From: Methanotrichaceae archaeon
GTDB taxonomy: Archaea > Halobacteriota > Methanosarcinia > Methanotrichales > Methanotrichaceae
Direction: 5' to 3'
Length of the DNA stretch: 49,523 nt
Assembly (NCBI GenBank): GCA_963754945.1
Contig: CAVWIG010000046.1
Coordinates: forward strand, 1 to 49,523
Part shown: piece after piece, positions 1-49,523 of the stretch
Layout of the letters: each line of letters begins with the position of its first letter
Numbering within the stretch: position 1 is the first letter of the stretch
Notes under the pieces: generated by a model
What the model was told of the DNA's origin: nothing
The model's database searches: none
Seen by the model: the letters and a program-made list of their open reading frames with translations, nothing else
Translations under genes and position numbers: made by a program

Positions 1-1608
1 GCAGGCGTGACCATAAGCCGCCTCTTTAACTTGCTAGGTTATCGCATTTACATGTACTACCACTACCCCTCTCTCATCCGGGGCGGGCACAACTTCTCAG
101 TGGTTCGGGCGTCAAATCACAAAATCGGCACCCATATGAGCGCTGTGGATGTTATAATCGCCCTGAACCAGGAGACTGTAGAGCTGCACCAGGGAAAGCT
201 GAAGAAAGACTCTTTCGTGATCTACGATCTAGACAAGGTTAAGATCGAGAATCTGACCCAGAGAGGATGCGGACTTCCTGTATCCAATATCCTGAAGGAG
301 GAACAGGCCCCCATGATAATGCGCAACACCTGCATCATAGGTGGGTTCTGCAAGGTGGTGGGCATCGAGTGGGACATTCTTGAAAAGGTCCTCAGAAAAC
401 ACATTCCAAAGCAGCTTGAGCTGAACTTGAAGGTGGCTAGAAAGGGATACGACGCCGCTGTAGAGTTCTCAAGGATTGAAAGATTTGATCAGCCCAGCCT
501 CCCTATCCTGACAGGCAATCAGGCGATAGGCTTGGGCCTGATCAAGGCCGGGCTTGCAGCCTATGTAGCCTATCCCATGACCCCCTCGTCCAGCCTGCTC
601 GATTTTATGGCCCGGTCTGCTGCCGACTTCGGGCTGAAGGTTGTTCATCCCGAGAGCGAAATTGCCGTCATTCTAATGGCCCAGGGCTTTGCCTATGAAG
701 GAGTCAAGGCTGCTGTAGGCACCTCGGGAGGCGGTTTCTGTCTTATGACTGAGGGTCTGAGCCTGGCAGGGATGGCAGAGATGCCCGTAGTAATAATGCT
801 CGGGCAGAGGACAGGGCCGTCTACCGGCCTACCAACCTACACAGCCCAGGCAGACCTGCACTTCGCTCTAAACGCAGGCCAGGGCGAGTTCCCCAGGTTC
901 ATCGTTTCTCCTGGAGACGCCGAGGAGGCCTATTACTGGTCAGGAGTTGCATTGAACATGGCATGGAAGTACCAGGTACCTGCATTCATACTTTCAGACA
1001 AAACAGTTTCTGAAGGGCTTTACAGCTTCGATACTTCTGTGATCGGGGACGTGAAAGAGGAGGCGCCTGTTCTCTGGGAAGGAAAGGGCGATTATAACCG
1101 CTACAAGTACACTGAAACCGGTGTCTCGCCTTTGGCCTTCCCGCCTCTTAAAAGCCAGATAGTAAAGGTTGACGGATATACCCACGACGAGCTGGGAATA
1201 ACCACCGAAGACCCAACAGCAACCGCCAAAACGAACGACAAACGGTCGCTAAAGGGATTGGCCCTGGCAAAGGAGTTGGATGGTTACGAGACAGTGAAGG
1301 TCTACGGCAACGGCAAAACAGCTCTGCTGTGCTGGGGCTCCAACAAGGGCGTGTGCACCGAAGCCGCTGATAAGTTCGGCCTGAAGGTGATCCAGGTTTT
1401 GGTCCTCTCGCCGTTCCCAGAGGCGCGGCTTCGTGATGCTCTAGCGGGCGTGGAGAGGATAATAACAGTCGAGTGCAACTCGACGGGACAATTGTCCAGG
1501 CTTGCCAGATCCTACGGTTTCGAGCCAAAGGAGCAGATACTGAAGTACGATGGGAGGCCATTCTCATTGGAAGAACTGGAAGCCGAAATCAGAAAGGTGA
1601 TAGCATGA
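1..1608 (+). CDS. korA: 2-oxoacid:ferredoxin oxidoreductase alpha subunit (gamma-alpha fusion type), 5'-partial
   Basis: Motifs IRGGHN, YPMTPSS, TSGGGF, QRTGPSTGLPT and VECN. Frame is open to the window edge; ATGA overlap with the beta subunit. Confidence 0.9.
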   Translation, partial: AGVTISRLFNLLGYRIYMYYHYPSLIRGGHNFSVVRASNHKIGTHMSAVDVIIALNQETVELHQGKLKKDSFVIYDLDKVKIENLTQRGCGLPVSNILKEEQAPMIMRNTCIIGGFCKVVGIEWDILEKVLRKHIPKQLELNLKVARKGYDAAVEFSRIERFDQPSLPILTGNQAIGLGLIKAGLAAYVAYPMTPSSSLLDFMARSAADFGLKVVHPESEIAVILMAQGFAYEGVKAAVGTSGGGFCLMTEGLSLAGMAEMPVVIMLGQRTGPSTGLPTYTAQADLHFALNAGQGEFPRFIVSPGDAEEAYYWSGVALNMAWKYQVPAFILSDKTVSEGLYSFDTSVIGDVKEEAPVLWEGKGDYNRYKYTETGVSPLAFPPLKSQIVKVDGYTHDELGITTEDPTATAKTNDKRSLKGLALAKELDGYETVKVYGNGKTALLCWGSNKGVCTEAADKFGLKVIQVLVLSPFPEARLRDALAGVERIITVECNSTGQLSRLARSYGFEPKEQILKYDGRPFSLEELEAEIRKVIA

Positions 1609-2459
1609 ACCCAAAGGATCTGGGTACCTACGCCAAGAACACCTGGTGTCCGGGGTGCGGTAACTTCTCTATTCTGAACACCATGAAAACGGTTCTGTCC
1701 TCTTTGGACGACGAAGGATTCCCCATAGACAACGTGGTCCTGGTCTCTGGCATCGGTTGTCATGGAAAGATTGTGGACTACCTTAAGTTGAACAGCTTCT
1801 ACTCAATTCATGGCAGGACGCTTCCCGTGGCAACAGCGATTAAGCTTGCCAACCCCGATCTGAAGGTGATCTGCTGCTCGGGGGATGGTGATTCCCTGGC
1901 CGAAGGGCTGGACCATCTCATGTTCGCTGCCAAGAGGAACATCGACATAACTCTCATCCTCCACGACAACCGCGTGTACGGCCTCACGACAGGTCAATAC
2001 ACGCCGACATCGCCAATGGGGTTCAAGGGCAAATCTACACCTCTGGGGACGCAGGAGTTTCCCATAAACCCTGCCGAGCTGATGCTTGTCGGCGGTGCTT
2101 CCTACATCGCCAGGGGTTACACCCACGGAATAGATCTCCTCCGGAGATTGTTCAAGGAGGCTATAACGCACAAGGGATTCTCCTTTGTGGACGTCCTGCA
2201 GGTATGTGTCACATACTTCAACATGTACGAGTCTTACAACAAACGCGTCTACGAGGTAAAGGACAACGATACCGGCAGCTTCGACGATGCCATGAAGATC
2301 ATAAGATCCTGGAACTATGATGGTGAAGAGGCCCCTATACCTCTGGGAAAGTTCTACCAGGTGGACGCGCCAAGGTTCGACGACGCCTTCCCTGGATACG
2401 AGCCTCACAAGGTAGATAGGGATGCGCAGATAAAAAAGGTCTTGGAAAATTTCATTTAG
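1605..2459 (+). CDS. korB: 2-oxoacid:ferredoxin oxidoreductase beta subunit (TPP-binding)
   Basis: WCPGCG, SGIGC, HGR, GDGD...DN and YGLTTGQ. ATG at 1605 after GGTGA overlaps the korA stop. Confidence 0.92.
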   Translation: MNPKDLGTYAKNTWCPGCGNFSILNTMKTVLSSLDDEGFPIDNVVLVSGIGCHGKIVDYLKLNSFYSIHGRTLPVATAIKLANPDLKVICCSGDGDSLAEGLDHLMFAAKRNIDITLILHDNRVYGLTTGQYTPTSPMGFKGKSTPLGTQEFPINPAELMLVGGASYIARGYTHGIDLLRRLFKEAITHKGFSFVDVLQVCVTYFNMYESYNKRVYEVKDNDTGSFDDAMKIIRSWNYDGEEAPIPLGKFYQVDAPRFDDAFPGYEPHKVDRDAQIKKVLENFI

Positions 2460-2489
2460 TTAGAAGTCAACGGCCTGATGGTGAGACGA

Positions 2490-2654
2490 ATGGATAATTA
2501 CGTATGCAAAGTCTGCGGTTATATCTACGACCCGGAGAAGGGCGATTCTACTCAGAACATAGCTCCTGGAACAGCCTTCGAGGACCTTCCAGATGACTGG
2601 CTCTGTCCGGAGTGCGGCGTGGGAAAGGACATGTTTGAGAAACAGGCGGCTTAG
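2490..2654 (+). CDS. Rubredoxin (54 aa; absent from the ORF track)
   Basis: Translated by hand: [54 protein letters not shown], with CxxCG and CPxCG knuckles. GGTGA RBS upstream. Confidence 0.95.
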
Positions 2655-2683
2655 TCGAAATATTTGTTTGGTTGACGGTGATC

Positions 2684-3253
2684 ATGATGCTCAGCGAAAA
2701 GATGACTGAAGCCCTAAATGGGCAGGCGAACAGAGAGCTGTACTCTTCTTATCTTTATCTATCCATGTCGGCCTACTTCGAGTCCCTGGGATTGAGGGGT
2801 TTTGCCAACTGGATGAGGGTCCAGGCCGGGGAGGAGCTGGTGCACGGTATGAGGATGTACGACTACGTGATCGGTGCAGGCGGAAGAGGCAGGATGCTGG
2901 CAATAGAGGCTCCGCAGTTTGTTTGGGCATCACCTGTTGAGGCCTTCCAGCATGTGTACAACCATGAGAGGGTAGTCACAGGGCTGATAAAAGCACTGGT
3001 AGGCGTTGCAATCTCCGAGAGGGACTTGGCCACAGAGAACTTTCTGCAGTGGTATTTGAACGAGCAGGTCGAGGAGGAGGAGTCCTCAGACATGGTCCTC
3101 AACAAGGCAAAGGCCGCGGGCAGCGATCCGCGTGCACTGGCGGCGGCGGACAAGGAGTTAGGTCAACGACGCTTTAAGTTCCCCAGCGGTTTCGATATGT
3201 TTCCGTATGGCCGACAGCCGGAAGGCACGACCATAGGATCGCTGAAGAAGTAA
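2684..3253 (+). CDS. ftnA: Classical non-heme ferritin with C-terminal extension
   Basis: ELYSSYLYLSM, EELVH, HERVVT and QWYLNEQVEEE ferroxidase motifs, plus an extra tail ending GTTIGSLKK. Confidence 0.92.
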   Translation: MMLSEKMTEALNGQANRELYSSYLYLSMSAYFESLGLRGFANWMRVQAGEELVHGMRMYDYVIGAGGRGRMLAIEAPQFVWASPVEAFQHVYNHERVVTGLIKALVGVAISERDLATENFLQWYLNEQVEEEESSDMVLNKAKAAGSDPRALAAADKELGQRRFKFPSGFDMFPYGRQPEGTTIGSLKK

Positions 3254-3329
3254 GAATTGCTTCTTTGCACATTTTTTCACTGCGGGAAGGCGAGAGGATC
3301 TCTTAGACCTTTTCGCATCAAGATAAGTC

Positions 3330-3342
3330 AAAATTATAAATA
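3330..3342 (+). promoter_or_regulatory. Putative BRE/TATA promoter of the glyA-folD operon
   Basis: AAAATTATAAATA about 90 bp upstream of the glyA start. Confidence 0.45.
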
Positions 3343-3430
3343 TCGTGTATCATCCATTCCAAACCATAATCTATTTTGCCATCCTCAATACATCTCAACC
3401 AACTCCGCAATCTCATTCACGGTGATTTGA

Positions 3431-4675
3431 TTGAAACCATTAAGCGTAGTAGATCCTGAAGTGGCAGCCGCGATACAGGCCGAGCTTGAGCGGCAGCGCA
3501 ATACCCTCATCTTGATCGCATCCGAGAACTTCGCAAGTCGAGCGGTCATGGAAGCACAAGGCTGCGTCATGACCAACAAGTATGCAGAAGGCTATCCTGG
3601 CCGCAGGTACTACCGCGGAACTGCCTATGTTGATGTTGCCGAGTTGCTGGCCAAAGAAAGGTGCATGAAGCTCTTCGGCGCCGAACACGTAAATGTTCAG
3701 CCGCACAGCGGCACTCAGGCCAACATGGCCGCCTACTTCGCAGTTCTCAAACCTGGCGACACTATAATGGGCATGAACCTCGCCCACGGCGGCCATCTTT
3801 CTCACGGCAGTCCGGTCAACTTCTCGGGCAAGATGTACAGAATCGTGCCCTACAACGTTTCCCGGGATACCGAAATGCTCGACTATAGCGAGATGCTGGA
3901 TATAGCAAAGAAGAACAAGCCCCAGCTAATTGTAGTTGGGGCATCGAGCTACCCCAGGATCATAAACTTCAAGATAGTTCGGGAGATCGCGGACGAGGTT
4001 GGGGCCATGGTGATGGCTGATATCGCTCACATCGCCGGCCTGGTAGCTGCGGGAGCACATCCATCTCCGGTTCCTTATTCGGATATAATCACAACTACAA
4101 CTCATAAGACCCTGCGAGGTCCCAGAGGCGCTTTGATTATGTGCAGGCAGGAACTCGCTTCGGCCATTGATAGGTCTGTCTTCCCTGGAACCCAGGGCGG
4201 GCCGTTCATGCAGGCAATAGCTGCGAAAGCCGTGGCCTTCAAGGAGGCCTTGACTCCCGAGTTCAAGGACTACCAGTTCCAGATCGTGAAGAATGCTGGT
4301 GCGCTCGCCGACCGACTCAAGGAGAACGACTTCGACCTCGTATCCGGCGGCACTGACAACCACCTAATGCTGGTCAAGCTCCTGAAGGAAGGCATAACCG
4401 GCAAGGAAGCGGACGAGACTCTCGAGAGGGCGAACATAACCCTCAATAAGAACATGATTCCCTTCGACCCGGCAACTCCCTTCGTGACCAGCGGCATTCG
4501 GATCGGTACGCCATGTGTGACCACCAGAGGCATGAAGGAGAAGGAGATGGTGCAGATTGCGGATCTGATAACCGCCGTCCTCAGAGACATCAAGAATGAC
4601 ACCACCGTTAAGTTCGTGGGGTCCGAGGTACGGGATCTGTGTGATCAGTTCCCTCTATACCCTGATCTGACATGA
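3431..4675 (+). CDS. glyA: Serine hydroxymethyltransferase
   Basis: [22 protein letters not shown] and the [15 protein letters not shown]-lysine motif. TTG start after GGTGA. Confidence 0.96.
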
Positions 4676-5517
4676 TAATCGACGGAAAGTCCATGGCCTC
4701 CGAGATTGAGGCAGAAGTGAGATCCAAGGTCCAAAAGCTGGCTGCAAAGGGAGAAGTTCCCGGGCTGGCGGCCGTCCTTGTGGGTTCCAATCCAGCCTCG
4801 CAGATGTACGTACGACTTAAGCACTCGGCCTGCGCTCGCGTCGGAATCCGGTCGGAGAATGTTCAGCTGCCGGAGGACATCCAAGAGGAGCAGCTCCTCG
4901 CAAAGATCGAGGAACTAAACCAACGAGCGGACATACACGGCATAATGCTGGAGCTTCCGCTTCCTAAGCATTTGGACCCCCGAAAAGCCATGATGACCAT
5001 AGCTCAAGAAAAGGACGTTGACGGTTTCCACCCGGAGAACATGGGAGCGCTGCTGCTGGGCGCCGAGAAGCTGGTTCCCTGCACGCCTAAGGGGATCATC
5101 TACGCCCTGGAGCGCTTGGGCGTAAAGCTGGAAGGGGCAGAGGCGGTAATAGTTGGCCATAGCAACGTTGTGGGCAAACCCCTGGCTGCAATGATGCTCA
5201 ACAGGAATGCCACTGTCCAGGTGTGTCACGTCTATACAAAGAACCTGGCCGAGCACACCAGGAGAGGAGACATCCTTGTGGTAGCTGCCGGCGTCCCCGG
5301 CCTGATCAAGGCGGACATGGTCAAGCCCGGAGCTTACGTCTTCGACGTGGGCATCAATCGGGTTGGTGACAAGACAGTTGGCGATGTTGACTTCGATGCT
5401 GTCAAGGAAGTTGCCTCTGCCATAACGCCTGTGCCAGGAGGCGTAGGGCCGCTGACAGTATCAATGCTTCTCGGCCAGGTGGTCCAGGCAACAGAGGCAC
5501 AGACAGGTCGCTTGTGA
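4672..5517 (+). CDS. folD: Bifunctional methylene-THF dehydrogenase/cyclohydrolase
   Basis: YVRLK (YxxxK), [19 protein letters not shown] and [13 protein letters not shown] overlap with glyA. Confidence 0.95.
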
Positions 5518-5565
5518 TCATTCATTGGGACACACAGTTGATTCGTCGTTGACAATTCGCCTATT

Positions 5566-6162
5566 ATGTCACTGATAATAGCCGTGGCGGGCAGCAAGGA
5601 AGCGATAATTGGGGGAGACAAAAGGAGCATAACCTTCCTGGGTAGCTGCCCTGAGCTTGAGCAAGAACTCTACTCAGGGAAGCTGAAGACCGATGAGGAC
5701 CTGCAGAATAGAGCCAGGAATCTGGGAGCTTCGCTTCAGGTATCGGACGGAAGGGAGAAGGTGTGGCGGCGAGGAGATGTCCTTGTAGGGGAGGTGACAG
5801 AGATCTCTCCTGCCTTGGAAAGGAGACGGCGAATCTATCTTGTTCCTGGGGCTTACATCATGGCCGATGTCACCGGAAAAGAGGCCAAAGTAATTGGCAA
5901 GGGCAAGAACGCCTGTATGGTCTTTGGGAACAGATTCACACAAGACCAAGCCAACCATGGGGTTAAGAACGTCAAAGGCAAAATCGATGCCGGAGCGGTG
6001 GAAGCCATTCTTGCCGACGTCAGCAGCATGACTCCTTCAATCAGTCCAGAACACTGCGTTCTTTCCACGGACGTGCAGCAACCCAACCCTGATGCCGCGG
6101 TTCTCGATGCTCTCCAAGAGGATTGCCGGAAGTGCGGATGGAGGCTATGCGATCAGCAGTGA
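5566..6162 (+). CDS. DUF2121/MJ0548-family proteasome-beta-like protein (Connectase-like)
   Basis: N-terminus M-SLIIA...GDKRSITF with Ser1 nucleophile position, LEQELYSG, LVGEV and RRRIY motifs. Confidence 0.8.
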   Translation: MSLIIAVAGSKEAIIGGDKRSITFLGSCPELEQELYSGKLKTDEDLQNRARNLGASLQVSDGREKVWRRGDVLVGEVTEISPALERRRRIYLVPGAYIMADVTGKEAKVIGKGKNACMVFGNRFTQDQANHGVKNVKGKIDAGAVEAILADVSSMTPSISPEHCVLSTDVQQPNPDAAVLDALQEDCRKCGWRLCDQQ

Positions 6163-6755
6163 TCCTGGCCGGTGGCGCTGGCAGTCGCCTGGGTAAAGAA
6201 AAATCACTCATCGAGTTCGACGGTCGTCCTTTGATTCAGTGGTCGGTTGAGAAGCTGGCCCCTTTGGTCGAAGATGTGGTGGTGGTTGCCAGGGGCCCAG
6301 AGCAAGCCAGACGGCTCGAAGATTTAATTCCCCATGCTGCCATCGTCTGTGACAGTATTTCAGGTTACGGTCCGATAGCAGGACTTGCCGCTGGCATGGG
6401 ACAGGCCCGAAACGAGTACGTTCTTGCCATAGGATGTGATCTGCCTTTTCTGAACGCCGATGTGATTAACCTCCTATTCGAGCTGGTCCAGGGTTGGGAT
6501 GCTGCAGTTCCCACGAGAGAAAATGGAATGATGGAGCCGCTTCATTCTGTTTACAAAAAAGATGCACTACTATCCGCCTGCCAAAGAGCGATAGAGAACG
6601 GCGAGAAGAGGATCAGGGGGCCCCTTTCGATGCTCAGGGTAAAATGCGTGGCCGTGGAGCTGCTCAAGAATCTGGACTCTGAACTCTTGACCTTTTTCAA
6701 CCTGAACACCCGAGCGGATCTTGATTTAGCCAGGTGTTTGTGGTCAAAAAGGTGA
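6147..6755 (+). CDS. mobA: Molybdenum cofactor guanylyltransferase
   Basis: ILAGGAGSRLG..K, GPIAG, CDLP, EPLHSVY and FFNLNT. ATG at 6147 after GGAGG. Confidence 0.9.
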   Translation: MRSAVILAGGAGSRLGKEKSLIEFDGRPLIQWSVEKLAPLVEDVVVVARGPEQARRLEDLIPHAAIVCDSISGYGPIAGLAAGMGQARNEYVLAIGCDLPFLNADVINLLFELVQGWDAAVPTRENGMMEPLHSVYKKDALLSACQRAIENGEKRIRGPLSMLRVKCVAVELLKNLDSELLTFFNLNTRADLDLARCLWSKR

Positions 6756-6786
6756 GCCTGCAGCGTCAGCCTGTGGGACTCCGGAC

Positions 6787-6978
6787 TCAAAGGTAATGCT
6801 TCAATAGAATGTATACCGCATAGACGATAACGGCAAAGACCGCCAGTCGCCACAGGAGCCAAATTGAGTTCCACAGGACAAGAGCGATAAGGACGGCCAG
6901 AAGGATTAGCAAGAGGTTCTTCTCGCGGCTTTGACCCGATGTGGGCAAGTCGAAGATTCTACGGTTCATCGAACACAT
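6787..6978 (-). CDS. Small two-TM membrane protein, hypothetical
   Basis: Two long hydrophobic stretches; fills the gap convergent to mobA. Confidence 0.6.
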   Translation of the reverse strand: MCSMNRRIFDLPTSGQSREKNLLLILLAVLIALVLWNSIWLLWRLAVFAVIVYAVYILLKHYL

Positions 6979-7249
6979 AAATCAACGTGGCAGGTAATAA
7001 CTGTTTTCGTCCCCGCTTTTTTTAAATCGCCGTTCGTAGTGGTTTCCAGCCAGCATATTCAAGGCCAACACGAGGCCAGTATGCTAGGTGGTAGTCGAGA
7101 GTCAGGTTAACCAGTCGACTGGACCGGATAGACCAGCGACCAGAAACAAACCAATAACCAGATAACTCGAAACACGGCCTTTGTTTCTGGATACTGGAAC
7201 CAAAAGCGTTATACCTCCGGATTCCTCCTTTGGCAGTGGTGATTATTCT

Positions 7250-8209
7250 TTGGACAGGCTAGAGCTGGCGGTAAGGAACACAGAAGAGATTGTTACGTTA
7301 GACGAGCTCAAGGGGCTGCTGGAGCAGAAGCAGCGGCCCCGGGCCTATGTGGGCTACGAGACCAGCGGCAAGGTCCACCTGGGGCACATGTTGACGGCCA
7401 ACAAGCTGCTCGACCTGCAGAAGGTCGGCTTCGACGTCGTTGTCCTTCTGGCTGACCTGCACGCCTTCCTCAACGAGAAGGGCAGCCTGGAAGAGGTCAG
7501 AAAGATCGCAGACTACAACCGGGACTGCTTCATGGCCCTTGGCCTCGATCCAGAGCGGACGGAGTTCGTCTACGGAACCAGCTACCAGCTCAAGCCGGAG
7601 TACATGCTCAAGATCCTGCAGATGGCCAGGAACACCACGCTCAACCGCGCCCGCAGGAGCATGGACGAGGTCTCCCGAAATGCGGAAAACCCGATGGTCT
7701 CTCAGATGATCTATCCATTAATGCAGGCCATTGACATCGCGGACCTGCATATCGACCTAGCCGTAGGCGGAATAGACCAGCGCAAGATCCACATGCTGGC
7801 CCGCGAGGAGCTGCCGCGCCTGGGCCTTCCGGCCCCGGTGTGCATGCACACGCCCCTGATTCCCGGATTGAACGGCGAGAAGATGTCCTCCTCCAAAGGG
7901 AACAACATCGCCGTGGACGAGCCAGCCGAGGAGATCGAGAAGAAGATCAAGAGTGCCTTTTGCCCGGCGAAGGTCGTGGAGAACAATCCAGTTCTGGCTA
8001 TATGCAAATACCACGTCTTCCCGAGGTGTGAGGACGGGATGACCATACATCGGCCGGAGAAGTTCGGCGGGGATGTGAGCTACGCGAGCTATGAGACGCT
8101 AGAGGCAGACTTCGTCTGTGGGGCCATGCACCCGATGGACCTCAAGAAGGCCTGTGCGGAGTACATGAACGAGATACTTGCGCCAGTGAGGGAGAAAATG
8201 AATGTTTAA
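7250..8209 (+). CDS. tyrS: Tyrosyl-tRNA synthetase (archaeal type)
   Basis: AYVGYETSG-HLGH, YPLMQAID, GGIDQRKIH and KMSSS. TTG start at 7250 after GGTGA. Confidence 0.96.
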   Translation: MDRLELAVRNTEEIVTLDELKGLLEQKQRPRAYVGYETSGKVHLGHMLTANKLLDLQKVGFDVVVLLADLHAFLNEKGSLEEVRKIADYNRDCFMALGLDPERTEFVYGTSYQLKPEYMLKILQMARNTTLNRARRSMDEVSRNAENPMVSQMIYPLMQAIDIADLHIDLAVGGIDQRKIHMLAREELPRLGLPAPVCMHTPLIPGLNGEKMSSSKGNNIAVDEPAEEIEKKIKSAFCPAKVVENNPVLAICKYHVFPRCEDGMTIHRPEKFGGDVSYASYETLEADFVCGAMHPMDLKKACAEYMNEILAPVREKMNV

Positions 8210-8237
8210 AATCTCATTATAATTAATATATTTTGAA

Positions 8238-9707
8238 TTGAGAGGTGGTATTATAAACAATTCAATCCACGATCAAGTTTGGAAGTCTCATTGGCCAGAT
8301 ATTATTTCCGACTATGGCGATAATGTAGCAGAATATAGGGGAAAAGGAAAAATCAAAACACAAGATGAAAAAGAGTTAGATTGTGAGTTTAAGATTATTC
8401 AGATGAGAGATGGAACTATTATTTCATTATGTAATTTTGTTATCGAACAACCAGGATTTTTCCCAATTGCTGATAATTTCAATATTATAACGCTATCTGG
8501 GGAGACTGTTGAAGGATATACAATATCAACAGAAGGCCCTATTACGGTCACAAAATCGCATCTATCAAGCTCCCATGAATGCCAGATTATATTTTTGGTC
8601 CGTTCCCTAAATGTTAGATTTATCAAAGACAAAGACCCAGAAACAATTTGGTTTGGTTTGACAAATTTCGAATTTGAATCAAATTTCTATATGGATGAGA
8701 TTCCTAGTAAAGGAATAATTATACCTCGCATGGTGAAAGTCATTGACTTGAGGCTCCAAGGAGAAGAAGTTATAATCAGACAAATCTTAGATTATGAACA
8801 GATAATTAAAAAATTAGATGCATTTGGGAAAATAGATGTAACGTGTGAAGCGTCGATGGAAATTTCCAATATTGGTGAAATAGAAAAGAAATTAGTTTTA
8901 ATTAATGATATCTGTTATCTTATATCCGTAGCCAGGGGAACAAGAGTAAATTGGATTTATTATAAATTATTTAGCGATAATACGCCTATTTTGATGGTTC
9001 ATCAAAACAGAATAACCAAAGGATTTAATTCTAGCTATAATTTAATAACTAATGATTATAGTGAGAACAATATTAAAAATTTCCTTGAGCGTACGTATGA
9101 TACATATTTAGCAAGAAAGGCTCAATATCAATTAGATCGAGGAACTATTGATGCCTATTTAGATGCTAAAGCTGAAGGGGATTTTTTAGAAATGAGAGGG
9201 GCTAAACTCGCTATAGCAATGGAGAGATTGAAATCAGTTTATTTGGATGCTCAGACCTCAATTGAGATTGTATCGAATGACAATTCTGTGTCCGAATACA
9301 TAATTGATTACAATTCGTTTAAGCAATACCGAAAAGAAATAGAAGAATTATTAAAATCCTCTTTAGATGAGAAACAAATAGAACCAAGCAAAAGAGGCAA
9401 AATTTATAAGAACATCTCTTGTATTAACAGAACTTCATTTGAGGATATATTGAGGAGTTTGTGGAAAAATATATCCTTGAATTTAGATGACACAAGTATC
9501 AGCCTTTTTGTCAATAGTCGAAATAGCCTTGTCCACCGAGGAAAGTTTAGTTGTCAAATAATAAAGGAAAAAGATGGTACTTTTTCAAATGAGCCTATTA
9601 AGGAATATCTCTTTTTGGTTAATATCCTAGACAAGACAATCTTGAAAATATTAGGATATAATGGATCGTATTATAATTACTATAAACGCCTCAATGATAT
9701 AATTTAA
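8238..9707 (+). CDS. AT-rich protein with C-terminal HEPN (RxxxxH) motif, ApeA-like; start uncertain
   Basis: SRNSLVHRG motif near the C-terminus followed by a helix ending ILKILGY; beta-rich N-terminal half; abrupt drop in GC right after tyrS. Confidence 0.65.
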   Translation: MRGGIINNSIHDQVWKSHWPDIISDYGDNVAEYRGKGKIKTQDEKELDCEFKIIQMRDGTIISLCNFVIEQPGFFPIADNFNIITLSGETVEGYTISTEGPITVTKSHLSSSHECQIIFLVRSLNVRFIKDKDPETIWFGLTNFEFESNFYMDEIPSKGIIIPRMVKVIDLRLQGEEVIIRQILDYEQIIKKLDAFGKIDVTCEASMEISNIGEIEKKLVLINDICYLISVARGTRVNWIYYKLFSDNTPILMVHQNRITKGFNSSYNLITNDYSENNIKNFLERTYDTYLARKAQYQLDRGTIDAYLDAKAEGDFLEMRGAKLAIAMERLKSVYLDAQTSIEIVSNDNSVSEYIIDYNSFKQYRKEIEELLKSSLDEKQIEPSKRGKIYKNISCINRTSFEDILRSLWKNISLNLDDTSISLFVNSRNSLVHRGKFSCQIIKEKDGTFSNEPIKEYLFLVNILDKTILKILGYNGSYYNYYKRLNDII

Positions 9708-9801
9708 CTTTTCAGCCAATTTAATAGAGATATCCTCTTGTATTTGTGATAATAGTTCATAAAATTTAAGCCACGTTGGGCATTGAGTATGAGCCGAAGA
9801 A

Positions 9802-10013
9802 GCGCAATTGGCGCCAGTCAGCCCGCTTCGCTGCTTCTGATCCGGGCTTCCTGCTCGGGAAGCTGTGGGAGCGATGCAGGCCAGGCCCAGGCGACGGGCC
9901 CACGCGGGCACGGGCAGGCGGCCATCCGCTGCGAGGCTGCCAGAATACGGCGAGCCTTAAGGACGCAGGCGAACTGAGGAGGCCGGAACTGTGAGAATGC
10001 AGACGGTTAAAAC
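9802..10013. repeat. GC-rich dispersed repeat, copy A
   Basis: Core 9821-9935 aligns with 11853-11971 (gcccgcttc...ctgctcggNaagctg...gcccac...ggcggccatccgctgcgag). The tail gagaatg(c)agac...aaact is also shared. Confidence 0.75.
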
Positions 10014-10040
10014 TGGGGTTTCAACATGGAAACCTGCAAA

Positions 10041-10538
10041 TCACGGCTTCCAAAGGTTCAGCCAATCTATCCTCTCGAAATCCCGGTCGTTCGTAGCCAT
10101 AATGCTTAATCCTTCCATCTTCATCGTTGCAGCATGAATCGCGTCGGTCGAAAGAAGTCTATACATATGAGAGAATTCCAAGGCCAGGTCGAAAACATCT
10201 CTTCTGACTCCTACTATCATGAGGTTCTGGATCTGCGAAATATTCTCAATGGCCTTCCTCGCCGAGCATAATTCTTTAATAACTTCAGGATTTTCTTTGA
10301 GATACCTTGTGGAGTATTTGGCTTCTATGTTATACTTCTCGAATAGTTCTGCAATCATGACTCTGTGGAATACTTCATTTAACACAAAGACGGAAGTAAC
10401 GCCCGAATACTTGCCGTAATTAACATCTTTTAGTAGTTCGGTGCAGGGTTGCGCAAACTTCCAGTGTTCCAGGATCTTGTAAAGAAAGATATTTGCATCA
10501 ATAAAGATTGTCACTCCTGGCCGGAGTGCATCTTGCAT
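10041..10538 (-). CDS. vapC: PIN-domain (VapC) toxin
   Basis: FIDANIF, VLNEV, DAIHAAT and TNDRDF acidic PIN motifs. Confidence 0.9.
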   Translation of the reverse strand: MQDALRPGVTIFIDANIFLYKILEHWKFAQPCTELLKDVNYGKYSGVTSVFVLNEVFHRVMIAELFEKYNIEAKYSTRYLKENPEVIKELCSARKAIENISQIQNLMIVGVRRDVFDLALEFSHMYRLLSTDAIHAATMKMEGLSIMATNDRDFERIDWLNLWKP

Positions 10539-10726
10539 CAGATCGGCTCCAGCTCAGGGCTTTCTATGATCTCATCGACAACGTCTCTTTGGGAGATTTT
10601 AACTAGGCCACCCAATCGATCTACAGCGTCCTTTTTGACTTCAATTTCGACCATATCTCCCTCCTTGAGGTCAAGCTTTTCTAATGGCCTTAAAACATCA
10701 TTTTCATAAACTGCTTTGACCAGCAT
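10538..10726 (-). CDS. DUF104/AF2212-like antitoxin
   Basis: KAVYENDVLRPLEKLDLKEGDMVEI signature; overlaps the PIN gene start. Confidence 0.85.
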   Translation of the reverse strand: MLVKAVYENDVLRPLEKLDLKEGDMVEIEVKKDAVDRLGGLVKISQRDVVDEIIESPELEPI

Positions 10727-10781
10727 GAGACCACCCTTTACAATTCAATTTCTAGGATTAAATACCTGCCTCTTTTGGCTT

Positions 10782-10970
10782 CGTAAGGCCTGCATGGAAA
10801 TCTTCTGGCTCAGGACGAGCCCCTTGGAGGACTCCGACAACCTCCCCGACCGGCGGTTCTGGCGCGGGCAGATGGCTATCCGCCGCGAGCTGACCAAATC
10901 AATAGATAGAATTTCTGCACGCCTGGATGCGACGCTGCACGGTTCTAGAGCATTTCAGGACAATACGGAG
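10782..10970 (+). pseudogene. hsdM: Remnant of the C-terminus of a type I R-M methyltransferase (HsdM)
   Basis: Reads RKACMEIFWLR/..LEDSDNLPD/.AVLAR...VLEHFRTI across frameshifts, resembling the HsdM tail RDKASLDIFWLRDESLEDSDNLPDPxVLA..AALEQF. Confidence 0.6.
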
Positions 10971-11023
10971 AGCGAGATCGGATAAGCAGACTGGACATGG
11001 TGAGCTATATTCCACATCCAACG

Positions 11024-11377
11024 TCAATCGATTTCCCGAATCAGCCCTTCAATCTGCGTCCTAAGAGTTGGGAGCTTGTTCTTCACAACATCCCAGACAA
11101 CTTCCCAGTCAACACTAAAATAATAATGAATTAGCTTGTCCCTCACTCCAGCGATCTTTCGCCATTCGATTTCAGGATGGTTATCCTTGAGATCTTTGGA
11201 AAGATTCTTTGTGGCCTCGCCGATCACTTCTAGACTTCTGATGAATGACCTATGAAGATGCGGATCGTTAATCACTTTATCGAGTTCCAAGCTCTGAGAA
11301 GTCGTAGTGAGATACTCAATCTCGTCGAGAATATGCATAAGAAAAGCCTTGTCCTTATTCAGCCCAGACCACCTCAT
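11024..11377 (-). CDS. HEPN/DUF86 (HepT-like) toxin
   Basis: LEVIGEATK, HPEIEW, RDKLIHYYF (RxxxxH-x-Y) and VVWDVV. Confidence 0.9.
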   Translation of the reverse strand: MRWSGLNKDKAFLMHILDEIEYLTTTSQSLELDKVINDPHLHRSFIRSLEVIGEATKNLSKDLKDNHPEIEWRKIAGVRDKLIHYYFSVDWEVVWDVVKNKLPTLRTQIEGLIREID

Positions 11378-11651
11378 TCTTTACGTAAGGGCCGATGTAA
11401 GGGCTCAAGGAGTTCGGCGTTACCAGATCCACTTTTCGCTGAAATAAATCTTCGAGGAAAAAGGCGAGATTCATGAAGTTATCAAATGTCGGCTTCTCGA
11501 ACTCCACCAGAATGTCAACGTCGCTTGTATCTTTCTGCTCGCCACGGGCAAAGGAGCCGAAGACACCGATCCTCTTTACGCAGAATCTTTTCCTTATCTC
11601 GGGTTCATGGCTCCTTAGGATTTCAATGACGTTCATTCTTTTAGCCTTCAA
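11355..11651 (-). CDS. Minimal nucleotidyltransferase (MNT) antitoxin
   Basis: FGSFARGEQKDTSDVDILVEF (GS-x10-DxD) and KVDLVT. Confidence 0.92.
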   Translation of the reverse strand: MKAKRMNVIEILRSHEPEIRKRFCVKRIGVFGSFARGEQKDTSDVDILVEFEKPTFDNFMNLAFFLEDLFQRKVDLVTPNSLSPYIGPYVKNEVVWAE

Positions 11652-11833
11652 ATTATTGATAAGCGATCTTGAATTAAAAAACTACCTATTGGGATTGCTG
11701 TTTCATCTCGGCTGATAGAATGAACAGTAGCTATAGCTTATTCGTAATACATGCCACCTGGACAGCTTGGCTCAGGCTGAAAGTCCGTAGTACAGCATTT
11801 GAACAGTTCTAAGCATCAGAAATAGCTGCAGAT

Positions 11834-12030
11834 GGCAAATAACGCCCAGGATGCCCGCTTCTTTGCTTCTGTGCCAGGCATTCCCTGCTCGGTAAGCTGC
11901 ACGATTAACTGAGCCCAGGCCCACATGCAGCGAGCCCACACGGGCGCGGACGGGCGGCCATCCGCTGCGAGCTGAGTGGAGAAGCCATGTCATTCAGAAG
12001 GAGCTGGGAGAATGAGACTAAAGATAAACT
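11834..12030. repeat. GC-rich dispersed repeat, copy B
   Basis: Aligns with copy A (9802-10013) in the same orientation. Confidence 0.75.
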
Positions 12031-12190
12031 CAAACTGAAGAAGCTTGCTGGCTTTTAGACAAAGATTTATTTTTAAGGAGCACCTCTTTAGATTAGCGAT
12101 ACCATCAATATCCTGAGATGTGAAATCCGCAGTCAGGTTCTACCCGTAGCCTTTTGGCTTTGGAGCCTTACGAGGAAGTGACAGAGATCT

Positions 12191-12499
12191 ATGACCGAAA
12201 GTCGAGTGATTATTCCACTAGCAGCGATCGAGGACTTCAGTCGTCGCTGGAAGATCACGGAGTTCTCCCTATTCGGCTCTGTCTTGAGGGAGGATTTCGG
12301 CCCAGGAAGCGACGTGGATGTCCTGGTGAGCTTCGAAGAGAACGCGACCTGGAGCCTGTTCGACCTGGTGGAGATGAAGGCCGAGCTGGGGGAAATCTTC
12401 GGCAGGGAAGTGGGTCTCGTGGAAAAGGAGTCTCTCCGTAATCCCTTCAGACGGCATGCCATCATGAGAGGAAGAGAAGTAATCTATGCAACCGGATGA
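12191..12499 (+). CDS. Minimal nucleotidyltransferase (MNT) antitoxin
   Basis: LFGSVLREDFGPGSDVDVLVSF and LRNPFRR. Confidence 0.92.
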   Translation: MTESRVIIPLAAIEDFSRRWKITEFSLFGSVLREDFGPGSDVDVLVSFEENATWSLFDLVEMKAELGEIFGREVGLVEKESLRNPFRRHAIMRGREVIYATG

Positions 12500-12586
12500 G
12501 CGCAACGTCGCATACCTCTGGGATATGCTAGATGCCCATTGGCCATAAAGGAATTCACAGCCGGGATGAACTATGATCAGTATATC

Positions 12587-14113
12587 GTACTTGCTCAATA
12601 TTACGTTGAATTCCCCAATCGAGTGAGTGCATGGACCAAAAATTATTAATACATATATCTAAAATATTTTGTTTGTGCCAGATATCATACACGAGGCCAT
12701 AATCAACCTCGATGTAGACAAGATCAACTTCGACGATAAAGAAGCGATGAAAGAATTGATCCTCCAGCTTCTAAGCACAATAGAGCAATTAGCCCAGTCA
12801 AATCAAGAACTCCGCAAAGACAATCAACAGCTAAAGGATGAAATAAACCGGCTGAAAGGTGAGAAAGGCCGTCCTAAAATACTGCCGGACAATCCTGAAT
12901 ACCAGGCTAATGTGCCGAAGGAAAAACCCAAAAAATGGCATAAAGATAGCAAGAAACCAAAGATAAAAATCGACAGGACAGAATACATTAAAATTGATAA
13001 ATCGATTCTTCCACATGATGCCAAGCATAACGGCTATAGACGGGTCATAAAGCAGAACATAAAATTTGAAACCGACAACGTGGAATATTGGTTGGAACGC
13101 TACTATTCGCCGTCCCTGAAAAAGACCTATGAAGCAGAACTTGCCGAGTCCCTTAAGAACACGGAATTTGGAAGTCATCTGAAAGCATTCATCGCTTACC
13201 TCTACTATGCTGGAAGGGTTACTGAGAATAGGATCCACAAGATCCTAGAAGAGATCGGCATAATAATCTCGGAAGGCGAGATCTCAAACATACTGACCAA
13301 GGAAAAGAGCAATGCATATGCGATAGAGAAGCAGGCCTTATTTGAAACTGGTGTGAATCGGGCTGATTATCTTAACATTGATGAGACAGGCGCGAGGCAT
13401 AAAGGCAATAACCATTATTTGCACGTTGTCTGCAACAAGTTCTTTAGTGCTTTCTTTATCAGGCAAACCAAAGGAAGTGATACAATCAGACATTTCTTTG
13501 GGCTAAATGATGAGGAGCAGATAGATTTACCATTATCTCGGATGATGCCGGGCAGTACATAGATGTATCGTCACACCATGCTCTGTGCTGGATACATGAA
13601 ATACGACACTACAAAAAGATGAATCCTTTTCTAATTCATCATAAGTCGGTTCTTAATATGTTTTTAACTGAGCTTTGGAAGTTCTATGAATTGCTTACAC
13701 AATATAAGGAGAATCCTAATAAAATTATGAGTAAGTATGTCCAGGAGAGGTTTGATTCGATATTCTCGACAGTAACTGGTTACGGGACGTTGGATGATCG
13801 CATTACAAAGACTAAGAAAAAGAAACAAGAGTTGTTGCTGGTGTTGGATTTTCCAAATGTTCCGCTTCATAACAATCTCGCAGAGATAGCTGTGCGAGAA
13901 GGTGTGATCAAGAGAAAAATCAGTTATGGAACAAGAAGTGAACTCGGCAAGCTTGCATGGGAAAACATGCTCTCTATAATCGATACTTGCAGGAAGCTCG
14001 GAATAAGCTTTTACAAATATCTTTATGATATATTCTCAGATAGTTATTCTATGCCAAAGTTATCCGATCTCATTCTCAGTGCTAGTAAAATCAACTGATT
14101 ATTGAGCAAGTAC
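12587..14113 (+). mobile_element. IS66-family insertion sequence (single-transposase form, 1527 bp)
   Basis: Perfect 14-bp TIR GTACTTGCTCAATA (12587-12600 and 14100-14113), extending imperfectly to about 26 bp. 8-bp TSD AGTATATC at 12579-12586 and 14114-14121. Confidence 0.92.
12669..14098 (+). pseudogene. IS66-family DDE transposase, split by a 1-nt frameshift near 13530
   Basis: N-terminal coiled coil, IDETG; shifted frame gives ISDDAGQ...LCWIHEIRHYKK, then PLHNNLAE and TCRKLG. Confidence 0.85.
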
Positions 14114-14470
14114 AGTATATCCATGACAAGCGGACCGGTATGGCAGTAGAGCGTGCAGTGGAGATAATTGGAGAAGCTGCCCGAAACATCACAGAAGATT
14201 TTAAACAAGTTCATCCAGAGATTCCCTGGGCAGGGATCATTGGCCAACGCAATGTTCTTGTGCACAAATATTTTGCCTTAAAGCATGAAAGAATTTGGAT
14301 AGTAGTAACCGAATACATTCCTGATCTGATCGACAAGCTAGAGCCCCTGATTCCACCAGTTCCGCCAGAGACAGAGGATTGAGTTGAGAAACCATTATTT
14401 CGATAGAATGCCCGTAGTTCTGGTTATTGTGCTGAAGGGCGCTAAGAGTGTCAAAGAGTAGCTGGGTAAG

Positions 14471-14522
14471 GGCAAATGATGCAGGCTGCCCGGCCTCGCT
14501 GCTTTTGTTTCGGGCTTCCTGC
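14471..14522. repeat. GC-rich dispersed repeat, partial copy C
   Basis: ggcaaatgatgcaggctgcccggcctcgctgcttttgtttcgggcttcctgc matches the 5' part of copies A and B. Confidence 0.6.
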
Positions 14523-14524
14523 CT

Positions 14525-15463
14525 TCATTGGCGTGAGAACACTTTTTTTCCTCTTTTGAACTCAACCCAGGAATTGAGATTATCTCCAACGCACTCGACA
14601 TGGACGCTCAACAGCTCACCCATCTCTGCCGAACGCCAGGTTATCTTCATCCTTCCATCCTGGCAATCCGTTTCGTAATATGGATATTCAAACACTCGCA
14701 TGTTATCCTGAACTTGTCCAAGCCAGTAGGTGCTTACTAAATCTTGGCATTTGGTTATCCTCTCCAGCCCGCCTTTTGGTATCACATAAGTCTTGGTTCG
14801 AGGATTGCTTTTTATGAGGACCCGTATTTCTTCATCAGTTTCAGTTCTTTTGGCGAACTTCCACTTGTATGGAGACAGTGTAGGAAGAGCAGCAAACCCC
14901 CGATTCCCTGGTTTCATGGTATTGTAAACCTTAAAGCCGCCTCTGGAAACAAAGTAAACCAGGTAGACCAGCCCAAGAACGACTGTTGCACCCTTTAAAT
15001 CGAAGGGAACCAGGTAATTTAGGCGAGCAGCATCCAGAAATATCACGCCTGGGAAAAATAACAGGATGGTGTAAGGGTTAATTGACATGTCCAGATTGAT
15101 CTTGGAGTACCCCTTTTCAAAAGGATAGAAAAGAGGCACCCCCCAGTTGGTGATGAAGTCACAGAATATGTGGGAGAAACCTCCAAGAAGCATCACTATG
15201 AGCAGCTTAGGGTCGGCGGCTATGCCGGTTAAAGCTCCATAGGCAGCGAACAAAGTCACAGAAGCAGCTACAACAAATATGGCGGTGTGGGTTATTCCGT
15301 GATGACGGGTGATGGGTATTCTTTTCCATAAAGGGTATAAGAAGATGTCAAAATCGGGAAGTGCGGCCATCAGAGTGCCCAGCACCACGTATTGGTTGGA
15401 AAAGGACCCTCCTAACCCCGAGGAGATGAGAAAACCGATCATGAGATGGGTGAAGAAATCCAT
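14525..15463 (-). CDS. Membrane-bound metal-dependent hydrolase (YdjM/DUF457)
   Basis: MDFFTH, LPDFD, HHGITH, SHIFCD and GVPLFYPF, with TM helices. Confidence 0.85.
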   Translation of the reverse strand: MDFFTHLMIGFLISSGLGGSFSNQYVVLGTLMAALPDFDIFLYPLWKRIPITRHHGITHTAIFVVAASVTLFAAYGALTGIAADPKLLIVMLLGGFSHIFCDFITNWGVPLFYPFEKGYSKINLDMSINPYTILLFFPGVIFLDAARLNYLVPFDLKGATVVLGLVYLVYFVSRGGFKVYNTMKPGNRGFAALPTLSPYKWKFAKRTETDEEIRVLIKSNPRTKTYVIPKGGLERITKCQDLVSTYWLGQVQDNMRVFEYPYYETDCQDGRMKITWRSAEMGELLSVHVECVGDNLNSWVEFKRGKKVFSRQ

Positions 15464-15526
15464 GTATACTATTCATAAGCTTTTGAAGTATTTTTAGATA
15501 ACCCTCGCCTTCCTCACCTTGAATGT

Positions 15527-16531
15527 ATGTGCCGAGGACGACAACCAAAGGAAATATCAACGGCCTCAACCAGTGATGCAGGCCTGAAGCTTCTGATCTT
15601 ACCTCTATATGCTGCCCTTTTGGTGGTTGCAATTACGGCAACGGGCCTGGGAGATATGGGATCTTTCAATACGGCTATTGCATCCTCTGAGAAGATTAAC
15701 AGCACTTTTCTCAAGGAGATCGTTTTAGGCTCAGAGATCCAGCCAACAACTTATTTGTTCACCCTGGAGATGAACCAGAAGATGGTGATTTCAAACAGCT
15801 CAGGTTCAAATGGAACGAAGGAGTCTCAGGAGATACTGACGAAGTCCATCGGAGCTGGAGCCCTCAATCTGACCGGGAAGGCCATGAAGATGGTCATGGC
15901 CTCCCTGGCTATGGCAGTGGGCCAGGAGGAGAACACCAGCGCTACGTCCATGGAAATGTACCTGTTGAACGATACCATGTACATGAAGATCGACGGAAAC
16001 TGGACCCAGACGAAGCTTATGGGGTTATCTCTTAAGGACATCTGGAAACAGTAGGACAAAGTGGAGCAACAGCGGGAGAGCCTCAACAGGTCCAACATCA
16101 CGCTCTTAGGGATGGAGAAGATAGACGGAACTGAGTGTTACAAGGTCAAGGTAACCCCAGACATGAAGTCATATACCACTGTTATGAAGGAGCAACTGGG
16201 AACCACGACGATCTTACCTTACTTAAACATCAGCGCACTGTTCAACAGCACCAGCATCTCCTACGTCTCCTGGATTTCTAAGGAAGGACACCTTCCCTTG
16301 AGGACCGAAATTACGACAAATATGACCCTGCGCCCAGAGATGCTGGGTCTGCCAGCCAAGAAAGCTGGTAATTTTGAGATGCGCATTGAGACATCATATG
16401 CAATGCAGTTCAGCGGTTTTGACAGGAGCATTAAGATAGCCCTGCCCGAGGATTCCAGGAAGGCAGTGACCATCCAGGCATTTGTTTCTGGCAACTCGAC
16501 CAAGAACTCTACTACCATTGTGCAACCCTAA
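15527..16531 (+). pseudogene. Secreted/surface protein (LolA/LppX-like beta fold suspected) interrupted by an in-frame TAG at 16052-16054; start uncertain
   Basis: ORFs 15527-16054 and 16061-16531 are in the same frame (...IWKQ*DKVEQQ...). Hydrophobic signal segment; MYLLNDTMYMKIDGNW and EKIDGTECYKV motifs; many N-x-S/T sequons. Confidence 0.7.
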
Positions 16532-16655
16532 ATAGCGAGATATCAACGAGCGAGATCGAAACGAGAAATTGAAGACTCAATAAGAGTCAAAAGCAACACA
16601 AGCCCAGAGATCGGAATGTATCGGATAGGGCGGAGAATGGAGAATCCATTTGCCT

Positions 16656-17309
<654 letters not shown>

Positions 17310-17425
17310 TCAACGGCCCAAGCATCCCATCTGTTCGTTTACACCGCTCTATGTTGTTATCTATTCGTTACGCTACGCTATTTGTAGGAAGTTATCTTAT
17401 ATCACCTCATTCATATAAACAAAGG

Positions 17426-18142
17426 ATGTTGCGGCAGAGGTTCGTTCTTGATACTACCGCCCTCACAGATTCCCAGGCATGGGAGAGCGAGGGCTGTTCA
17501 ACCATCTGCGAGGGAATGAGTGCCATACTGGATCGGGTCGCCCAGGCAAGGCTCCATCTTGGAATAAGCTGCTATGTTCCCTACCCTTCAGTCTACAACG
17601 AGATAAAGGACTTCGTTCGACATAACAACTGCGATGCTATGGTCTTGAGCAAAGTTGACACATGGCTCGTCAAGAAGACTCCTGATCGATACAAGGTCAA
17701 GGTGCCGTCCAAGATCTTCTACGAGTATGTTGACTTTATGCGAGGCAGGATCAATAAAGGCATGAACATCTCAGAGGAAGCCATCTGGGAATCTGTGGCC
17801 CGATGCATCGCTTTAAGCGAGAGCGGAGCGAGCCTTAAGGACATGAAGGAAGAGATCGAGAGGGAGACAGTTGGAGGCATAATTCGAAAGTTCAGAGAGA
17901 AGTACAGGGCATCACTGCGCTACGGAATTCTCGACAGCGCTCCAGACATCGATGTTCTGCTCCTGGCGAAAGACCTGGATGCGGCAGTTGTATCTCAGGA
18001 TCTAGGAATACAGCGGTGGTCAGAGCAGCTTGGTCTCCGGTTCATGGAGTCTCGTTCCTTCCCTGTAATGATAAGAGAGTATATGGGTGCCATAGACCTC
18101 AGAGTAGAACTGGAGGAGGAAAAAGAGGATAGGATGATCTGA
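17426..18142 (+). CDS. RNA-free ribonuclease P (HARP; MJ0950/PIN_5 family)
   Basis: RQRFVLDTT, KTPDRY, RINKG and LRYGILDSAPDIDVLLLAK..AAVVSQDLGI. Confidence 0.85.
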   Translation: MLRQRFVLDTTALTDSQAWESEGCSTICEGMSAILDRVAQARLHLGISCYVPYPSVYNEIKDFVRHNNCDAMVLSKVDTWLVKKTPDRYKVKVPSKIFYEYVDFMRGRINKGMNISEEAIWESVARCIALSESGASLKDMKEEIERETVGGIIRKFREKYRASLRYGILDSAPDIDVLLLAKDLDAAVVSQDLGIQRWSEQLGLRFMESRSFPVMIREYMGAIDLRVELEEEKEDRMI

Positions 18143-18233
18143 AAACTAATGTTCGGCTGGGTCGATCTCTCGGTCGGGCCGAAGATGATATGAGGCAAAA
18201 TTTCATATCGGGCCCCGATCATTGAGTTATTGA

Positions 18234-19151
18234 ATGCTCAACGTGGTATTTCTTGGAACCGCCGGCTCGCTGCCTACACCAGAGAGAAACCCATCCGCTG
18301 TCCTCGTCAACAGGGAGGGAGAGCTGATCCTGTTCGACTGCGGAGAAGGTACCCAGCGTCAGATGATGCGTGCAAGGACAGGGATGATGAGGCTGAACTA
18401 CATCTTCCTGACACACCACCATGCAGACCATATATTGGGCATCCCGGGGTTGCTTGAGACAATGGCCTTTCAGGGAAGGAAAACCCCTCTCACAATAGCA
18501 GGTCCTGTCCGAACTATCGACCTTCTGGAGAAGTTCAACTCAATCGGGTGTTTCTTCAGGAACTTCGAGGTAAAGGGGATGGAGCTGGATCCAGGCGACA
18601 TTGTTGAGATGAGCGGCTACAGCGTTGAGGCCATCCAAACCAATCACAGTGTTCCGAGCCTTGGTTACTGTCTGCGTGAGGATAAGCGGCTAGGCAGATT
18701 CAACCGCGAGGAAGCCATTGCGCTTGGCGTACCATCAGGGCCGCTCTTCGGGAAGCTTCAGCACGGTCAGTCGGTCGAGGTCGACGGCAGATTGATCAGT
18801 CCTGACTTGGTCATGGGCCCTCCTAGGCCTGGGAGAAAGGTTGTTTACTCCGGCGACACTAGGCCTTGTCAGTCTATTGAAACGGCAAGCCAAGGTGCAG
18901 ATCTCCTCATACACGATAGTGCCCTGGCTGAAGATATGGCGGATTGGGCCCAGGAGACTAGACACACAACTGCGGGTGAGGCGGCAAAGCTCGCCAAACG
19001 CGCCGGAGTGAGGCAGCTAGTATTAACTCACATCAGCTCCAGGTACTCGGATGACGTTTCGCCATTAATTGATGAATCAAAGCGCTTCTTTGAGAACACG
19101 ATTGTTGCCGAAGACCTGATGAGCATCGAGATCAGGCTGAAGGATGAATAA
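18234..19151 (+). CDS. rnz: Ribonuclease Z
   Basis: FLGTAGSLPT..RN, DCGEGTQRQ, THHHADH, GP-rich exosite arm, SGDTRP and LTHISSRY. Confidence 0.95.
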   Translation: MLNVVFLGTAGSLPTPERNPSAVLVNREGELILFDCGEGTQRQMMRARTGMMRLNYIFLTHHHADHILGIPGLLETMAFQGRKTPLTIAGPVRTIDLLEKFNSIGCFFRNFEVKGMELDPGDIVEMSGYSVEAIQTNHSVPSLGYCLREDKRLGRFNREEAIALGVPSGPLFGKLQHGQSVEVDGRLISPDLVMGPPRPGRKVVYSGDTRPCQSIETASQGADLLIHDSALAEDMADWAQETRHTTAGEAAKLAKRAGVRQLVLTHISSRYSDDVSPLIDESKRFFENTIVAEDLMSIEIRLKDE

Positions 19152-19168
19152 GGTTAGCGATGATTAGT

Positions 19169-19723
19169 TTAGCTATCAATCTCATCCCGATTAGCCATTC
19201 TTTTCCTCTCGGCCTTCATTGCCGCCATTAAATCCTTGGACAGCTCGCCCTCTCTTCCCAGGAGCGATATCTCCAGAGACTCCATTGCGTCATCGATCAC
19301 TGCTCTTGCGGTTCCCAGGTTCATGGATCTGCTTTCCACTTCCATCCCTCTCCTGAAAAGGGCATCAATTTCATCTGGAGGCAGCTTCAGGGCAGTGGCG
19401 GCAGACAATGCTCGACCGTACATCTCCATGTCAATGTAATAACTCAGGCCATCTTTGTACAGTCGTAGGGACTCTTCCATCAGGCCTGCATTCTTAGCGA
19501 TGAGTGCAGCCCAGAGATAGTCCCCGGCATCAACAAGGATACCGATTGCTCTCTTGATCATCCCTTTGTCTCTGGCAAGGACAACTGCATGCTCAATCTC
19601 ATTGGCCTGGAGTAGGACTTCCACACCTTCCTCAGCCAGCTCATCGGGCACAACCCGTAGGTTTTCTATCAAGTAAGAGACCTTTTCATCGAATCTCAAA
19701 CTCAGGAAATCGTCTCTCAACAT
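19169..19723 (-). CDS. Conserved hypothetical helical (TPR-like) protein
   Basis: 184-aa ORF directly downstream of surE on the same strand. Confidence 0.7.
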   Translation of the reverse strand: MLRDDFLSLRFDEKVSYLIENLRVVPDELAEEGVEVLLQANEIEHAVVLARDKGMIKRAIGILVDAGDYLWAALIAKNAGLMEESLRLYKDGLSYYIDMEMYGRALSAATALKLPPDEIDALFRRGMEVESRSMNLGTARAVIDDAMESLEISLLGREGELSKDLMAAMKAERKRMANRDEIDS

Positions 19724-19730
19724 AATGCGC

Positions 19731-20525
19731 TCAATCCTTAATCAGGTCTCGTATTTCATCAAAGTCTGTTCGTGAAGTGGAATCAAGGGTCAGCGGGGTT
19801 ACAGAGATCTTCCCATCCTGATATACGGCTCGGACGTCAGTCCCTTCGGCCTCTGAACAGATCAGATCGCCGTCTATCCAGTAGTAGGGCCTGCCCCTGG
19901 GATCGAACCTCTCTTGAACGGAGGTCCGGAAGATCTTTCGAGCAAGCCGGGTCATGACGACCTCTGTGTCCTCGGTGGCTTTGGCCGGCACATTCAAGTT
20001 CAGCAAATCCACGCCTTTCGGAAGGCCCTTCTCTAAAACTTTCGATGCAATCCTTCGGACCAGCTTTATAGCTACCTCAAAGCTGTGTTTATCTTCGTGG
20101 TGAAAATCGAACTTATCTCCCTGATCCACAGCTTGAATCGAGACTGCGATGCTCGGAATTCCGTAGCTTGCGGCTTCAAGGGCAGCGCCGATGGTCCCGC
20201 TGGTGGTGACTGTATCGGTGCTGATATTCTCGCCAACGTTTATCCCCGAAACGACCAGATCAGGCAACTTTCCTTTCATTATGGCGAAGATTCCGATGAT
20301 CACGGAATCCGTGGGAGTCCCGGTTACTGCATAAGCTTTCTGGCCATCCATATTCACTTTAGCAAACCTGAGGGGTTCAAAGATGGATATCGACCTTCCA
20401 ACTCCGCTCATTTGTCCTGAGGGTGCAACTACGAACACATCGCCGAGGCCTTTTACGCCTTGAGCTGCGGCCTTCAATCCAGACGCATAAATACCATCGT
20501 CGTTAGTAACCAGTATCCGGTACAT
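19731..20525 (-). CDS. surE: 5'/3'-nucleotidase SurE
   Basis: ILVTNDDGI, GTPTDSV, SGINVGEN, SGTIGAALEA and DPRGRPYYW. Confidence 0.95.
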   Translation of the reverse strand: MYRILVTNDDGIYASGLKAAAQGVKGLGDVFVVAPSGQMSGVGRSISIFEPLRFAKVNMDGQKAYAVTGTPTDSVIIGIFAIMKGKLPDLVVSGINVGENISTDTVTTSGTIGAALEAASYGIPSIAVSIQAVDQGDKFDFHHEDKHSFEVAIKLVRRIASKVLEKGLPKGVDLLNLNVPAKATEDTEVVMTRLARKIFRTSVQERFDPRGRPYYWIDGDLICSEAEGTDVRAVYQDGKISVTPLTLDSTSRTDFDEIRDLIKD

Positions 20526-20665
20526 TTGGGGGCCAATCTAGATCCAAGATATAAAATTGCTATGCTGGCTTATGGCCTCGCGGTCGGTTCATGCCTCGGG
20601 TCTCTGCCCTCAATCGCACAACTGCATCAACAATTCATCATAGTCGCGCAACCCACCAACTTCGT

Positions 20666-21802
20666 TTACATAGGTATAGAGAAGAACGGCCCATTCCACT
20701 TCAGGTCTGGCCCTGAGTCGCGCCAGAAGAACGCCAGTTGTCCTCCGGCACTGGCCACTAGCTCGAGGTTTCCAGGGTCTCCAAAATTGCTCTGAATGAA
20801 AGTAACCGCATCAACTTTGCCCAAACGGGTGCCGAACATCAATGCTCCATGCCAGGAGAGGTTTGCATCGTCGTTGTCCCTCCAGTAGTAGCCCAATCCG
20901 CCAGAGACCAGTGGAACCACCAGATCAAAGTTGCCCTTACATCCGAATTTGCTCTGAATCATGCAGGGGCAGCCTGAAACGCCGCTATCTATAATGAATG
21001 GACCGTTCCATTTGAACTCAGGGCCTGGGCCTCTCCAGAAGAAGACCAACTTATCTTTGGAGCGAGCAACAATCTCAAGGTTGCCAGGGTTTCCGAAATT
21101 GCTCTGGATCAACGTGACTGATTCGTACAGAACGCCGGTAGCCGATCCGAAGGTGAAGGGACCGTACCATGGAAGAGCCGGATCGTCATTGTCCCGCCAG
21201 TAGTGAGCGAGGCCGCCCTCCGATAATGGCACCACAAGATCGAAGTTGCCGTTGTGCCCACTTCTGCTCTTAATGAGGGACGGATTTCCGCAGAACATTG
21301 GCTTTTTGGATGGCTCAGCTATGTAGCCTGGACCATGCCAATCGAAAGATGGACCTGAATCCCGCCAGAAGGAAACCAAATTTTTCCCGTTTTCTTCAGT
21401 AACCGCCAGCTCGAGATTTCCCAGGTTTCCGAATTTGCTCTGAATCAGAGACGAGCTGTTGAATCGGCCATTTGCTTCACCGAATTTTACAGGTCCATAC
21501 CAGGGCAGCTCAGGATCATCGTTATTACGCCAATAGTGAGCGAGGCCGCCATTGGACATGGGCACAACCAGTTCGAAGTTCCCCTTGAGGCCAAAATTGC
21601 TCTGAATAAGAGATGGGTTGCCTGAAAATGGCCCGGCAAAGACGATCTCCTTTTCTTTTTCTTTTTTCACTATTTCGCCTGTACTCTCTACTTCGATTCT
21701 TACAGCCCTTGAGTCCTTCTTGGGCTCTCTGCTTCTCTCAGACTTTTTACCCTTTTTGGATTCTTCTTTTTGTTTGATTTCTTTTGTGCTTTTCTTGACC
21801 AT
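20666..21802 (-). CDS. Repeat protein, probable six-bladed beta-propeller (lectin-like) with charged N-terminal tail
   Basis: Six ~52-aa repeats LIQSxFG..GN(F/L)(E/D)LV...(Y/F)WRD....W.GP. AAGGAG RBS before the ATG at 21802. Confidence 0.75.
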   Translation of the reverse strand: MVKKSTKEIKQKEESKKGKKSERSREPKKDSRAVRIEVESTGEIVKKEKEKEIVFAGPFSGNPSLIQSNFGLKGNFELVVPMSNGGLAHYWRNNDDPELPWYGPVKFGEANGRFNSSSLIQSKFGNLGNLELAVTEENGKNLVSFWRDSGPSFDWHGPGYIAEPSKKPMFCGNPSLIKSRSGHNGNFDLVVPLSEGGLAHYWRDNDDPALPWYGPFTFGSATGVLYESVTLIQSNFGNPGNLEIVARSKDKLVFFWRGPGPEFKWNGPFIIDSGVSGCPCMIQSKFGCKGNFDLVVPLVSGGLGYYWRDNDDANLSWHGALMFGTRLGKVDAVTFIQSNFGDPGNLELVASAGGQLAFFWRDSGPDLKWNGPFFSIPM

Positions 21803-22028
21803 TGCGATCAACTCCTTTTTGGGGGGGTATGAATTAAATCATTTTATCTTGTTACCAAGCTTGAGATCAAGTTCTTTTCTTAAGAGCAGGTCGGAAGTTT
21901 GTCCGACAATCCATGTCGAATTCTTGTTTGAATTCTCATCGGTGGTTATGTTTAATATTGCGTTTATACTACTTGAATATTGGCATAAATCTATGAATGT
22001 GCAATTATAGATGAATTAACCTCATGAC

Positions 22029-22480
22029 CTAATATCCACTGAGGATATTTGACATAATACGTGCTTCTGCCTTTCGTAGATGCTCAATAGTTACGGCTTT
22101 GCTGATCCCTACTTTTTGAGCTAATTGATCGCCATTGGTCCTTCGAGGGATACTCGTAATATCCATTCTTTTTTGCCGCTAAGATGACTTCTCTTTGCCT
22201 ATCTGTAAGGCAAGATAGAATGTTGCGCCCCTGGTATACTGATAATTGGCATTGGATGTTTTCGATCTTTCCATACGTCTTTATAACTTCAAGGAACTTC
22301 TTTAGGTTGTCTTTATCTCCAATCTCACTTATTACTAATTTATCCTCAGTAATTATGGTGGGAGTATCCCATATCAGATCTCTACCTAGCTTTTGATTAA
22401 TGTTTATAAATTCTTCTGGAGCTTTTCCCTTAAATAAAACATGTGTACTCGTTCCCTTCGACTTTTATTACATCAAGCAA
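22029..22480 (-). pseudogene. 5'-truncated, frameshifted HTH_10 (bacterio-opsin activator-like) regulator
   Basis: Minus strand reads ...LSCLTDRQREVILAAKKNGYYEYP/...QLAQKVGISKAVTIEHLRKAEARIMSNILSGY*. Confidence 0.75.
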
Positions 22481-22728
22481 TAAGGGTAGGTATTAACAGG
22501 TTAATCAACCGGCATTGCCGGCATGAAAGGCCCTCAGGGTCCTCTTGTTTCAAGATCGACCACATGGATGCGGCAGAAAGAGATATAGTCGGCTGGGGGG
22601 GGCGGCTTATTTAACACATGAATCATCTGCAAGACGGCTGTCAATTCCTCTTTTCACGGTTCATAATAGACCAATCTTTTCTACCAGATACCTGACAGCA
22701 TCTTTCTGCTAGAAATTCCGAGTTTCAT

Positions 22729-22977
22729 TTACTCGAATAATTTTCTATTTATGTATTTTTTAAGTTCTTCCTCTTCATCGGCGGTCTTCTCGACCTTAGT
22801 GTATAATGCACATCGAGACGGCATGGGAACAAGATCGTTATCAAGAAGATCATAGTAGGCATCTTCAACCCTGATCTCTCCCAACAAGTATCTCTGAAGA
22901 ATGGCCTTGAACCGTTCCAGATCGCCCTTGCTGAAATTTCCTGATTTATCCAATGCCGTCAGGATCTGCTTAATCAT
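22729..22977 (-). CDS. Small hypothetical protein
   Basis: 82-aa ORF with plausible composition and an upstream ATAAATAT box. Confidence 0.6.
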   Translation of the reverse strand: MIKQILTALDKSGNFSKGDLERFKAILQRYLLGEIRVEDAYYDLLDNDLVPMPSRCALYTKVEKTADEEEELKKYINRKLFE

Positions 22978-23300
22978 AACTCTGCAGAAGCGCCCATGAA
23001 ATATTTATGCTTTATCTGTCAAATTGATCAAGCGACGACCAGGCTCTCTCGCAAAATGTCATGCCGCAGTGGATCCGAAACTAAAATTGATAAGGTTGGC
23101 AATCAGACCATAATTTATTATCTTTTGTCCTTCGTTAATTTGATCCTCCTTTGGTAGAAAGGCTCATAAGAAGCCCGGAAGTTAGCTTAATCCCATAAGT
23201 TTAAATCAAAATTCAACTCAAGTTCCTCGATGAAGGAGACCACATTTCATAGATCTTCCAGGAAAATGTTTAATACAATAGAGCAATTGCTCAATCATAC

Positions 23301-24392
23301 ATGGGACATGCTTTCATAAGTCCTCTTAATTGGGGGTTGGGACACTCTACTCGAGATATTCCCATAATAAGAGAGCTTCTGAGCTACGGCCATGAAGTGA
23401 CCATTGCAACTAGTGGTAATGCCCTAACCTTATTGAAGAGGGAGTTTCCAGAATGCAACTTCATACTTTTTAAGGACTATCCAGCACCATACAGCTCTAC
23501 AAGGTTCTTTTTGCCCAAGTTCGTCGCCAACATTCCCGTCCTTTTGAAAGCAATGGCAGATGAGAGAAAGAAGCTTGCTCAGATCCTATCTCAAGACAAG
23601 TACGATTTGATAATCAGCGATAACCGCCTGGGCGTTTACTCCGACAAGATACCCTCCTATTTCATAACTCATCAGCTTCGCTTCAGTCTGCCCACGTACT
23701 TATGGCCTTTTGAGCTCGGAACCCTTTACGGACAAGGCTTCTTCTTCCATTCAAAGTTCAACGGGTTGATAGTCCCTGATGTTAGCCCCAACGGCTTCAA
23801 CCTGAGCGGAAAGCTGTGCCGATCCAATCTTGATGTAACCAACCAGATGACCTACTATGCTGGTATCCTCACCAGCACAGCCAAGATGAACGTAGACAAG
23901 GATCTGGACTACCTGATAATCGTCTCAGGCCCTGAACCCCAGAGGACCAAGCTGGAGGAGATCGTGCTAAAGCAGGTGCACAAACTTCCAGGAGAAAAGG
24001 TGATCCTTCTAGGAAGCCCGCAGAGGGACGAGAAAAAGAAACTTGATTCGAATACGACGGTCCACTCATACGTGTCAACAGAAGAGAAGATCGAACTTAT
24101 GAACCGCGCCAAATTCCTGATAAGCAGGTCCGGCTATACCACCATGATGGAACTGGCCGAACTGGAGAAGACGAATGGTCTCTTCACTCCCACGCCGGGC
24201 CAAACGGAGCAGGAGTACCTCTCCAAGTATTATGCGAAAAAAGGCTGGTTCTACTCCAGGAGCCAGTACAAGCTCAAGCTTTCAGAGGACGTGGAGACTG
24301 CAAAGAACTTTAATGGATTCCCCAAGGTGACCAAGACCAAGGAGAACGTAAAGAAGCTGTACGAACAGGTTCTTAAGAAGCACCTGAACTGA
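23301..24392 (+). CDS. GT-B glycosyltransferase (GT28/MJ1255-like)
   Basis: LNWGLGHSTR, IISDNR, SGPEPQRT, SRSGYTTMME and PTPGQTEQEYL. Confidence 0.88.
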   Translation: MGHAFISPLNWGLGHSTRDIPIIRELLSYGHEVTIATSGNALTLLKREFPECNFILFKDYPAPYSSTRFFLPKFVANIPVLLKAMADERKKLAQILSQDKYDLIISDNRLGVYSDKIPSYFITHQLRFSLPTYLWPFELGTLYGQGFFFHSKFNGLIVPDVSPNGFNLSGKLCRSNLDVTNQMTYYAGILTSTAKMNVDKDLDYLIIVSGPEPQRTKLEEIVLKQVHKLPGEKVILLGSPQRDEKKKLDSNTTVHSYVSTEEKIELMNRAKFLISRSGYTTMMELAELEKTNGLFTPTPGQTEQEYLSKYYAKKGWFYSRSQYKLKLSEDVETAKNFNGFPKVTKTKENVKKLYEQVLKKHLN

Positions 24393-24652
24393 AAGCCATT
24401 TGTCGGGACATTTTTTTCGGAATCGAGAGTCGGCGCCGGCAGACAATTTCACGTGATCGATTCATCTATATTCTATACTCTTACACGGCTCTTCCTGCAT
24501 TTATCCTAGCCTAATTGCCGATAGCTGGATTTTATAGTTGATCGGTCGCATTCTATCACGCTAAGAACAGCTCAGAAGGATGCTGATTGCCTTTTGTAAA
24601 AGTTGAGTGTTTGCAGTCCAAACAGTTATACTTCCGATAAATATGGGAGGAC

Positions 24653-25333
24653 TTAATTAATTTTCAGATAACTGGGATCTTGGTTCTGATTGCGAACGCA
24701 CACTCTATGCACGTCATCTAAATGCGCAAATCCCAGTGACTTCAAGAGTTGTAGAGCAACACCTCGACCGTGAATCAGCACTTCCGTGAGATCTGTTGGC
24801 TCATCTATGTCGCAACCTGCCCTGTATGATGAGTATGTTCCCACCTGCAATCCAAGCCTTTGCGCGAAATTCAGATGCCTGGTAAAGCTAATTCCTTTGT
24901 AGCAAGTCCTGAACTCCGGCCTTCTCATCAAAATCATATTGGTGCCTCCGCCTCGCCCGGGCGATAGTACCACATCTCCCGGAGTGCCCAAAATCCCTGA
25001 CATATCGTCCCTGGTCAAAAGCGCCAAATCCGCCATGACGATTAGCAGATCTGTCGGCCATCCCATTCCCTGCCACTTCTCGATAAACGAGTTAAGGGCG
25101 TCGTTCAGCTCGAGGCCTGATTCCACGACATCCACATTCAAGCGCAGGTTCAGCTCATGAAAGCCCGGCCTGGAAAGAATTGTCACCAACCCAAAGCTAG
25201 AGACTGCTTCCAGAACATCTCGGAGCATGGCTAAGGCCAGTTGCTTTCTTTCCTCAGGCAAGAGCACAGGCGCTAGCCGCGACTTCGCATTTTCTAGCTT
25301 AAAAGGTATGACCACTTGAACCGGTCTATGCAC
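24653..25333 (-). CDS. cofC: 2-phospho-L-lactate guanylyltransferase (F420 biosynthesis)
   Basis: VIPFK..AKSRL, MLRDV, MADL, GGGTN and DIDEPTDL. Confidence 0.92.
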   Translation of the reverse strand: MHRPVQVVIPFKLENAKSRLAPVLLPEERKQLALAMLRDVLEAVSSFGLVTILSRPGFHELNLRLNVDVVESGLELNDALNSFIEKWQGMGWPTDLLIVMADLALLTRDDMSGILGTPGDVVLSPGRGGGTNMILMRRPEFRTCYKGISFTRHLNFAQRLGLQVGTYSSYRAGCDIDEPTDLTEVLIHGRGVALQLLKSLGFAHLDDVHRVCVRNQNQDPSYLKIN

Positions 25334-25370
25334 ACAACCGGCTTCTAATCCTTCGAATAAAACAGTTGCG

Positions 25371-26123
25371 TTAACGCTTCAAGTACGGCCGGATGACGTC
25401 TTTTTCCTCCGGCATGAAGAGGCTGCCTCCGGATCTGGGGTACTGTAAGCCTCGTATCACTGCCACCGGGGTCCCATCCCCTGCCTCACCAATGAGAAGG
25501 TTGGCCATTCCGGCGACTTCATCGGCAATGGCCTCGAGGGTTATCTCCAGCTTGCGGCCATGCATGTCGGGCACGCCTCGCCAGTCGCGAAGTGCGGCTA
25601 TGCCTGACCAGCCGATGGCGACTCCAGCCACGCCGCACCGGAAAGGTCTGCCGCAGGTGTCGGTGATTATGACGGCACAGTCCTTTCCCATGCGAGATCT
25701 GATCCTTTCAGCGCTAGCCCGCGGGTCCTGGGGAAGGAGCAGAATTCTATCCTCGCCTACGTTCGACTGATCTATTCCAGCGTTCACCCCAGTGTGCCCG
25801 AACCTGGTCACTGACAAGATAAAGGGCTGCTCAAGGAGGATCTCAGCCGATTCATCTAGAACTGCCTGAACGAACCTCGGGTCCTTTCCAATGACTTTTG
25901 CGATTCCGGTTGCTCTGGGACTGGGATGGTAATCGTCCAGGTTTCTGAACCGGCCTTCCGACTTGGCCACAATGGTGCTTGCGATGCAGACGACATCTCC
26001 ATCTTGGATTTGAAATAAAGAGCCTATAAGGGATGCCAGATCGTCGCCTTCTTTGACAACAGGCAATCCGTGAACCAGAAACCCCTGGATAGACCCGTCG
26101 CCAGCGATCATGACATCACACAT
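25371..26123 (-). CDS. cofE: Coenzyme F420-0:L-glutamate ligase
   Basis: GDDL, STIVAKSEG, NAGIDQSN, IITDTCGRPFR.G and GEAGDGTP. Confidence 0.93.
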   Translation of the reverse strand: MCDVMIAGDGSIQGFLVHGLPVVKEGDDLASLIGSLFQIQDGDVVCIASTIVAKSEGRFRNLDDYHPSPRATGIAKVIGKDPRFVQAVLDESAEILLEQPFILSVTRFGHTGVNAGIDQSNVGEDRILLLPQDPRASAERIRSRMGKDCAVIITDTCGRPFRCGVAGVAIGWSGIAALRDWRGVPDMHGRKLEITLEAIADEVAGMANLLIGEAGDGTPVAVIRGLQYPRSGGSLFMPEEKDVIRPYLKR

Positions 26124-26126
26124 TAG

Positions 26127-26357
26127 TCACTGAAAGCGTGAGTCTTCTCTCTTGCCGCTGAGGTAAAATAGCCTAGCTTGAACCAGTAGATCCAGAAGAT
26201 ACGAGTAGTTCTCTGCAATTACTACCAGTCTGTCCTCGCCGGTCTCCCAGGGAAGTCCTGTGTAGGTGGTAGCAAAATTATCCCAGAAGGTCGGAGGGGA
26301 GAACTCGAGCTGATACTTGTGGTTCTCCGTGTAAGTGAGGGTGATCTTTGGGTCCAT
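26127..26357 (-). CDS. Small hypothetical protein
   Basis: 76-aa ORF tightly packed between aIF-2beta and cofE. Confidence 0.65.
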   Translation of the reverse strand: MDPKITLTYTENHKYQLEFSPPTFWDNFATTYTGLPWETGEDRLVVIAENYSYLLDLLVQARLFYLSGKREDSRFQ

Positions 26358-26369
26358 GCCCGGTCTTCC

Positions 26370-26999
26370 TCAGGTTGCCTTGCCCTTCCTCTCCACGACC
26401 TCTGCAAAGGCTAGGGTACCGCTGATCTTCTTGATCTTGGCCTTGACAATCTCGCCTTTAACAGTGCTGGGGATGAAGATGAGATACTTATCGACCTTGG
26501 CTATGCCATCGCCCTTGTTTCCGACTGACTCAACACGAAGCTCGTAGGTCTCTCCCTCTTCGATCATGTCCTTCTGAACGGTGGCTACGGCTTTCCTCTT
26601 CCTGACCGGCCGGTGGGCTCCGCAGGCGTCACACTTCAGCATGAGCACCCTGTCGCTTTTTATCAGGTGGGTGTCGGGCAGCCGGCACTCAGAGCAAACA
26701 ACATACTCCTCAAAGTAGGAGTCTATCTGTCTGGCTATGGCCTGTTCGGCAAACTTACCTTGGAAAACTCCTCGATGACCTTCGATCTTCCCAGCGGTTC
26801 CCATCTCCTGAAGCATGTACTTCATGAGGTGCTCGGGTTCACGGTCGAAGGCGTCTGCAATGGCCGCAAAGTTCTCCAGCACCGTGGTCTTTCCCTCGTA
26901 GTAGACCTTCGGCACTGGCATGACGAACCTTTCCTTGGGGCCCTTAGTATCGGGCATCTTCTTCATGGCCCGGTCGAGGCCGGCTAGATAATCATCCAA
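26370..26999 (-). CDS. eif2b: Translation initiation factor 2 beta subunit with C-terminal TRAM domain
   Basis: [10 protein letters not shown], zinc finger CSEC.LPDT...CDACG and [14 protein letters not shown]. Confidence 0.93.
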
Positions 27000-27011
27000 T
27001 TAGGTCACCAG

Positions 27012-27527
27012 TTACTTTATCTGTTTGCTGCCAGACTCCATGACGATCTGGATGGGTGTGGGCAACTTGTGGCCTGCTCTGGTCAGCGCGGTCTTGGCAT
27101 CTTCCAGGAACTCGGGGGTTACGCCAAGGGTGAACACTTTCTGGCCCGCAGCGACTTGAGCAGCGGTGCCTACGGCCTTTCCGAAAGCGCGCCGCATTCC
27201 GCTAGAGACACGGTCGGCTCCTGCGCCTGTAGCCTGTTTGTTCTCTCTTATTACGTGGTGAGGGTAAACCCTGAGCTTAAGATGGAAGCCAGTCCTACCG
27301 CACTGCTTCAGAAGATAACGGTTGGCAGCCACTCTTGCCGCTTCGAGGGCGGTGTGCCTGATCTGGCACGGCTCTTTGACTACCAGGGTGAGATTAACAG
27401 GGAAATCATCCTGAAGGTTTCCCATATCATAGTGTACTACTTTGCTTCCAGGGACGCCTCCCATGTACTCCCTGCGAGTGTAGGGGCGCTCCGTCCTCCT
27501 GTACATGCTTGCCGGCTTTCGCGTCAA
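27012..27527 (-). CDS. rpl10e: 50S ribosomal protein L10e/uL16
   Basis: [35 protein letters not shown] and KLP. Confidence 0.96.
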
Positions 27528-27587
27528 AACAATTTCCTCCGATAAACTTGAGATTGGTACTCTCCCTACCTAGTTTATAAGGCTTGC

Positions 27588-28829
27588 CTAGACGGTTATG
27601 GGAGTGGAGTGCGAGATCTCACCCGCTAGGGATGACTGCATCATGTTTCGCGCCTCATCCACAGTGGGACTATTAGCCAGGACCCACATCAGCTTAACCA
27701 GCGCCACCTCAGGAAGCATGTCCTCTCCCTCGATTGCGCCCGCATCCAGCATATAGCGGCCAGTATCGTAGACACGGTCGCAGATCCTGCCCCGGAGGCA
27801 CTGGGATGTTACGACTACGGGAATATCAGCGTCCGTTGCCCGCTTGATGGAGTCTATCCAGATGGATGCCACGTGGCCCAAGCCCGTCCCTTCAAGGACG
27901 ATCCCCCGATATCCCGCATCGATGTAGTAGTTCAGGATCTCCGGCGAGGCTCCAGGCGTGTATTTTACTAGGGCACACCTGGACTCCAGCTTGTCTTTCA
28001 ACTCGAGCTCGACCCCTCCCCGGTGTTTGTAATCGATGAAGGTCTCGATGCTCCGGGACAGGTAGTTCACCTTTCCGATGGGATGCTCGTTCATGCTGCG
28101 GAAGGCGTCCCTCCGGGAGGTGTGCATCTTTCGGACCCTGGTGCCACGATGAATGGAGCAGTAGTCGTCGCTGGTTGAGCCGTGCATGACTACGCACACC
28201 TCGGCGATGTCGCTTATGGCCACCGTGGCCGCGCAGATTGCGTTCATGGAGGCATCGCTGCTGGGCCGGTCAGACGACCTCTGGGAGCCAACGATGACCA
28301 CGGGCACTGGCGTTCGAAGCATAAAAGATAGCGCTGCTGCAGTGTACATCATTGTGTCAGTGCCGTGCATTATGATCACTCCCTCTGCTCCGTTTCTGAT
28401 CTCGCCAGCAACGGCTCTGCCCAGCTCCGACCAGTAATCCGCCCGCATGTTCTCGCTGAGGATGGTGTAGATGACCTTGGCGTTGTAGTTAGCTATCTCC
28501 TCCAGCTCTGGGATTGCGGATATTATATCGCCCGCCGAGAACTGGCTTGTCACGGCTCCGGTCCTGTAATCGACTTTGCTGGCGATTGTGCCCCCTGTGG
28601 ACAATATAGAGACGTTTGGCAGTCCCTCTTTGCTCCGGAGGGGTTTTGAAGGGGGCTTGGTCTCGTGCCCTTTCTCAACCAGCTCTATCTTTGACTCGGA
28701 TCTACGTAAGCCAATGTTGTAGCCGTTGTCCAGCTTAATCACAACGTGATCCTTACTTCTGGGCGGCATCAATACGCCCTGGTACCCGACGCCGTCTTTT
28801 TCTATGAATACTCTATCGCCTGGGTCCAT
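27588..28829 (-). CDS. gatD: Glu-tRNA(Gln) amidotransferase subunit D
   Basis: [42 protein letters not shown] and [10 protein letters not shown]. Confidence 0.96.
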
Positions 28830-29023
28830 TTTGCCTCACCAGATAATCATTAATCTAACTACATTATTCAAGGGACCTAAAAACGTTGCCCTTGAGGCGG
28901 AAAGCAGTTCAAACTAAATCTTTATCGGTTATCCTTCTATCCGAACCTCCCATATTCATGGCCGCCGATACATTTAAAAAGCCTTTATCTAAAACGGTTG
29001 CCAAACAGCAAAAGATGGTATCG

Positions 29024-29818
29024 ATGCAAAGATGGGACCCGGAAGTTTATGCGAAGAGTTCAGCGGCCCAGCAACGATGGGCACAGGAACTTCTATCCAA
29101 GATTTCGATTCGAAGAAATGAAAGGATACTCGATATCGGATGCGGAGACGGCAAGGTCACAGCAGAGATTGCGCGCCTCGTTCCGAATGGATCTGTTTTG
29201 GGCATCGATAATTCAGTTGAGATGATAAACTTCGCTCAAAGCAAGTTTCATCCAACGAGCTGGCCTAATTTAACATTCCAGCATGGAGACGCCTCGAATT
29301 TGCAATTCGAAGATGAGTTTGACCTCGTTCTCTCCTTTGCATGCCTCCATTGGGTAACGGATCATAGACCTGTTCTTGAAGGGATCAAACGGAGTCTCAA
29401 GCAGGGCGGCAAGGCTTTGATGCAGTTTGGAGGCAGGGACAATGCCGCTGCGATCTTTAAGGTTGTAGATGAGATCATTTCAGAAGAGAGATGGTCCAGG
29501 TACTTCGAGGGTTTTAAGTTTCCTTATGGCTTCTTCGGTCCTGATGAGTACATGATCTGGCTTGATCGCGCAGGCTTGAGTGCCTCGAGGGTGGAGCTGG
29601 TACAGAAGGATATGGCCCAGAATGGACGAGACGGGCTGGCCTCCTGGTTCAAATCCACATGGCTGCCATATATCGAAAAAGTTTCGGGGGATTTACAAGA
29701 GGATTTCATCTACGAAGTGGTAGATCGATATGTCCTGGAACATCCTCTCGATAGTAAGGGGACTGTCCATGTTGAGATGGTTAGACTTGAAGTGGAGGTC
29801 GAGAAAAACCTGGCTTAA
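29024..29818 (+). CDS. Class I SAM-dependent methyltransferase (trans-aconitate methyltransferase-like)
   Basis: ILDIGCGDG, GIDNS..M, FDLVLS...LHWV and VRLEV. Confidence 0.85.
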   Translation: MQRWDPEVYAKSSAAQQRWAQELLSKISIRRNERILDIGCGDGKVTAEIARLVPNGSVLGIDNSVEMINFAQSKFHPTSWPNLTFQHGDASNLQFEDEFDLVLSFACLHWVTDHRPVLEGIKRSLKQGGKALMQFGGRDNAAAIFKVVDEIISEERWSRYFEGFKFPYGFFGPDEYMIWLDRAGLSASRVELVQKDMAQNGRDGLASWFKSTWLPYIEKVSGDLQEDFIYEVVDRYVLEHPLDSKGTVHVEMVRLEVEVEKNLA

Positions 29819-29937
29819 GAGAAGCCTCAACTACGAGCATATCGAAAGAGGATCAACCTAAGGAATAAGAGTCCATCCAGTCGAGATTCGGGATAGGCTC
29901 AAGTAATCTTGCGAAGATTGGGTTAGCGGGAGAAGAA

Positions 29938-30474
29938 ATGATCTATTTTGTTACCAGCAACAAGGGAAAGTTCGTGGAAGCCCAGGCAATCTTCGGCGAC
30001 CTGGTACAGAAGAACATCGGCTACAACGAGCTTCAGGTAGATACTCTTGAGGAGGTGGTCGACTTCGGCATGATAGAGGTTATGGACCGGCTGAAGGGGC
30101 CGGTCATGATCGAGGATGCAGGCATGTTCATTGATGGCTTGAAGGGCTTTCCTGGAGTCTATTCTGCCTACGTCCAGAAGACCGTCGGAAACAGCGGCAT
30201 CCTACGGCTGATGGAAGGCATGGACGATCGCCGGGCGGCCTTCAAGTCGGTCGTAGGCTACTCCGAGCCGGGCATGGAGCCAGTGGTATTCAAGGGAGAA
30301 TTAAAAGGCGACATAGGCTTTGAGCCCCGAGGAACAGGCGGCTTCGGGTACGATCCCATCTTCTACGTGAACGGAAAGAGTCTGGCTGAGATGAGCCTGG
30401 AGGAGAAGAACATGATATCACACCGGGCGGGATCGATGAAAGCTCTGAAGCAATGGTTGGAAAACAGGAACTGA
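29938..30474 (+). CDS. rdgB: Non-canonical purine NTP pyrophosphatase (RdgB/HAM1)
   Basis: FVTSNKGK, EDAG, FPGVYS, GFGYDPIF and ISHR. Confidence 0.93.
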   Translation: MIYFVTSNKGKFVEAQAIFGDLVQKNIGYNELQVDTLEEVVDFGMIEVMDRLKGPVMIEDAGMFIDGLKGFPGVYSAYVQKTVGNSGILRLMEGMDDRRAAFKSVVGYSEPGMEPVVFKGELKGDIGFEPRGTGGFGYDPIFYVNGKSLAEMSLEEKNMISHRAGSMKALKQWLENRN

Positions 30475-30602
30475 TCGGCTGCAGGTAATTTAATGGTCCC
30501 AAAGGTGCCGCCAGCCAATTTCTTGCGCTGTCAGTTAACGATTTGAGATCAAATATTAAGCTGAAAGCTGCTCAGGACTTGCAGAAGGTTGAGTCTTGTT
30601 GT

Positions 30603-30760
30603 CTTTCGCCATCCATCTGATCTACCTCGTTTGATTTCAGAAAACTTGACTTTTTAATTATATATTTAATATTTTATCCATAACGCGATACTACAGGATT
30701 AACTTTTTGCTCTCTAAAAGCCCAATGGGATCTTACGAAGTATACTTGCTCATAAGCTCC
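30603..30760. repeat. ~160-bp direct repeat, copy 1
   Basis: First 58 bp match 37090-37147 at 55/58; the 3' block cgaagtatacttgctcataag is identical. Confidence 0.9.
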
Positions 30761-30892
30761 CCAATTTTGTCCATCTCTTCATGAATTGCATGTAGAGCAC
30801 ATGCTTCTTCTTAAGAATGACTTCTCCTCTTTGCCGGGAAGGATATAGTGCTTGCTAATGCCTGGATCGTGTTAAACTCTTTCAAGAATCAT

Positions 30893-32173
30893 CTACCTGC
30901 TTGCCGCAGCGATATACCTTTCCGGAACCTGCATTACATACGGCTTTTGGGAGACGCGCAGCCATAGCGCCACGCACACCAGTCCGATCAGGATATTCAT
31001 GATGCCCAGGACCAAAATTGTATTGCTCCAGTTCAGTGATATTATGGTCATGCCAATGCTTCCCATGAAGATGCCGAAGCAGCCCATCAGAGCCGCAGCA
31101 GATCCTGTATCCTCCTTTTGCTGCTCCAGCATCAAATTTGCGCCGGGAGTTCGCACACAGCTTGCACAGATGGTTGCCGGCAAGAGCACAATGGTAAGTA
31201 TCCAAGGCAGAAAGCCGCCAAAAAATGATATGAGCAGACCGCTGGCAGATATCACCGCAAAGCAGGCGACGATAATCGATCTGCGGTGGTATTTCCTGGA
31301 CACTCGCATATAGAGCATCGGGCCAAAGATCAATCCAATTGCATTTATGGCGAAATAATAGCTGTAAACCTGCGCACTGAGCCCAAAACCGTTTATATAA
31401 ATGTAGGATGATGAGGCTATAAACGCCATTGTGGATATGCTCACCAAAGAAAACAGGGTGAGCAGAGACGAAAAGCCTGGATTCCTTGCGACTTTGTAAA
31501 GCCTCCCCAGTGCCTGCAGCATCGAGCCTGTATAGCGTTTGTCTATTGTCTCTTGCAATGCTATGCTTCCTGCCAAAGCCAGCAGGCCGATGAAAGCCAA
31601 GGCCAAGAACACTCCCCTCCAGGACATGAACTTCAGCAGGAGCGCGCCAAGGACCGGGGCTGCTGCCGGAGATATGAGGACCATGGATTGGACCATAGCT
31701 AAAAGCGGCTCTCTGCTCTTGCTGTCATAAACATCCTTGATCATAGCCGTGGACACGGCAAAAGCACCGCTGCCTCCGATGGCCTGCAGAACGCGAAATG
31801 CTATCAAGTGATGAATATCCCAGGAGCCAGCACAGGCAAGGCTTGCTGCAGAATATATAGACAGCCCGATCAGCAGCACAGGTTTGCGGCCGTATTTATC
31901 GCTGAGCGGTCCCCAGAGAAGCGTACCTGCACTAAAAAATACAAAGAATAAAATCAACGTGAGATTTACCATCTCTGCAGAGACGTTGAAATATAGAACC
32001 ATTCCGGGAAGTGCGGGAAGATAAAGGTCTGTTGACAGTGGAACAAAGGCGCTAAGAAGTGTTATAAGCGCGATCAGCCCCTTTTCTCCCACATATTTTT
32101 GTCTGCGGGCAAAAGAGGACGTGGTCATGTTTGATCTCTGGAATTTTGTGACGTGGGGCCCCGTCTCTGACAA
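30893..32173 (-). CDS. Bcr/CflA-family MFS drug efflux transporter; start uncertain
   Basis: STDLYLPALP, GPLSDKYGRKP, FRVLQAIG and WRGVF, with 12 TM segments. Confidence 0.9.
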   Translation of the reverse strand: MSETGPHVTKFQRSNMTTSSFARRQKYVGEKGLIALITLLSAFVPLSTDLYLPALPGMVLYFNVSAEMVNLTLILFFVFFSAGTLLWGPLSDKYGRKPVLLIGLSIYSAASLACAGSWDIHHLIAFRVLQAIGGSGAFAVSTAMIKDVYDSKSREPLLAMVQSMVLISPAAAPVLGALLLKFMSWRGVFLALAFIGLLALAGSIALQETIDKRYTGSMLQALGRLYKVARNPGFSSLLTLFSLVSISTMAFIASSSYIYINGFGLSAQVYSYYFAINAIGLIFGPMLYMRVSRKYHRRSIIVACFAVISASGLLISFFGGFLPWILTIVLLPATICASCVRTPGANLMLEQQKEDTGSAAALMGCFGIFMGSIGMTIISLNWSNTILVLGIMNILIGLVCVALWLRVSQKPYVMQVPERYIAAASR

Positions 32174-32355
32174 AGCAGTTTTTTCATCCTACGATCCATC
32201 TCCATGCCGCTTTACCGCCCCTCCGACTATGGCATGGGTTATCTTCCATTATTATAAGGGTGGCGATGTTGAAGTACGAGTGCGATGTTTTGGTTTTCGA
32301 CTGCGTCATTTGATTTGCTCAAAACTTCTTTTATGCTTTTTCACCTCTAAAAAAT

Positions 32356-32769
32356 TTAAAGTTGAATAAGCAAGTCGTTGCCATCTACTTTCACTTCGTA
32401 AACTGGCAAATCGTAAGTTTTGATTAAGCTTTGATTTTCGCCTATACGCTGAAACATTTGCTTCATTGCTTTTTGGACTTCTTCGGGGCACTTGGAAAAC
32501 ATGTCAGCAGGCCTGCCCCCCTCCAGTTTAGGCCCGGATATTAATTTCCCTGTGGTTACGTCAAATCTTGAAAAATGCATAGGGCAGGTAACAATTGTGT
32601 TAGTTAGCGTGCCTAGTGAGAGTCTGGCATTCTCGTGACCGCACCGATCTCCGATCACGTAAAACTTACCGCTTACATTCGCGATGCACAGCTCTTTCCC
32701 GCCAGCCTCAATGTGTTTCATGGTCCCGGCGGGTATCTCGCTTACCTTTGCAATTTCGACAAAACTCAT
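32356..32769 (-). CDS. Rieske [2Fe-2S] ferredoxin
   Basis: CGH...CPMH..RFDVTTG Rieske ligands; AGGAG RBS. Confidence 0.88.
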   Translation of the reverse strand: MSFVEIAKVSEIPAGTMKHIEAGGKELCIANVSGKFYVIGDRCGHENARLSLGTLTNTIVTCPMHFSRFDVTTGKLISGPKLEGGRPADMFSKCPEEVQKAMKQMFQRIGENQSLIKTYDLPVYEVKVDGNDLLIQL

Positions 32770-32822
32770 ATGCTCAACTCTCCTTTCTTCCATTCCTTTC
32801 TTTCTTCTTCATCTGCCTGTAA

Positions 32823-32960
32823 TCATCGTTCGACGTGACTTCTGTCGCAGAACGGTTTGTTCTTTGAGTGCCCACATCGGCAGAGGGCATACTCTGCTGG
32901 ACAAAAACACACTATTCTTATCCGTTAACAGCTCCAATTTTCCATGTGTTAAGTTGCCAT
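32823..32960 (-). pseudogene. Remnant of a CDGSH iron-sulfur protein
   Basis: Minus strand reads EYALCRCGHSKNKPFCDRSHVER*; upstream frame is broken. Confidence 0.7.
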
Positions 32961-33074
32961 TTTTGTCTCCTCCTTTAGCGATACTAACTTACACATATGC
33001 ACAATATACTAAAGGCAATATCTGCAAAGAGATGTTGAGCGGCTGTAAATGAGCCGCTCAAGTTGTATGCTCAT

Positions 33075-34673
33075 TTACTTTTTTGGGAGTCCGAAGGCAA
33101 CGATATAGCCGCCGGAGTTAGGGACATGGAAACCGCTTCCCGTGGGCACCAGCAGCATGCCGTCTCCTATTGAGGGGCCGCCTATTCCAACAGGCGCTCC
33201 AACGTTGAACTCCCACAGCTCTTTGCCTGTATCGGCATCAAGCGCCATGAGAATTCCCGAGCTTATCAGCGGCGTATCTGTCGGTCCTCCAAAGTTGCTG
33301 AACGGGTAGGTTATGCCCGTCTCTTTATTCCCCACAGCTGTGACAGTACCTGAGAATACGACTCCATTAGTAACCAATGGCGACACCCAGGTCGGGAGAT
33401 CGGTCTTATGCTCCCACTTGATCTTTCCGGCCTTCAGGTCAAGGGCGGTTATTGAACCGTTTCCGATGCCGTTTGGCATTGATGCAAATGCAGGCTCGAC
33501 ATGGCCTTCTTCAGGTGTGATGAAGTAGTTCATTCCCCGATTGGATACAGCGACGTATACGTAATTCTCGTCAAATGCGGAATATGACTCGATGCCGTCA
33601 GCCGTTCCTGGCCAGATTGCACCGCTGCCGTTTGGCATAGCTGAAACGTTTGTGCGATAGAGCACAGCTACATTTCTCCACCAGAGGGGCTTTCCTGTGG
33701 CTGTATCCATGGCTATGATATCTCCCCTCTTGTCATGGCCTATGACCACCTTTTGCGGTCCCTTGCCAAGGTCCACGGTAGCGAGATTGGTCCCCCAGGC
33801 AGTATCCCAGTCGTGCGTATCCGGAATGGTAACATTGAGCACTGAACCTGCTGCCACGAAGGGCGTCGCCCAGAGGATCTTTCCATCGCTGATGTTAACG
33901 GCGATGACGTGGTTTGCATACAGAGTCTCTCCGGGTCTTGTGGATGCGTCTAAGTCAGGCGCAGGGTTGCCGCAAGGCAGATAGACTATGCCTTTATCAG
34001 CATCGATCGCTCCACCCGACCATGTAGCGGCTCCACCATTAACACTGGCATTCTTTCCCGTAACCCAGTCACCTACGGTGGTATTGATCTGCCAGATGAT
34101 TTTGCCGGTCTTTTTGTCGAGCGCGGTTACTGTTCCCTTTGTGGGGGCACCAAAACCCGGTGAATCTCCGAAAGCGGATCCCGCAATCACATAGTCCTTC
34201 CACGTCAGTGGGGGAGAAGTGAGCATGAACGATCCGCCTAGGCGTTGCAGTGCAGGAGATTCCCAGATCTTGTTGCCGTTCTCGGCATTTAGGGCGATTA
34301 CAGTCCCATTCGGGCCGGTTGGAGCGTATATTACCCCGTTATCATAGGTTATGCCGTGTGATGGCGAAGGCATTTTTGTTTTAGGGTCGTACTTCCACTT
34401 GTTCTGCCCGGTGTCCATATCAAAGGCAATGACCTTGTAATTGTTATTCTGGACATAGCCGGTCTTTCCCACAATTAAGGGTGAGTTCTCAATTGTAGAT
34501 CCAGTGTTGAGAATCCATTTAACCTGTAGCTGATTTACATTATCTTTGCCTATCTGCGTCTGAGGACTATGCCTGGACATGGAATTATCATAGTTAACCA
34601 TTGTCCAGTTTTGGCCCACGGCTACGGCTGAAAAGGCCAGTATAACCATGGCTAGATATAAAATTTTTTTCAT
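33075..34673 (-). CDS. Secreted PQQ-dependent dehydrogenase-like beta-propeller protein
   Basis: Signal peptide MKKILYLAMVILAFSAVAVG; repeated A.D..TG...W motifs; N-terminal QIGKDNVNQLQVKW; GNPAP; HDWD. Confidence 0.8.
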   Translation of the reverse strand: MKKILYLAMVILAFSAVAVGQNWTMVNYDNSMSRHSPQTQIGKDNVNQLQVKWILNTGSTIENSPLIVGKTGYVQNNNYKVIAFDMDTGQNKWKYDPKTKMPSPSHGITYDNGVIYAPTGPNGTVIALNAENGNKIWESPALQRLGGSFMLTSPPLTWKDYVIAGSAFGDSPGFGAPTKGTVTALDKKTGKIIWQINTTVGDWVTGKNASVNGGAATWSGGAIDADKGIVYLPCGNPAPDLDASTRPGETLYANHVIAVNISDGKILWATPFVAAGSVLNVTIPDTHDWDTAWGTNLATVDLGKGPQKVVIGHDKRGDIIAMDTATGKPLWWRNVAVLYRTNVSAMPNGSGAIWPGTADGIESYSAFDENYVYVAVSNRGMNYFITPEEGHVEPAFASMPNGIGNGSITALDLKAGKIKWEHKTDLPTWVSPLVTNGVVFSGTVTAVGNKETGITYPFSNFGGPTDTPLISSGILMALDADTGKELWEFNVGAPVGIGGPSIGDGMLLVPTGSGFHVPNSGGYIVAFGLPKK

Positions 34674-34778
34674 TTGCTTCACCTCTTCTAGAGACTTAAA
34701 TGCATACCGGGTTTCGGGAATTAGTTGTCGAAATCTTCCTAATTCCCAGAGTTCTGATAGAAATATATTAGGATTTTT

Positions 34779-35230
34779 TCACATTAAACCAATCTGTTTC
34801 GTCATCTCAATCTTATCGTAGAAGAGCATCTCCTCGACAATCTCGCCATTAATCCAGTGGGCGACAGTGCAAAACTCGACCTTGAATTTTTTGCTGGTAG
34901 GCGGAATTATCTTTCCATCGGCACCCGTCATGCGACCTTTGAATGTGCCAGTGAAGTCTGCCACAGGGCAAGTCCAGTCACCCTAGCCGAAGAGCACTTT
35001 ATACGGATTGTTCTCGACATGGTTGTCAGGAAATATCTTGAAGAAGGCAATCGCTTCTTCTTTATGCGACTGACCCCCTCTTGTCGGCTCTGACTGCCTG
35101 GCCAGAAGACTTCCACATGATTGGCATGCCTCTTCTCGAATGTTTCCCAATCTTGGGAATTCCATGCATAATCCAAAGTTTTCATCTGTCTTAGAGTTTT
35201 CATCAGTTTTAGGTTTTCATGCACACCCAT
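34779..35230 (-). pseudogene. SnoaL-like/ester cyclase (NTF2 fold) pseudogene
   Basis: Reassembles as MKTLDYAWNSQDW..VFWPG/Q.EPTRG..FPDNHVENNPYKVLFG*GDWTC..FTGTF..VEFCTVAHW. Frameshift near 35097 and in-frame TAG at 34983-34985. Confidence 0.8.
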
Positions 35231-35303
35231 TTCAGTTACTTCTCAGTTTATTCCTCAATAAATTATTTAATATTCATTAGGTTTTATTTTTGGTATAAGA
35301 CTA

Positions 35304-36035
35304 TCACCTCACGTGGCTGCTATCGCAGAAAGGCTTGTTGCGAGACTTGCCACAACGACAGAGTGTAACGCGATTACGAACTTCATAAATAGTGCCATCG
35401 ACGGATTCAACCGGAATTTTACCGATCACCCGAAGCGGCCCAATTGTACCCGCCTGGCTATCTTCAACCACTCCGATGGATGGTCTCAATTCCGGTTCGA
35501 TTTCTTTCCCTGTTTTTTTGTCCCAAGCAACCAAGCGGCCCGATGGGCAATCACCCGCTTCTTCGATCGCAATTTTTTTGGCCTCGGGATCATCGGACTG
35601 CATCGTGAGGTTCCAGGTTCCACCGGCTCGGTGGCAGAAACGAGCTGAAGCGCATAAATGCTGATCATCAGTTAACTTTATAGCAGGTCCATCGATCGAC
35701 TCGCATACATCGAGATATGGCTTTATGCTTGCCTTCTCTGTGCCATCGAAATTGATTTTTACATGTGTGCCATCGCAGAACGGTTTGTTCTTGGATCCTC
35801 CGCAACGACACAAGGCATAACTCTCCTGTGATGGAAATCTATTTCCTTCTTGCCATTTGCATGGATTTCCATCTTCATCAAATTCCATTTTATGTTCGGT
35901 CAGAGGTGTTTCGCCTGAAACAATATAAGGTCCATTCTTGCTTACTTTGATCTTGCCTTTTCTGCCCTGTTTCCCACTATCGTCTTTCGTTGACATATCA
36001 TCCTTCATACCTGGATTATTCTTTCTCCGAAACAT
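35304..36035 (-). CDS. CDGSH iron-sulfur protein (two CDGSH domains flanking a divergent 4Fe-4S domain); start uncertain
   Basis: NGPY, LCRCGGSKNKPFCDGTH, C..ARFC, CPSGRL and LCRCGKSRNKPFCDSSH. Confidence 0.9.
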   Translation of the reverse strand: MFRRKNNPGMKDDMSTKDDSGKQGRKGKIKVSKNGPYIVSGETPLTEHKMEFDEDGNPCKWQEGNRFPSQESYALCRCGGSKNKPFCDGTHVKINFDGTEKASIKPYLDVCESIDGPAIKLTDDQHLCASARFCHRAGGTWNLTMQSDDPEAKKIAIEEAGDCPSGRLVAWDKKTGKEIEPELRPSIGVVEDSQAGTIGPLRVIGKIPVESVDGTIYEVRNRVTLCRCGKSRNKPFCDSSHVR

Positions 36036-36234
36036 TCTTGAATTCTATCTCGGCGTCAATAGACTAATATAAGCTTCAAGTAGTCTCAAATATCCAGATT
36101 GGTCTCGAATCATTTTTTTGCTGCATTTTACGTATTAGTCCATACTGTTATAAAAGACTAGCGTCTAATATACTCTATTCTAATATATTTTCTTTCACTA
36201 TCATTTAAATAGTAGGACCCACGAACCAATTACT

Positions 36235-36786
36235 ATGGGTGCAAAGCAGTCCGTATCAATTTATTTCACGGACGAAAGGTTATGTTGGCTCGATGAAGAA
36301 GCAAAACGCACTGGACGGTCGCGTTCGGAGATCGTTGGGGCGGCCATAGATCTGTTAAGAGGCCATGAGACAACCGAAGAAGAACGGATAAGGAATATCG
36401 TCCGAGATGAGATTATAGTCCATCGCGAAATGGCGCTAAAGCTTGTAGAAGATCTCCTAGCCGAGCACGTCGTAGTAGATCATGGAATAATAGACCATGC
36501 CATGTTAGCGCGCAGGGGACAAGTTCTAATAACCATATCAGCCCTTGAACTGTTAATAAAAGATCTTGAGGAGGGACATGAGCCCACGCCCAAAGAGGTC
36601 GGGAATAAGTTAGGTGTTGCAGCTCAATCTGTCAGTATGTACTTGGGTCGTCTGGGAATATATACAGATAAGATAGATGAGAAGCATTTATATAAAAAAG
36701 AAATGCTCAAACAGATTAAATCAGAACTTATGAAGCTGAAAGAGCGAAAGAGAGACGATCAATCGTCGTCCATATTATCGTTATAG
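36235..36786 (+). CDS. Putative transcriptional regulator (N-terminal RHH/CopG, C-terminal HTH)
   Basis: SVSIYF...LDEEAKRTGRSRSEIVGAAID (RHH) and PTPKEVGNKLGVAAQSVSMYL (HTH); divergent from the CDGSH gene. Confidence 0.7.
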   Translation: MGAKQSVSIYFTDERLCWLDEEAKRTGRSRSEIVGAAIDLLRGHETTEEERIRNIVRDEIIVHREMALKLVEDLLAEHVVVDHGIIDHAMLARRGQVLITISALELLIKDLEEGHEPTPKEVGNKLGVAAQSVSMYLGRLGIYTDKIDEKHLYKKEMLKQIKSELMKLKERKRDDQSSSILSL

Positions 36787-37089
36787 CACATTTTCTCTCC
36801 AAGGATATATTCAAAGACTATCCAGAGGTGCCAGGTCGTGAGAGACAAGTGGGATGTAGATGAGAGGACAGAATTTTTTGATGACCCGCGGTTCCGGCTC
36901 AGGGACACCAGCTGCTTGGTTCACGACCAGTACCATCAGGCCGCATCTTTTTTGCCTTGTGCCTGACCTGTCCCAAGTGTCCCGACCTTGTCCTGACCAA
37001 ATCGCTATCATTCCCTATGTAAGGACCTTAATGCTATTTCCAGTCAATAATATTGAGGGTAACCAGATTCCAATAGGATACCGAGGGGC

Positions 37090-37249
37090 CTTTCGCCATC
37101 CACCTGATCTACCTCGTTTGATATCAGAAAACTTGATTTTTTAATTACACATTTAATATTTCATTTATTGAGTGAATCTACCGAATTCCATTTTTCTGCT
37201 CTCTGAAAGCTCAATAAGCTCTTTCGAAGTATACTTGCTCATAAGTTCC
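37090..37249. repeat. ~160-bp direct repeat, copy 2
   Basis: Aligns with 30603-30760 in the same orientation. Confidence 0.9.
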
Positions 37250-37576
37250 AAAGATTATTCGCTGGTATATGCGATACGAGTGAAATTCATCTGATGGGCT
37301 TGGTATCCGTAATATTGACTTCACTTAATTTAATTGATTTTCCGACTTTGTGGATAAAATCTGAAAAATTTAGCTATTATTACTTATTTAGGTAATAATT
37401 TCCAATTTTTCTTGCCAAAATAGACATATGTATATATATATCTTAAGGAGAACATCCTATTAGATTTAGATTCATAAAAGGAGGAATTAAAAAAATGGCA
37501 AATGAAAATGTAACGACTATGAAGGCTGATGCAAAGGCTGATGCGGAGAAGACGGAAGCTGATGATCATCCTGATT

Positions 37577-37867
37577 ATGGAGCGTTTCTATGAGTAGCTG
37601 AACAACGTTGACGATCCCTATTATGAGGCACTGAAGATCACCGTCAACCACATAGGTTCAGCTCTGATGGCATCACCTTTCAACATAATAAGCAACTTCG
37701 GGCTGGTGACAGTGCTGTCAGTCGTCTTCGCCCTCATCACCACCTTCACAGTCTTTGTGGCCCTAATGATTCGCATGGAAAGAATGAGATACAGGAATCG
37801 CTGGAGTGATCTAAAGCAACTGAAGCTTTTAAAGATAGTTGAAGTGGCATTAAAAGCTCCTAGATGA
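37577..37867 (+). pseudogene. C-terminal remnant of an RND/MMPL transporter
   Basis: MERFYE*L...EALKITVNHIGSA-LMASPFNIISNFGLVTVLSVVFALITTFTV, with an in-frame TAG and an apparent internal deletion. Confidence 0.7.
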
Positions 37868-38303
37868 GGAATCGAAGCACAGCGGAATAGGCATTGGTTA
37901 ATAATTGGTTTAGGAGGATAAAATTATGATCAAATTTATATCGAAATCCCTAAAATTATATTTCCGTTTGGTAGTCATCATCGCCATGGCTAAAAAGATG
38001 CGCAATTATTGCTGCACTAGGGAACACCAAAAAATACACGTATGTGTTTAGCTCACCTCAATCAGCATCAATAAACCCAGTTGGTGAACATCTCACGTGG
38101 TCAGTAATAAGAGAGCAAATTCCAAGTAACTTCGTCTATTGATATTGTTTTTCATTCTGGCGCAAGTTATTGGTGAGCACGTATTCGTTAACTCGAAACA
38201 GCATCAAGCGAGCGATTCAGTGGGAACTAAACACGTACAAATACACAATATTAAAGATGTGATTAATGTGCGTAGTTTTCAGGAATTGAAAGAGACAGAT
38301 CTG

Positions 38304-39776
38304 ATGAATGGCAAAGCGCTCCTAATTGCCAGAACCACCGCGTCCCTATGCCCGGTCTGCTTGGAGGTTATCTGCGCTCGCATATTTCAAGAGGGCGAAG
38401 CAGTCATGATCGAGAAGCACTGCGAGGAGCATGGTGATTTCAAAGATATCTACTGGTCAGACGCAGCCATTTACAAAAGGTTTATGCGATACCAGTTGGA
38501 CAGCATGAGTCTAACGTATTCGCCCCAGACCCACCAAGGTTGTCCATTCGATTGTGGTTTATGCAAGAACCATAAGACAGGTACTCTTTTGGGGAACATC
38601 GATGTTACAAACAGATGCAATCTCTCCTGTCCGGTTTGCTTTGCCGATGCCGGAGATGAGCTGAATGAGCCGACAATAGGTCAGATCGTAGCCATGATGC
38701 AAGTTCTGAGGGATCAAATGCCAGTGCCATGCCCTGCAATTCAATTCTCTGGCGGCGAGCCTACATTGAGGAAAGACTTGCCGGAGATCGTTTTCCTGGC
38801 AAGAAAGATGGGCTTTGCCCAGATCCAAGTAGCAACAAACGGTTTGAAGCTCGCCTCCAGCCCAGATCTCTGCAGGCATTTAGTGTTAAGTGGGCTCAGC
38901 ACTGCCTACTTACAGTTCGATGGTGTTACCCCAGAACCCTACAAGGCGATGCGAGGCCGCGATCTTTTCCAAATCAAGCTCCAGGCCATAAAAAACCTTA
39001 GAGAGGCAGGACAGATGAGCATAGTCTTGGTTCCCACTCTGGCAAAAGGGATTAACAATGATCAGGTGGGTGACATAATCAGGTTCGCCTCCAAGAACGT
39101 AGATGTAGTGAAAGGAGTGAACTTCCAACCCGTCTCATTTGTGGGGAGAATCGATCAGGATGAGAGAGTCAAGAAGAGACTTACTATATCTGATCTCATC
39201 GCCCTGGTGGAAGAACAGACAGATAACGAGATAACCAGAGACGACTTCTACCCAGTTCCCTTCGTTGCTCCAATATCCAGCCTCATAGCAGCTGAGACAA
39301 GAATGCCTCAACCAGCCTTTACGGTCCACCCCTGCTGCGGCGCAGCAACCTACATATATTGTGTCGATGGCCACCTGATCCCGATTACCAGGTTTGTAGA
39401 TGTCGAGGGGTTATTGGAGAAGATCAAAGAAGAAGTCCAGAGCTTCAATGGATCATGGCTAGGCAGGCTCAGAATGAAGGGCACGATCCTAAAGGAGCTG
39501 CCCAAGTTCATTGATGAGTCGAGAACTCCTGAAGGCATGAACCTGACCGGGTTACTAATGAGCGTGTTCAAGAACGGAACCCGTGAATCTCTAATCGAGT
39601 TCCATAACAAAACACTCTTTCTTGGAACCATGTTCTTTCAGGACCTGTACAACATCGACTTAGAAAGGTTGCAGAAATGTGGAGTTCACTACGCACTACC
39701 TGACGGCAGGATTATCCCATTCTGTTCCTACAACACAGTTCATCGATCTCGATTACAAAATAATCAGTGGAATTAA
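38304..39776 (+). CDS. Radical SAM protein of the MJ0619/Tes (tetraether synthase, GDGT-MAS) family
   Basis: N-terminal SLCPVC...C.EHG, GCPFDCGLC..H, TNRCNLSCPVC (CxxxCxxC), FSGGEPT, HPCCG and FQDLYNIDLERLQKCGVHYALPDGRIIPFCSYN. Confidence 0.8.
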   Translation: MNGKALLIARTTASLCPVCLEVICARIFQEGEAVMIEKHCEEHGDFKDIYWSDAAIYKRFMRYQLDSMSLTYSPQTHQGCPFDCGLCKNHKTGTLLGNIDVTNRCNLSCPVCFADAGDELNEPTIGQIVAMMQVLRDQMPVPCPAIQFSGGEPTLRKDLPEIVFLARKMGFAQIQVATNGLKLASSPDLCRHLVLSGLSTAYLQFDGVTPEPYKAMRGRDLFQIKLQAIKNLREAGQMSIVLVPTLAKGINNDQVGDIIRFASKNVDVVKGVNFQPVSFVGRIDQDERVKKRLTISDLIALVEEQTDNEITRDDFYPVPFVAPISSLIAAETRMPQPAFTVHPCCGAATYIYCVDGHLIPITRFVDVEGLLEKIKEEVQSFNGSWLGRLRMKGTILKELPKFIDESRTPEGMNLTGLLMSVFKNGTRESLIEFHNKTLFLGTMFFQDLYNIDLERLQKCGVHYALPDGRIIPFCSYNTVHRSRLQNNQWN

Positions 39777-39789
39777 CGAAGTGATTGCT

Positions 39790-40611
39790 ATGGAATTCTC
39801 AGTCATTGTACCTGCGCTGAACGAGGAAACTTACATAGAGGCTTGCCTAAAATCGATTTTAAGGCAGACGCTTCCACGAAATAGTTATGAAATAATTGTC
39901 TCCGATGGGGCGAGTAATGATAGGACAGTCGAGATTGCCAGAAAATATGCTGACAGGGTGGTTGTATCAGAGAAGAGAGGGATTTGGTGGGGAAGAAACC
40001 TGGGAGCGCAGTTTGCCAAAGGCAGGTATTTGGTATTTATTGATGCCGATACTAGAATCAAGGAGGATTACCTTGAGACTGTTCACATACATCTCGAGAG
40101 CGGCGTGGTTGGGCTGACTACGGCGTTTGAAATAGAAGGATCCGGCCTCAAGACAAAAATCTACGAATACATTAGTTATTGTTACCTGGGGCTCAATTCT
40201 AAAATCGATAACGTAAGTCTCATTGGGATAAATCTATGCGTGCCTAGGAAGGTCTTTATGAAAGTTGGTGGCTTCAGGGATTATGCCCTCGAAGACGCCG
40301 CTTTTGGCCGCGAGCTAAGAAAAGAGGGACAGACGTGTTTTCTGATGCAAAGGCTGGTGGTGACTTCGCCCAGGCGACTTGAAGCATATGGAACGGTTGG
40401 ACTATGCAGGTATTATTTCGAGCTTGGGATGATTGATGGTAGAAAGACCAATCCATCTTATATAAACAAAAATATTAAATATAATGGATATACTCCTATT
40501 CGCACATTAGGTCGTAAAAGTATCTACAAATGCGAGAACAATAACGCGTTAAGTAGGCACATTCGTGGAGCTAAGAAGAAAGTTTTAAAATGGACTCAAC
40601 AGTTGATTTAA
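39790..40611 (+). CDS. Glycosyltransferase family 2
   Basis: SVIVPALNEE, VSDGASNDRT, FIDAD, GGF...ED and TSPRR; 13 bp downstream of the radical SAM gene. Confidence 0.9.
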   Translation: MEFSVIVPALNEETYIEACLKSILRQTLPRNSYEIIVSDGASNDRTVEIARKYADRVVVSEKRGIWWGRNLGAQFAKGRYLVFIDADTRIKEDYLETVHIHLESGVVGLTTAFEIEGSGLKTKIYEYISYCYLGLNSKIDNVSLIGINLCVPRKVFMKVGGFRDYALEDAAFGRELRKEGQTCFLMQRLVVTSPRRLEAYGTVGLCRYYFELGMIDGRKTNPSYINKNIKYNGYTPIRTLGRKSIYKCENNNALSRHIRGAKKKVLKWTQQLI

Positions 40612-41022
40612 ACATCGAATCGATGTTTTAGGGCGTCCCTAGCCCCTTGAGTAATAGCATAGTTGAAGCGTTATGACTTAGGATATGCGACAATTAGCGA
40701 TATTCTCATGGACTTTAGTCCGATTTTAATGGTTGCATTAAAAGAGCTTAACGCATTCGTTCTGCTAAATCAGAGAAAGGCCAGAGCTGGAATTGGCCTA
40801 CATAGCTCGGCAAGGGAGATCAGACAGTCGGTTATGCCCAACCAGAGCTAGAGAATCATGAGCAGATCTAAAACGTATTTGCTGAATAATCGAGGTAAAT
40901 TATATTTCTTACCAGTAAAATAATGCGAGAAAATTCTCGCTTATGCTTGCATTTACTTGAGCACATAAAGTTATACTTTATGTACAATCAAAGAGGTCTT
41001 AGAGATGAGAAAGGATGAGAAA

Positions 41023-41903
41023 ATGCCGATTCGTAAGATCGCTGTGATAAGCCGCAGATATCACCAAATCAACCGCTATCGCGAGATCGTCGCGATTTTA
41101 GCAAAGTACGGTTTTGGAGATGTATTAGCGAAGCTGGAGTTACAGAAGCATCTCGAATTCGGGGAGAGCTTTATATTGGGGAAAGCTGCCGCGAATATAG
41201 CTGCTCTTTCTCATTGGGAACGGGTGCGAATGGCTCTGGAGGAACTTGGGCCGACTTTCGTCAAATTCGGTCAGATTTTGAGCACCAGACCGGACATGAT
41301 CCCTCAAGAACTAATCACCGAGCTGGAAAGACTTCAAGATACAGTACCGCCTTTTTCTGTAGAAGATGGCAAGCGGATTATCGAGGAGGAATTGGGTGAG
41401 TCCGTGGACAGCATTTTCAAGGACTTCATGAATACTCCCATCGCCGCGGCTTCTATTGCACAGGTCTACAAAGCGGTGTTGCCCGATGGTGAAGAAGGAG
41501 CAGGACTTCAGAATCGAGTTAGCGCATATCGAGCGTTTTGCGAGAATTTTCCAGGCTGATCCAACAGTTCACGTGCCCAGTGTCCATCGTGAACTCTCCA
41601 CAGGCAAAGTCCTTACGATGGAGTTTATCGGCGGGATGAAGATCTCGGATATTACAGAAGCGGAATTGCAGGGTCGATACTCCGGCACGGATCCAAAAGT
41701 CGTGGCATCACGGGGAGCGACCCTTATTTTGAAGCAGATATTTGAGCACGGCTTTTTCCATGCTGACCCCCATCCGGGAAACATCAGGGTATTGAAGGAT
41801 AATGTCATCTGCTTCCTCGACTATGGAATGATGGGATCTTTATCAGCTCGTCATCGAGAGGACCTAGCTGACGTGCTCATTGGGATTATAAATCACGACG
41901 AGA
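41023..41903 (+). pseudogene. ubiB: UbiB/ABC1 (AarF) atypical kinase, internally deleted near 41497 and truncated at IS200
   Basis: LEELGPTFVKFGQILSTRPD and AAASIAQV, then a jump (VAVKV..helix C region missing) to DFRIE..VLTMEFI..FFHADPHPGN..LDYGMMG. Confidence 0.88.
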
Positions 41904-42495
41904 GTCAAACGTTGCGGCGGCGGACCCCGCTGCAAGCAGGCGGGGCATGTTCCCGCCGCCAAGTTAATCGAATTCAAGCAAACTCATTTGCTTAAATCCT
42001 TCTTTTTCTTCCGTTGTTCCTTGCATTTCGACATAATTGCGAATTATGTCCGATAATATCCCATCACCTACCGTCCCAATATATCCCCCATCGCTCCAAA
42101 ATTCGCTGCCCCAAAGTGCTTTTTTGATTTCAGGAAATCTTTTGAAAATTTCTCTTGCGGTTATGCTTTTTATTATTTGCATAATCCTTGATGGCGAATG
42201 CTTTGGAGCTGCTCCAACGAAAATATGTATGTGATCTCCATCAGTCCCAATGGCATCAAATACAAATTGATATCGTTCTCCCAATTCTGAGCAAATATAC
42301 TTGAAATATTCAATCTTATTATTTCCAGAAAGTAATTTCTTTCTATACTTGATACATAGAACCATGTGATACCTAATTTTGTACACGCAATGATTCGCCC
42401 TTCCTAATTTAACCATAAGCCGAATATGCAACTATCCTTAAGTCGGTTTTCATGCTCATCCCCGCAGCAAGCTGCGGGGTATTCACTTAAAAATA
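41904..42495 (-). mobile_element. IS200/IS605-family element, tnpA only; ends approximate
   Basis: Subterminal hairpins CCCCGCAGC-AA-GCTGCGGGG (42460-42479) and CCCCGCTGC-AA-GCAGGCGGGG (41925-41945) flank tnpA; no TIR or TSD. Confidence 0.85.
41964..42416 (-). CDS. tnpA: IS200 HUH (Y1) transposase
   Basis: YHMVLCIKYRK, DHIH (HUH), KSITAR, LWGSEFWSDGGY and catalytic Y in IRNYVEMQ. Confidence 0.93.
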   Translation of the reverse strand: MVKLGRANHCVYKIRYHMVLCIKYRKKLLSGNNKIEYFKYICSELGERYQFVFDAIGTDGDHIHIFVGAAPKHSPSRIMQIIKSITAREIFKRFPEIKKALWGSEFWSDGGYIGTVGDGILSDIIRNYVEMQGTTEEKEGFKQMSLLEFD

Positions 42496-42499
42496 AAAA

Positions 42500-42795
42500 A
42501 CATCAGCGACACATTCCTTTCAGAGAACTGCGAGTTTGGGAAAGTAGTGTTGGTCAAGTTCCTGCCGGATGTCTATGCGATAGGGTTCCTTGCATGTCGA
42601 TCTCCATCGGAGGCAGAGGCAGCGACATCCTCCAAGCTCTTCAACGTATTCGTGCCCACCTCACCTAACCCGGCCACAGGCATCGTTTTCATGGTCTCGG
42701 AGCGGATAGTGCCGGTAGATATGAACGTGGACAAGGGCATGGAGTTCATACTATCTGCAGGTTTCATGGGAAAGTGTGAACAAGCCAAAAGATGA
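42500..42795 (+). pseudogene. C-terminal remnant of a DUF502 membrane protein
   Basis: VVLVKF...YAIGF...VFVPTSPNPATG...MNVDKGMEFILSAG; N-terminus absent. Confidence 0.75.
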
Positions 42796-42853
42796 GTTTG
42801 GGGGGGCATCCTACCGACACGTTTATTTGGGGTATCTGCTTACTCTCGTTCAA

Positions 42854-42926
42854 GGGCAGGTAGATCAGCTGGAAGATCGCTACCTTGGCATGGTAGAGGC
42901 CTCGGGTTCAAATCCCGACCTGTCCA
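42854..42926 (+). tRNA. tRNA-Ala (anticodon GGC)
   Basis: Acceptor stem GGGCAGG/CCTGTCC with G3:U70, anticodon arm CTACC-TTGGCAT-GGTAG, T-loop TTCAAAT, discriminator A; CCA not encoded. Confidence 0.97.
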
Positions 42927-43005
42927 TTTTCAGGCGTTTTATGGCATCCGATGTTTTGGTTTTCCCCGAATCGAATTTTTTGCTCGTAATAACGAAGAGG
43001 TCTGC

Positions 43006-43617
43006 ATGACCCGCGAGGTGATCGAGATCTTAGCGATGGCCTTCACCATCGGCCTGACGGGTGCCCTGGCTCCGGGTCCGACTCTCGTGGCTACCGTCAA
43101 CTCGTCCCTAAAGTCCGGTTGGACCGCAGGACCTAAGGTTGCATTGGGACATGCCCTGGTGGAGCTGTTCGTATTCCTGCTAATAGTATTGGGCTTGGCG
43201 GCGGCCGCACAGCAGTATTCGCGTTTCATCGCCGTACTGGGAGGCCTCGCCCTCATAGCCTTCGGCCTCTTCACTGTGAAGGGGAGCAGGAAAGCCTCTC
43301 TGACCACTCCTGCCTCGAACACAGCCCAAAACCCCTACCTGGCCGGGGTCCTCACGAGCGCTGCCAATCCCTACTTCTGGATATGGTGGCTCTCCATAGG
43401 AAGTGCAATGGTGATAGACGGACTGAGAGGAGGCCTCGTACTGGCCTGCCTGTTCATGATTGGGCACTGGGGAGCCGACTTCGGCTGGTACACTCTCGTC
43501 TCGGCCAGTCTGGACAATGGAAGAAAGGTCCTCTCCGAGGTCAACTACCAGAGGATTCTGGCCCTTTGCGGCTGTTTCCTAATCGTCTTCGGGCTGTACT
43601 ACCTGACCAAAACCTGA
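43006..43617 (+). CDS. LysE-family translocator
   Basis: GALAPGP, GHALVE and NPYFWIWW, with 6 TM segments. Confidence 0.88.
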   Translation: MTREVIEILAMAFTIGLTGALAPGPTLVATVNSSLKSGWTAGPKVALGHALVELFVFLLIVLGLAAAAQQYSRFIAVLGGLALIAFGLFTVKGSRKASLTTPASNTAQNPYLAGVLTSAANPYFWIWWLSIGSAMVIDGLRGGLVLACLFMIGHWGADFGWYTLVSASLDNGRKVLSEVNYQRILALCGCFLIVFGLYYLTKT

Positions 43618-43849
43618 CCAAACGTAAGCATTAGAGGGAAAGAGGGAAAATGTACCGGCTCAATGCTTGCTGAAGTGGAGGTGCAGAAAAGGAGCTCTTA
43701 CACTCTGTTTGCCTCCTTCAAGAACCTGGGATGACCGCAGCAGTCTCCCTGGTTCTCTTTGGGCCAAAGGCGGGAATTCCAGCGGCGGTTTGCATTCTTG
43801 CCGAGACTTCATTTTACATCCTCTTCGCGGCCCTGAGCCGCCACGGTAG

Positions 43850-43860
43850 CCTTATATAAA
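43850..43860 (+). promoter_or_regulatory. Putative TATA box for the spoIIM-like/proS operon
   Basis: CCTTATATAAA about 30 bp upstream of the TTG start at 43892. Confidence 0.5.
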
Positions 43861-43891
43861 GGCCAGAGGCAGGATAAATGGGAGATGTCAA

Positions 43892-44476
43892 TTGTCGTTT
43901 AAAGACGATCTGGCTTATCTGAAGTCGATCCGTGTCTTCATAGGCATAACTGTGCTCATCTTTTTGGTCACCGCAGTGATGGGCTATTTTGCAGCGGCAG
44001 CCGATTCTGCGTTGGCTGCATCCTGGATGAATGAGCTTGAGATGTTCAAGTGGATATTGAGCCTTCATCCCTTGCTTATCATGCTGGCAATATTCCTCAA
44101 GAACCTCCTTGCCTGTGCCATGTCGGTTCTCCTTGGACTGGGATTCGGCCTCGTTCCTCTGCTGGTCCTTACCTCCAATGGGTTCATGATCGGTGTGGTC
44201 TCCTACAGCATAATCCACAAGCAAGGTGTCCTTTACCTGATGGCGGGCATTGTGCCCCACGGAATAATCGAGCTGCCCACCATACTGCTAGGCATATCGC
44301 TGGGCTTTCGGTTGGGGTATCTGCTGGCCCTTACCATCTTAGGAGAGAAGGTCGACCTGGCAGGGGAGACGAGGATTGCAGTTCATTTCCTGGTCAGATG
44401 GTTCCTGCCCCTGCTCTTCCTGGCCGCGGCCATTGAAACTTTTATCACCCCACTCATCATATCAGTTGTCTCATGA
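43892..44476 (+). CDS. SpoIIM/DUF95-family membrane protein
   Basis: [19 protein letters not shown] and [10 protein letters not shown]. Confidence 0.88.
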
Positions 44477-45918
44477 CCAATTCAAAGACCGACTCCAAGG
44501 CTCAGACTAACAAGCTTCCACCAAAGGATGACTACAGCGAATGGTATCACGAACTCTTGATTCAGGCTGAGATAGTCGATAACCGATATCCTGTCAAGGG
44601 AATGTGCGTCTGGTTCCCCTTCGGCTTCACCATACGCAAGAACGTCTACAGCATCATCCGGGAACTCCTGGACGTAGACCACCAGGAGACTCAGTTTCCT
44701 CTCCTGATCCCTGAGAACGAGTTCATGAAGGAGGCCCAGCACATCAAGGGATTCGAGGACGAGGTGTACTGGGTGACCTCCGGCGGCACCGCTCCGCTGG
44801 ACGTCAAGCTGGCCTTGCGGCCTACAAGCGAGACAGCCATCTATCCAATGTTCAAGCTGTGGATAAGGTCTCATGCCGACCTGCCGCTCCGGATCTACCA
44901 GATAGTTAACACATTCCGGTACGAGACCAAGCATACACGGCCATTGATCCGCTTGCGAGAGATCACCTCCTTCAAGGAGGCCCACACCGCTCACGCCACC
45001 TGGGAAGAGGCAGCAGCGCAGGTGGAGGTGGCAATCGAGAGGTACTCCGAGTTCTACCGACGGCTGGCCGTACCCTTCTTGGTTAGCAGAAGGCCTGTCT
45101 GGGACAAGTTCCCAGGAGCGGATTACACCACGGCCATCGATGTGATAATGCCCGACGGAAGGACGCTTCAGGTAGGCACCGCCCACCATCTTGGTTCTAC
45201 ATTTGCCAAGACCTACGAGATAACCTACGAGGCCGAAGATGGGGAGCAGAAGCTGATCAACCAGACCTGTTACGGCATCTCGGAACGTTGCATAGCTGCA
45301 CTGATCTCCGTTCATGGGGACGACAAGGGCCTTGTCCTGCCCTGGGGCGTGGCTCCTGTGCAGGTGGTCATCGTGCCCATACTTCTCGGGGACAAGGAGT
45401 TGGTGCTGGAGGTCTGCCGGAGTCTGCAACAAAAGCTTCGCGAGGCGGGCGTGCGTGTCAACCTGGACACCAGCGACGAGCGGCCCGGAGCCAAGTTCTA
45501 CAAGTGGGAGATGAAGGGCGTGCCCATTCGTCTGGAGGTCGGGCCGAGGGACATCCAAAAAGGCGTTGTGACCATGGCTCGTCGCGACGGCGTCAAAAAG
45601 GCAGTGCCAGTAGAGAGCCTTGAAGAGTTCTTGTTCGGCGAGGCTGGAGACATTCAGGCTGCGCTCTACAGCAGGGCCGAGCAGTTTAGGGACAGCAAGG
45701 TTAAGGGAGTATCGAGCATCGATGAGGCCAAAGCGCAGACCGAAAGCGGCGTGGCCCTTGTTCCATGGTGCGGCTCTGAGGAGTGCGGCCACCAGCTAGA
45801 GGACAAGGTGGAGGCCAACATGCTCGGAGAGCCCCAGTATGTCTCCTTCGCTGAGGCTGCGTGCGTTGTCTGCGGAAAGGTGAGCGGCAAGCGCACCTAC
45901 ATGGCCAGACAGTATTGA
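44473..45918 (+). CDS. proS: Prolyl-tRNA synthetase (archaeal/eukaryal type)
   Basis: [29 protein letters not shown], anticodon domain and C-terminal Zn site ending ARQY. Confidence 0.97.
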
Positions 45919-45937
45919 GACTGCATGGCCACGTTAC

Positions 45938-46657
45938 CTATTTTCCACAGGCAGGACAATGAGGATTCTTCTCTACAGGGACTTTCATGATCTCAGTAAA
46001 GACCAGGTCGAAGATCTGCCGCGTCCCTGCTCGCAGGGTTCCGAGGCCAGTCAGGCTCAGGATGGCTGCAGATGCCATGGCCACTCCCACTATCCCGGTG
46101 GCTACACCGATTACCGGGGTCATCTCCGCTTCGGGGAATCCCTCGTCCAGGGCACAGGCAAGGCAGGCGCTCTTTCCCGGCAGAACAGAGAAGATCTCGC
46201 CTCCGAAATCCTGGGCAAAGCCGTGAACTGCAGGTATTCCCTGGCGAAGGCACTCTCTGTTGACCGCCAGGCGATCTCTGTTACGGTCGAAACAATCCAA
46301 AACGATGTGGCAACCATTGAGAAGCGGCTGCATGTCTCGTTCTTCGACTCTTTTTTCTACAACCTCCACATTCAGCACGGGATTATGAGAAAGAAGGCGT
46401 CTTGCCGCCATCTGGGCCTTAGGCTGGCCCAGGTCGGAAAAGGAGAAAAGTATCTGTCTGTTGAGGTTGCTAGCTTCAACAACATCTCCGTCAACAAGCA
46501 TCAGAGAACCGATGCCTGATGCCGCCAGATAAAGCGCAGCAGGTCCGCCCACGCCTCCCAGGCCAAGCACCGCCACTTTGCTGTTTCTTAGCTTCTCTTG
46601 TCCCTCGACTCCAAAGTCGGGTATGGCCATCTGTCTGGTCCACATCTGATCATTCAA
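45938..46657 (-). CDS. ThiF/MoeB/HesA-family E1-like adenylyltransferase
   Basis: GLGGVG, DGDVVEASNLNRQ, CLAC and CPAC zinc ligands. TTG start overlaps the MoaD stop. Confidence 0.88.
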   Translation of the reverse strand: MNDQMWTRQMAIPDFGVEGQEKLRNSKVAVLGLGGVGGPAALYLAASGIGSLMLVDGDVVEASNLNRQILFSFSDLGQPKAQMAARRLLSHNPVLNVEVVEKRVEERDMQPLLNGCHIVLDCFDRNRDRLAVNRECLRQGIPAVHGFAQDFGGEIFSVLPGKSACLACALDEGFPEAEMTPVIGVATGIVGVAMASAAILSLTGLGTLRAGTRQIFDLVFTEIMKVPVEKNPHCPACGK

Positions 46658-46953
46658 GCTGCCCCTCCCATGACCCCGAAGGAAACCGTATCTCCATCTT
46701 TGAGCACAGTCTCCAGACCCAGAGGAAACTTCTGATAGCTGTTGAGGTCCAGAAAGTTGACGCAAATATTCGCGTAATCCCTCTCGCTGTAAAGGGGGCG
46801 GATGAAGCAGAGCCGGGAGAACTTGTAGCCGTAGACGCGGGCAAGGAAGTCGATCAGTTCACTCACTTTCAGACCATCCTCTATTTCGATATCCTCGTAG
46901 AGCTTTTTGGTGACCATGGAGAAGAAACCATAGTAGCGAGCCGTCACCTGCAT
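46654..46953 (-). CDS. MoaD/ThiS/SAMP-like beta-grasp protein
   Basis: MQVTARYYG, VSELIDFL and GLETVLKDGDTVSF..MGGAA*. Confidence 0.85.
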   Translation of the reverse strand: MQVTARYYGFFSMVTKKLYEDIEIEDGLKVSELIDFLARVYGYKFSRLCFIRPLYSERDYANICVNFLDLNSYQKFPLGLETVLKDGDTVSFGVMGGAA

Positions 46954-46972
46954 CCCCTTCTCCTCCTCAAAT

Positions 46973-48909
46973 TTAGGCGGGATTCTTTACCTTCTCCATC
47001 TTCTCCAGGTATTGTGCTCGGCACTTCTCCAGATCGTCCACGATATCCTCCAGCCCGTGGTCTCTCAAAACCTCCGGAAGCGGGAAGCCGGTCTCCTTGT
47101 CCCATCCTCGCACATCATAGTAGCGGGGAATGAGTTCTGCCTCGGGGAATACCGTTCCCTTGTTGGGTCCATCGGGCATTGGCTCTTCCGTGAAACGCTT
47201 GGGACTTCGATCCTCCAGCCGACCAACAAGAAGACGGTTCCAGTAGGCTCTCTCCAGATGCACAATTCTTCCGCCGGTGCGAAGCAGCTCCTCAGCGGTG
47301 AAGTCCTGACCAGTGGCTGCGGACAGAAGCAAGGCCATGTCCTCCGGCTGCACCGCAAAGGACCAGCTATGAGTAAAGGTGCATTGCGTCAGGCTATCGC
47401 CTACTGCTTTCAGATCTTCTTGATATTTCTCCATCTCAGGCTTCTTGATCGTGGAGAGCCGGTCCTCGGCCTGCTTGGTTCCCAGGATCGTCTCCACTAG
47501 CCCAGGATAGAAGGCTCCGGTCAGCTCAAGGCAGGGCAGTCCCTGAAGATGGTCTCCTCCGCGCCTGCCTGTGACAAAGCCTATTCCAAAGGCAAAGCCC
47601 AGGCCCCTCGGATCATCCTGCGACATGTCGTGGCCCTTAACGGAGATGGAATAGTCATGGCCCCGGCCAAGAATCTGTGCTGCGCGGCTGGAGCCCTCAG
47701 CCAGTAGGTTCCCAAAGCCCTCACGCCGCGCGATCATCCTGATGAGCTTATCAATAAGCTCCTGATCTCCCCATTCAAGGACCAGACCGTCTGTATCCTC
47801 TTTAGTGAGGAGGCCGCGCTGCCAGCACTCCATGGCCCAGGATATGGCTCCGCCACAGGAGCAGGAATCTAGGCCCAGCTCGTTGACCAGCTTGTTATTA
47901 TGAACCACTTTGTCCATATCCAGCAGGCCTATACGTGGGCCGATGGCCGTAAGGGTTTCATATTCCGGCCCGCCCGTGATCTCACCTGCATATTTTCCTT
48001 CGGATATCCTGCTGAACCTGCCGCAAGAGATGGAGCAAGCGAAGCAGCCCTCTCGATGGGAAAGGAAGTTGTCCCTGTGCGTTTCACCGCTTAGTTTCTT
48101 GGCGTCAGGATGGTTTCCCTTCTGGAAGTTCTGCCAGCAGAACCAGCCTTGCTCGTAGTTAGCGGGCATGGTTAGAAGCCAGGTGCCTTGGTCGTAGAGC
48201 ATCTGGCACATGAGGTCTCTCTTGAGCCGCTCCCGGATGTCGGCGCAGATGCGGTAGAACTCCTGGGGCCGAGCGATGCGAACGGGCTTCGTGCCCCTGA
48301 CCGCCACAGCTTTGAGATTCTTGGAGCCCATGACCGCGCCCATGCCGGACCTGGCTGCCGCACGGTAGACATCGTTCAGAATGCAGGCATATCTTACAAC
48401 GTTCTCCCCGGCCGGGCCGATCAGAGAGATGTGCACCTCCTCTGTGCCAAGATCTTCTTTGATCATGGCATCGGCTTCGGGCACCGTCAGGCCCCAGATG
48501 CCGCTCGCGTCCCTGATCTCCACACGGTCGTCATCGATCCACAGATAGACTGGTCTGGAGGATCGGCCCTGAATAACAAGTTGATCATAGCCTGCGAATT
48601 TCAGCTCCGGACCCCAATGCCCGCCCATGTTGGAGTCTCCGAAGCCTCCGCCCAATGGGGATTTAGCCGTAACAGTGGTCCTGCCGCAAGATGGGGCAAA
48701 GGTGCCGGTGAGCGGGCCTACGCCAAAGATCAGCCGGTTGTCGGGCCCCAGGGGATCGATTTCAGGTCCAACCTCTCGGTAGAGCAGCTCGGAGTTGAAG
48801 CCCTGCCACCTAGCCACTTCTTTCTGTAGGATTCATCGATCTCCTCAACAGTGACCGCGCCATCGCTCAAGTTCACGCGCAGCCGCTTGCCAGTCCAGCC
48901 GTCGACCAT
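46973..48909 (-). CDS. aor: W/Mo aldehyde:ferredoxin oxidoreductase (AOR family); 1-nt frameshift near 48802 (artefact or recent lesion)
   Basis: GWTGKRLRVNLS..KWLGGR/GFNS, KSPL, SNMGG.WG.ELKFAG, AARSGMGAVMGSKNLKA, C..C...C, GPEYET and YYDVRGWD. Confidence 0.9.
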
Positions 48910-48914
48910 TTCTC

Positions 48915-49396
48915 TCACCCCGAGGCCGACAGGACGGTCATGTCCGCCAGTGCACGCCGCCTGGCCATGAGTTGATCGTCAATAGTTGAGAAGACAAGGG
49001 CATCGGACGGGCAAAAACGGACGCATTGAGGGGACCCGCTGCACAGGTCGCACTTGAAGGCAGCTCCCTTGTCGGGATCAAAACCGACATGAGAGCAGGC
49101 CTCCAGGCAGGAGCGGCAACCGGTACATGAAGCCTGATCTATGACAGCCACCCTGGTTGATGTATCCATCTTGATGGCACCCTGGGTGCAGGCCGTCAGG
49201 CATTTGGGCTTGCTGCACTGAGAGCAGACGGAAGGATAGCTCTTTCCCAGTGCCTCGTATTTGATTATCCTCATTCTGGAAAGCACAGGGCTACATGCGC
49301 CCTCATGGAAGAGGGAGCAGGCCATCTCGCAGGTCCTGCAACCAGTACACTTGTTGGATCGACCAATAAAGTCTTGGAACTCGTAACAATCACCAC
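48915..49396 (-). CDS. 4Fe-4S multicluster ferredoxin-like subunit; 1-nt frameshift near 49356; start uncertain
   Basis: LLVDP/NKCTGCRTCEMAC, CSQC..PKC..AC, CTGCRSCLEAC and KCDLC.G.PQCV.FCP. Confidence 0.85.
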
Positions 49397-49523
49397 GTTT
49401 TAATCCATAAAGTCACAAACGTTAGCTTTTATGATCGTATTAGTACACTGTACTTAAGATTTGCTCGTTAATGAACTGCATTTCAGAGGGCACATCAGGT
49501 AAGCGAAGATGTTTGCTGTTTGC

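Follow-up and report, generated by a model that had tools for sequence, protein, structure and literature searches.

The window, by which we mean the whole 49,523-nucleotide stretch analysed, is contig C46 of a Methanotrichaceae assembly (G000; 87.7% complete, 54 contigs) and carries a ferritin gene on the forward strand at 2687..3253, stop codon included, which encodes 188 aa and matches PF00210. The enclosing open reading frame (2672-3253, +) holds ATG codons at 2684 and 2687, both in frame; since the second methionine alone is conserved among relatives, 2687 is the likely start, and ferritin residues are numbered from it. The Pfam match covers residues 9-143 (E 5.8e-37, 127.2 bits, the curated cut-off being 24.5). 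Furthermore, comparison with solved structures matched 153 ferritin sequences at E 1e-10 or better, the nearest chain being 1s3q_A (E 4.2e-56), and the closest solved relatives were deposited with 24 chains. The AF2 model (mean pLDDT 90.1) places helices at residues 4-33, 37-63, 83-110, 114-144 and 148-158, a four-helix bundle followed by a short fifth helix as in classical ferritin; pLDDT over the last three blocks of the chain was 79, 57 and 55, with residues 171-180 at 57. In an alignment of 20 ferritins that share the C-terminal tag described below, the invariant columns include E17, Y24, E49, E50, H53, E94, E126, Q127, E129 and E130, which we take to correspond to the ferroxidase centre and site C in bacterial ferritins; by reference to E. 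coli FtnA, E17, Y24, E50, H53, E94, Q127 and E130 are presumably the di-iron ferroxidase ligands. Judged by its sequence, the protein belongs to the classical ferritins and has kept residues of the ferroxidase type.

A rubredoxin gene (2478-2654, +; PF00301, E 2.7e-26) lies directly upstream, possibly in one transcription unit with the ferritin gene, and its product may be a redox partner of the ferritin. The gene order at 1473-3253 of the window, with a 2-oxoacid:ferredoxin oxidoreductase beta-like subunit, rubredoxin and ferritin, is kept among relatives: of 29 related loci, 28 have rubredoxin next to ferritin and 25 have the oxidoreductase subunit, with tagged and untagged ferritins alike.

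Beyond DKELGQ, the ferritin runs on as RRFKFPSGFDMFPYGRQPEGTTIGSLKK before a TAA stop, so that the tail after helix E comprises 28 residues and ends in PEGTTIGSLKK. The initial annotation had called this tail at 3170..3253, and these positions indeed encode RFKFPSGFDMFPYGRQPEGTTIGSLKK plus the TAA stop. The tail begins with a conserved C-terminal extension, RRFKFPSGFDMFPY (3167..3208, +; residues 161-174), in which F163, F165, P166 and F172 are invariant among the tagged ferritins. Its F[KRN]FP motif is common to tagged and untagged clade-B ferritins and occurs in 117 of the best 120 database homologues, and neither the 28 clade-A ferritins nor 24 ferritins from other families have the F[KRN]FP extension. 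There follow a variable linker, GRQPEG (3209..3226, +; residues 175-180), which differs in length and sequence among the 20 aligned tagged ferritins, and an encapsulin targeting peptide, TTIGSLKK (3227..3250, +; residues 181-188), for which the same alignment shows no variation at I183, G184, S185 and K187 and at least 90% conservation at L186. The peptide carries the GSL core, the published family-1 consensus being DGSLGIGSLKG, and the tag is present in 66 of the best 120 database homologues. The tail had been described as a linker of about 25 residues ending in the peptide; a variable stretch does precede the peptide, but the first 14 residues are a conserved module. Because this module also occurs in untagged relatives, RRFKFPSGFDMFPY is not simply a flexible linker, and within the tail the tag can be separated from this module, which does not depend on the shell.

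The genome contains a single match to PF04454, on contig C42 (G000:C42:52083-52814, -; E 2.5e-69, 233.9 bits), which answers the call of the initial annotation for a family-1 encapsulin elsewhere in the genome and agrees with its remark that none lies in the window. The locus (L001) is a classical family-1 operon in which an Flp gene is followed directly by the shell gene. The Flp gene, of EncFtn type (L001 2255-2617, -), encodes 120 aa ending in VNKESTIGSLKE, with KESTIGSLKE at the C-terminus, and its product is homologous to EncC 7s8t (E 3e-14) and to 5n5e. The ferritin tail and the Flp targeting peptide have the hexamer TIGSLK in common. The shell protein comprises 260 aa from MDNKY and its closest solved chain is EncA 7s4q (E 4.1e-39); EncA has 287 aa, whereas the length of the shell protein is nearer to that of the maritimacin chains (264-265 aa), so that best match and length point to different chains as guides to the T number of the shell. 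The ferritin gene is not adjacent to the shell gene, and since it is encoded on another contig (C46 as opposed to C42) from a shell whose core cargo is Flp, the ferritin can only be a secondary cargo. The earlier description of the protein as a possible orphan encapsulin cargo is thus supported as regards cargo and fails as regards orphan, the ferritin being a putative secondary cargo of a shell encoded in the same genome.

Four peat RNA libraries yielded contigs, 90-99% alike in sequence, that span positions 1400 to 2705 or so of L001, corresponding to the Flp-shell operon, and several of them bridge the Flp-shell gene junction; they represent the operon of close relatives, and DNA carry-over is possible. 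The comparison covered the shell operon, and the lack of cover outside about 1400-2705 of L001 is itself uninformative. The genome has mcrA, and close homologues of the ferritin are labelled Methanotrichaceae or Methanothrix by their sources.

To what extent the resemblance between the two peptides could arise by chance depended on the motif considered. When the final 15 residues of the 17,876 genomic ORFs of at least 60 aa were scanned for the loose motif [IVL]G[SD]L[KR], it was not enriched, with 4 occurrences against 3.9 expected; the two other ORFs that carry it were considered as cargo and rejected, as they show no likeness to the tag. The exact hexamer TIGSLK, by contrast, occurred 3 times in 5,937,578 six-frame residues of the genome. 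Two of these occurrences are the ferritin and the Flp beside the encapsulin, each one residue before the stop and each in a gene with Pfam support; the third falls within an ORF of 45 aa. By arithmetic from the hexamer rate, about 0.02 further ORFs ending in TIGSLK would be expected by chance. The loose motif alone therefore carries no signal, but the exact hexamer does. The search for other proteins with such an ending, as proposed in the initial annotation, yielded the Flp and no further C-terminally tagged protein in the genome; N-terminal tags were covered only through the hexamer count.

Subsequently, we surveyed 101 genomes of the family, 95 of which contain a ferritin and 19 a shell gene, and read every ferritin C-terminus. 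Tagged ferritins were found in 21 genomes, 17 of them with an intact shell gene, whereas only one of the 71 genomes with an untagged ferritin (G017) has an intact shell gene. The ferritin end was unreadable in three genomes (G011, G093 and G037), one of which (G011) has a shell, and six genomes had no ferritin match and no shell. Among the tagged genomes, G026 and G090 have frameshifted ferritin genes in which the tail is nevertheless intact. The tail thus co-occurs with encapsulin among orthologues, being kept where the shell gene is present and decaying where it is absent. The presence of an encapsulin in the genome and the conservation of the tail are the reverse of the two genomic outcomes that the initial annotation had named as fatal to its reading. 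Moreover, an Flp ending in (T/S)IGS(L/M)K was found at 18 of the 19 shell loci of the family. In G023 the Flp ends in TTIGSMKE and the ferritin in TTIGSMK, and the ferritin of G010, from the same genus, also ends in TTIGSMK; the same L-to-M change in the Flp and ferritin tags of one genus reads as co-variation of the two sequences.

Four genomes have a tagged ferritin without an intact shell gene (G038, G058, G060 and G096), and three of them retain a decayed Flp-encapsulin locus. Comparison of all four with the shell protein of the genome under study recovered only remnants of 41 residues in G038 and 25 residues in G096, and in both genomes the Flp gene is followed by a shell-gene remnant of 25-60 residues; in G096, the tag of the Flp itself is gone. 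In G060, the Flp lies at a contig end and has an in-frame stop before a decayed TTVGSPKK, and the shell gene would lie beyond the contig end. In the genomes with decaying operons, then, the Flp tag is lost or severed by a stop and the ferritin tag is intact. The fourth genome, G058 (99% complete), yielded neither Flp nor shell. These decaying operons, in which the Flp gene is kept, are found at L122 and L125 (G038), L123 (G096) and L124 (G060).

G017 (L045, L061) is the sole sampled genome in which an intact shell and a tagged Flp are found together with an untagged ferritin, which ends in EIFP. Its ferritin is nested in an otherwise shell-less, untagged clade, and its shell may therefore have been regained or uniquely retained. 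Two ferritin copies, both ending in a tag, were observed in G018 (L004, L052) and in G096 (L010, L083), the second copy of G096 being frameshifted. The untagged ferritins of the clade that also holds the tagged ones are truncated shortly after FPRGFEIFP(Y), and relics of the tag can be recognized in G071, where IGSLKK is out of frame past a frameshift, and in G073, as IGPLRG.

We then placed the ferritins in a tree of 90 rows, from which the tail columns were excluded and nine fragmentary or frameshifted rows were dropped, rooted at the midpoint. Two clades result, one of 28 rows without extension, tag or shell and one of 62 rows with the extension; in the latter, the tagged rows branch at the base as a paraphyletic group, with the untagged rows nested among them. 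This arrangement and the relics suggest that the tag was gained once and lost several times, a direction that depends on a midpoint root. Those four genomes that have a tag and no intact shell gene are placed near shell-bearing ones, with G060 beside G044 and with G096 and G058 beside G070, which fits recent loss of the shell. At least four tag changes and at least six shell changes are required by the tree, and the independent pairs number one on well-supported branches and four on all branches. As the association is clustered by phylogeny and the events are few, it admits no sound statistical test of correlated evolution; the association between tag and shell is real but rests on few events.

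In the host phylum, PF04454 matches were found in 52 of 401 genomes. We sampled the 27 genomes outside the family with the strongest matches, which belong to four families and 24 of which have a ferritin. By a crude filter, an ORF ending in a targeting peptide lies upstream of the shell gene in 22 of the 27. Neither the extension nor the tag was found in any of the 24 ferritins of these shell-bearing genomes, which end shortly past helix E, mostly in LDHELGKRE. Within the sample examined, tagged ferritins are confined to the family.

Complex prediction was performed for the shell protein with ferritin residues 149-188, together with three controls. The score was 0.70 against 0.00 for the best control, a predicted value to which memory of solved encapsulin-peptide complexes may contribute; of 157 solved complexes, 116 attained this mark, as did 2 of 215 mismatched pairs. 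At least 36% of the contacts were common to the prediction runs and the partner pLDDT was at least 46, with the shell's own fold uncertain. The predicted interface joins ferritin residues 180-188 to shell residues 22, 26, 29-30, 33, 35-41, 44, 222 and 225-228. Given that peptide-bound encapsulin structures exist, such as 3DKT (PMC7925596), the score shows likeness to solved structures rather than binding.

Collectively, we consider it probable, at roughly 0.78, that the ferritin is a secondary, non-operon cargo of the family-1 encapsulin of its genome. The peptide would bind a luminal pocket of the shell protomer during assembly, lined in the model by shell residues 22-44 and 222-228; binding in the shell lumen would enclose the ferritin together with EncFtn, as we propose. 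The peptide would have been gained a single time, in the common ancestor of the ferritins that have the RRFKFP extension, and would have been lost by truncation or frameshift after loss of the shell. Alternatively, the tail could serve the ferritin itself, through stability, pore gating or iron entry and release, functions of the kind reported for the long C-terminus of M. tuberculosis BfrB, or could serve another partner, with no encapsulation in vivo. We regard this as unlikely. It would account for the four genomes with an intact tag and no intact shell, one of which lacks Flp as well, and for G017, which has a shell and an untagged ferritin. In addition, RRFKFPxGFxIFPY is kept irrespective of the shell, which implies some shell-independent role of the C-terminus, and truncation of the BfrB tail lowered the ferroxidase rate 3.5-fold (PMC3072985). 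Such a role is harder to reconcile with the last eight residues, which share the core of the Flp peptide and follow its L-to-M change, and with the absence of the tag, in some cases leaving frameshifted relics, from 70 of the 75 genomes that lack a shell and whose ferritin end could be read; the module that is kept and the tag are separable, and only residues 180-188 form the predicted interface. That the resemblance is a meaningless chance match is hardly credible: the loose motif is indeed not enriched (4 against 3.9 expected), but the exact hexamer, seen 3 times in 5.94 M residues, is common to the operon cargo, and the tag is conserved in 21 surveyed genomes and in 66 of the best 120 homologues, co-varies with the Flp tag and decays upon loss of the shell.

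If the ferritin is indeed a secondary cargo, the form in which it enters the shell has to be considered. That an intact 24-mer is loaded, giving a cage in a cage, seems to us to stand slightly short of even odds. The tag might instead be reachable only before the 24-mer closes, in which case dimers or partial assemblies would be loaded, providing extra ferroxidase and no nested cage; given loading, we would put this somewhat below an even chance. In canonical octahedral ferritins, helix E ends with its C-terminus facing the cavity, so that the tag may be out of reach on an assembled 24-mer, which favours loading before closure. On the other side stand the approximately 22 residues between the end of helix E and the tag, a spacer that is by estimate long enough to leave a shell about 2 nm thick and also to span the gap from a centred 12-nm cage to the wall of a lumen of about 20 nm. 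Furthermore, the closest solved ferritin, 1s3q, is one that we take to be the open-pore tetrahedral 24-mer of Archaeoglobus fulgidus, and if such an assembly is shared here, the tails could exit through the pores. At 260 aa, the shell protein is similar in length to the maritimacin chains (264-265 aa) and the lumen may accordingly be small, which again favours partial assemblies, as does the absence of cages among known EncFtn cargos (PMC8346489, PMC11202242); conversely, PMC11202242 reports cage-like bodies seen by negative stain in a T=1 shell for Mt-BfrB.

In its most complete form, the secondary-cargo reading would have an intact 24-subunit cage tethered by its tails inside the shell alongside EncFtn, as a two-layer iron store whose tag was gained once and shed upon each loss of the shell. 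We offer this full picture tentatively, with the odds leaning against it. If true, it would be a natural two-layer store in a methanogen that keeps ferric mineral out of reach of low-potential reductants; speculatively, the benefit would be to protect that mineral against the strongly reducing cytoplasm and, when oxygen enters, against Fenton chemistry. Iron handling at very low redox potential in the acetoclastic methanogens of peat and sediments is little studied, and the present findings place an encapsulin-based iron system in these organisms. The logic of enclosing a ferritin within an encapsulin is called unclear in two reviews (PMC8346489, PMC11202242), and the idea, though proposed, is still doubted. 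The family offers a testable system for this debated cage-inside-a-cage iron storage, with two or three genes to co-express and with natural 'knock-outs' in the form of untagged ferritins and of shell-less genomes with decaying tags.

Tagged secondary cargo encoded away from the operon is known from T. maritima and from M. xanthus, where EncA is accompanied by EncB, EncC and EncD (Giessen and Silver, 10.1101/085266; Andreas and Giessen, PMC8346489). The present system shares with such family-1 systems a PF04454 HK97-type shell gene behind an EncFtn/Flp core cargo, a C-terminal GSL-core peptide on a flexible linker and an extra tagged protein encoded elsewhere; it differs in that the secondary cargo is a cage-type classical ferritin and the host belongs to a methanogen family. 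One supplementary file of PMC8346489 lists Methanoregulaceae and no Methanothrix, Methanosaeta or Methanotrich entry. The literature found to mention both encapsulin and methanogen included none on a tagged ferritin by title or abstract, and the supplements of 10.1101/085266 may list archaeal secondary cargos.

The closest solved relatives of the ferritin are 1s3q and 3kx9 (E 4.2e-56, aligned over residues 3-168) and 2jd6 (E 1.6e-48, aligned over residues 2-168); 3kx9 is presumably likewise the Archaeoglobus fulgidus ferritin, and 2jd6 is, we assume, that of Pyrococcus furiosus. The alignment includes the start of the extension, LRQFTPPA there corresponding to QRRFKFPS here. In contrast to the ferritin studied here, these chains end at 173-174 residues, without linker or targeting peptide.

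Other members of the ferritin superfamily have conserved C-terminal targeting peptides, and some are encoded off the shell locus and put forward as secondary cargo, as PMC8346489 and 10.1101/2025.09.13.676036 describe for bacterioferritin-like and double-ferritin (DFLP) cargos. Those proteins are two-domain, whereas the ferritin here is a single-domain classical one, and DFLPs, which can be secondary cargo, form dimers and no nanocages according to the latter source. Bfr-type cargos and a 'shell-within-a-shell' arrangement are also discussed in PMC8346489.

The nearest precedent is BfrB of M. tuberculosis, a proposed secondary cargo of the Cfp29 encapsulin, and 172 BfrB-type secondary cargos have been predicted by a consensus of their own rather than by the core-cargo consensus (both from 10.1101/085266); a 'cage in a cage' for BfrB is discussed in PMC11202242 and PMC8346489. 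The BfrB tail is described in PMC3072985 as ordered at the 3-fold junction of the ferritin, where it packs onto the ferritin and affects ferroxidase rate and stability. Both proteins are 24-mer-type ferritins whose genes lie off the shell operon and whose C-terminal extensions have been suggested to direct them to a family-1 shell. The core cargo of the BfrB system is a DyP peroxidase, whereas here it is an EncFtn with the same tag core as the ferritin, and the host here is an archaeon. Ferritin cargo as such has thus already been proposed for BfrB in Actinobacteria; the new element is an archaeal ferritin of the classical kind that bears a canonical core-cargo tag, in a methanogen family. Published ferritin-cargo cases rest either on BfrB, whose tail is atypical, or on bacterioferritin-like cargos that are uncharacterised (PMC8346489, PMC11202242), and the present ferritin, whose tag core equals that of the core cargo, offers a cleaner case.
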